Positions 1 to 64,000 of a stretch of DNA of 64,000 bases are shown one piece after another. The notes beneath the pieces are model-generated. The model was not told the origin of the DNA, ran no database searches, and saw only the letters and a list, made by a program, of their open reading frames with translations. How positions within the stretch are numbered: the stretch's first letter is position 1; the number at the start of each line of letters is the position of its first letter. The stretch spans positions 21,576,001 to 21,640,000 of the forward strand of contig OZ320321.1 in assembly GCA_976226885.1 (NCBI GenBank), written 5' to 3'. The stretch comes from Iphione sp. A-MEVVRFRX5. Lineage: Eukaryota. A program made the translations under genes and the position numbers.

Positions 1-689
1 TCTTGTTGTACCTGAGGACTATGTGTAATTGTGATTTTTTAATTGAAAACTCCACATACTTGGTTGAAAGTTTGTTCTACATTAGAGGATTATGACACAG
101 AAATAGATGGGACCACCTTTAAATCAAGCGCTTATGACAAAATTAACCTTAATTTGTTTATGGCGAGCCTCGACATTCTCAAAGGAATATATACTAATTC
201 TGGTCCCTAGCACCTATTCCTCACCTGTGTGGCAAGGGTATTTATCCATGTGCTGATGGAAGTAAGGCTATAACATAGTTTGACAGAGGTGAAATAGTTC
301 ACCATGCTGTAGCCTTTGTTTTCAAGATAATGTCTCTGTATTGTTACCGAGTAAACGTAATGTCAAGAATTTACTGCTCTTAAGTCTAGGATGAGGTTTT
401 TATAGCACGACATTTTTACAGAGAAACCAGCAGCGGTTTTGAAAATCCTGACACTGTTGCTGGAAAGTAATATATCCCTCTGCAAACATGCACCCCCTTC
501 CGTGTCTCCTTTTAAGACAATGAATATCTCTTAATTAGAGCTATTTGCCAGACAGCTGGTATATCAGTGCTATTTCTTTTTTTTAATAAGCGTGGTAGGA
601 TTGAGTGTGTACCTGGTGGATTATTGTCTCATTGGTAGAAGAGCGATGAACTGTTGACACAACTAGCTTGAACTACTGCTTACCGGGTC

Positions 690-790
690 AATTAACATGT
701 TAGAGCTTCATTTTAGTACGCAGGTCCCTGGAGTCCGTAGCCTCAGATTGCTGTCATATGAAGAAGCCTGACCGTAGTAATTTTAAGAGT
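690..790 (+). mobile_element. Decayed LINE ORF2 C-terminal fragment
   Basis: Translates INMLELHFSTQVPGVRSLRLLSYEEA*, resembling the LE..Q....VPG..LSYEERL region of CR1-type ORF2. Confidence 0.3.
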
Positions 791-1489
791 TCACACATTT
801 TCTCCAAGCTAGAATACTTGTTTGTACACTATGGTAGCTAACATTGTCAATGTACGGAACAGGTTTTGTACGTAGTATGGTGGTGCTATCAATGGAAGAA
901 ACCCTTAAGAGGCTGGTTCCAGCCGGGGAGACTCTTCCATCACAAATGATTGCAAACTGAATTATTACTCGATAATGAGGACTAAGCCTGCGTCCAAACC
1001 AACTTCCCCAACTTATCCTACTTTATTTACAGAATGATATTCCGGGCTGCTGTTATGATGGGGCTGATTCAGCCGACAGCCACCTACTGAATAAGTACGC
1101 AGAATCAGTAATACATACCTTGATACAGCATGCATGGGACTTTATTGAATCCTTCCCTGTTCACTGATCACTTTCTCACTTATATTCACACTCAAGGATG
1201 AGGTATTTGTCTTTACAACCTTTTATACGATCTAACACTCATATAACTTATCAAAAAGGGTTAAACATGCAACAAAAGTATTCATTTTGTAACACCTCAA
1301 CACATCAATGGCTAGCACATTGTTAATAGTGCATGTATTGTCTCTAACGAAATATCACCAAGATACATTTTTACTTCAATGTATAGTTCAACCCCGCATT
1401 GGAGACCAAACTAGGGTACTTAGTGATCTTGGTATCTCCCACGGTTTGGTCATAAAGGAAATCAGCTCAAGTCTAAAAAAGTAATGTTT

Positions 1490-1660
1490 TTGATAATAAG
1501 CTTACAAAACATAGGGTCAATGGGAAGATGCTTGTTACACGCAAATGCATCAGTGAAAGGGTTATTATACACAGTGTACCATGACTCTAGCTTCATTCAC
1601 TCCCGAGATATTGTCAAAACAATGGACCGATCGCCAGGGGTTGAAGGAACGGGTAACGTG
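1490..1660 (+). mobile_element. Decayed RT fragment interrupted by the tail of the intact LINE
   Basis: DNKLTKHRVNGKML (compare KL..YGV.GKML) and a later RQG, in broken frames. Confidence 0.3.
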
Positions 1661-1674
1661 CATGTAACTTTTAC

Positions 1675-1711
1675 TTGAATTGAATTGAATTGAATTGAAT
1701 AAACCTTTATT
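1675..1711 (-). repeat. LINE 3' tail: AATAAA followed by (ATTCA)5
   Basis: The plus strand shows TTGAA x5 at 1675-1699 and TTTATT at 1706-1711. Short tandem-repeat tails are typical of CR1/L2 elements. Confidence 0.8.
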
Positions 1712-2764
1712 AACCAATCTTCGTCGATTCGTACAAAGTTCTCCTGGTCAATCATAAGGGAAGAATAACATTGACAGTAGCACAGAAATTGGACACAAGC
1801 ACAGTCTGGTGGACACCACATGTAATTTGACAGGACATTACAGTTCACACATAGGGACATGCACAACACAACGGATAATGTAACACACAACTATCTATGT
1901 ACATATGACAACTGGCGTTGGACCAAAATTTACATGTTCCTGTACAATTCAGGTCCCACCTATCCGTAGATAGGTACTTTCCTTTAGTTGACTGTGGCAT
2001 CGTGTTGCATAAATTCCAGCATCCAAACAGCTACAGTTGTCCGCTCCGCCATGGTCACCAGTAAGACACATGCTGCATTCAAGAAACATTGAACTGACTA
2101 TTTATGGATGGTGTCAGCTACTACTCTATCTAGCCAGAGTGCGCAGCACCCAAGTTACGTATATCGAAGATTTATTAGAAGTGTTAGGACTCAGAGGCAA
2201 GAGAACTTACATAAGCTTGTGCTATGAGACGAACATCAACAATATCTCCCGCTAGTATAGCACCTCGTACTCGAGATTGGCTTACTCCACTACTATGTTT
2301 GATCCTATAGGAGCAATAGCAATGCATCACATGGAAACCTAGGCTTCCTATCCACATACCACACCATATTGCTGTCACACAGGTGCAAGTTGGGCTTGGC
2401 CCATAGTATTGCGTTTCGTTAATGTCAGACGTATGTATTTTGCTGTGTTTGTCATACTCGCCCCCTTAATTGTGCCAAAATACCCACTCGTGATTTTTAC
2501 CCCAGTAACTGATGTTATGTATATAGCAGATGTTCAACCGGCCCTTATTATGTGGCACTATGAGAAAAATTGTACCGCCCCCGCTTTTATTTGGACTTTA
2601 GCATGTTCTTCACTTGCATACCAGCATACCGCTGACTTCGGTCGTAACATTCCAGTTATTCGTGCAGGTCATCTTTTACTTCTACCATCACCCCTCGTCC
2701 CACACTGATCTTGCCCTGTTTGTGTTGCTGCTCGCTTTCTAGACAATGTTGCACGAATCCTGCC

Positions 2765-5554
2765 CTACTCCACTCCCCAGTCAGCTTCAGCCTTGCATTT
2801 GAGCCACCCCTTTATTCGTGGTTTTGTTGATTCCCTTACGCTCCGCGGTAGAGAGTTCCAAGCAGATACGGCGCCGTAACGTAGGCTCATAATGAACTTC
2901 TGTGACTTGGCCCTGGGGACGCTCACTCTCATTGCCTCTCCTTCACGAGTTCTGGACTTCGAAGCCAGTGGGAGAATCCGCAGATGTGCTAGTCGGTGTA
3001 TCGCAGTAATGGCCCTGATCTCCACAATGGTTGCGACCCGATCAATCGCATACTTTGTTGCTAGGAATTTGGCTGATGTATACTTGTGGCTTTGGATCCC
3101 AACCCTGATGCACCTGTTTAGGTGAATCTGCAGATTTCTTTTGTCGGCTTTTGTGCAGCCGTACAGTAGCGCAGCTCCGTAGTTTAGATGGGTAAGGACC
3201 AATGCCTTGAATAGTCGCGCTCGTACAGCTTGGGTGAGCAGGTGTTTTACTCGGCCCAGCTTTATAGAGGCCGACCACATTTTCGCTTTGATGTCCTTGA
3301 TCTGCTCCTTAAAACGAAGCTTAGAATCTACCGTGTACCCTAGAAGTTTAGCCTTGTCTGATAGGTCCAGTTTGGTTTCATTAATAGTGAGGTCTAAGGG
3401 GGTACCCGCGGCTTTGCCAAGTACCTGGTAGCTACATTTCCCTTCACTGAGTTTGAGTCCCGTTCTATCACACCAGGTTGATATCGTATCAATGGTGTTC
3501 TGGGATGCAGCTCGTAGTCGAAGGAGATCGGGTGCCGCAACAATGACCGTGAGGTCATCAGCATAGAGTGTAGCCTCGCTATAGTCGGGTAGATGTCCGA
3601 TGACGTCATCAATTACAAGCGCAAAGGCGCTAGGGCCAAACACGGAGCCCTGGGGAACCCCATGTTCGACCTTCCTAAGGTGAGAGTCCGTTCCTTTGCA
3701 TCTGACATACTGCATACGATCCTCGAAATAGCTTGCCACCAGTTTGCGTATAGAGGCGTTCGCACCAGCCAATGATAGTCGATGTAATACCATATCACGT
3801 GGAACCAGGTCGAACGCCTTCTTCAAGTCGAAGGCCAGAAGGCTACAGTACCTCCCCGCGTTGAGTAACTCCTGTGCCCGCATTACCAGACTTACAATCG
3901 CAGTCTCAGTACTTCTTCCGGCCCTAAACCCATGTTGTTCAGGGCTGATGAACTTGGCATTCTCCATTTTTTGCATCAACTTGGCGACAAACCAGGATTC
4001 AAAGATCTTGCCCGGTAGTGGCAGGATTGAAACCGGGCGGTAGTTCGATAGTAGTTGTCGATCGCCCTTTTTGAAGATGGGGGTAACCCGGGCGATCTTC
4101 CAGGCTGCCGGGTAGTGACCGGTATCAATTATCCTCCCGTACAGTGCCGATAAGAAATCTAAAAGTAGCAGCATCAGTGGTTTTAGGATTCTAGTTGGAA
4201 TACCCCTGACGCCAGAAGCCTTTGTAGTGCGTTGCTTCAGGACAACTGGTCTCAAAGCTGCCGGACTTGGCGCAGTCAATGCAAATGTTCGTCGCCCTCC
4301 ATGAGTCATCCAGTTCTCAGAAGCTGGTGCTTTTGCTAACTTTGCAACTTCATCCACGAAGTGGTCGTTGAAACTGTCCGCGAGTGACATCTTGCCGTCA
4401 TCATCTACCTCTCCCTCTTCACTCGGCAGCGTCGGTTCGCCTCCTTTGCGGCCAAGTACTGTATTAAACACTCCCCATAACTTAGCCGAATCGTTTCCAG
4501 CACGTCTGACTTCCTCCATCCAGTGCCTATGGTGATTGTCTTTGATAGCCCTTCTCACTTTCCTATCAATGAACTTGTAGATTCTCTTTGAGTCTTCGCA
4601 GCCGTTTACTTTCCATTTGTTGAAGAAGTAGCGACGGTCAGCTATCATCTCGAGCGTCTCCGCATCTAGGTCAGGTCCATTTGTCGTTCTCCTAATGGTA
4701 CGCCATTTTTCCGGACACAATCTGTCCAGTTGTCGTCTGATGTCGTCCTCCAATTCGACCCATGCCCGGTTCGTATCATCTACAATATCCGGTAGGCCAC
4801 CATCACGAAGTGCCTGGTGCAGCTCGTCCAGAATGTTGGAGTCCCATTTTCTGGTCTTGATCTTGATAGCCTTGACCTTCGGGGCTCCTTTCTTGAATTG
4901 CAGAAGGACCGGCAAATGGTCACTCAGGAACTCCTGTTGGGCTGCAACATGGTGGTTGCCTTTGAGGTTCACCCATACATGGTCCAGGCAGTGTTCACTG
5001 TCTACCATCGTTGGGAATGATACTAGCTGAGTCAGACCAAAGCCACTAAAAAGGTCTGTTAAGCTCTGCCCTACCCTCCCTTTCGCCAGGTAATTATAAT
5101 TCATATCCCCTGCAATTATGATGTCGCAGCGACGAAGTTTCCGCAATTTCAGAAGCATATACTCCAGAGCCTTCGATGAATCCGCTAACTTGTCATGTGG
5201 AGGTCTATATACTGCCGTCAGAACAATCGGCCTGCGCTTCCCTGCTTTTATCTTAATGCACAATATCTCACAAAGACTACCCTCCATACTGCAATTCTCC
5301 ACGCTAAGGATATTAAACCCATCCCTTATGTAGACCAGTAAACCACCCCCCCTCCTGCCAAGCGTGGCACACCTATCCTGCCTAACACATTGGAATCCCG
5401 TCATACTGACCTCCCCGTCACTGTGGCTCGAATTTAGCCATGTCTCAGTTAAGACGACGATGTCAACTCTCAGGGACGAGACTACATCTCTAAGTTCAAA
5501 TATCTTTTTTCGTAAGCTACGCATGTTATAAAGAAGTAGCTTCAGAGCCCCCAT
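2765..5554 (-). CDS. LINE ORF2: apurinic-like endonuclease plus reverse transcriptase, 929 aa, no stops or frameshifts
   Basis: APE motifs YNMRSL, DIVVLTETWL, GGGLLVY, VYRPP, IIAGDMN, CLDHVW, SDH. RT motifs YRPVSILP, QHGFRAGRSTETA, FDLKKAFD, GVPQGS, YADD, LLGYTVD. CR1/L2-type C-terminal WNSLP. ATG at 5554. Confidence 0.97.
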   Translation of the reverse strand: MGALKLLLYNMRSLRKKIFELRDVVSSLRVDIVVLTETWLNSSHSDGEVSMTGFQCVRQDRCATLGRRGGGLLVYIRDGFNILSVENCSMEGSLCEILCIKIKAGKRRPIVLTAVYRPPHDKLADSSKALEYMLLKLRKLRRCDIIIAGDMNYNYLAKGRVGQSLTDLFSGFGLTQLVSFPTMVDSEHCLDHVWVNLKGNHHVAAQQEFLSDHLPVLLQFKKGAPKVKAIKIKTRKWDSNILDELHQALRDGGLPDIVDDTNRAWVELEDDIRRQLDRLCPEKWRTIRRTTNGPDLDAETLEMIADRRYFFNKWKVNGCEDSKRIYKFIDRKVRRAIKDNHHRHWMEEVRRAGNDSAKLWGVFNTVLGRKGGEPTLPSEEGEVDDDGKMSLADSFNDHFVDEVAKLAKAPASENWMTHGGRRTFALTAPSPAALRPVVLKQRTTKASGVRGIPTRILKPLMLLLLDFLSALYGRIIDTGHYPAAWKIARVTPIFKKGDRQLLSNYRPVSILPLPGKIFESWFVAKLMQKMENAKFISPEQHGFRAGRSTETAIVSLVMRAQELLNAGRYCSLLAFDLKKAFDLVPRDMVLHRLSLAGANASIRKLVASYFEDRMQYVRCKGTDSHLRKVEHGVPQGSVFGPSAFALVIDDVIGHLPDYSEATLYADDLTVIVAAPDLLRLRAASQNTIDTISTWCDRTGLKLSEGKCSYQVLGKAAGTPLDLTINETKLDLSDKAKLLGYTVDSKLRFKEQIKDIKAKMWSASIKLGRVKHLLTQAVRARLFKALVLTHLNYGAALLYGCTKADKRNLQIHLNRCIRVGIQSHKYTSAKFLATKYAIDRVATIVEIRAITAIHRLAHLRILPLASKSRTREGEAMRVSVPRAKSQKFIMSLRYGAVSAWNSLPRSVRESTKPRIKGWLKCKAEADWGVE

Positions 5555-6261
5555 TATGGTGACCTGTAGTATAGTGCTGTTCAGTCAGTTGATATGTGTA
5601 CTAGGCTCACCACTACCCCGCGTCTGAGCTAACCTGACATGTGCATGACTAGAAATAACACAAACATAAGCATATAAATAACAGCGTATATTCAATCAAT
5701 GGGTCACAAAATAGGTGAGACATTTTATGATCATGACAGGTGCATAGACATGTACTATGTCAAAGAAATAAGACACACTAATTTAGCATACACTAGGAAC
5801 TTCGATGGTATTATATGGGTGTCATCCGGTGGTCAAGAGTGATTTTTACAAGTTAGTAGTGTGTATTATAAATGAGATTATCCCTGATTACATAAGGAAC
5901 TTTTGGAACATAGCAGAAGTCGTTATTATTCAATAGTTGTCTTAATCCACTCATAACGTATCATCATTTTCATGCAAAAATTTGTAATGATATATTACCC
6001 AGGCCAGGACTGCGAATTAGTCAACTAAGCTATGCAGTAGGCCTCATAAGTGAACATTCTTGAATAATGAGGGAGAGTCACATAACCTGTGATTTACCTC
6101 GCACCTCCCCTAAATGCGTGACAGTACAAGTGGCAATAAGTAATTTTGGGCATACTAGTAACGTATTATCAAAGGTCGACGTACATTTCAGAATCGTGTG
6201 TACTGTTAGATCTTACACTATGAGTATACCGTTAATCCTCCAGTGTGTTATCGCTTAATGT

Positions 6262-6999
6262 TCATGCACAGTGTCCATGCTGGTTAGCCTGGCCAGTTTG
6301 GTAAAGACCAGACCTTACCTTGGCGGCAAATGAGATCAAGAAAGCTGTTATCCTTGTCGCCCACGCAGTCGAAACGCTTTCATGAACATGGATTCCACAG
6401 TCAAGCAAAAATTCACCCTGTACTGTGACTGAGCGACCTGCATACTTGTTCACTGGTAAGTCCAGCCGGGGTGGCCACAGATTGATAGGTATGGCATGCA
6501 TATCGCAGAAGATGTTATGTGTAGATACTAGTGCATTCACCACCATCTCCATCTCTGGATCGATGCAGTCCGGCTCGATCCTACCTACGTGGAGACCCGC
6601 GATTGGGCAGCATAGTAGGTATGGACCAGTCCCCATCGGGCCCCGAGCCCAGGCGCTCAGTTTGTTGACGTAGTACTTAAGCGACTCCAGATAGGCACTC
6701 GGTCCACTGTACCTTGGTGACCACTGCCCGAACTCACACTTGATAATTTCTTTGTGGCCTAGCGCTATAACCACCAGATCATAAATGGTTACATCCACAA
6801 ATAGACGACGTTTCCATATACGTTTGTATGTACCCTTCTCAATGTTGAGCACATGAATCATCATAGTTGGTAGATTGCTGTAATTTAACTTCTCCACCGC
6901 TTTCACAACACGGCTGTCCACTATCAGTAGTACTCGGATAACGCGCTCATTGGGATCTGCACCTCCTGACGCGATTGACCATTCTAGGACACAAAGCAA
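6262..6999 (-). CDS. SGNH/GDSL hydrolase (esterase)-like protein, 245 codons, middle ORF of the LINE
   Basis: Block I-like VLLIVDSR (Ser29), block III-like YDLVVIALG, block V-like LDCGIH followed by an AWATRI helix, in the order and spacing expected for SGNH domains. The ORF-track start is TTG. The first in-frame ATG (codon 46) lies after the putative catalytic Ser. Confidence 0.7.
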   Translation of the reverse strand: MLCVLEWSIASGGADPNERVIRVLLIVDSRVVKAVEKLNYSNLPTMMIHVLNIEKGTYKRIWKRRLFVDVTIYDLVVIALGHKEIIKCEFGQWSPRYSGPSAYLESLKYYVNKLSAWARGPMGTGPYLLCCPIAGLHVGRIEPDCIDPEMEMVVNALVSTHNIFCDMHAIPINLWPPRLDLPVNKYAGRSVTVQGEFLLDCGIHVHESVSTAWATRITAFLISFAAKVRSGLYQTGQANQHGHCA

Positions 7000-7340
7000 A
7001 ATGGCATTTCAAAAACAGCGCAGCAACATAAGTTGTCAGCTCATACGATATGACTAAATGAGTTTAATGAGAAAAATTTTCCCTTGTCGGTGTTATCCAC
7101 TATTACCTTACAACAATCATCTATTTCAGTTATAACATATGATTTGGACATTACTTACAGCTTTTCTGTGACCGCGCAATACTTCATACGATTTCATTAA
7201 ATCAAAATCTTAACAGTCCTGACAATCTCGAAACAACCACGCAGAACATGTGTAAACCATGACACCACCTTTCTCGATATTGATTTGTACACTTCTTTAC
7301 CAACCACACGGAGACCCCTCTCAATGTTGATAGCGAATTA

Positions 7341-8513
7341 CTACGTAGAATCACGTATTTTCATTAGCACCCTTCCTAACATGTTACTCCCGCTGTGTGT
7401 AACCGGTTCCGACCAGTCACCCGATATAGCCTTCCCTGAGCCTAAAGTCGCATCTCTGTCAGCATAGATTAACTCTTTCGGAGAAGTTTCTTTTAACATA
7501 GACAAGCATTCTGGCGAGTACCGGAATTTAGCACGATAAATTGATTCAAGTGTTACCTCTGCACTCTGATCCCATTCTGTGTTTGTTGCAATTTTACTAC
7601 CCACTCGTCTTGCCTCTACACCGTATCTTGCCTTCTCAATGGCCTTGACACTGACACCATCCTCACAAATACGCGACTTGCAACACTGATACGCCATTTC
7701 AACCGAATCGTAAACAATACCCTCGTAAACCATCGGCAGATATTCCATAGGGTTTAGTGCCGGTGTGTCATTGGCAAAAATTAATTTTTCGCCTCGGTCC
7801 AACGTGGAGTTGAGAGCCGGATTAATGTCGTCCGGCAGGAAATCCTCCTCGGATGGTCCGTAGTGGACTCCGTCAACAACCACATCGATCCCTTTGACAA
7901 TCGCGCGTTTTCCCTTGCCTTTGGCGATGGCCGCGATCCTTGCTTGCCTCCTATGTTGGTCAGCTGATCTTGTAGGGATGTCCTCGCGGAGAAACACATT
8001 CCTGTATCGTGGCATTCCTCCCATCTTCGACCGGTTTCTCAGTAGAGTATTCCTCAAGTACTCAGAGTGCATGGCTACTCCAATCCTGTGTTTGTTGGCC
8101 GCATCCCCAAGCCGGAATACTTCCATCACGCTGTCACGTCTTAGACCCGCGACCTCCCAGATCATTCGCAGAACAAACTGCCAGGGATCCTCAGTAGCTT
8201 GTGAACTGACTCCCTCTAGAATCACAATGTGTGATCTGGAGGCAATTTCCATTCTGGATAAATCCTCGTCGAGACGGGTGCTCTTTATTTCAACGCTAGA
8301 CAACCGTGCATCGATAGCGTCAACCTTCGCTGTCAGGCCTCGCTGCAGTGTGGGCTCCGCCGATAATGCTTCCAATGTCTCCTTTAGAGCAGTATTCTCG
8401 GCGCGCAGATTAGCCACAGTAGCTTTTAGGCCGGCAATTTCTTGTTCCGTAGACATTTTCAGCTCTTCAACCAGTCTCAGGATCGCCGCTGTCCCCGTCA
8501 GCTTACCTGGCAC
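7341..8513 (-). CDS. LINE ORF1: coiled coil + L1/Tnp22-like RRM-CTD + C-terminal NADAR (YbiA-like) domain
   Basis: Heptad-rich aa 11-92. RSHIVILEGV, FRLG and NVFLREDIP resemble L1-type ORF1p RRM/CTD. aa 244-388 carry the NADAR motif series (SVEMAYQCCK, EARRVG, WDQ, RAKF, LKETSPKELI, DATLGSG, GSNMLGRVLMKIR). The ORF-track start is GTG 8513; the first ATG is 8456. Confidence 0.92.
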   Translation of the reverse strand: MPGKLTGTAAILRLVEELKMSTEQEIAGLKATVANLRAENTALKETLEALSAEPTLQRGLTAKVDAIDARLSSVEIKSTRLDEDLSRMEIASRSHIVILEGVSSQATEDPWQFVLRMIWEVAGLRRDSVMEVFRLGDAANKHRIGVAMHSEYLRNTLLRNRSKMGGMPRYRNVFLREDIPTRSADQHRRQARIAAIAKGKGKRAIVKGIDVVVDGVHYGPSEEDFLPDDINPALNSTLDRGEKLIFANDTPALNPMEYLPMVYEGIVYDSVEMAYQCCKSRICEDGVSVKAIEKARYGVEARRVGSKIATNTEWDQSAEVTLESIYRAKFRYSPECLSMLKETSPKELIYADRDATLGSGKAISGDWSEPVTHSGSNMLGRVLMKIRDST

Positions 8514-8537
8514 ATTGTCCCAATTTTAAGCAATCTG

Positions 8538-8575
8538 AATGGGAATTTGATTGGTTGATTCCCATTATGACGTCA
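8538..8575. promoter_or_regulatory. CCAAT box inside a 9-bp inverted repeat, plus a CRE palindrome, just upstream of ORF1
   Basis: AATGGGAAT (8538-8546) and ATTCCCATT (8558-8566) flank TTGATTGGTTG; TGACGTCA at 8568-8575. Function is unproven. Confidence 0.35.
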
Positions 8576-8677
8576 CAAACGATAAAAATGTATTGCTAGT
8601 ACCATTTTTTTACTGCTGGCGATCAGTCCATTGTTGTAAAAAGGGTTAAATTAGTGCAAAAGTTAGAAGCGATAGGA

Positions 8678-8704
8678 TAACCGGAAACAGATTATTTTTA
8701 GGCC
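8678..8704. mobile_element. Solo terminal-inverted-repeat remnant related to the 38775-39110 MITE
   Basis: TAACCGGAAACAGATTATTTTTAGGCC resembles the right TIR GTTACCGGAAACACAGAACTTTTTTTTAGGCC. Confidence 0.4.
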
Positions 8705-10739
8705 TACCACCGGAAAAACGTTATACTTTAGGTCTGACCATTCTATATTTTTGGTTGTATATAATCTTGCCTTCTCTCTAGTCTCTACTGTATAAACATA
8801 TCATATTAATATAGATCCTTCAACAAAAACTACCTATCCACCGATTACTGCGTCCCAGATGACATTGTAGGATGCCCAGAACAGTCACATTGGGCCAGGA
8901 TACTGCTCTCTCCATATCCAATCATATTGTAATATGTCTAAGTCTAGCAGAGTGCTGGCAGGTAGAAGGGTCAAACAGATGACAAAATGAAGAATCAGTT
9001 CACTCCAATAGCATGGAAAATAGTTGTGCATAGGGTGATCATTCTCGTAGGTGCAAAGAGGAAGATGCTTACTTGTATACTACATGGTTACATTATGGTT
9101 GCTAAAAATAGATGTACTATCTAGACATATGTCTGGACTGGAGGAAAAGGCATAATCATTATATAACTTATGGTAAAGTTAGCTACCAACTTCTGTTGCA
9201 CCATAGACATACGTGTCGTAGTTACCTTATTGCACAAAACCTATCTATGTAGTACGATCCAAGTCAAAACTGAAACAGACCCTCTGATGCAGATTGCTGG
9301 ATCATTTCCGGACAGATCCCTCAGTGAATGGATGGACCCACGACAATAGGTTATAGGATATAGAGTCTGATAATGAAGCCTCTTGTGGACCGAAAGTCCT
9401 TAACCATTGATAGAACTATAACAATGACCATAGGGAGATGAAAGAAGTATACTGTGGTGGAGGACCCTTAAGACAATACAGTCATTTATGTAATGAATCA
9501 CTGTTTTATTCTCTAACCTAGGTTACAGAGCAGGAATTCTGTATTGTACGATATATATTTATTTGCATCCATGTTGTTCATTATGCAGAGTCCTAATGAA
9601 CGCTGGCTCTAGTAGTCATAACCCAGTATCGAGCAACATCTCATTCTTGAAACTGTGCACTTTATAAAACTTGGAAGGTACCTCTGTATTAGAGATCATA
9701 AAAGGCAATGGTACAGTGTACTAGATGTCAGTACACATCAGCAGTTTCTAGTGGTGTGCGGGGAAGTGTTTTCGAGAGCGTCACTAATTCAATCGGTGAT
9801 TTTATGCCTACATTAATCAACACACCTAAGAACTGGAGCAGGCTGAGAAGGACACAAGGAAAACTACGCACAAATATAAAAGAGTCATTATTATGCATAG
9901 ACAGATCTAGTCTTGCTTAGACTCTCCTTACAGCACCGCAACCATCAAGCAATTCGCAGTCCAAGCCATCTGCCAGCCTAGGTAAATACAATAACACAGT
10001 TACATCCGCTCACACACCGACATTACGAAGCCCAATAGTTAAGAGAACCGATTAGGAATAGATACCAAGAGTTCAGTCAGCGTCTCCATCAACTTACTCA
10101 TGTGCAAACGCTGTCCTGGTCGTCTACGCTGAAACAAAACCCTACACATTAGCATACGTAGTGAACACATTCACTAAAACACATTTACGCTCACGGCCCA
10201 ACGCACAGAGAGATACACATGGATATCTCGCCCCCTCCCCCCCAAAAAAACATTTTTTAAATAACACGAAAAAAATTAGAATTCCATGATCAAACAAACA
10301 GACGAACTTAGACATCCCGACTCACAGACACACACACACACTCACTAACAAGTACCCATTATGTCCTCTCAGTGTACCTCATTACCACTAGAGTAACGCG
10401 AGACGAGACTTGTCATAGCCAATCAGAGCGCAGCATGCTGTATACGGTCTGCCGGGAACGGTCCCGCGGAAAAAGAGATGCATTCTGGGAGGACTATACT
10501 GCATCTCATTGCCAGGTTGCTAGCAGATCTGGAAAAGGCGGATCCGTAAATCACAGTATATTTGACTCGCGAGTCGTAATCAAATCTGCGGCTGCGGTCG
10601 CAATTCGAGACGATTTATCCAGAGCTAACGTTCTCAGAAGGTTTATGCATATTTTTGCAATATCATGTCTAAATCCAGACAGGCTGATACTGAACTCAAC
10701 CAGTGGACACTGATATGTACACCTAGCAGTTTATTATTT

Positions 10740-11460
10740 TCTCCATTTCTTCTGTCTGCTATGACGCAATTATATTACTTCCCTTTTGAATTTCTTTATG
10801 TGAGGATATGTCTTTATTGTCGATAGAAACCCTTTCCATAATTGCAGTCCGTAATACTGAAACAAAATCTTCGATCTTTTCATATGGGGCCTTGCGATCC
10901 CTTAGACAAGCGACAGTGATCTCGTTTTGGCCTCTGGCTTTTTTGAATAGATGCTCCACTGAAATAATTTATTAATTGCGTTGGCACTAGACATTCACTT
11001 AATGAGTCAGTGTATCCAAGGATAGAATTTTGTTTAATTCCTTTCGTGGAAAGTCTCTTCATTAACAATGTTTTCAAGGAGGCTTTAAATATACTCTGTA
11101 ACTTTTCTTTACTGCTCCCCTTATCATGTGAGCTAGTTGGTATTCAAATATCAGACGTACGAAAGCCTTGTATAACCAGATCATATCCTTGCACGAAGTA
11201 TTTTTAGAGATACGAAATGTGCCCTTATGTAAACATGTTTTCTCGCTTCCTGGATCCTTGCGATGTATATTTTTGTGCTATCGATAAGATATTCCAAGAA
11301 CTTGCACTTCTGCCCCAGTTCTATTGATTTATTGTTTAGGGTTACGTCAATAGCAGATACCTCTATCCTTTCCCCGAATATAATGCAGACTGTTTTCTTC
11401 TCGTATATCAGCAGTCAATTCTGCTCTGTCCAGGTAGAGATATCCCTCAGATGCCTTTGA
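10740..11460 (-). mobile_element. Decayed LINE ORF2 3' part
   Basis: KTVCIIFGERIEVSAIDVTLNNKSIELGQKCKFLEYLID and IWLYKAFVRLIFEY match post-YADD RT/thumb motifs; stops and frameshifts are present. Confidence 0.7.
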
Positions 11461-13119
11461 AGCTTTAGACGCAGGTTCTACCACCATAGGGGTGTTTAAT
11501 TGCATAGTAATGATTGCTCTTCCTAGGAATTAACATATGGACCAACACTCAGATACGAATCATAAGACAATGTGGCATTGGTTTCGCAAAAATTAAAATG
11601 ATTGCAACCTGACAACTCGACTCGAAAGTTTGGGAGGGTAATAGGATCAACATACAGAAACAACTCATAATCCCTATCTAAATATGGACCAAATAGTAAG
11701 AAATGATCTCTGAGGTTGTAATAGATACATTTTCTAAATCGAATGAGTATCTTTATGTTTTATGTCAACAAAGGAGTAAGAATGGCACATAATCTGAAAA
11801 TCACCTCTCACACCAACGATATTGTGGGTGTTTTTTTTCAACCAATCAAATTCTTCATATGTTAAGTAAATAACAATGATGGTGACTATCAATATATATA
11901 GCGTTTGTGTCTGAAGACAAGCAAGATGCAGTGCATATCAGTAATATCTCCATGTATTTCATCCATTTCACTATCATGGTCAGAACAGGGTTTAAGTGTG
12001 GATTCTTTAATGTTTGTCTGATAGTTCCAATGCATCGCCCGAGACTGCAGGTCGCGGGTGAAAGGGCATGAAGAATCCTTACCTAAACCATTAGACCGGC
12101 AATCAATTCGGTGCTGGACTATAGATCCATCCCATTGTTACCTTCACCAATACCTGTTTAGACGCATCATTACTATAACCCTCTATCTCAACTGAACAAA
12201 GGTTTCCGTCCTTCTTAATAGACGCAGCGACAGGTTTGTACAGAGATTAATAAAATGATAAAGTTTTCCCCACCCGTTCACTTATTTTTCAACACTTGGT
12301 TCACAGCAGGTCTGGGCTTATTAATATTTTTTTCTCAAAGCTATGTGAAATTGCCCTAGCCAGTTCTCGGAAACACCCTGGGTCTGATTACAGGCATCTC
12401 GTAATGCAGCATAATACATCTCTTCTCATGTTTCAGGCATTGTATGGGATTCTGTACACTCGGCGTAAACAGATCCCTTGGTTTATTTGTTACTTCGTTC
12501 GCCTCCCGTATTATATCATACAAATGTTCTTGGTTAATAGCGGGATGCCTGCGAGGGTTACATTTGAGCCAATCAGCGCAAATCATCTTCTTCTATGTAT
12601 TAATTATGTACATGTATATGATCTGTTCAACTACTAGATTAAAGATTTTCATGAAGTCCAAAACAACTCATACCTCAGCCAAAGAATGCCCAATTCCCTC
12701 AAAGTGATGTCACATATGCCCATATGTGAAACAACAATGGACTACTTACATACCTGCTCGCTCAATAATTATTTCATGACTACATCATACCTTTATGCAG
12801 GTATCACTGTCCAGCTGACCATATTGCCAGCGAGATTTTCATCCTTTTGCATCGTGGCTCTATCACGTTCTTGTGAGTCATTAAATATAATGCACATGGG
12901 AGCTCAATAAATTATTCCTCTTAAATGGTATTTATCCTGGCAATCCAATGGTGCCAGCGCATTCTACCAGAATAATGATTGTGGTTGATCCTATTTACGT
13001 AGTCCTTAAATTCTAAAAGGGATGTACATATATACATGTATACAGGGGAGATTGATGAAAAATATTTACTTCAAGCACAAAATAATATATGTATGTAATT
13101 TCATGTGCAGTTTGACTAC

Positions 13120-14460
13120 CATTTCAGATGAAAAACTGTTTCAAGGGACTCTTCCAATTGTCAACAAATAAGGAAGGAATACAAGGATTTCTTCTGTTAA
13201 TACTGTTCCGTAAGTCACAATAAGTTGGATGAAGACTATCATAGGTAATACATAGAAAGTAGTACCTACTTCTCAGTTGAAAGAATAGAATTGAGTGTTT
13301 CCTCTTCATTTGATAAATATCTTTACCAAATGCACGAGTTACCATCCGTACAGCTCCTCTGTTCAATGTAAGTTATTATTCTTTATCCATGTTCTCCAGC
13401 ATTCCCGAAGAAACGGAGAATCCAAAATATTAGCTGAGCCGTCCAAATTCGACAAATTACATCATGTTGCAATGAAATGATGTTGTTTACACTCTCCATA
13501 AAATGATGTTTTGATTGAAAAGTTTCACAGGGCTATAAACTAAGTTAGAAATACAAGCTAGAACCTAAGCTTTCATTTGGTAAAAGCTTTATCAAAATCT
13601 GAAACAATGGAAGGTGGTTTTTTGGGCTTAGAATGTTACCTCCTATCTTGAGTAGTGTACAGGCAACATGTGGGCTGTTGTAGTTGGACCTATTGCTGTT
13701 GTAGCCGCTCTACCCATTACATCTATTGTTATCCATTTTGTAGCATAATGACACAAAACGGTGATTGGTCCAGGTCTTCACAGGTAATGTACGTGGTTGA
13801 TTACAATATTGAAGCAGTCCTGAACGATTCCAATCCTGGTCACACATTTTTGAAAATACATATTTTGGATAATGATAAGTGGAGACATTTGTGATGATTG
13901 GGCAATATTGAACACTGGCTACAGTTAAGCAACAAGTCTCAACCTCTGATACAATTGACGAATATATATCCGATCTCATAGACCTTACAAGCATCCTGGA
14001 GGTCAAACAGCACGTAGGACACACAAGGTTTTAAGAGAATGAAGTGCAATTCTAAGCCCAGCAGAGAAAAGGAACCTTCATTGATGTTCTTCTGTTGGCC
14101 TGATTAAAGCTTTTACATCCGACGTACTTGCTGAAAACGAAGTTTACTAGCCGAAGGATGCTACGCGTAGACATTTACTTGATGTCAAACCTGTGATCTA
14201 TCGACTTTCAAAGAAAGCCTTTTGTTAAGAAATGATGTCATATGATTCCGCCATTCCTCAGTTCCGGACTTTCCAACTAAGGCTCTATCGTCCCACAAAG
14301 ATCGCTTGGAAAGAGTGGTGAACTGTTCCACCCAATATTGTTTTATTCTGCCCATAAAGCTAGGTTTGTGATACATATCTACCAATCTTTCGGGAGGTTT
14401 CTGTAATGAATACTTGAACATGCATTTGCATACATTCGATTCAACATTACTATGCATTAG
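13120..14460 (-). mobile_element. Highly decayed LINE ORF2
   Basis: Fragments in the expected order: GRIKQYW...EEWRNHMTSFLN (linker), IQNMY..IGIVQDCFNIVIN..CHYA (RT core), RGAVRMVT (C-terminus). Confidence 0.5.
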
Positions 14461-16559
14461 TCAGTAACAATCACTTTGATAGGGGACTCAGAAGGAAGAT
14501 CCAATGATGTCAAGGGGTAGGGATGAAGGGTTATGATAAGGAACGGAATTAATGGGGGGAAATTTAGGTATTTGTATTTATTGCGTTAGTAGAAGATAAT
14601 AGTAAAAATGGAGGAAGAGGAGGCGTTATATATGGAAATTGTAGAAACCGCTGTATGTCGATAGATAACCTCCTTTGGAACTACACTATAGTTACCAGCT
14701 GCAAAACAAGACTGATCCCCCACCATGGCCTGGGAACAAGCCGCACGATTGTCCATTGCGTGGTGCGAGGTCTTTACCAGCATCTCCTGCTCAGTGGGCG
14801 TCAATCACGTAAGTATAAGGGGCTGCAGGAGAGTAGGGACTGCTATGTGACGGAATGGTGAAGGAGGGCGAAGTAGACTTCAAGCACCAAGTGACTTAAG
14901 CTCATCGACAATCAATGATAAATCCTTTTAACCCGAGGAGCAACGAGTGCTTCAACCGTCTCCTGACCACCAGGGGGGACCTCGGTTACCAAGGGAGACT
15001 GACCACGTGACGTCGGCTGACCCAACACGCAGAGCCTCTTTAGCAGGAATCGCAAATCGATTCGAAATGACGCGATAACTTTCGTGACACAAGGGTCGTC
15101 ACTGTTATGCATGAAATAATGTGACCTTCCAGACAGTGAAGAGAATACGAAAGTTGCAAGTTTTTGCTGATAATTAATGAAAGCTTTTACAAATTTAACT
15201 GTGAAATCCAATATAGAAGGACCATATGGCAACAATGTTGAGAAATCCGTGACATTGGCCACTTAAAATGGCAATTAAATAATATGATTCTCACTAGAGA
15301 TGCGAAGGTAAGGTTAGAATAGTAGTCTCCGAACATAAAAAATCCATTCATATTGTTACAAAGAATTACTATTCCACCTTTCCAAATTATTAGAGAGAAA
15401 GATTCGTTCTACCTTGTTTCCCCTACCAAATTTCATTCAATACGAGAATTCCTAAAGGAAAGCTTCTCAGCTATTTATTAAATTACAGTCGTTTCACTGA
15501 GAAACCTAAGTTCATATCATTTCGTATGGGCAGATGTGTACTTGAAGTGTGTAGTGCTTGATATTTTACGTATTCCTGAGTAATAATGTGGGCCTTTTCC
15601 CTTAGGCTTGTTTCGGAAGGGCTCTCACATTATAAATAAGATACGTGCTCTGTCATCTCTCCGCCAAACGTATGACATAGAGGTTTCAGGTTTGAGAGTT
15701 TCAGTATCAGACATTTTGCCCTTCTTTTGTGAGCTTCTGACGTCTATAAAGTATATTCTTTGCCTTTGAGTTGATACTGACATGTACCATTTCCGATGGC
15801 TCAGGGTTTTAACAAAAAAAACCTCTAACATCAAGGTTTCCGCTGCATATTAGGGTTGTTGCTGCCAAGAGGCCAAGGCCGATCCGTTGAGGTGTTTACC
15901 GAAGGCCGAAGTTAGAGCTAAACACAGTGGAAAGCACCTGCAGCTCTGTCTTTATCACATGACTGCCGTTTCAAACACTTATCGCTCTAGGCCACAAAAG
16001 CTGTGTGATCTTCTACTAACAGTATCCACATTAGTTTAGGTCACCGGTTGACAAAAAACCACTAATACAAGGTTAAGACCAAACCTTCACGGTGGCCTTC
16101 ATATGACAATGATAGTAACGCGCGTGTAAGTAACAGTTTGGGTGCCAGCTCCTGAATGGAGTCCTAGCTTGAACCCAAGTATTGATATCCTATGGGCTCC
16201 CTCCCACTCAAGTAAGGAGAAGTATGGCATATCTCCAGGTATGAAGAAATTTACACTAGCAGTGCAATGGGCTTGCACAGATTGTATGCATTAATTGGGT
16301 TGTATTTAAAAGGAGCACAGATACACCTCTGGCTTGGAAGATATTGTCTAGATTTGTTAGAATCCATTGACAATGAAGAATACCTAAAAGGAACACCCAT
16401 CTACCAACCCTGGATGATGTTTCAATCTGTCACTGGAAACAGAGATATCTTTTAGGCCTTATATATAAAATACGTGGTTTCCGATGCCATGTTGATGCCG
16501 TCCATTGTTGTATATTCATGCCTCCTAGAACAACACTTCCGATGAACGAGTGATAAGTG

Positions 16560-16900
16560 AAGCACAAGTTATATACTTCGTATGCATGTACTGCTGTACC
16601 AGTTGTTTTCCTTTAAGTAACATGCTATATATACAGTTGTTCCAGGTAGGCTCCAGTCTAGAATGATTTTATCTGCAGGTTTCAGGGCGGCAATTGAGAA
16701 AAGCCGTTTATGAAGTCTGCACAATATCTATCTTGTACTCACCTTGACCAACAGCAATTAGAATTAACTCTTACATAGCTGATTGATTTTTCTTGGCCTG
16801 TGCGTGACTTTGTTGAATTTTGCCATTGCTTTGTCCACCTTTACTTTTGCATGCTTTCTAGTAAGGCAACTCTGAGTAATTTCATGCTTTGCGATAGGGT
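16560..16900 (-). mobile_element. Decayed LINE ORF2 C-terminal fragment
   Basis: HAKVKVDKAMAKFNKV ... IILDWSPTWNN resembles HI....KA...L ... LDY.SP.W. Confidence 0.35.
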
Positions 16901-18399
16901 GCAGACTGGCTACTGTTGCATTACCATGGATTCCTATCATAAATCCATAATTAGTTACGTGAGCTATTCGTGTACAGAATCATTTTTGGTTGTCTAAAAG
17001 TTGACGTACATTATTCGATGGTTATCCAGAAATATAGCCCCAAAACGATTCTGTTTCACTTCCAGTGTTCTGCTGACACTTGAGCTCTTAAGTTCCAGCT
17101 TGATTCATATGAGACGTACACTCAAATGTAAGTCATTATAAAGTTAAAACAAAAGCGTTGATATTTTGCACAGTAAATAACAATCAGATTTATAATGCTG
17201 TCCTAGCCTTTGAATTTACGCGCTATCTTCACAGTGACGAGTAACGACCCGACCATACATAATGAATCAGCATTTCTTTTGAGTCAACAGAAATCCTGTG
17301 TCAGCAGAATAATTTGTAATGCACATCTTAAAAACTTCCACTTGGTGATGCCAACTATTGCTTAGTTACTGCTATGATTGGGTATCCTTCAAGCCACTCC
17401 TATTGTTATTTCCCAGTATTAGACCGAATGCCTATTCCTCAGTGTATTCCAAGTGGGTATGTCCCATTAGTATCCCCAGAGAGACAAGTTCCACAAGGTA
17501 TCTGGAGATGCAGACTGGTTTATTTGCCACACTGGACCGTTACTTATAGTAGACATTGGTGTTGTGTGATCCGATGATGTATTAAGCCATGGAATAAATC
17601 AAATACATTGTGGCTTGTGTCAATCCTTTCTACCAATCAACATGCAAATGTAAGTTACTAAGTAACAAGTGCCTGGATTACCAGGGTCCAGGGTCATCTG
17701 TAACACTGACTAAGGGTTCAGTGAGTACCACCAGTATCCATGGTGCTACGTCCTACCCCTTTAATACCAACCCCAGGGTCACTAAGGACACCCACTCAGA
17801 CTGCAGCACAACGAATCCCCACAATATGCAGACGATCCAATGTTGCCTCTTCAGTTCATGTAAGAAACAAAAGGGCGCTGCAACGTTGATTAAAATGCTG
17901 AAGGCCTAAAGTCCGTTAGTGGATACATTTCTCTTCCGAACATTCTAGGGGGGTTGACAATTTACTGCGGTTTGATTTGACGATTGCTGAAAACGATTTA
18001 CTGCACCTGTCTCAGCAGTCATCTCACAGTTCTCCGTGTTTGAAGCGATGGTCTCTCAAAGATAATGGATCTGTTAGAATAGTCAGTGCTCCAACTGATT
18101 GATGAATACGTGGAGTTTGTTTGCAGGGTGAAGACCAGAAACATCTTACAATCTCACGCAGCCATAAAGCCCGGTAATGGTAAACATCTGACTGGATAAT
18201 TAACTACTCGAGGTGATTGATACGATTAAAGAACAATACTGCCTTTAAGTCTCAGAGGTTGAGAAATGGCAAGACGATTCGGAACTGGGGAGAGGCTACG
18301 CTTGTCAGAAAAGGATACCTCACTTTGAAGTGATTTTGATGTTCTCAGATGTGAATTAAATGTAAATGTATCCAGATGATCGTGCCTCACACAGGTTTG

Positions 18400-18770
18400 A
18401 AGAGGACGAATTCATAATGGCAAAAAATAACACGAAATAAATGAGGAGAAACGTTGCAGATTGGATTTGCTAGACGAACAAAGTACCAGACATTTCGCAG
18501 AAAGCAGACACCACTCCCATTCGGAGACGACAATGTCCTCTATAATGTCGTCAGCATATTTCGCCAATGGATTTTCAATGAACGTTGTGCTACAGTCTGC
18601 CGTGGTCCCCTTACGTGTGCTTACTAAACCTGCATATTTGCAACTCAGCATATTTACAAAGACAAATTGCCTGCAAAGGTCCTAATAGCTGGCAAACAGG
18701 TAATCACCAGGGCATCACGCTGCTTGTACTGAAAATAACTTTAATTGCCTAAACATTTTATAACTTGGCT
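18400..18770 (-). mobile_element. Decayed RT fragment
   Basis: SYFQYKQ, LPVCQLLGPL and KYADDI occur in order in broken frames. Confidence 0.5.
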
Positions 18771-19329
18771 TTGTACTAGCATCAGCATTTCTGTCCCTGA
18801 TTCTGGACAAAGATGTCATTAGGTGATTAGCAGTTAAGTTGGATCTGTACTTACAAAAGTGGATATATTGTATTACAATAAAATTCTTGTTAATACAGCG
18901 AGTCCGAGCTGCTGTTGTTCCTTGAGACACCAGCTTTACAGCAGACTCATTATTCCAGCAACTGGGAATGAATGACTTGGTGCCAAATCTCTTTTACAAC
19001 ATGAAAAGCTTCATTACAATTTTACAACAACAATAATGTGTACTTGATGAACTCTCCCCTAGATGCCAAGAAGATCAATTCTAACGCCATTAGGCCAGGT
19101 TATTTCCTGTGGGATCCGCTTAAACACAGTCAAGGTACACACATACCTATTATATTTCAGGAGCTTGTTTTGTGAGATACCTTTGCTGCTCTATGTATTG
19201 AAAAGTTGGTGAGAGTCTGTTTCCTTCACTGACGAGCTACTCCCTGATGCCTATAAATAATGCCACCTGCAGTGGCTGTAAAGGCACCCTTCTTAACACA
19301 AGGCAAACAAAGACCTCCGGTCTTTCAGT

Positions 19330-19520
19330 AGTTCTCCATCATAGATGATACTTCTCCACTTGATTAGTGTCGATTAGACGGTCCGCTTCACAGACCATCA
19401 GGCAACCTGTTTTACTGCTCTTATCTTGAGTCGTGGGAGAGGCTCTCGTCAACAAGTGTTGATACCAATTCGCTTGTGCAGGAGATATGGAATCTCTCAG
19501 GGTTCCACTAAAAAGTAACT
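19330..19520 (+). mobile_element. Decayed RT fragment
   Basis: SYLES...V...S followed by RYGISQGS. Confidence 0.4.
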
Positions 19521-22079
19521 TCACTCGACACATGATTTGTTCATCCTACAACATCGTTTGAAACGTTCAGAACCCTTATGAGGAGCAGTGGGTGAACATA
19601 AATTTTAAGACAGCTATATTTATAAGAATAGCGTCTGATCAAAACTCGTGGAAAGACTCCCTCTCTAGTACCAGTAGCAAGGCAGACAAAAGTAGAAGAT
19701 AATCGATAGTACAATTATTGGAATTTCACAAAACCGGATATAAAAATACAGACCCCACACTTGACGGTAAGATTCGCGCTAAAGCCAAGCAAGAACACTG
19801 AACTCTCACCCCTCCCCTCATCAATCAATCAAAGGAAGTGGATTCTAAAGAACAAAAGGGGAACCCAATAAATTTTTCCCCGTTAACAGTGGGGGAGCTG
19901 GTCCACGCAAGTTTTTTTGATGATAATATAATTATGGAAGACAACCAACGTTTCATTCAATCATGAAATACACATTGCCAGCCACCGACCTTAAATGCAG
20001 ATGTCTAGGACACCACTGTAGACAATGCTGGCTTATAAACTGGCGGTAGTGAAATTTATTTTCATATCGCCTCCAACCACACATTTTAACAGGTAAGCAA
20101 AAGGACAATACATGACTTAGTGAATGTTCTTATACAAACCTGAGCATCACATTTCGTCTTGGAGAAGCCATGTAATGACATAAGTTATTAATGTCGCAAC
20201 TATCTTAGCCAGCGATTTCATCACTTTTGACCCTTTTGAGTACTACTTTTTCTTAGCATATGTTTCTGTTGTAGACAATTTAATGGTTTGGCTAGAAGAA
20301 AGCTGGAAAAATCGAAGGTTGTTTAGGTTAACTACCCCGGCTACCTCACAGACGATCCATACATTTCGAGGTGTATTTGCACGTAGAGGACGAAAGGCAG
20401 TACCAGTATGCACAGGTCAGGCACATGTAATGCAGATCGACCTGGAAAGGATCCATGATTCAGCACAGCGTTGGCAATCGAGTGGAGGTTTTGCCCTCAA
20501 AATGTGCAAATGCAGCAAAACAAATGGAATTTAAAGGTTTGCCTTACGTACACACATACATACATAGATTCACAAATGTACGTACCGACGCATGTGCACT
20601 GGGCCTAAAATAGCTTGTGCCATCACCAGAATTTTGACAAAATTAACAGTTATTACACCCACGACACCCGCCCCTTTCCTCTTCCCGAACGTATTTTTGT
20701 CCCCGCTTTTGTCTCATGCAGACTGTCTGATCCGGTCCCGTGGCGTGCACCACTGCCGTACACGGTAGCAGCAGCAACCTGATACGCCCAACTCCACGGT
20801 AAGGCGACGCCCGCCCCGGACGGGTCTGACCGGGGACGTGCGGGGGGGGGCGTGCTAATGTCAGTCAGGTACCTTTGATCCTAAGGTCCACCTGTGTCCT
20901 CCGAAGAGAGGAAGCTCGAGGCTGACTAGTGGTCACATGGCTCGTCGGCTCCATTAATTAGCCTCTTCCCCCCCCCCCAACCCCCCTCCCCCCTCCTATC
21001 ACATGACCTCTTAGGTGAGTAATGCAGAGAAGCAGAGGTCGCTGGAGATGAAAGAGGAGAGGATGGACAGAGAACAGTTGGAATGATTTAGTTATTGAAG
21101 GGCCATATACAGTAGCAAGTCACAATTAAGACCACCAATGGGACCATACGCAACGGCCTTTACTTGCAAGTTGCCCACCGACCTGAGTTGTTCTGTTATA
21201 GAAAATATACTATTTTGGTTGGTATAGATACCAGCAATAAAATCGACAAACAAACAAGATATGGACACATACTAAGCATGCAGGATCTGGAGCATAGCGA
21301 TGCAACCCAGATATGCAAGCACGGGAACGCATACAAAGTGTTCCTTTTATGCCAGCCATGACAGTGGCGCAAAACGCCTCCCAGCGAGGCCCATTCAGCC
21401 AATCCGGTATTAACCTGCTGACCTTGACATGACCTTGTTTTGTCGGTCCGACACACGTGACTGCCCACGCGATAGGGCTGGCTGGTTGCCATCGTACGTC
21501 CGAGCAATAGCAATCAGTGTTCGCTGAGCCTTGGAGAACCAGTGGATAAAGGCGCTGTCGGAAGTTCACGCATTATCGCCATCCGAACTCCCTATTATCG
21601 CTCACCCCGAAGCTGTTACAAGGTTTGCGTTATTCTGCCACACCCATCGATGCAATACGTCTTTCATGCAGTACGGTTAGATTATCATAGAAGAAGCCCA
21701 GCGAAGAAGACTGAACCATGATGAGGAATTTAAGGGAAACAAACCTGGAAAAAGTATTACGTCTTTGATTGGAAATGATCAACTGAAACTGATATTTCAT
21801 CTGGCATATGCTTGTCAGTGTTTCGATGAGTGGTTGGTTGTGTGTTTGTCTCCAACTGGTGTAAGTAAAGATGAACCTTTCATGGCTGTGTATGTGTTTG
21901 ATTAGTCGAGTGGTTACCTTGATGGTGATAATGACTTAAAGAAAATATGTGACCTGAGAAATAGAGAGGACAAGTGCGGGTCAGTTTGCAACATTTCTCT
22001 TCATGTTATCTCTGTTAGTCGGCGATTCCATTGTAGTTTCCTCAATAAGGCAATCTCAGGATATGATGTTACTCTTGTT

Positions 22080-22320
22080 CAGTGAGGTCATCTCAGGTGT
22101 TAGTGCCAATTCAAGTGTGTACCTTTTGGTGGAACTGCCAAGACTGGACAGCAAGATTTGTGGTTTTCCTAATGTTAGATTGCTCCAGAGAGGGTCTAGT
22201 TGCATATGATATATGGGCCCCCAGAGAGTGGAATGCTTTGCCTGATAATCTTTGGAAACTAATGAATGACAATGCCACAGTCAAGTCTACGCTAAGGGCT
22301 TACCAGCCATGTATGTCTGC
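22080..22320 (+). mobile_element. LINE (L2/CR1-like) ORF2 C-terminal end
   Basis: APREWNALPDNL...VKSTLRAY matches the terminal AP..WN.LP..L...FK..LK motif. Confidence 0.6.
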
Positions 22321-23369
22321 GTTGCCTGCGACTTCAGTCTAAGTATGCTGAGCCAATTGAGCCCATACATATACCTGTTGTGTTCGGTTCTGATAAACAA
22401 ACCTCTTCCCTACTAATAAAAAAAGAATGCAATATCCATATCGGGACCAACGCTAATCACTGAGCCAGGTCCTCCAGGTCCTCTCTTATCTATGAAATAT
22501 AACCCTTACCGACAGTGAAAAAGCAGTGCTTAGGCTGAGACCACTTTTGTGATTAGTTATCGTATTATGATGGGGCCACTTGGGGGTTCGCGTATACTTA
22601 TGAGATCTGGTCACCCCAATCCTCGCATTAATTACAACTCGATCCGGGGCATCACGGCACGTCTCCGGGAGGACGGCTACCTTGTTGTGTACCACGTTAA
22701 TTGGAGAAATGATAAATGAAGCAAAGTTCAGTATACCACAACAATCAAAGGAGAAAAGGTACAAAACACACAACAAAGTTCATTAGCACGAACGTTATTA
22801 CACTGTAAATCCGTTCTAGAAGATTCTTTAGGTATTGCACCAGCCCACTTCATTACGTGTGCATGAATCCATGTAATATAATTTTTTTCTTCTATCATCT
22901 CGCATCAACTACTGTCATTTTCACAATGCCTTATATTGACTACAGTTGTTGTGGAAGATCTCTTATTTGAATTGAGAGTGTCGAAATAATATCTTGAAAC
23001 TTCTTTTCCATCTGCTAGGCCTATATATTTATGTGAGATACAAAAAATGTGGGTTAAGGTTCAAGATGAATGTAAAGAGAAAAACCTGTCTTTGTGGAAG
23101 GTTGGTGCTGTGTGCTTGAGGCCAATGTTTTCATCTGTCTGTCATGTAGAACCTCCCCTTAGGGTTCTCAGTCCCAAGAGAAAGAACTCTTACCATGATC
23201 AGTCACCTACGGATTCATGAGTTTGGAGACCTATACTCTGTTAGACAGGAGTTTTCTCTATCTGATTATTTCTTCATAGTTACACTAGGTTTCAGAAGAC
23301 AGCTACAGCCTCCTAGCAAACATACAACCTTGTTACAACACTCTGAGTCTTGTGATGAAAAAGGCTGAT

Positions 23370-23630
23370 TGGTGTACAAATCAGCTGTTAGATTTCATAT
23401 GAAGCAATCCTGGGTATGGGGTTGGTTGATAGGTTTGAGTCCGTTAATTGATATGCCATTTCTCTAATAGTCTTTTAGAATGTTCGAACTGATATAGCTG
23501 TAATGATTGATGATACAATGATTTCATATTCTCATAGTACTGGAATTTTAGAGTGTTTGAAAGATACAGAAAAACCGATAAAAAAGCGAAAACATGTAGC
23601 AACCAGTGGTGATCTTCCCTACCGTACATT
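23370..23630 (+). mobile_element. Decayed RT fragment
   Basis: YKSAVRF..S, LSPL and DIAVMIDDTMISYS occur in order. Confidence 0.4.
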
Positions 23631-25664
23631 CTAATTAACTGACTGCCCTTTTATGTCATAATGACGTTGTGGTAGTTGATCCCTCTGCAGGAACCAGCAG
23701 AAAGTAACCAACATGGAAGTGATGCTACAACAATGTTTACATTCTGTTAGTTAGACCGGTATCTCTGCTACGGTAGCTTCATCCTAACAAACAAAACAAT
23801 CGGTTGATTGCACACATTCAGGTAGGGACTTAGAAAAATCTAAAAGAGTGCAGAGCTTTTCGTACTACATGTACAAAAACTTATCCCAGTTTCAATAAGG
23901 GTGTTGTTTTGACAGGAATACATAAGGTTGGAGGGAAACACAGCTAGGAATATCCCAAATTGAGAAAGGCAGCGGAAGGCAGGAGCTAGATAACGGAAGA
24001 ACGAGGAGCATGCAGACAAACACCTGAACAGAGACAGTGAAAAAAATCAGAACAAAGACATGATGGGCAGAAACATATAGACGCTATGCTGGACAGACAA
24101 GAAACACGATGCTTGGCCAGTAGCCTACCACCTCATTTGTATATTGATCCATTTCCTTACGGGAGACTCCATCTGCCCATGTGTCACCGCGACCTTTACT
24201 TCCAATTTCTTCATTCCCCATTCCCCATCCCACTGTCACTCGCACGTACGAATCCCCACCCTCCCGTCGAAGCAACCGCGGGTCTCAAGGGAACCATCTG
24301 TTTTTTTTTTCTTCCTCACCGGTCGACCGAAAGTAAAACGAAAAAAATTGTTTTCTTCGCAGGAAAATCATATTATTGATATTTCATTCCATGCGAGCCT
24401 TTCTCGAGACACTTCTGAAGAGGACGGTGGTGAGCTACACGGGGGGAGTATTTATGGGTCTCTGCATCGTCTAGGTCGGCCGTAAGCGTGTCATCGGTCA
24501 GCAGGACGGTGAAAGGCCGACGTGACATCTGCAGGGGAAGGGCGCCCGTTATACTAGCCTCGCGTTCCAACGGGTCACTTGCAAGGGAAGTAGGCGACAA
24601 TTCCCTCTAACTGTCGCACTATATGTTGCATCATCACTACCGGGCTATTGTGGCAGGTACGTGTCTATTTTTGTTCCTTTTCTTCCGGCTACGGTGCAGG
24701 TTTGGGCGAAAATATGGAGAACGAAAATAAAGAAAATCTTTGAAGTGTTTTATCTTTATGTTTAAGGTTAAAAAGATGATCGAGACAGAAACATAGAGAA
24801 ACAGAACGTCAGAAAGGTAAAAAAAATGAAAACGACTCATAGGTATTGGTACTGTATCCAGAAATTCTACACAAATAGGACATTTTCAAGGTTAAGCACT
24901 ATTTTTAAGCATCCCGCGGGATTTTTTTGTAAACAGACACTAGAAAACCACGTCCATCAGTCGGTTCCCCATTTAACCGGGGCCAAATACGAGTTGCGAA
25001 TCCTCATGCTTTCAAACCATCTTTAGCCAATCAGAATAAAGCTTCCAGACTAGCAGTAGGTAGAGGGACCGGTCATGGAAAGAGACTTGGTTGGGAGCCA
25101 TCGGTTCCACCCTACCTCCACTAGTACTGTAGGCACTATAATTAACACTCCCCAAGCCCAGAGTTCCTATACACTGATAAATGTCCTGCCCAACCCCCTC
25201 CAGGGGCCCCCAACACCGCTTGACTCATAATAGCCCTGAAGCAATCGATATTAATCTGGACTCGGCGGGGGATCGTGGGGCCCCATGTGGGGGATTGGGG
25301 GTCGGTCCCTTTTAGGGAGGTCCATCCGGGTAATTGTCCACGTGACACGCTGTATTTACATACGTCGCCTGGTGGCATCAGTCTGAATTACTCCCACTAC
25401 CGGAAGTTGCCTCCGACGCTGCGCCTGTCTGTTTGTACCGCTCTCACTTGGGACACTCACTCACTGCCGCGCCCTCATTGATTCACGCCCGCGTACCAAA
25501 GCGCGTATTTACTTCCCCATCTCGCCGTACTAATCAATGGTCCTATTCTAAGAATCTCAGGAAAATTTGATCTTCCTAATTCTTACCCCGGTCGTCTTTA
25601 CTTTCAATGCACTGGAAAGGCTTACCCTGTTGCACTGCGAACGTCTTGCGATGAAAATCCCCCC

Positions 25665-25665
<1 letters not shown>

Positions 25666-25746
<81 letters not shown>

Positions 25747-25748
25747 CT
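25666..25748. repeat. Compound (CT)n(ATCT)n microsatellite
   Basis: Directly visible. Confidence 0.98.
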
Positions 25749-27929
25749 GCATCATCTTTATAAAGACCCTTCTCTCTTCCTCCTGACAAATGTGTGGTAT
25801 ATCAGCAATTTTTTAAATATCAATCCTGTATCTTGAAGTATAATGTCTTATTTATCAGATCCATGAAAGGCGTATGTATGCCCAATACACTTTGAATATT
25901 TAAAAGAACACTGGGGTTAGCTGCCATAACCAATATGCATATTTGCACTGCTTTAATTCTGCATATCCATACATGAAGTAATTCTTAATTAGGTCATTGC
26001 ATATATACTGTCTAAATGAAAAATGATGAAAACTTGTATAGATTGGTATACGTAGACATTAGCGAATTTTGACAGCTAAATTCACAACATTTTATACTCA
26101 CCAACCCACTATGTTTGACGGTTACTGCACCCACATGACCTCGCTAAGCATAACCCTAATCACATACCACTTTACCGATAGCCAATAGCGTATGAAAAGC
26201 TTGAAGACCACGTTTCTAGAGCTTTCCTACCCCCTCCACCCTTCAAAAATGGCTGCGCAGGACAGGTAAATTGTTTTGGAGCGCAGCGTGGGAAACGATC
26301 ACATAGACAAAGAAAAAGGTAGCTCAGTCAACGACCGGTGCCATAATTATGTGCAATCAACGTTCCCTAACTGTAGGTTCTGGTATCATTTTGTGTATTG
26401 ATATTAGCGCGCAAGGGTAGAGAGTTTGACGGGAAGCTATAGAAGGCAATAGCAAAATGAACAACTCTCTATTTTTACTTACATGATACTGACAAGTCAA
26501 ATCATATGTGGTTACGTATTTGTTCTGTACAATCTGATAACTAAATAGTGTGGTCTCCATGGCTTTCACATCAGGCGCTCCGCTTGCAGGAGCCACTTAA
26601 ACCTCTCATGGATCGTGATGCTAAATCCTTTAAACTACATGGAGAAGACATGATATTTGAACCCCTTACAGTCGAAAGTCTCGCTTTTGTGACATACTGT
26701 TTGAAGGTTATGATGCCCCCTTGATCTGGAGATTAACCTTAATAGTGGTACCAACAGAGCTTTGAGCTTAAGGGGCAAGCCCTGCTAATAGGTCACTGGG
26801 TACACGTGCTGGCCCTGGCCACATATATAAGCAAGCACCTAAAATAGATGGACACATGCAGACAGGCAAAAAACAGCAGATACATATGTACATACCTGGG
26901 CATATATTCTTGTATTGCCACACAGATCAATGCACACTGTTCCAAGCATGCATTCCTAGGCATAGGTAACCATGCACATGCTCTGTGACCCGTCCGTGCC
27001 AACATATTACACTCTGAGACAGTCTAGGTGGAAGACATACACATTTTGTCTTTAATCCAGGACGTATATGGAACTTTTGTTTGCGAGATACTCTCGATCT
27101 TAGAATATAACGGATATTTACACGTATATAAAATATACATATTTTTGAGGCATCGTAGCTTACAACGCCTAGAGGTAACAACATTCTCTTCTCAAACATG
27201 CACCCACCTTCCACACCTTAAGTAGCACCACAGCTTCATTAGAGACGGGTTGCTCGATGCCGAGCGTATTTATGACAAGCTAAGAAAATGATAAACGTTG
27301 GTCAAAACTACTAGACGCAGGACAACAATGAATGGGTGTTATATGGAAGATTAACCCTTCAGGCTTCTATTTCTAGAAGCCCCTAAGCCGCCGCCTCCTC
27401 CTTAACCCTCCGCCCCCTGGAATCTACTTGATGACTGCACCTGCAACCAAACGTCCCTGAACCTTCCAGTACTCCGAGATGAAAGGCTCCAGGTTAAAAT
27501 GACTGCTGCCTCTTGGGTCGTCAAGCGAGTGAAATCTGGAGCCAGAAATGTTTGATCTCACACCGCCAAATGTTGGCAGGCACTCCTTGCTCTCGAAGAA
27601 ATACATTCGAAACTAATACGTGGTAGTATTGCTTCTTATATGATAATCGAGAATAAAAGAAACATCGTCCCAGTGGTCTCATGTGAGGACTATATTAATA
27701 TATCAACTACAATAGTCTCCTCATCTGGACAGCAAGTGGACTGCCCCATAAACTGTCCATAGTACGAGTTGTCTTGTTCTGCAGTTTACAACCGAAGGCA
27801 AGTCAAGGCGCACTCTTAGACAGCTTCTTGACACATTGGACTGCAGAAGGTGCGTTCAAGTCTGGCCTTCACCAACTAAGGGTTATTAAGGTCGCTAAAG
27901 GTTATGGACCACATTGACAATAATGTTTT

Positions 27930-28160
27930 TAATCATTTGCTTTATGCCACAATGCTAAGCTTATCAAAAAATGTTTGAAAATTATCAAGTTGGTGGTTTG
28001 GACCTGTGATCGATGATAAATGGTTACGAGTCGGTGGATCATTACATTGATCACCTCAGAACTTGTTCCCGTTTCTTGATATAAATAACATATCGGCTGG
28101 TGAAGGTACTATTAGATCAAAGAACGCCTTTGATGTGGCATTATACAGCGTCAGGTATCC
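27930..28160 (+). mobile_element. Decayed RT fragment
   Basis: VLLDQ..AFDV with a frameshift (compare LD.SKAFD). Confidence 0.3.
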
Positions 28161-31069
28161 TATGAGGCCACGAATGTATCTTGTAAGGTAAAAGAATACA
28201 AACATGCCTACATTTTATGGGCGTTTATGTTAGAGGATTGCATTCAAACGCATTGGAAGCAACAACGGAGCCTTCGCCCGAGCACATTTTTCATATACTA
28301 CTATGTTCATCTCCTACGCCTGACGCCACGCCAAGTGAAGGCAACTTTGGTACTCTGGTACCCCCACGTGGTGTTACGGAGCCCTTCTAGTGCTTTTCAA
28401 CGTCCCACGATCACCCGTCATCATATTAGATACTTGTACTCGTAATGGGTCTTTGGACTTGATTAGCAACATGGTGTGATTACCGTTTTCAATATCTGGA
28501 AGGCTAAACAATAAGTTCCGTGTGAAACACAGTTGCTTGAGTTGAGTCTTTTTTTTTTTTTTTTACAAAGAATACTAGTGCCAGAACGACATTCGTCTTT
28601 TGTTTTAACACGGTTTAAACAGTGTGATTAATTCATTGTATTTCTTGTAATCAATTTCCAAACTGTACATCTGTGTGTTCTAGGTATACTTGGCTCGAAC
28701 GGCACGATTTCTTAGATTGCAGTGGAGAATATGGCTAGAATTAACAGAGCCTCCTTTGCCAATAAAGGCAGATAACTTTGCGCCAAGAAAGAGAAAAACT
28801 CTTGTAATTCTCATTTTCTAATACTCTCCGTCCATGTTGATTTCGATGACCCGAAGTCGTTCTTCCAACATTTCCGGACAAATAAATTCGAGTAATCAAA
28901 TGCATGACAAAGGAATTGAGTCACAGCCAGAAACAGAGAAACCTCCTTGTAAATTTTTTGACTCCAAAAGTTTCAATAATCATGAGCCAGTGATGACATG
29001 AAGTACAATGAAGTAATGTAGATTTTTATTCAGTGCTCTCCCTGTAATTATTACAAACCCTGAGCACTCACTGCATGAAGCTTAGTAATGCAAGCTCTAC
29101 ACTATGGGAACAAGTATGGTTTGTCTCGTTCGTGTATGCATTAGATATTTTTTATCCAATATTTTGCAACAAATAAAGCAAACGTTTCTTTTCTTCAACA
29201 GTGACATAATGATACTATCGACAGCCCTTCCTTAGTCTGGGAATGTCAATTAGTAAAACAGAGCCAGAGCCTTACAAGCGGTCGCTTACAAGACTAAGCC
29301 CTTACATAAACCCGACTCCAAATGCAGACCCTGTCAAAGCAGAGGAAGGTCAAGTAGGGGTTAAAATTACGATGAAGCGTATACCTCTATACGTACACAC
29401 ATACATGCATACATGTACCTGTATACGTACATACATACGTGCATACATATATGCATGAGCGATATACAAGTGTAAATTTAGATGCCATGTCCTCATTTAA
29501 TTTTACCAGGTTCACTCGGAGGCGTGCGTTTGGTAGATGGCCGCCTTTGTAAATGTCCGACTTGTACGGCCGAGCCAATTGACAGTCGTGGCCACCTTGG
29601 CAATGGATGTATTGCTCAATCAAAGGAGCATCCACTTTGCGTTGAGGGTTAAGTGAGCAAATTTCACATGACACCGAGCTTGTCCCTGTCGAGACCTTTA
29701 GATTAGAGGCTTGGTGTTATTTCCTCGAGAATGAATCCAAAATGTAATGGAAAATTGCACTTCTCCCATCCCCAGAACCTTCTGCCTGATCCATTCAGAT
29801 TTGTCCCTGTCTAGTTCAGAAGAATCTCATCAAACTTGTTTAAGAAAGCTAAGGTGGGTAATTACTTCCGGAGTGGTCCACTTGGGTAACCTTCATGAAT
29901 TTTTCTTATATAGAATGCAGGCTGTGCCCGGGAGAAAGGTTGAATACATAGCAATTATGAAAATTGAAATAAGTCAAAAAATAATCTGTTGTTCACGTTA
30001 CAATTACAAAAATGCATTCCAAGCATGCTCAACGAAATATGTTTTTTTCAATAGCGCCATATCTATCAATAGAAAGACATACTCCCAATCCAAGAATGAA
30101 TAAACATATCCACATCCATCAGTAGAAAGTCCTTTATGTAGTAGATCGCAGGACCTTCTGTGGGTCAGATAAAAACGGTTTATTTAACAGTCGGTGGGGA
30201 ATTTGTCGAGACTCAATGATATGATCAAAGTGCAGACATGCACCAGCAAACACCTTCCTCCACTTTCATATTACAAATGTTTTCTGACATTTGCCGTCCT
30301 AGGTCGGTCAGGACTACAGGGATCATTTTTGTTCTCTGTCTCCCCTGTACAGTTCGTTTTCAAGAAGATGGATGGGTGACAGGCTTTCCTTCTGGAAATG
30401 AATGAATATTGATCCAGAAGGCGACCTGCTACTATGAGGATGGGGGGGATGTCATTAACATATTGTAAAATTTACACTCCTGAGCATCCCGATCCTTTCT
30501 TGTCGTGTTAGTAGTACCTTTAAGTTAAGGCCCTCAACGAGAAAAGTATTCTGTGTTCAGAATATTTTGTTCAGTCTAGATTTTTATGTTAAACATCGAA
30601 AAAACAGTGATAGAAATCAGCTGTTCGCCTCATTTCGACTGTGACACGATGTAATTTGGACTTACATTTTATGTTTCCCTAGCTTCCAGTTAGTTCAGTG
30701 TCCCCATGGATAAATATGTTTATTAGTGTGTGTAGCATTCATTAAGGATGTGTTTTAGTCTCTGAAGAGAAAATTTGGCCTTGAAAGGAGTAAATAAAGT
30801 GGAGCTCTGACATATAAAACCTGATGCGCTGGGACTTTAACCTAGGCAAGTACAACAGCTTTAGATGATTTTGCTTGGAGCAATGGGACTCAACCATTGA
30901 AAGATGGGTGTATATCCCATAATTATAGTCCTCTTCAACAATCGATTAACACAATATGAACGGCTTTCATAATACCATCTACGTAGATATATATATGTAT
31001 ACATAAATCTCAAAAGAATAAATTGTGATAGGAGTAATGTAAGGCCTGATTATATGACGCATGACCGAC

Positions 31070-31250
31070 TCACCGGCGTAACAACGCTTTCAAAATAATC
31101 TTCAAACCATGAATGACACAGTTGATACAATAGTGTACTGCCATATGAAGCAAAAAACGCTTGCTCAAGTAGGTAAGACTTGAAATACAGCACATACAGT
31201 CTCATTATAGTCAGCATCGTATTCAGACGCATCCGTTATCTGTTATCATG
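31070..31250 (-). mobile_element. Possible decayed hAT transposase fragment (alternatively a host exon)
   Basis: ITDNG followed about 37 codons later by CVIHGLKI in the same, stop-interrupted frame (hAT TD.. / CxxH motifs). Confidence 0.3.
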
Positions 31251-33639
31251 GTGGAAAAGCGCCACCCTCCATTGTGTTCACCACTAACATCCGGGTAGTA
31301 CTCGGGGCTTTCCGCGAATGCCTGTTGGTAATCTGACAAATGAGAAATACAAATTAGAGGTGCTCTCTAGTACGCAATCCTCCCGAAAGCCTTTTGTCAA
31401 TTTCCACATTCCAGCGTAGGCAGCAGCTGTGCACAATATGCAGCAAATACCAAATCGACGCTTTTAGGAAGGGTGCTCGGGGAGGTCCAATTTCTGTTTG
31501 CATACGGTAGGGAACCCCTATAGTAGAACTGAAGGAAATGTTGCCACATTTTTATTTTACCTTTACAATGAAAAAAAACCAATCATTTCTTTTATACGTG
31601 TTTACACAGGTTTGTTTCCCATTTTGTCTAAGTACGACAGTCCATGACACGATGGGTATGATACAAGATGACCCATATGTGACAACCCATATCGACTACA
31701 CTGCAAAATTATTCATCAGCCATCGCTACTGTGAAGTAACTATGTTCCCTAATGGGATTTGGTGGCGTTATCCCACGCATTATATAGCCCCATCTCAAGT
31801 TGCGCATTAATGCAATTTGACATTTTTCAGTGAGTCGTAGATGAATTTGTCGCCGAAACTTCATGGGTATGTGTCTGATGACTCTGATAACATAATTTGT
31901 TAATGTTTAGAAGAAAATGGATGTATCCCTGGATCATATGCTCTGTTGTCAAGCAAACGTAACTGTCATTTTCGCTTTTAGAAAGTCACACATTAGCGAG
32001 TACCTTGCCACTTCAGCTTTGTCATTTCATTGGGTCTAGGTTAGTAATGCACCCACCTTTCAGTTCTGCCACGTCAGCAAATTTACCTCATTAACTCAGC
32101 CTTAACTTCGGCTGTGGTAATTCACTGGATCTATGACAAAAAATCTATCCAACTTTAACTATGCCATTTTACTACATAAACCTTACCCTGTCAAAAACAT
32201 TAGTTCTGCCTCCTGATCAGATTAACCTCATTAAGGAGTCCATTTTCATGTAGCGTGCATGTTTTTTTTCATTCTAAAAATAAGGATTATTTATAGGGTA
32301 CATTAGCAACAAGAAGCCAAAACGCTTGACTAAACTACACCGTTCCGTATATCGCGAAAGCTCTGAAACGGACAAAAGAGGACATTTTGAGCAGTGCCTG
32401 TCTCGAGCTTCGTGAAATAGGCAGACCAATTACACAGTCCACCACAACATGAATCTACCTCCCTGGTAGAAGAGAATGTCGCTTACCCTCTGACAGATAC
32501 CTCACGTTATCAAACTATGAGCAGCCACTCGAGCTGAAGGAAGCTGAGGGGCCTAGGCGACTTGACGTAGCTGTGGGTCACCTGCGGTGTTTCTCACTCC
32601 AGAGTTGAGTTGATATCAAATACAGAAGCACTTCGTATTGCATCACGATAGAAAAGATGTCCGGACTATAAATAGAGAAGCGAGAGGGAGGGAATCTTTA
32701 CATAGTAGCCCCGGGACCACCACTGAGGCAATCCGAGCAAATGTGAGCTACTCTCTGCAATGCATTCGCGAGTAGCTGCTCTGATGAAGGGACCTGCAAT
32801 GGTTGGGCCCTTGGTCGGGATGTCCGACTGGCCTGGGTCATCGGCCTACCTGATCTGAATTCTAACGTGAGGTGGAGGGAAGGCGGGTGGGACCACCGTA
32901 AATTGCTCACCTGCGCTCTTCATGGCCTCGTCTAATGCTCACTGGTTAACATTATACGTAATTCCTTACATTACTGTATTGACTAAATACATTGTCCATA
33001 CGTTTATGTTGCTTTGGCTTTGTTAGAGTAAGATTGAAAAGATATATTCATTATGATAACAATTGCCAAAAAACGAGAGAGGACTGAATGTTGACTGAAT
33101 TGGTTCACATTATAAGGTCCACATTGCTCTCATAGCTTCGCCTCACAAGTTTTAGTTCTGTATATATATAGATTTGCAATTTCAATTGTAAATGATATGT
33201 AAAATATAATCTTGAAAGATCACACTTACCACACGAATTAGGGGTTAGACACAATTTGAGGCTTTATTCAATAAACAAAGAAAACAATTCATTCTTAACG
33301 GCGGTTACAATGAAATACATTCCATACTAAACAAGGTGACACAGTGTCATCACCCTCTGTTGGTATGTTGACTACATGACAGAGAGATGCAGCAGGTCGT
33401 TCCCATACCAATACCCAAATAAATGCCTTATTTTGGATATATACACTTGTATTATCCCTGTAATCTGGACAATAAACCGAAGATGTGACATTACTGAGTG
33501 TGTGGATCAAGGGATTCTGGTGCATGTATATTGATAATGATGAGGACAACGGCATCGCCAACATACAGAATGACCATGCTCAAGGTCACGGTGCAGTTAG
33601 GAGGGTCGCCAAAACTCCCTGTTTATATAGAGGAAAGTG

Positions 33640-34440
33640 GTGGTGAATTTTACATCTACTTTTGAACCTAAGTGTATAGAATATGCACTGAATACAAAGA
33701 TAACATCAGAGGAATTACTCAGCAGGGCCCAGATGAAAACTGCAGGAATTATGTTATTGGTGTGTTCCTTGATTATTCAAAAGCATTGGACTCAGGCAAC
33801 CACTACATCTCCTGAAGAAATTTGAAAAATATTGGAGTGAAAGATTGCTAGTATGGTTTGGAAATTATCTGTCAGGAAGAATACAGCAAGTACTTGCCAA
33901 CAGTACAACATCAACACTTACAAAGATCACATGTTGAGTGCCCCAGGGTAACATACTCTAGGTTTGCTACTATTCTTAATCTACATCAATGGTCTAGCTG
34001 AGTGGAATCTAAATTCAAAACTGTCCATGTATGTGGATGATACAGACATTGTTTTAGTGACCCAAGCACTGAGACGTATTTAAAGAAATCCAGAATGACC
34101 TAGATAAGTTCAATGGGTTGTGTGAAACCAACGAAATTTATGTAAATGCATCAGAAACCAAATGTATGTTATTCACTAAGACATAACCAAACATTGAAGC
34201 CTCTAATGTTTTGATAAACAATGAGGTTATTAAAACTATAGTAACAAAAAATCACCTAGGTATCACAATCGATGACAGACTAATTGCAATACCAAGTAAT
34301 GTAATATATTCAACACACTAAGGCATATGAATTATTTGTTGAAATTCAGTGTTAGATACTGAACACTATAATCACTGGAAAAGTCTTAAATAGTATAATG
34401 GAACCTATAATAAGTAGGCCTAACAGTTATGTGGTTGTCA
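33640..34440 (+). mobile_element. Decayed CR1/L2 LINE reverse transcriptase
   Basis: IGVFLDYSKALD (33756), WFGNYLSGRIQQV, VPQG (33938), LLLFLIYINGL, MYVDDT (34030), HLGITIDD (34253); several stops and frameshifts. Confidence 0.9.
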
Positions 34441-37400
34441 CCAGTTCAAATGGACGTTTCTGATACAAGCTGAAAAAGGCATTCGTACACTTGCATTCGT
34501 ACACTTGCACATAATAGAGTCCTTCAGGGGATATTATTTATCAGCCTCGGGAAGAACACGGAAAGATTTGTCGATGAATCTAATATGCTTGCCTTCCTCT
34601 TAAAATGAAACATTTGAGAGTGCTTTCCGTCTGACATTCACAACAGCAGAAAACGCCAAAGCGTTTTAAAGAATTTATAAGCAAAAAGCTTACAAAAGTT
34701 ACTTTCTTGGCTTACTACAAAGCATGATGCTCTTCGATGAGCCCACATGAAATGCGCCATTTGAATGCTTAAATACCTTATGCTTGTGGCTTCCTAAAAG
34801 GAAAACTTTTCCGAACTAGGCTCTAGTATTGAAAAGAAGTGCTACCTAGAAATTGTCGCAAGTACAAAGTAACCGTACAACTCTCAATATCTACAGGCGA
34901 TTTTGACATTCTGACTGACAAACTTAATCAAAGCTGAAACTAGAGTGCTAGTTTTAATATATCACCCCAGACAAGTAAGCACCCTGTCGAGTGTACGAAA
35001 GACAGCAAGAAAGACATCATGATGTCTTATATTTCATTTAAAAAACACACTAAAGTGGAAGGAAATGATTCTCAAACGAAGTATACGTGCTATTGGACAA
35101 GTAAATATGCATAAATAACAGCTGACAGGTGATGAAACATTGATAGGAGCAATGCAATGATCAGAAAGCGATAGCAGAACTAGAACCAGAACACATACAT
35201 CGTGCAATATTTGTGCACTGCAGTTGTTTATACAACTGGTCCCCGATATTAAGGTTAAAAATACCTACAACGATGACTAACGGTCATAGAATGCCTCATA
35301 CCATTTTACCAAAAAAATAACCATATGAGCACGTGTTTGGCTGCCAAGCAGTCCTTTCATATTTACTTGATATTTTTGTTAGTCTCTATACTACCGTATT
35401 TCACGTTAACTTGTGAAATCTTCTTTAACTTTCCAACAGAAGTACATTTTGTTATGGCATTTGTTGTGCCCTCTGCACTATGCTCAAATATGCACGATAA
35501 AAGTTGCTCTATGAAGAACGGGTCCTTTTTACTCCCTGCATTCCAACGGGCCACTATAATGTATCCTTTCTGTAGCAACATTTTAAACCAAATTAGGAAA
35601 CGTTGCCCGTGTTTCAGGCAAAATAGTGAATGCAATATCGAGCAACAAAGAGTCAGAGATGAAGAGATCGATCTGCGCTACCTGTAAGGACGCGTGCAAC
35701 AATGGATAGAAAAATTAAGTTAAGCTAAATTCATGTAGGCGCTTTATACCGCATATTTCTTAACTATCAATACATGGCTGCCAAGGCCTGCCTATGCACG
35801 TTTCTGTCTGCATCCCATGGTGGCATGTACCTTAGCTGAGCTCTGATCTCTTTGAAGTCGGCCCGTCCCATTAGTCAGTATGGATTACTGCATGTACAGA
35901 TGAAATTTGTAAGAATTTGAAAGAAGCCAATATTTAGTGAGAACGGTTGAAGGTAAACTCTCCATGCGTCCTCCTTTTATCTGGCCTCATTTGCTTCTGT
36001 CTGTTAATATTAAGCCTGTGTGTCTCGTTCGTTATAGGACTTGCTTGTCCGGCTCACTATGTGTGGGCTCTCATGTATGTAAAGACACTGTCACCTGACC
36101 CCTTCTCATTACGTCTCCATATCTTGATCATAGTCCTGACCCCTATCAGTATGACCTCCTGACGTGACCCTTCAAGGTGACCTTATTACTTTGACATTCA
36201 GGTTTGGGGCTCAAGGATAACCGATGCGCATACTACCTGGGCTCATTAAACTTGCAGATGGCCGCTATAGTTAGTCCTCTAGCAGGTCACGTGGTATAGG
36301 CACAGGCGTAGGCTGGTTATATCCGGTCTCAACCGGTCAAGGCACGATAAGATGAAAGGAGTGTGTGGTGCAAGGAGATTGGCATATTTGTGATTTTCGT
36401 CTATAGCGATCATTTAGAGGAGGAGGAGGCAAATATCGTTCTTCCGCTCTTTAACACACGGTTCGATGGTCTCATAGGTGTATTTATGCTTCTCTTACCC
36501 ACATCAAAGTTATGGATGTATTGGTAATACCTCGACCGCTGACAAAACATGCTGCAGGTGTAATGTGTTAACACTCACCAAACCAGCGTGCGCTGACAAA
36601 GATTACAGAGGGAAATTCAGGCTTTCTCACACAGGACCTCATTGGCAAATACATACACAGTCATCAGTATTCTTGATTCTACCTCCCCCCCCTCAACCCA
36701 TCACACACCCTCCTCTATAATAGTGACATCGTAGCTTGATGCCGTGCACATTAATTTTATGTCCATCACCTTTTGGTCGTTTTCGTAGGGTTCTTCCGAG
36801 TAAAAGATGGTAGAGATGCATCCTAATCTTAACGCTAGCGATGAAGTCTTTTTCCTCATTTCGAATGAGAAAGTTTATAACTTCTTTGGGGGTCAACATG
36901 TAAAATGGAAATACTCTGCTGTGACCTACTGGACAGTTCCACTGTCGAGATGCGAGATACCAATAGCAACCCTTACATTAGATTATTTTTCATACAGGAA
37001 TTACATCGTAGAGTCATAAAACCAACTTACCCACCCAACTCTCCTCGCACTCACGCGCAAACCGGCCCATAGCCGGCAACTTCTTGGAAAACTGGGGGAA
37101 TATCTGCTGCAGTTCTCCATATCACAGAGAAGCCCCCCCCTTCCCCCACACACTTTTAACGTTGCATGAGACTCGGTCATAAGCACAGGTACTTTCACCT
37201 TGATGGAGACATACTGAATGACATGCGCCATGTCTACCCGACATAACGAAAACGCCAAGGCATGCCATGACTCATTTACAGGCTGCAGCTACAGACACAC
37301 ACACGTACAGTTTGACCGGCTCCTAGATCTACGCGCCGAAAGGGACTCCTTCGTGCCCTCCAAATGGAGTCTGTCAAATTATGAGCATATCACATCAAAG

Positions 37401-38774
37401 ATGATTACATGCATGGAGACGTTATGCTTTCATTTATACGACTGTCGCTAACACGAGTTGAGGCCGATGTCTCTTTTTCATTCCTTATCGATTTCCAATT
37501 AATTATTGCCGAATTAATAAAGGAATATTGTACTTTTAGCCAGAGAACTTAGCTCTGTTTTTGTTTTTTTTGTGGTTTCATACAACTCATCCCGTTTTAA
37601 TAAAATTCAAATAATCCGTCAAGAAAATAAGCTGTGTATACAAAGAGAGGACTGATAAGAGTGACATGCCTGAGACGTGAGAGGCTAGATCCTCCCTAGA
37701 TCGCCTCCATGGAACCTACTACAGAGGACAAAATAATTAATTATTTCGTGTTGGATTTTATAAGGGAGAAATGTGGGTATCGGGTTGCGCATGTCTTGGT
37801 TGTCGGCACAGATCCCTAGTCCATCTGTCAAGGGGGCCGGGCTTTGTAAGGACCTCCACCTCGCGGTGAGCGATGGACACAGTCGATCACGTGACATTGA
37901 TTGATAGCGGGACAGCCTAGCGACCTAAAACATAGAGACGCAGATCCGCCATAACGAAAGTATTGTAATGCTACTTGAAGCGATGTTATGATATTATTCG
38001 GTATTATTTCGTATCAGTGTGTAGATCTACATTATACTATCTAGTTTTTCAAACACTTTCTCTGGTGATAACCCCAAAATGGAGAGCAAAATATTATTTC
38101 GGTGGCGTTCTTAATCTTGGACTAATAGTTGATGCCATGCTTTGGTACCAGTACGAAAATAGGTATTCTTTCAAAAACTCTTCTTCACCAAATATCCAGA
38201 ACAGAACATATAAACCTATAATTATAATCCCTTATATTCGGGTTACATTTCCAGTGAGTCTTGAGTATCAATTATAAATTTCAAAATGAATTCCAAGCAC
38301 ACAATATGGTTGCTTCCTGTTTCACCTAAGGACCACGTGTATAACTCATCTTTTTTTAAAGGAAAGTTGTTTTATGCTTCAGACATAGTCTCCTCATTTA
38401 TGTTCATTAAGACACCAGTTCTGACAGCCATTAGTTTTAAGAGCTACTGGTATAAGACCATGTATGTAAAATAAAACACAGCCGCCATGCCTCACTTAGC
38501 TCCCTACATTGTCTACGTGCAGGATTTTAAATGCGACATTTTTTATTGAGTGGAGAGAAATGACCTTCTTTCAGGTACGCACACGAGGTAGACAAACAAT
38601 ATACAAACGCATCAGTTACTTTCATCCATAAGCACCACCGACCAATAACACACGAGCTATACAGATCAGCCACACGCAGAGCACGTGTAGAAAACCAACA
38701 CATGGTAGTTCCACTCACCTACGACTGCAACAATCAACACATCATGATCTCTGCCTTACATTCCAATCTGCTTA

Positions 38775-62797: not shown

Positions 62798-64000
62798 TAT
62801 ATATACTTATTATTGTACATATTATCCATACATACTACAATTCCATCAATCTGATCAAGCATGAGACTGATCAGTTTAGGTCTGTGACATAAATCCTTCA
62901 AAGGTATACATGCGATTCAAAGGCCGTGGTCTTTGACAGTTTGGTTCGCCTTTCAATAGATTTAAAGAGATATGGAGACAGAAAGAGGAAGGAACAAACA
63001 GAGAGAGCGTAAAAGTATATACTTGAAAGCACAGCATCAATTCGGTTGTCTTCGAAAAACGTAATGTGGAAAGATAAATTGCTAATTGGACACTGCCTAA
63101 AAAAGGTTATTAAAATCGTGTATCATTTCAATCAGAGATGACATTGATTCTTTTTGTGAAAAAAATTTGCATTTAAAGGAAAATTTCTTCCCGGAGTGCT
63201 GGTGCTTGACTCGAGACATAATCGAAACGGAACGAAATCCAAATTTTCAAAAAAATGCATATTTGCTTGCAGTACTACACCAATATTACGTACATGTATC
63301 TAGACTTCAATTTTATCCTAACAGGGATATGACGATTGTGATATTCGTCATGATTTTAGTAATAAATAGACTATGAATTAATAGTGATGATTAGAAAGTG
63401 AAAAAGTAAACACTCTGATATTCAAATAATTCTCATCACTGTTAATGTAAATAAAGAGACGAATAGCCGTGATAGAATCTAGCACAAAATAAACACAGTA
63501 AACACCCAAACGCCCCAAGCTATAATTGGTACCTACACCAACCAATATTGTACCAACAGTAGCCATTGGCACATGGCTAAGATTGGCACGTTATGGCGGC
63601 TGGACTGGCTCCTTTGGGACACCAGGACCCTACTCATACATGCAAGCAGCAATAAATGTTGATGGGAATGGGGGTCTCTCAAGGTTAAGTCATCATGCCC
63701 CTTAATGAATCGGAATGAAAAACTCAATCAGGCTACAAAACACAGACGGCGCCCTTACACGGGGACTTCCTCCCCTTCCCCTGCCCCCCTGCTCCCCCCG
63801 CCACACACACTCACACCACTAACATCAAGCACACTCTATTAAGATGGGCCAATGAAATATTCATCTTTCAAGCTGTGTTTGTTGTTAATAAAACATGCAC
63901 TTTTCTTTCCCTACTTCTATCCCGTTTCTGCTTGGGTCGCCTGGAGTCCGGTGAATACGGATATGTTGTGTAAACTGGAGACAGCCTGGTTCTTTTATGG

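Follow-up and report, generated by a model that had tools for sequence, protein, structure and literature searches.

A three-gene LINE family of Iphione with conserved, overprinted splice signals and lineage-specific complementarity ahead of ORF2

Described retrotransposons and the Iphione LINE

How the ORF2 of a LINE is translated is an old question that, to our knowledge, has been answered for few elements. SART1 and LINE-1, like the element proposed here, express ORF2 from a polycistronic, unspliced RNA, and do so by termination-reinitiation; their stop and start codons overlap or are separated by a 63-nt spacer, whereas the ORF2 of the Iphione LINE starts 494-1,814 nt past the stop codon of an extra, middle gene (PMC5972666). 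A comparable layout is that of the pararetroviral ribosome shunt in CaMV and RTBV, where, as predicted for our element, a 5′-proximal short ORF stops just ahead of a stem and the target ATG is preceded by a landing zone (PMC2241666). In the viruses the stem encloses ~480 nt of leader and serves the first ORF (PMC2241666), whereas that predicted for the Iphione LINE would span 3.2-4.5 kb with two genes inside and serve the last ORF.

The zebrafish element ZfL2-1 (CR1/L2-group) has an ORF2 with APE endonuclease and reverse transcriptase (RT), a short-tandem-repeat tail and an accessory protein with an SGNH fold (PMC3905857), all of which recur in the Iphione LINE. Its esterase is a domain within ORF1p that follows a coiled coil, and the active-site residues are conserved (PMC3905857). 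In contrast, the SGNH protein of the Iphione LINE would be the product of a separate, spliced third gene with a nested start; only 26/58 sequences have the Ser, and ORF1 has a NADAR domain at its end. NADAR is also found in an Ectocarpus Gypsy element and in the ORF1 of an oyster Tx1 element, and hence in a LINE ORF1; these are other clades, and the available part of that report mentions no third gene or splicing (PMC12477816). In literature outside subscription journals and Repbase Reports, as far as its text was available and with PMC5972666 and PMC5009743 included, we found no description of a LINE shunt, intron or third ORF of such layout.

The window analysed here is a 64,000-nt stretch of the genome of Iphione sp. 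A-MEVVRFRX5. Judged by its sequence, the LINE that it contains belongs to a large family with three genes: ORF1, the middle gene and ORF2. The comparison set consisted of 114 genomic regions, and counts are given per copy (n = 105) or per lineage (n = 33, or 28); the ORF2 proteins of the compared lineages share only ~45-60% identity. The main parts of the window's copy are as follows.

1675 to 8503, minus strand: recent, 5′-truncated LINE copy, 99.6% identical to the sibling copy L031 over 6,822 nt
7341 to 8503, minus strand: ORF1 codons 91-477, with a coiled-coil-like region and a C-terminal NADAR domain
2765 to 5554, minus strand: ORF2 (929 aa), APE endonuclease and RT by domain matches, with its own conserved ATG
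1675 to 2764, minus strand: 3′ UTR by copy alignment, with AATAAA at 1711-1706 and an (ATTCA)n tail

As in other APE-type non-LTR retrotransposons (LINEs), ORF2 carries both an APE endonuclease and an RT, and the copies are dispersed, 5′-truncated and end in a 3′ tail. The best matches of the RT (29-38%) are not named to clade, and the best named ones are bird proteins (32-38%). ORF1 also contains what we take, by motif, to be a probable RRM/CTD region. Its C-terminal NADAR domain lies at ~7733-7350 (Pfam PF08719, E 8.8e-17), and a search for relatives of ORF1 gave no match.

Truncation of the window's copy at 8503

The original prediction assumed a retrovirus-like strategy, in which a single 5′ donor (CAG|GTAAG at 8507/8506) is joined to alternative acceptors at 5564/5563 for ORF2 and at 6984/6983 for the SGNH ORF, with CTGAC branch motifs at 5588 and 7039. 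All of these motifs are indeed present in the window, and the two joins are in frame, reading MCQVTIMG and VPEWSI. However, comparison with L031, which also served as the full-length reference for the missing 5′ part, shows that the LINE copy is truncated at 8503. The alignment spans 8503-1684 and ends at 8503, so that the donor, together with the ATG and GTG assigned to it, lies in the flank.

8504 to 8623, minus strand: host flank, a separate repeat by sibling comparison, containing ATG 8515, GTG 8513 and donor 8507/8506
5563 to 5588, minus strand: ORF2 acceptor and branch motif of the original prediction, within the putative landing zone; not conserved

Positions 8514-8623 align with an unrelated repeat at another locus (L064). 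Past the breakpoint L031 has 90 further ORF1 codons, and at its codons 90-92 the GT donor is absent; the window's copy lacks ~340 nt, comprising an upstream ORF (uORF), the 5′ UTR arm described below and ORF1 codons 1-90. The ORF2 acceptor fared no better: an AG is found at the equivalent offset in 1/33 lineages, and counting any YAG within 60 nt that is open and in frame brings the number to 9/33. Moreover, the GT at the true 5′ end is in phase 2 and the middle acceptor in phase 1, so a join between them would be out of frame, which also argues against the single-donor scheme. Motifs and frames do exist in the window's copy, and a chimeric RNA starting in the flanking repeat is possible at this one locus. 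As a mechanism of the family, the scheme is contradicted by the lack of an element-borne donor and of a conserved ORF2 acceptor, and we consider it extremely improbable. The additional donor-like sites listed with it are also present; those at 7158 and 7106 are in non-conserved intron sequence and that at 5610 is in an arm of the helix described below.

The middle gene

The acceptor proposed for the SGNH ORF was the part of the splicing claim that held, being a YAG in 103/105 copies (YAG|AR) and in 33/33 lineages. The donor and start codon that fit it are not those at 8507 and beyond; they belong to a mini-exon 950 nt inside the LINE, in a different frame from that of ORF1.

7557 to 7575, minus strand: 19-nt coding mini-exon by copy comparison, with alternative-frame ATG 7575 nested in ORF1 and donor GAG|GTA, phase 1
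6984 to 7556, minus strand: predicted GT-AG intron of 573 nt with conserved ends, consisting of the ORF1 end and spacer
6262 to 6983, minus strand: exon 2 of the middle gene; the predicted spliced product has 246 aa and an SGNH fold

The comparison of copies shows that ATG, donor and acceptor are conserved in matching phase. The ATG is positioned 19 nt ahead of the GT in 71 of 82 aligned copies, and the pattern ATG-N14-AG|GTR occurs in 85/105 copies versus 19/315 control windows. Val407 of ORF1, which supplies the donor, is encoded by GTA in 33/33 lineages; among 563 four-fold columns (mean 0.39-0.46) no other is as strongly constrained. The mini-exon ATG likewise keeps its A in 33/33, although the ORF1 residue differs (E, K, T, A and others), and the codon ahead of the donor ends in G in 32/33. 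The start context is good, with a G at +4 in 33/33 lineages and a purine at -3 in 30/33. A conserved donor and acceptor, a pyrimidine tract and agreement in phase give the middle gene the attributes of a spliceosomal GT-AG intron, and we regard excision of this intron in vivo as highly probable. If so, lineages as divergent as those compared here (ORF2 ~45-60% identical) still share a spliceosomal intron as well as an overprinted start codon.

Some features are less typical. The donor scores low, for the most part 0-3 bits with a generic matrix, and the CTGAC noted at 7039 is present here but has a CTRAY counterpart in only 4/33 lineages. An in-frame ATG upstream of the acceptor in the unspliced frame also occurs in 15/33. 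A search of genomic DNA for the spliced junction, using one degenerate 26-nt pattern that covers only E-[YF]-R-E-W-S variants, gave 0 matches. Other candidates were discarded: a GC/GT donor at the ORF1 KGKGK is missing from some lineages, a donor at 7420 was found in 7/18, a donor at 6318 near the end of the middle ORF is lost in divergent lineages, and a join of MADE to the middle ORF has mismatched frames.

As to the RNA from which the middle gene is read, the following motifs within and near the end of ORF1 may bear on its origin.

7899 to 7909, minus strand: CGCGCG motif, ORF1 codons 290-291, under synonymous constraint; candidate internal-promoter element
7670 to 7679, minus strand: TCGCG motif, ORF1 codons 367-368; candidate promoter element, retained at loci with a dead ORF1
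7640 to 7648, minus strand: TCAAGG(T/C)CA motif, ORF1 codons 376-378, in 20/33 lineages
7401 to 7408, minus strand: AACCGGTT palindrome at the intron/ORF1 end, in 18/33 lineages

We take the third of these to resemble a nuclear-receptor monomer site, and the palindrome is presumably a Grainyhead-like site. Three groups of loci in which ORF1 and ORF2 have decayed keep the mini-exon, the motifs and an intact middle ORF, with dN/dS of 0.06-0.11 (6 pairs). Since the mini-exon is fixed at synonymous sites (33/33 lineages) and outlives the decay of ORF1 and ORF2, an internal promoter is pointed to, and we think it probable that a promoter inside ORF1 drives the middle-gene RNA. Purifying selection on the middle gene after that decay also suggests its repeated exaptation.

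The middle gene could instead be expressed from the full-length RNA, with ATG 7575 reached by splicing further upstream or by another shunt. The constrained motifs might then represent RNA structure, with codons 290-292 pairing with 366-368. However, a local conserved fold in ORF1 was unconvincing by alignment folding, no conserved acceptor was found within 400 nt upstream of ATG 7575 (at most 5/28 lineages), there is no 5′ UTR pairing ahead of this ATG, and the unit persists at loci without a detected spaced uORF. We therefore consider this route unlikely and favour the internal promoter.

That the middle ORF encodes an SGNH protein, as originally predicted, agrees with its predicted fold. 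A model built from 58 sequences (pLDDT 90.6; Foldseek E 8.9e-07; best structural alignment with Z 14.8, rmsd 2.7 and 172 aligned) replaced one built from 13, which had a pLDDT of 40 and gave an uninformative search. By motif position, the protein does not have the conserved Ser, Gly, Asn and Asp-x-x-His of an active SGNH esterase: beside the scarcity of the nucleophile Ser (26/58), block III reads GHxE and block V (D)CG[IL]H, with the His in 56/58 sequences and a Cys three residues ahead of it. It thus appears to be a pseudo-esterase with an atypical catalytic set. No relatives were found in Pfam, PDB sequences, the Atlas or metagenome contigs, nor in a 5.8-billion set (near lengths) or a 1.84-billion profile search; if exaptation is real, the exapted protein has no sequence relative in these databases. 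The OSK domain of Oskar binds RNA. It shares the SGNH fold with the middle protein (PDB 5a4a; Z 11.9, rmsd 3.3, 170 aligned), is not its closest match, and the likeness is one of fold alone; it has been called a non-catalytic SGNH domain (PMC3905857).

A predicted long-range helix and a possible route to ORF2

Full-length elements start with a uORF of 3-5 codons in 28/28 lineages, a set in which the search filter partly favoured that motif. Its stop codon is TAG in 22, TAA in 3 and TGA in 3, and it lies 47-53 nt ahead of ORF1; comparison of the 5′ ends thus shows it to be conserved. The 5′ UTR stretch that follows the uORF is complementary to a stretch just ahead of ORF2, ~3.2-4.5 kb away.

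5598 to 5621, minus strand: predicted long-range helix, 3′ arm; L031 has the matching 5′ arm, which this truncated copy lacks

When the whole element was searched, the top partner of the 5′ UTR was directly ahead of ORF2 in 16/18 close relatives and 15/33 divergent ones. The arms co-vary across lineages, and the duplex energy was -30.0 kcal/mol for cognate versus -20.3 kcal/mol for non-cognate arms (0/100,000 permutations); the pairing test was null in three control regions. These comparisons show that the complementarity is lineage-specific, and the helix very probably forms. It is not uniform: the cognate rank is poor in L061, L098 and L107 (17, 19 and 12 of 28), the duplex is weaker than -25 kcal/mol in 6/28 lineages, and by ungapped score the helix is the best site in only 25/49 elements.

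The ORF2 ATG is present in 33/33 lineages and is reached only after 63-124 ATGs, so far downstream that a special route seems to be needed. The arrangement resembles that of a shunt, with a 5′-proximal short ORF near the base of a predicted stem that joins take-off and landing sites. The first pair is 5-12 nt from the uORF stop (the lower bound being fixed by the search window), the distance from helix to ORF2 ATG is 10-179 nt (mostly 20-60), and the landing zone has an AT content of 50-77%. Out-of-frame ATGs occur in 7/22 landing zones, in 6 of the 7 without a purine at -3.

We lean, by a narrow margin of belief, towards a model in which a spliced middle gene is expressed from an internal promoter and ORF2 is shunted from unspliced RNA across the helix. 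RNA begun at the promoter inside ORF1 would lose the intron 7556-6984 and yield the middle protein. On the unspliced RNA, ribosomes would finish the uORF, skip the helix loop and restart ~30 nt past the helix, and ORF1 would be produced by reinitiation or leaky scanning while the helix is open. The shunt itself, that is, translation of the uORF, a halt 5-12 nt ahead of the helix, a jump of 3.2-4.5 kb and a start at the ORF2 ATG, we give an even chance. The full combination, a kilobase-scale, uORF-triggered shunt to the RT over two genes and a pseudo-esterase gene with an overprinted promoter kept by the host at least 3 times, is more tentative.

With the middle gene spliced as above, the helix might serve RNA folding or packaging, damping of ORF1 or an IRES-like function, with ORF2 served by internal ribosome entry or by a second internal promoter. 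The helix does vary in strength and in its distance to the ATG, certain landing zones contain ATGs, and the spacer between the middle gene and ORF2 could accommodate a promoter, as probably exists for the middle gene. This reading does not readily account for a uORF retained at a fixed distance with all three stop codons, for a helix base so close to both the uORF stop and the ORF2 ATG, or for the fact that ORF2 is preceded by no conserved acceptor; we find it rather unlikely, although a better candidate than any other alternative to the shunt.

A further possibility is that the helix juxtaposes a weak donor, GA|GTRR where the uORF ends, with an acceptor near the ORF2 start, giving a uORF-ORF2 fusion for which the joining of RTBV sORF 1 to ORF IV is a precedent (PMC2241666). 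A GT spans the last codon and stop of the uORF in 26/28 lineages, so a weak donor is possible there, and a phase-compatible YAG is found at ORF2 +35 or +38 in 22/28. However, these YAGs stem from a coded N-[IV]-R-S motif and alternate between two positions, the join would remove the first endonuclease strand and a conserved Asn, and conservation extends over the ATG and the first 11 codons of ORF2. In addition, L074 and L078 have no GT, and certain lineages have no AG between helix and ATG. The fusion is accordingly quite improbable, and we retain the shunt as the preferred reading.

If the shunt is real, the family offers a route to ORF2 that can be tested by mutation of a uORF and two short co-varying arms. 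Truncated or internally started RNAs would have no 5′ arm, so ORF2 synthesis would depend on an intact, full-length RNA. A poly(A) signal lies within the spacer between the middle gene and ORF2 in only 11/33 lineages.

The window copy and its proposed splice sites

The minus strand of the window holds three long frames, namely ORF1, in which a Pfam search found a NADAR domain at the C-terminus, a middle ORF, for which that search found no match, and ORF2, with APE and RT domains. The element is an APE-type LINE and probably belongs to the CR1/L2 group; bird LINEs are mostly CR1. Between 11,000 and 64,000, we found no further long ORF besides a Thr-rich pseudo-ORF within a (GTG)n array, and this array and a 310-nt tandem duplication occupy 42125-42883 and 49036-49645.

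The original prediction joined a donor at 8507/8506 to acceptors ahead of ORF2 (5564/5563) and of the middle ORF (6984/6983), and all of the motifs and reading frames that it quoted are found in the window. A search of the species' own genome recovered a full-length sibling, L031 (99.6% identity over 6,822 nt), whose match starts at window position 8503. Beyond this point, L031 continues upstream, with 90 more ORF1 codons leading back to the true initiation site (MGKK), which a short 5′ UTR precedes; the window there contains DNA unrelated to L031, partly a separate repeat. Since L031 runs on past 8503 and the window copy does not, the ATG at 8515, the GTG at 8513 and the CAG|GTAAG are insertion-site DNA, and the proposed donor lies outside the element.

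The wider sample comprised 114 regions, 34 obtained by DNA search and 80 picked from 150 scored protein hits among 2,493 candidates; one fetched region (L064) lacked the element. Tallies were restricted to copies with a mappable position and, because the copies share ancestry and include near-duplicates, lineage counts were used where possible (33 lineages whose middle ORFs are <85% identical at the nucleotide level, taken from 53 near-complete elements). The ORF2 acceptor is incidental, with an AG at the same offset in 1/33 lineages compared with an ORF2 ATG in 33/33. The acceptor of the middle ORF held up, being YAG in 103 of 105 copies with a pyrimidine fraction of 0.74. The splice finding as first drawn is a junction artefact resting on one true site.

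Two host repeats lie beside the insertion (8514-8623 and 8920-9300). The former carries what we take to be CRE-, CCAAT- and TATA-like motifs, and the window copy might therefore be transcribed from its flank.

A predicted intron and promoter for the middle gene

In aligned copies, homology of the middle gene begins at the acceptor, after which the exon opens in phase 1. A matching phase 1 donor sits within ORF1, where Val407 is GTA in 33/33 lineages (the tightest of 563 four-fold columns across the three ORFs) and follows a GAG or CAG codon, with a third-base G in 32/33. At ORF1 codon 400 the encoded residue is variable and the third base is always A, which makes an ATG with the next Trp codon, 19 nt upstream of the donor. 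The predicted spliced product of the window copy is MGSECR-EWSI, 246 aa. The ATG plus donor pattern is present in 85 of 105 copies and far less often in control windows (19 of 315), and many copies missing it lack that part of ORF1 or carry point changes. Against splicing stand the weakness of the donor, a branch motif that is not conserved (4/33 lineages) and an additional in-frame ATG in the unspliced frame of 15/33 lineages. It also counts against splicing that no genomic copy with the spliced junction was found using one degenerate 26-nt pattern (E-[YF]-R-E-W-S variants only). Judged by sequence conservation, splicing of this intron is very likely, and the family-level architecture is strongly supported.

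Upstream of the middle-gene ATG there was no conserved acceptor (maximum 5/28), and no 5′ UTR pairing was found at the ATG itself. Around it, further synonymous constraint marks CGCG, TCAAGG(T/C)CA and AACCGGTT motifs, which we take to resemble promoter, nuclear-receptor and Grainyhead sites. In addition, three groups of loci have an intact middle ORF:

Loci with ORF1 and ORF2 decayed or absent
Group 1 (n = 10): L062, L077, L080, L084, L086, L089-L092, L096
Group 2 (n = 8): L110, L112, L116-L119, L124, L127
Group 3 (n = 4): L114, L120, L122, L131

The middle ORF of these loci has a dN/dS of 0.06-0.11 (six pairs, two of the three groups); the mini-exon is retained, as are some or all of the constrained motifs in four loci inspected by eye. 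Given that no upstream acceptor or 5′ UTR pairing was found, that the motifs are constrained, and that mini-exon and middle ORF outlast ORF1 and ORF2, the simplest explanation is an internal promoter, at which the middle-gene RNA likely starts. Repeated exaptation of the middle gene is possible.

Flank homology among these loci often extends several kb, perhaps by segmental duplication, and small contigs C5 and C6 hold several of them. About 1,480 nt beyond the start of its middle ORF, L122 still carries a remnant of the pre-ORF2 arm (see below) that matches the L123 lineage, which suggests a once complete LINE that decayed in place. Long unrelated ORFs (570-1,100 aa) within or adjoining LINE copies at L038, L049 and L059 are probably other transposons.

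The middle protein

A structure model of the middle protein (pLDDT 90.6; 58-sequence alignment) matches SGNH/GDSL hydrolases. Ser occupies the nucleophile position in 26/58 sequences, and blocks III and V depart from the usual pattern, whereas the active site of known transposon esterases is strongly conserved, according to PMC3905857. As an SGNH protein it is probably either non-catalytic or atypical; that it binds lipid or RNA is a guess. The literature already describes SGNH domains in LINEs (PMC3905857) and NADAR in a LINE ORF1 (PMC12477816). Within the openly accessible literature, incompletely covered, we found no LINE with a spliced third gene or the shunt layout considered below.

A uORF, a predicted long-range helix and ORF2 translation

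In 28/28 lineages, a uORF of 3-5 codons (MADE, MATE, MSE, MARSE) opens the full-length element, although the filter for finding 5′ ends was partly biased towards this motif. It lies 47-53 nt upstream of ORF1 and uses all three stop codons. The stretch after its stop is complementary to that directly before ORF2, which is the top 5′ UTR partner along the whole element in 16/18 close relatives and 15/33 divergent elements (the sets overlap by two). Across the 28 lineages, mean duplex energy was −30.0 kcal/mol for cognate versus −20.3 kcal/mol for non-cognate arms, a cognate mean reached by 0/100,000 permutations; the cognate duplex ranked first in 12/28 and in the top three in 21/28. An ungapped pairing score agreed, and three control regions showed no cognate-specific pairing. 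The arms differ in sequence across lineages, with complementarity kept. Where the duplex reaches −25 kcal/mol or stronger (22 lineages), the predicted helix begins 5-12 nt past the uORF stop, with the search starting from +5, and its far end is 10-179 nt (mostly ~30) upstream of the ORF2 ATG. The window copy keeps the 3′ arm alone (5621-5598).

Between the 5′ end and ORF2 there are 3.2-4.5 kb with 63-124 ATGs, and ORF2 begins 494-1,814 nt past the middle stop; scanning or stop-start coupling is therefore implausible. Described LINE ORF2 routes include reinitiation across short spacers (PMC5972666). We give about an even chance to a ribosome shunt, in which ribosomes leaving the uORF stop would jump 3.2-4.5 kb across the predicted helix and start at the ORF2 ATG. 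The CaMV/RTBV shunt outlined in PMC2241666 combines a short ORF, whose stop lies six nucleotides upstream of a stem, with a landing site; the LINE resembles it in its uORF, a stop close before the predicted stem and a putative landing zone, but the jump would be far longer. Other weak points are poor helices in some lineages, out-of-frame ATGs in 7/22 landing zones, and a GT where the uORF ends (26/28 lineages).

At the 5′ end of L031 (oriented 1570-1590) and relatives, the element starts with AAGATGGCGG, in which we see a likeness to a YY1/TISU initiator and to the way human L1 begins. A start of this kind could account for translation from an ATG lying so close to the cap. Near codons 58-60 of L031 ORF1, a short ACGCGTCC motif is kept in close relatives within an otherwise variable N-terminal region.

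What the first reader, a model, noticed from the sequence alone, without database searches (positions are those of the whole stretch)
7341..8513. LINE ORF1 protein fused to a NADAR (ADP-ribose/N-glycosidase) domain
Seen: aa 244-388 (nt about 7350-7784) of ORF1 follow the YbiA/NADAR motif series without gaps: SVEMAYQCCK vs SEHYFQAQK; W..... RAKF vs W.... RAKF; D..LGSG vs D..WGDG; GSNMLGRVLMKIR vs GKNRLGYLLMELR. The conserved Glu (E272), Trp (W314) and Asp (D354) are retained; the Trp of DxxWG is Leu here. The domain is fused in frame behind a standard coiled-coil/RRM/CTD ORF1p. Established: NADARs are N-glycosidases. Some remove ADP-ribose from guanine in DNA (antitoxins of DarT1), and YbiA acts on riboflavin intermediates. 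Known accessory ORF1 domains in CR1/L2 elements include PHD, esterase and CCHC knuckles; I do not recall NADAR being described there. Inference: the retrotransposon RNP carries its own eraser of nucleic-acid ADP-ribosylation, a possible counter-defence against host ADP-ribosyltransferases or a way to clean cDNA/target DNA during integration.
Basis: partly seen in the sequence, partly recalled or inferred. Interest (0 to 1): 0.9.

Follow-up and report, generated by a model that had tools for sequence, protein, structure and literature searches.

The report
LINE ORF1 protein carrying NADAR domain
A CR1-like LINE retrotransposon in this window does encode an RNA-binding ORF1 protein fused to a NADAR (ADP-ribose N-glycosidase) domain; it belongs to a large, barely described family of such fusions, but this copy has lost the family's key catalytic glutamate.

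Summary
Observation confirmed. The minus-strand ORF 8513..7341 is an L1-type ORF1p (coiled coil, RRM, CTD) with a C-terminal NADAR domain. Pfam gives 62 bits against a cut-off of 35. The AlphaFold model has pLDDT 91.5. It matches Phytophthora NADAR with ADP-ribose (TM 0.70) and L1 ORF1p (TM 0.6-0.66).

The ORF lies in an intact-looking three-ORF CR1-like LINE: ORF1-NADAR, a 245-aa GDSL-esterase-like ORF, and an APE-RT ORF2.

The fusion is not a one-off. Of the 150 best NADAR relatives in a 1.8-billion-protein library, 92 carry the same ORF1 N-terminus. Five of the seven relatives' loci fetched have RT-bearing ORFs downstream. In that family the active-site residues are almost invariant (Glu in 89 of 92).

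This copy is therefore a non-canonical, possibly inactive variant.

It is not wholly new. One 2025 paper notes in a sentence that ORF1 of oyster Tx1 LINEs carries YbiA-type NADAR domains.

The proposed role, erasing ADP-ribose from nucleic-acid bases on the LINE RNP, is an inference and untested. No close copies were found, so dN/dS could not be computed.

The parts
7341..8513 (-). ORF1: 390 codons from GTG, first ATG at 8456, stop at 7341-7343. L1-type ORF1p fused to NADAR.
8235..8495 (-). Coiled-coil region of ORF1p (aa ~7-93).
   Evidence: AF2 helices 7-52 and 54-93. Coiled-coil-type weak Pfam hits. Family profile positions 60-226 align to the L1 ORF1p trimer.
7839..8228 (-). RRM (aa ~96-178) plus CTD (aa ~181-225) of ORF1p.
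   Evidence: Profile match to L1 ORF1p 2ykp/2yko E=1.3e-15, 2ldy E=1.8e-9 and 2w7a E=6.6e-6. Foldseek matches to the L1 ORF1p trimer and to RRM domains.
7344..7808 (-). NADAR domain (aa ~236-390).
   Evidence: Pfam PF08719 62.1 bits. Leave-one-out family HMM 118.6 bits. Foldseek 8bau TM 0.70, 2b3w TM 0.68. Viral NADARs in BFVD.
7464..7466 (-). Codon TAT = Y350, at the position of the YbiA-family catalytic Glu (E125 of 8bau). It is two nucleotide changes away from GAA/GAG.
   Evidence: The E125 mapping comes from the 8bau alignment and from PMC11543638.
6262..6999 (-). Middle ORF, 245 codons, with no ATG ahead of its Asp-Ser motif. Probable diverged GDSL/SGNH-esterase-like ORF.
   Evidence: Same position and size as the middle ORFs of L002, L005 and L008. 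L008 has a weak Pfam Lipase_GDSL hit; L002 hits Lipase_GDSL_2 at E=0.0024. A profile of those three aligns colinearly at 14.5 bits, E=3.6e-4 among the window's 295 ORFs, and only with HMMER filters off. Pairwise BLASTP E=0.04. No Pfam hit of its own.
2765..5554 (-). ORF2, 929 aa: AP-endonuclease (aa 9-216, nt ~4907-5530) plus reverse transcriptase (aa 495-742, nt ~3329-4072). The ORF is uninterrupted and YADD is present.
   Evidence: Pfam Exo_endo_phos, Exo_endo_phos_2 and RVT_1 with full-length profile coverage. Best database relatives are full-length CR1-type proteins at about 27% identity.

Best explanation
The locus is a single, intact-looking CR1-like non-LTR retrotransposon on the minus strand (about 8.5 kb to 2.7 kb) with three ORFs.

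ITS ORF1 PROTEIN
ORF1p is an L1-type nucleic-acid chaperone (trimerising coiled coil, RRM, CTD). Its C-terminus is fused to a YbiA-family NADAR domain.

THE FAMILY
This architecture defines a large, old family of LINE ORF1-NADAR proteins. Across that family the NADAR active site is kept almost invariant.

MOST LIKELY MECHANISM FOR THE FAMILY (inferred)
The fusion tethers an N-glycosidase to the LINE ribonucleoprotein. The enzyme removes ADP-ribose, or a closely related ribosyl adduct, from bases of the element's RNA, its cDNA or the target DNA. That would protect retrotransposition from host nucleic-acid ADP-ribosyltransferases.

THE WINDOW'S COPY
It is the most divergent member seen and has a non-canonical active site: Tyr for the catalytic Glu, Asn-Pro for Ser-Asn, Leu for the aromatic residue of DxxWG. 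It is predicted to be impaired in the canonical chemistry, or to have shifted to binding or another specificity.

SHOWN VERSUS INFERRED
Shown: domain identities, the fusion, the LINE context, the family's breadth, the residue states.
Inferred: substrate, biological role, and loss of activity in this copy.

CONFIDENCE
The figure given (0.45) is for the whole statement including the inferred mechanism. For the structural identification alone (a real ORF1p-NADAR fusion in a LINE, member of a large family) my confidence is about 0.95.
For: Domain identity.

LINE context: ORF2 with APE+RT is uninterrupted. Its nearest named relatives are bird CR1-type proteins, full length, E=3e-109. Its RT is no closer to L1 ORF2p (33 bits) than to R2 (50 bits).

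Family breadth:
- There are 654 NADAR hits at E<=1e-3.
- 92 of the best 150 cluster representatives (clustered at 50% identity) carry the homologous ORF1 N-terminus; 78 of them align over at least 60 positions.
- L001, L005, L007 and L008 show an APE-RT ORF2 downstream of ORF1-NADAR. L004 shows an APE-like ORF and an RVT_1 ORF there.

Constraint on catalysis in the family: at 19-24% pairwise identity, E272, K329, G375, G380 and R387 are invariant. Among 92 ORF1-linked domains, Glu350 is present in 89, Ser254 in 90, Asn255 in 88, and an aromatic at 357 in all 92.

Residue roles: in 8bau, E43 and E125 bind the distal ribose, while K50, W89, D130 and W133 bind the pyrophosphate. Mutating the E125 equivalent or K50 abolishes guanine de-ADP-ribosylation (PMC11543638).

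Plausible host enzymes: YbiA-type NADARs reverse G- and C-ADP-ribosylation of DNA and RNA. CARP-1-type guanine-specific DNA ADP-ribosyltransferases occur mainly in bivalves, and also in Cnidaria and Porifera (PMC12945103). The only previously noted ORF1-NADAR LINEs are from an oyster.

Window copy: Y350, N254, P255 and L357 are each aligned without gaps by an HMM that excludes the window. The codons TAT, CCT and TTA each need two changes from the family state.
Against: - No biochemical or genetic test exists for any LINE NADAR.
- The family lacks two ADP-ribose contacts of 8bau. Y84 falls in a 2-residue deletion, and R79 is not conserved (alignment). The substrate may therefore not be ADP-ribose itself.
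- The position of E125 varies between NADAR subfamilies: Asp in BC4488, His in phage NADARs (PMC11543638). Tyr occurs there in 4 of 57 non-ORF1 NADARs. So Tyr need not mean inactivity.
- The window's NADAR is not more decayed than the rest of its ORF1. Leave-one-out scores rank 46/47 for NADAR against 47/47 for the N-terminus.
- The host organism is unknown, so the presence of a matching ADP-ribosyltransferase cannot be checked.
- No close copies were found, so selection within this LINE family is untested.
Confidence: 0.45

Rival explanations
1. The window's NADAR is fully active despite Tyr350. Either Tyr, or the nearby Asp352 two residues on along the same strand, takes over the role of the Glu. 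This would resemble DarT1-linked NADARs, which use an Asp two residues away from the sequence-aligned Glu.
For: The acid at this position differs between subfamilies (E, D, H), and in E. coli C7 NADAR the functional D171 lies two residues from the aligned E173 (PMC11543638). The window has Asp at 352 where the family has Thr/Ser/Asn. Tyr recurs at the Glu column in 4 of 57 non-ORF1 NADARs. The rest of the pocket is kept: E272, K279, W314, K329, D354, G375, N377, G380, R387. All ORFs of the element are open.
Against: Besides the Glu, three other near-invariant positions are changed (S254N, N255P, W357L). W133 of 8bau contacts the pyrophosphate. The other two ORF1-linked aligned members lacking the Glu, P0145 and P0161, have no acid at +2. 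No experiment exists on a Tyr variant.
Confidence: 0.2
2. The family's NADAR does not act on ADP-ribosylated bases of nucleic acids. It acts on soluble ADP-ribose derivatives, such as by-products of RNA 2'-phosphate or cyclic-phosphate end processing or NAD-derived signals, and serves RNA processing or repair of the LINE transcript or evasion of NAD-based signalling.
For: Comparative genomics links NADAR to RNA-repair systems and to soluble ADPr derivatives in viruses (PMC9503650). The authors who noted the oyster and Ectocarpus cases proposed RNA-intermediate processing (PMC12477816). The family lacks the Y84 and R79 contacts of 8bau, which is compatible with a different ligand.
Against: Every NADAR activity demonstrated on ADPr substrates so far is removal from G or C bases of DNA/RNA or nucleosides (PMC11543638, PMC12945103). 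Fusion to a nucleic-acid-binding chaperone places the enzyme on nucleic acid, not in solution.
Confidence: 0.2
3. In this copy, the NADAR domain and the esterase-like ORF are decaying passengers of a dead or dying element and have no function.
For: Catalytic-site changes in NADAR. The middle ORF has no ATG before its Asp-Ser motif. Its block III GxND reads GHKE and its block V has an extra residue. Only one copy is in the window. No close relative is in any database searched. The window ORF1 is the most divergent of 47.
Against: All three ORFs are open over 390, 245 and 929 codons, which is very unlikely after enough neutral drift to produce several two-nucleotide codon replacements. The NADAR still scores 118.6 bits against the family and folds with pLDDT above 90. 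It is relatively better conserved than the ORF1 N-terminus. ORF2 motifs are intact.
Confidence: 0.15
4. The domain is a metabolic YbiA-like enzyme acting on riboflavin-pathway intermediates, captured by chance from a host gene.
For: TIGR02464 (riboflavin intermediates N-glycosidase) is the best NCBIfam hit at 53 bits. The fold matches YbiA.
Against: The TIGR02464 score is below its 73.7-bit cut-off. A chance capture would not be kept across at least 92 diverged LINE ORF1 clusters with an invariant active site. A metabolic damage-control role makes no sense on a retrotransposon RNP (inference).
Confidence: 0.03

Closest known systems
ORF1 proteins of Crassostrea gigas 'Tx1' LINE families with YbiA-family NADAR domains (Repbase; noted in PMC12477816, 2025)
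   Same: A LINE ORF1 protein carrying a YbiA-type NADAR domain. The function is unknown and has been proposed to concern the RNA intermediate.
   Different: Those elements are classed as Tx1 (L1 group). The window's ORF2 is CR1-like by its best relatives and is no closer to L1 ORF2p than to R2. I could not obtain the Repbase sequences to compare directly. The window copy has Tyr at the catalytic Glu. The paper gives one sentence and a supplementary alignment, with no family survey.
Ectocarpus Gypsy LTR retrotransposons with NADAR at the N-terminus of Pol (PMC12477816)
   Same: A retrotransposon-borne YbiA-family NADAR domain.
   Different: It is in an LTR element, fused to Pol rather than to a Gag/ORF1-like protein. 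Its nearest relatives are bacterial, which suggests a separate acquisition.
Phytophthora nicotianae NADAR (PDB 8bau) and E. coli YbiA (PDB 2b3w)
   Same: Same fold (TM 0.70 and 0.68). The same motif series is present: SxExxxQxxK, W, AKF, DxxWG-like, GxNxLGxxLMxxR. The family profile hits them at 1e-33 and 1e-29.
   Different: They are free-standing enzymes. The window copy lacks the E125 equivalent (Tyr) and the W133 equivalent (Leu). The whole ORF1 family lacks Y84 and a conserved R79.
DarG1 (BC4488-family NADAR antitoxin of DarT1) and phage orphan NADAR anti-DarTG1 proteins
   Same: The functional analogy proposed here: a mobile element or virus carries a NADAR to undo base ADP-ribosylation imposed as defence (PMC11543638, PMC11825919).
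   Different: Different NADAR subfamily (Asp or His at the catalytic position, an N-terminal DNA-binding extension). They are prokaryotic, and no ADP-ribosyltransferase partner is known here. NCBIfam DS32_2 and the PADLOC model PDC-M42C hit only weakly.
NADAR and macro domains inside replicase polyproteins of invertebrate (+)RNA viruses (nido-like, hepe-like, picorna-like; PMC9503650)
   Same: A NADAR embedded in the replication machinery of a genetic parasite of invertebrates. Foldseek finds these viral domains.
   Different: These are RNA viruses, not retrotransposons. The domain is part of a polyprotein rather than an RNA chaperone.
Accessory enzymatic ORF1 domains of CR1/L2 LINEs, e.g. the esterase of zebrafish ZfL2-1 ORF1p (from my own knowledge; not checked here)
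   Same: The precedent that CR1/L2-type LINEs add a hydrolase to the ORF1 module. The window element and L002, L005 and L008 carry a GDSL-esterase-like ORF next to ORF1-NADAR.
   Different: Here the esterase-like part is a separate ORF between ORF1 and ORF2, and it is diverged in the window copy. The NADAR is an additional, different enzyme.

Membership tests
NADAR superfamily, YbiA family (Pfam PF08719) | Profile match above the curated threshold | tested here: met
   62.1 bits against a gathering score of 35.1, E=9.7e-17, aa 261-388. TIGR02464 scores 53 bits, below its equivalog cut-off of 73.7.
NADAR superfamily, YbiA family (Pfam PF08719) | NADAR alpha+beta fold | tested here: met
   AF2 model pLDDT 91.5. 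Foldseek 8bau TM 0.70, 2b3w TM 0.68, probability 1.00.
NADAR superfamily, YbiA family (Pfam PF08719) | SxExxxQxxK motif (E43 and K50 of 8bau) | tested here: met
   E272 and K279 are present; their columns are 46/46 E and 42/46 K.
NADAR superfamily, YbiA family (Pfam PF08719) | Family-defining catalytic Glu (E125 of 8bau) | tested here: not met
   Tyr350, aligned without gaps by an HMM built without the window. Glu is present in 89/92 ORF1-linked relatives. For its role see PMC11543638.
NADAR superfamily, YbiA family (Pfam PF08719) | DxxWG motif (D130 and W133 of 8bau) | tested here: inconclusive
   D354 and G358 are kept. W is replaced by L357, while 92/92 ORF1-linked relatives have W, F or Y.
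NADAR superfamily, YbiA family (Pfam PF08719) | N-terminal F..LSNF motif | tested here: not met
   F246 is kept, but Ser254 is Asn and Asn255 is Pro. Relatives have S in 90/92 and N in 88/92.
NADAR superfamily, YbiA family (Pfam PF08719) | C-terminal GxNxLGxxLMxxR motif | tested here: met
   G375, N377, G380, L383 and R387 are all present.
NADAR superfamily, YbiA family (Pfam PF08719) | N-glycosidase activity | not testable with these tools
   Needs biochemistry.
L1-type (type II) LINE ORF1p: coiled coil + RRM + CTD | N-terminal coiled coil | tested here: met
   AF2 helices 7-52 and 54-93. The profile aligns to the coiled-coil part of the 2ykp trimer.
L1-type (type II) LINE ORF1p: coiled coil + RRM + CTD | RRM and CTD homologous to L1 ORF1p | tested here: met
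   Family profile against 2ykp/2yko E=1.3e-15, 2ldy E=1.8e-9, 2w7a E=6.6e-6. Foldseek TM 0.60-0.66. The window sequence alone has no Pfam hit for this part.
L1-type (type II) LINE ORF1p: coiled coil + RRM + CTD | Trimerisation, RNA binding and chaperone activity | not testable with these tools
   Not tested.
CR1-like (CR1/L2 group) non-LTR retrotransposon | ORF2 with N-terminal AP-endonuclease and RT, about 900-1000 aa | tested here: met
   929 aa; Exo_endo_phos and RVT_1 with full profile coverage.
CR1-like (CR1/L2 group) non-LTR retrotransposon | RT groups with CR1/L2 references rather than L1/Tx1 | tested here: inconclusive
   The best named relatives are bird (Mycteria) and Branchiostoma PHD-linked proteins, colinear over the full length at about 27% identity. 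The RT is no closer to L1 ORF2p than to R2. No labelled Repbase references were available for a tree.
CR1-like (CR1/L2 group) non-LTR retrotransposon | 3' end with a short microsatellite tail rather than poly(A) | tested here: inconclusive
   There is no poly(A) after ORF2. A (TTGAA)5 array lies at 1675-1700, about 1.07 kb beyond the stop. Without other copies the element's end cannot be fixed.
DarG1 / BC4488-type NADAR antitoxin | Asp at the catalytic position, N-terminal DNA-binding extension, adjacent DarT1 | tested here: not met
   Tyr at that position. The upstream part is an ORF1p, not the beta1-beta2-alpha1 extension. No ART gene is in the element.

The most novel reading that the evidence does not exclude
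[quoted passage not shown] A large radiation of invertebrate LINEs answers it by tethering a NADAR eraser to their ORF1p chaperone. The window's lineage, with Tyr at the catalytic Glu, would then be a derived pseudo-enzyme that binds the mark, or an altered-specificity enzyme, rather than a canonical eraser.
Probability: 0.2. Interest if true: 0.85.

Novelty: new member of a known kind. Interest (0 to 1): 0.55.

Why it matters
LINE ORF1 proteins are usually regarded as plain RNA chaperones. A widespread family that adds a conserved N-glycosidase for ADP-ribosylated bases would point to nucleic-acid ADP-ribosylation as a force acting on eukaryotic retrotransposons. So far that modification is known mainly from bacterial toxin-antitoxin and phage conflicts.

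The family identified here gives a concrete, testable set of enzymes: at least 92 sequence clusters, of which five of the seven sampled loci have a downstream RT-bearing ORF. It also contains natural active-site variants, such as the window copy, that can serve as built-in controls.

The recurrent three-ORF layout (ORF1-NADAR, esterase-like ORF, ORF2) adds to the picture of modular accessory enzymes in CR1-like LINEs.

Tried and rejected
- The search for homologous proteins with the whole ORF1 and with the family alignment returned nothing useful. I suspect coiled-coil words filled the candidate list, but did not test this. These blanks say nothing about relatives, and the exhaustive HMMER search did find them.
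- Single-sequence AlphaFold gave pLDDT 45 and was discarded. The alignment-based model was used instead.
- Search for close copies, to allow dN/dS and to test whether Y350 is fixed: none in the window. None in metagenome contigs with ORF1. Only a 30%-identical RT fragment with ORF2. The nearest ORF2 in the protein collection is 27% identical. dN/dS was therefore not computed.
- A FastTree of 150 NADAR domains was too poorly resolved to say whether ORF1-linked NADARs have one origin: 66 of 147 branches were unsupported, and many 'other' rows are truncated ORF1 fragments. Its only usable output is that the window's terminal branch is 1.22 against a median of 0.6.
- The idea that the NADAR part specifically decayed in this lineage was rejected. 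Leave-one-out scores show the N-terminal ORF1 part is at least as divergent.
- Middle ORF: no Pfam or NCBIfam hit, no PDB hit with a three-sequence profile, and no hit from the relatives' profile under default HMMER filters. It was detected only with the filters off. The esterase reading is therefore tentative. The 216-aa ORF after ORF1 in L004 turned out to look like the start of an APE domain by its sequence, not an esterase.
- Rfam found nothing in the window.
- The sample accessions ERZ25767047, SRR29001134 and SRR30503351 appear in no paper, and cluster look-ups gave almost no organism names. The hosts of the window and of the relatives remain unknown.
- The window contains no N runs, and no contig was taken to be human. 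Human L1 ORF1p/ORF2p appeared only as PDB entries in structure searches.
Full report
WHAT IS THERE

On the minus strand the window carries one retrotransposon with three open reading frames.
- ORF1 runs 8513..7341. It has 390 codons counted from a GTG, and its first ATG is at 8456.
- A middle ORF runs 6999..6262 (245 codons).
- ORF2 runs 5554..2765 (929 aa).

ORF2 has a full AP-endonuclease and a full RVT_1 reverse transcriptase. There is only one copy in the window. The window has no N runs.

CHECK OF THE OBSERVATION

The statistics are strong.
- Pfam NADAR PF08719 matches aa 261-388 at E=9.7e-17, 62.1 bits against a cut-off of 35.1.
- A family HMM built without the window scores the domain at 118.6 bits.
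- Single-sequence folding failed (pLDDT 45). With a 47-sequence alignment (A1) AlphaFold2 gave pLDDT 91.5.
- Foldseek ranked P. nicotianae NADAR with ADP-ribose (8bau, TM 0.70) and E. coli YbiA (2b3w, TM 0.68) first. All chains of the human L1 ORF1p trimer followed at TM 0.60-0.66, then generic RRMs.
- The family profile also hits L1 ORF1p by sequence (2ykp/2yko E=1.3e-15, 2ldy E=1.8e-9) over profile positions 60-226, and 8bau and YbiA at 1e-33 and 1e-29.

The description 'coiled-coil/RRM/CTD ORF1p fused in frame to NADAR' is therefore correct.

THE ELEMENT

The nearest ORF2 relatives in a 5.8-billion-protein collection are only about 27% identical but colinear over 96-99% of the length. The named ones are bird (Mycteria) proteins and a Branchiostoma protein linked to a PHD finger. 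Both are typical of CR1-type LINEs; that statement rests on established knowledge, and no labelled reference tree was possible. Against solved structures, the RT is no closer to L1 ORF2p (33 bits) than to R2 (50 bits). That argues against an L1/Tx1-group RT. I call the element CR1-like, with that caveat.

THE FUSION IS A FAMILY, NOT AN ACCIDENT

An exhaustive HMMER search of 1.84 billion cluster representatives with the NADAR part alone (aa 221-390) gave 654 hits at E<=1e-3. Among the best 150, direct phmmer with the window's N-terminal 230 residues detects 29 at i-E<1e-3. An iterated profile detects 92, of which 78 align over at least 60 positions. These matches always lie upstream of the NADAR.

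Seven of these proteins were traced to contigs.
- L001, L005, L007 and L008 have an APE-RT ORF2 of 948-967 aa downstream. L004 has an APE-like ORF and an RVT_1 ORF there.
- L002 and L003 are contigs too short to reach ORF2.

The ORF2s of L001 and L005 are about 25% identical to the window's and 32% identical to each other. The element with one of the most similar ORF2s (P0005, L006) has a different ORF1, of Baculo_FP type. ORF1 modules therefore appear to be exchanged among CR1-like LINEs.

Almost all relatives come from unnamed Logan or ENA assemblies, and all the long ENA contigs are from one sample. The only named NADAR relative is a 4,240-aa Haliotis rufescens protein that is not an ORF1.

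ACTIVE SITE

Residue roles come from PMC11543638, mapped through the 8bau alignment.
- E43 and E125 hold the distal ribose.
- K50, W89, R93, D130 and W133 hold the pyrophosphate.
- Mutating the E125 equivalent (D171 of E. coli C7 NADAR) or K50 (K95) abolishes guanine de-ADP-ribosylation.

In the 47-sequence alignment, at only 19-24% identity, E272, K329, G375, G380 and R387 are invariant. Among 92 ORF1-linked domains the catalytic Glu is present in 89, Ser254 in 90, Asn255 in 88 and an aromatic at 357 in all 92. That pattern is strong evidence that catalysis is under selection in the family.

The window copy keeps E272 (=E43), K279 (=K50), W314 (=W89), D354 (=D130) and the C-terminal GxNxLG...R motif. 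It departs elsewhere: Tyr350 at the catalytic Glu, Asn254-Pro255 for Ser-Asn, Leu357 for the aromatic, and His373 for a mostly-Trp position. The alignment there has no gaps, even with an HMM that excludes the window.

The codons are TAT, AAC, CCT and TTA. TAT, CCT and TTA are each two nucleotide changes from the family state. Meanwhile the element's 1,564 codons contain no stop. These are therefore more likely lineage features than post-insertion decay. That is an inference, because no close copy exists to test it.

The window's ORF1 is the most divergent member overall. Its N-terminal part ranks 47/47 and its NADAR 46/47 in leave-one-out scores, so the NADAR is not selectively degraded.

Tyr need not mean dead. 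The position is Asp in BC4488 NADARs and His in phage NADARs, and Tyr occurs in 4 of 57 non-ORF1 NADARs. The window also has Asp352 two residues further along the same strand, where relatives have Thr/Ser/Asn. That recalls the D171/E173 arrangement of DarG1.

Two other ORF1-linked members of the alignment lack the Glu, P0145 (Tyr) and P0161 (Cys), and they also deviate elsewhere.

THE MIDDLE ORF

L002, L005 and L008 each carry a 205-234-aa ORF between ORF1-NADAR and ORF2, with SGNH-like blocks (TDSRG, GxND, DGxH).
- L008's has a weak Pfam Lipase_GDSL hit on record.
- L002's hits Lipase_GDSL_2 at E=0.0024, below the threshold.
- A profile of the three aligns colinearly with the window's middle ORF (residues 23-218). 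The score is only 14.5 bits, E=3.6e-4 among the window's 295 ORFs, and only with HMMER filters off. Pairwise BLASTP gives E=0.04.

The window version has no ATG before the Asp-Ser motif. It reads GHKE for GxND and has an extra residue in block V. It is probably a diverged esterase-like ORF, and this is tentative.

HOW IT PROBABLY WORKS (inference)

ORF1p coats the LINE RNA in cis, so a C-terminal NADAR would sit on the RNP.
- NADARs, including YbiA-type ones, remove ADP-ribose from guanine N2 and from cytosine in ssDNA, RNA and nucleosides (PMC11543638; PMC12945103).
- Eukaryotic guanine-specific DNA ADP-ribosyltransferases of the CARP-1 branch are concentrated in bivalves and also occur in Cnidaria and Porifera.
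- The previously noted LINE NADARs are from an oyster.
- NADAR or macro domains sit in the replicases of invertebrate RNA viruses (PMC9503650; Foldseek).

The most economical reading is an RNP-tethered eraser that keeps template RNA, cDNA or target DNA free of ADP-ribosyl adducts. For the window copy I rate impaired or altered catalysis as more likely than normal catalysis.

Rivals are an alternative active site, a soluble-ADPr or RNA-end-processing role, plain decay, and a metabolic YbiA role. They are weighed in their own sections.

NOVELTY

Literature searches found one relevant paper. PMC12477816 (Genome Biology 2025) reports NADAR at the N-terminus of Pol in an Ectocarpus Gypsy lineage. 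It adds one sentence saying that ORF1 proteins of several C. gigas Tx1 LINE families in Repbase also appear to carry YbiA-family NADAR domains.

The kind is thus already noted, but it is neither surveyed nor characterised.

New here:
- the size of the family;
- its L1-type ORF1p N-terminus, shown by profile and by fold;
- its association with CR1-like ORF2s and with an esterase-like third ORF;
- the near-invariance of the active site;
- the non-canonical site of this copy.

LIMITS
- The host organism is unknown.
- No copies of the same LINE family were found, so there is no dN/dS.
- There was no labelled RT phylogeny.
- Element termini are not defined.
- All functional statements are inferences.

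Noticed in passing
window 6262-6999 (-): A 245-codon ORF lies between ORF1 and ORF2. It is a probable diverged GDSL/SGNH-esterase-like ORF, syntenic with the middle ORFs of L002, L005 and L008. It has no ATG before its Asp-Ser motif, and its blocks III and V are altered.
   Followed up: partly
window 1675-1700: A (TTGAA)5 microsatellite lies about 1.07 kb beyond the ORF2 stop on the element's strand. It could be the CR1/L2-style 3' tail of the element, or it could be unrelated.
   Followed up: no
window 8680-8740: A 29-bp unit is repeated twice, about 170-230 nt upstream of ORF1. It may belong to the element's 5' UTR or promoter.
   Followed up: no
window 7894-8529 (+): A 211-codon antisense ORF overlaps the 5' half of ORF1. 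No evidence was sought. It is likely a by-product of the codon composition of ORF1.
   Followed up: no
window 11187-11474 (-): A short RT-like fragment, 28% identical to aa 680-770 of the element's ORF2. It is a remnant of a different LINE.
   Followed up: no
window 40000-44700: A G+C-rich stretch (up to 53%) with strong positive GC skew. It contains a (GTG)95 trinucleotide array at 42334-42627 inside a 242-codon ORF (42125-42853, -) and a (CT)27 array at 44572-44625. The ORFs have no Pfam hit.
   Followed up: partly
window 49036-49645: A 310-bp unit in two tandem copies at 92% identity.
   Followed up: no
L006 142-1014: The LINE with one of the most similar ORF2s (P0005, 27% identity) has an ORF1 with a Baculo_FP_2nd domain instead of an ORF1p-NADAR. 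This suggests ORF1 modules are swapped among CR1-like LINEs.
   Followed up: partly
L004 2925-7315: Upstream of one ORF1-NADAR LINE there is a second, truncated NADAR ORF (117 aa), a DUF8422 ORF and an HTH_animal ORF. These are probably nested or neighbouring mobile elements.
   Followed up: no
P0121 (Diplonema papillatum KAJ9455389.1, 3420 aa): The top hit of the NADAR search matched through 14 repeated stretches that correspond only to the N-terminal segment of the domain (query aa 21-54). It is a repeat protein built from a NADAR fragment.
   Followed up: no
P0189 (Haliotis rufescens LOC124129589, 4240 aa): A very large abalone protein with an internal NADAR domain at residues 549-696. It was the only named animal relative retrieved, and it is not an ORF1.
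   Followed up: no
L005 8001-10739, L008 7001-9454 and L007 7001-9223: Some ORF1-NADAR proteins are 740-912 aa long. They have a 250-300-aa extension ahead of the ORF1p core and extra sequence after the NADAR. The extensions have no Pfam hit.
   Followed up: no
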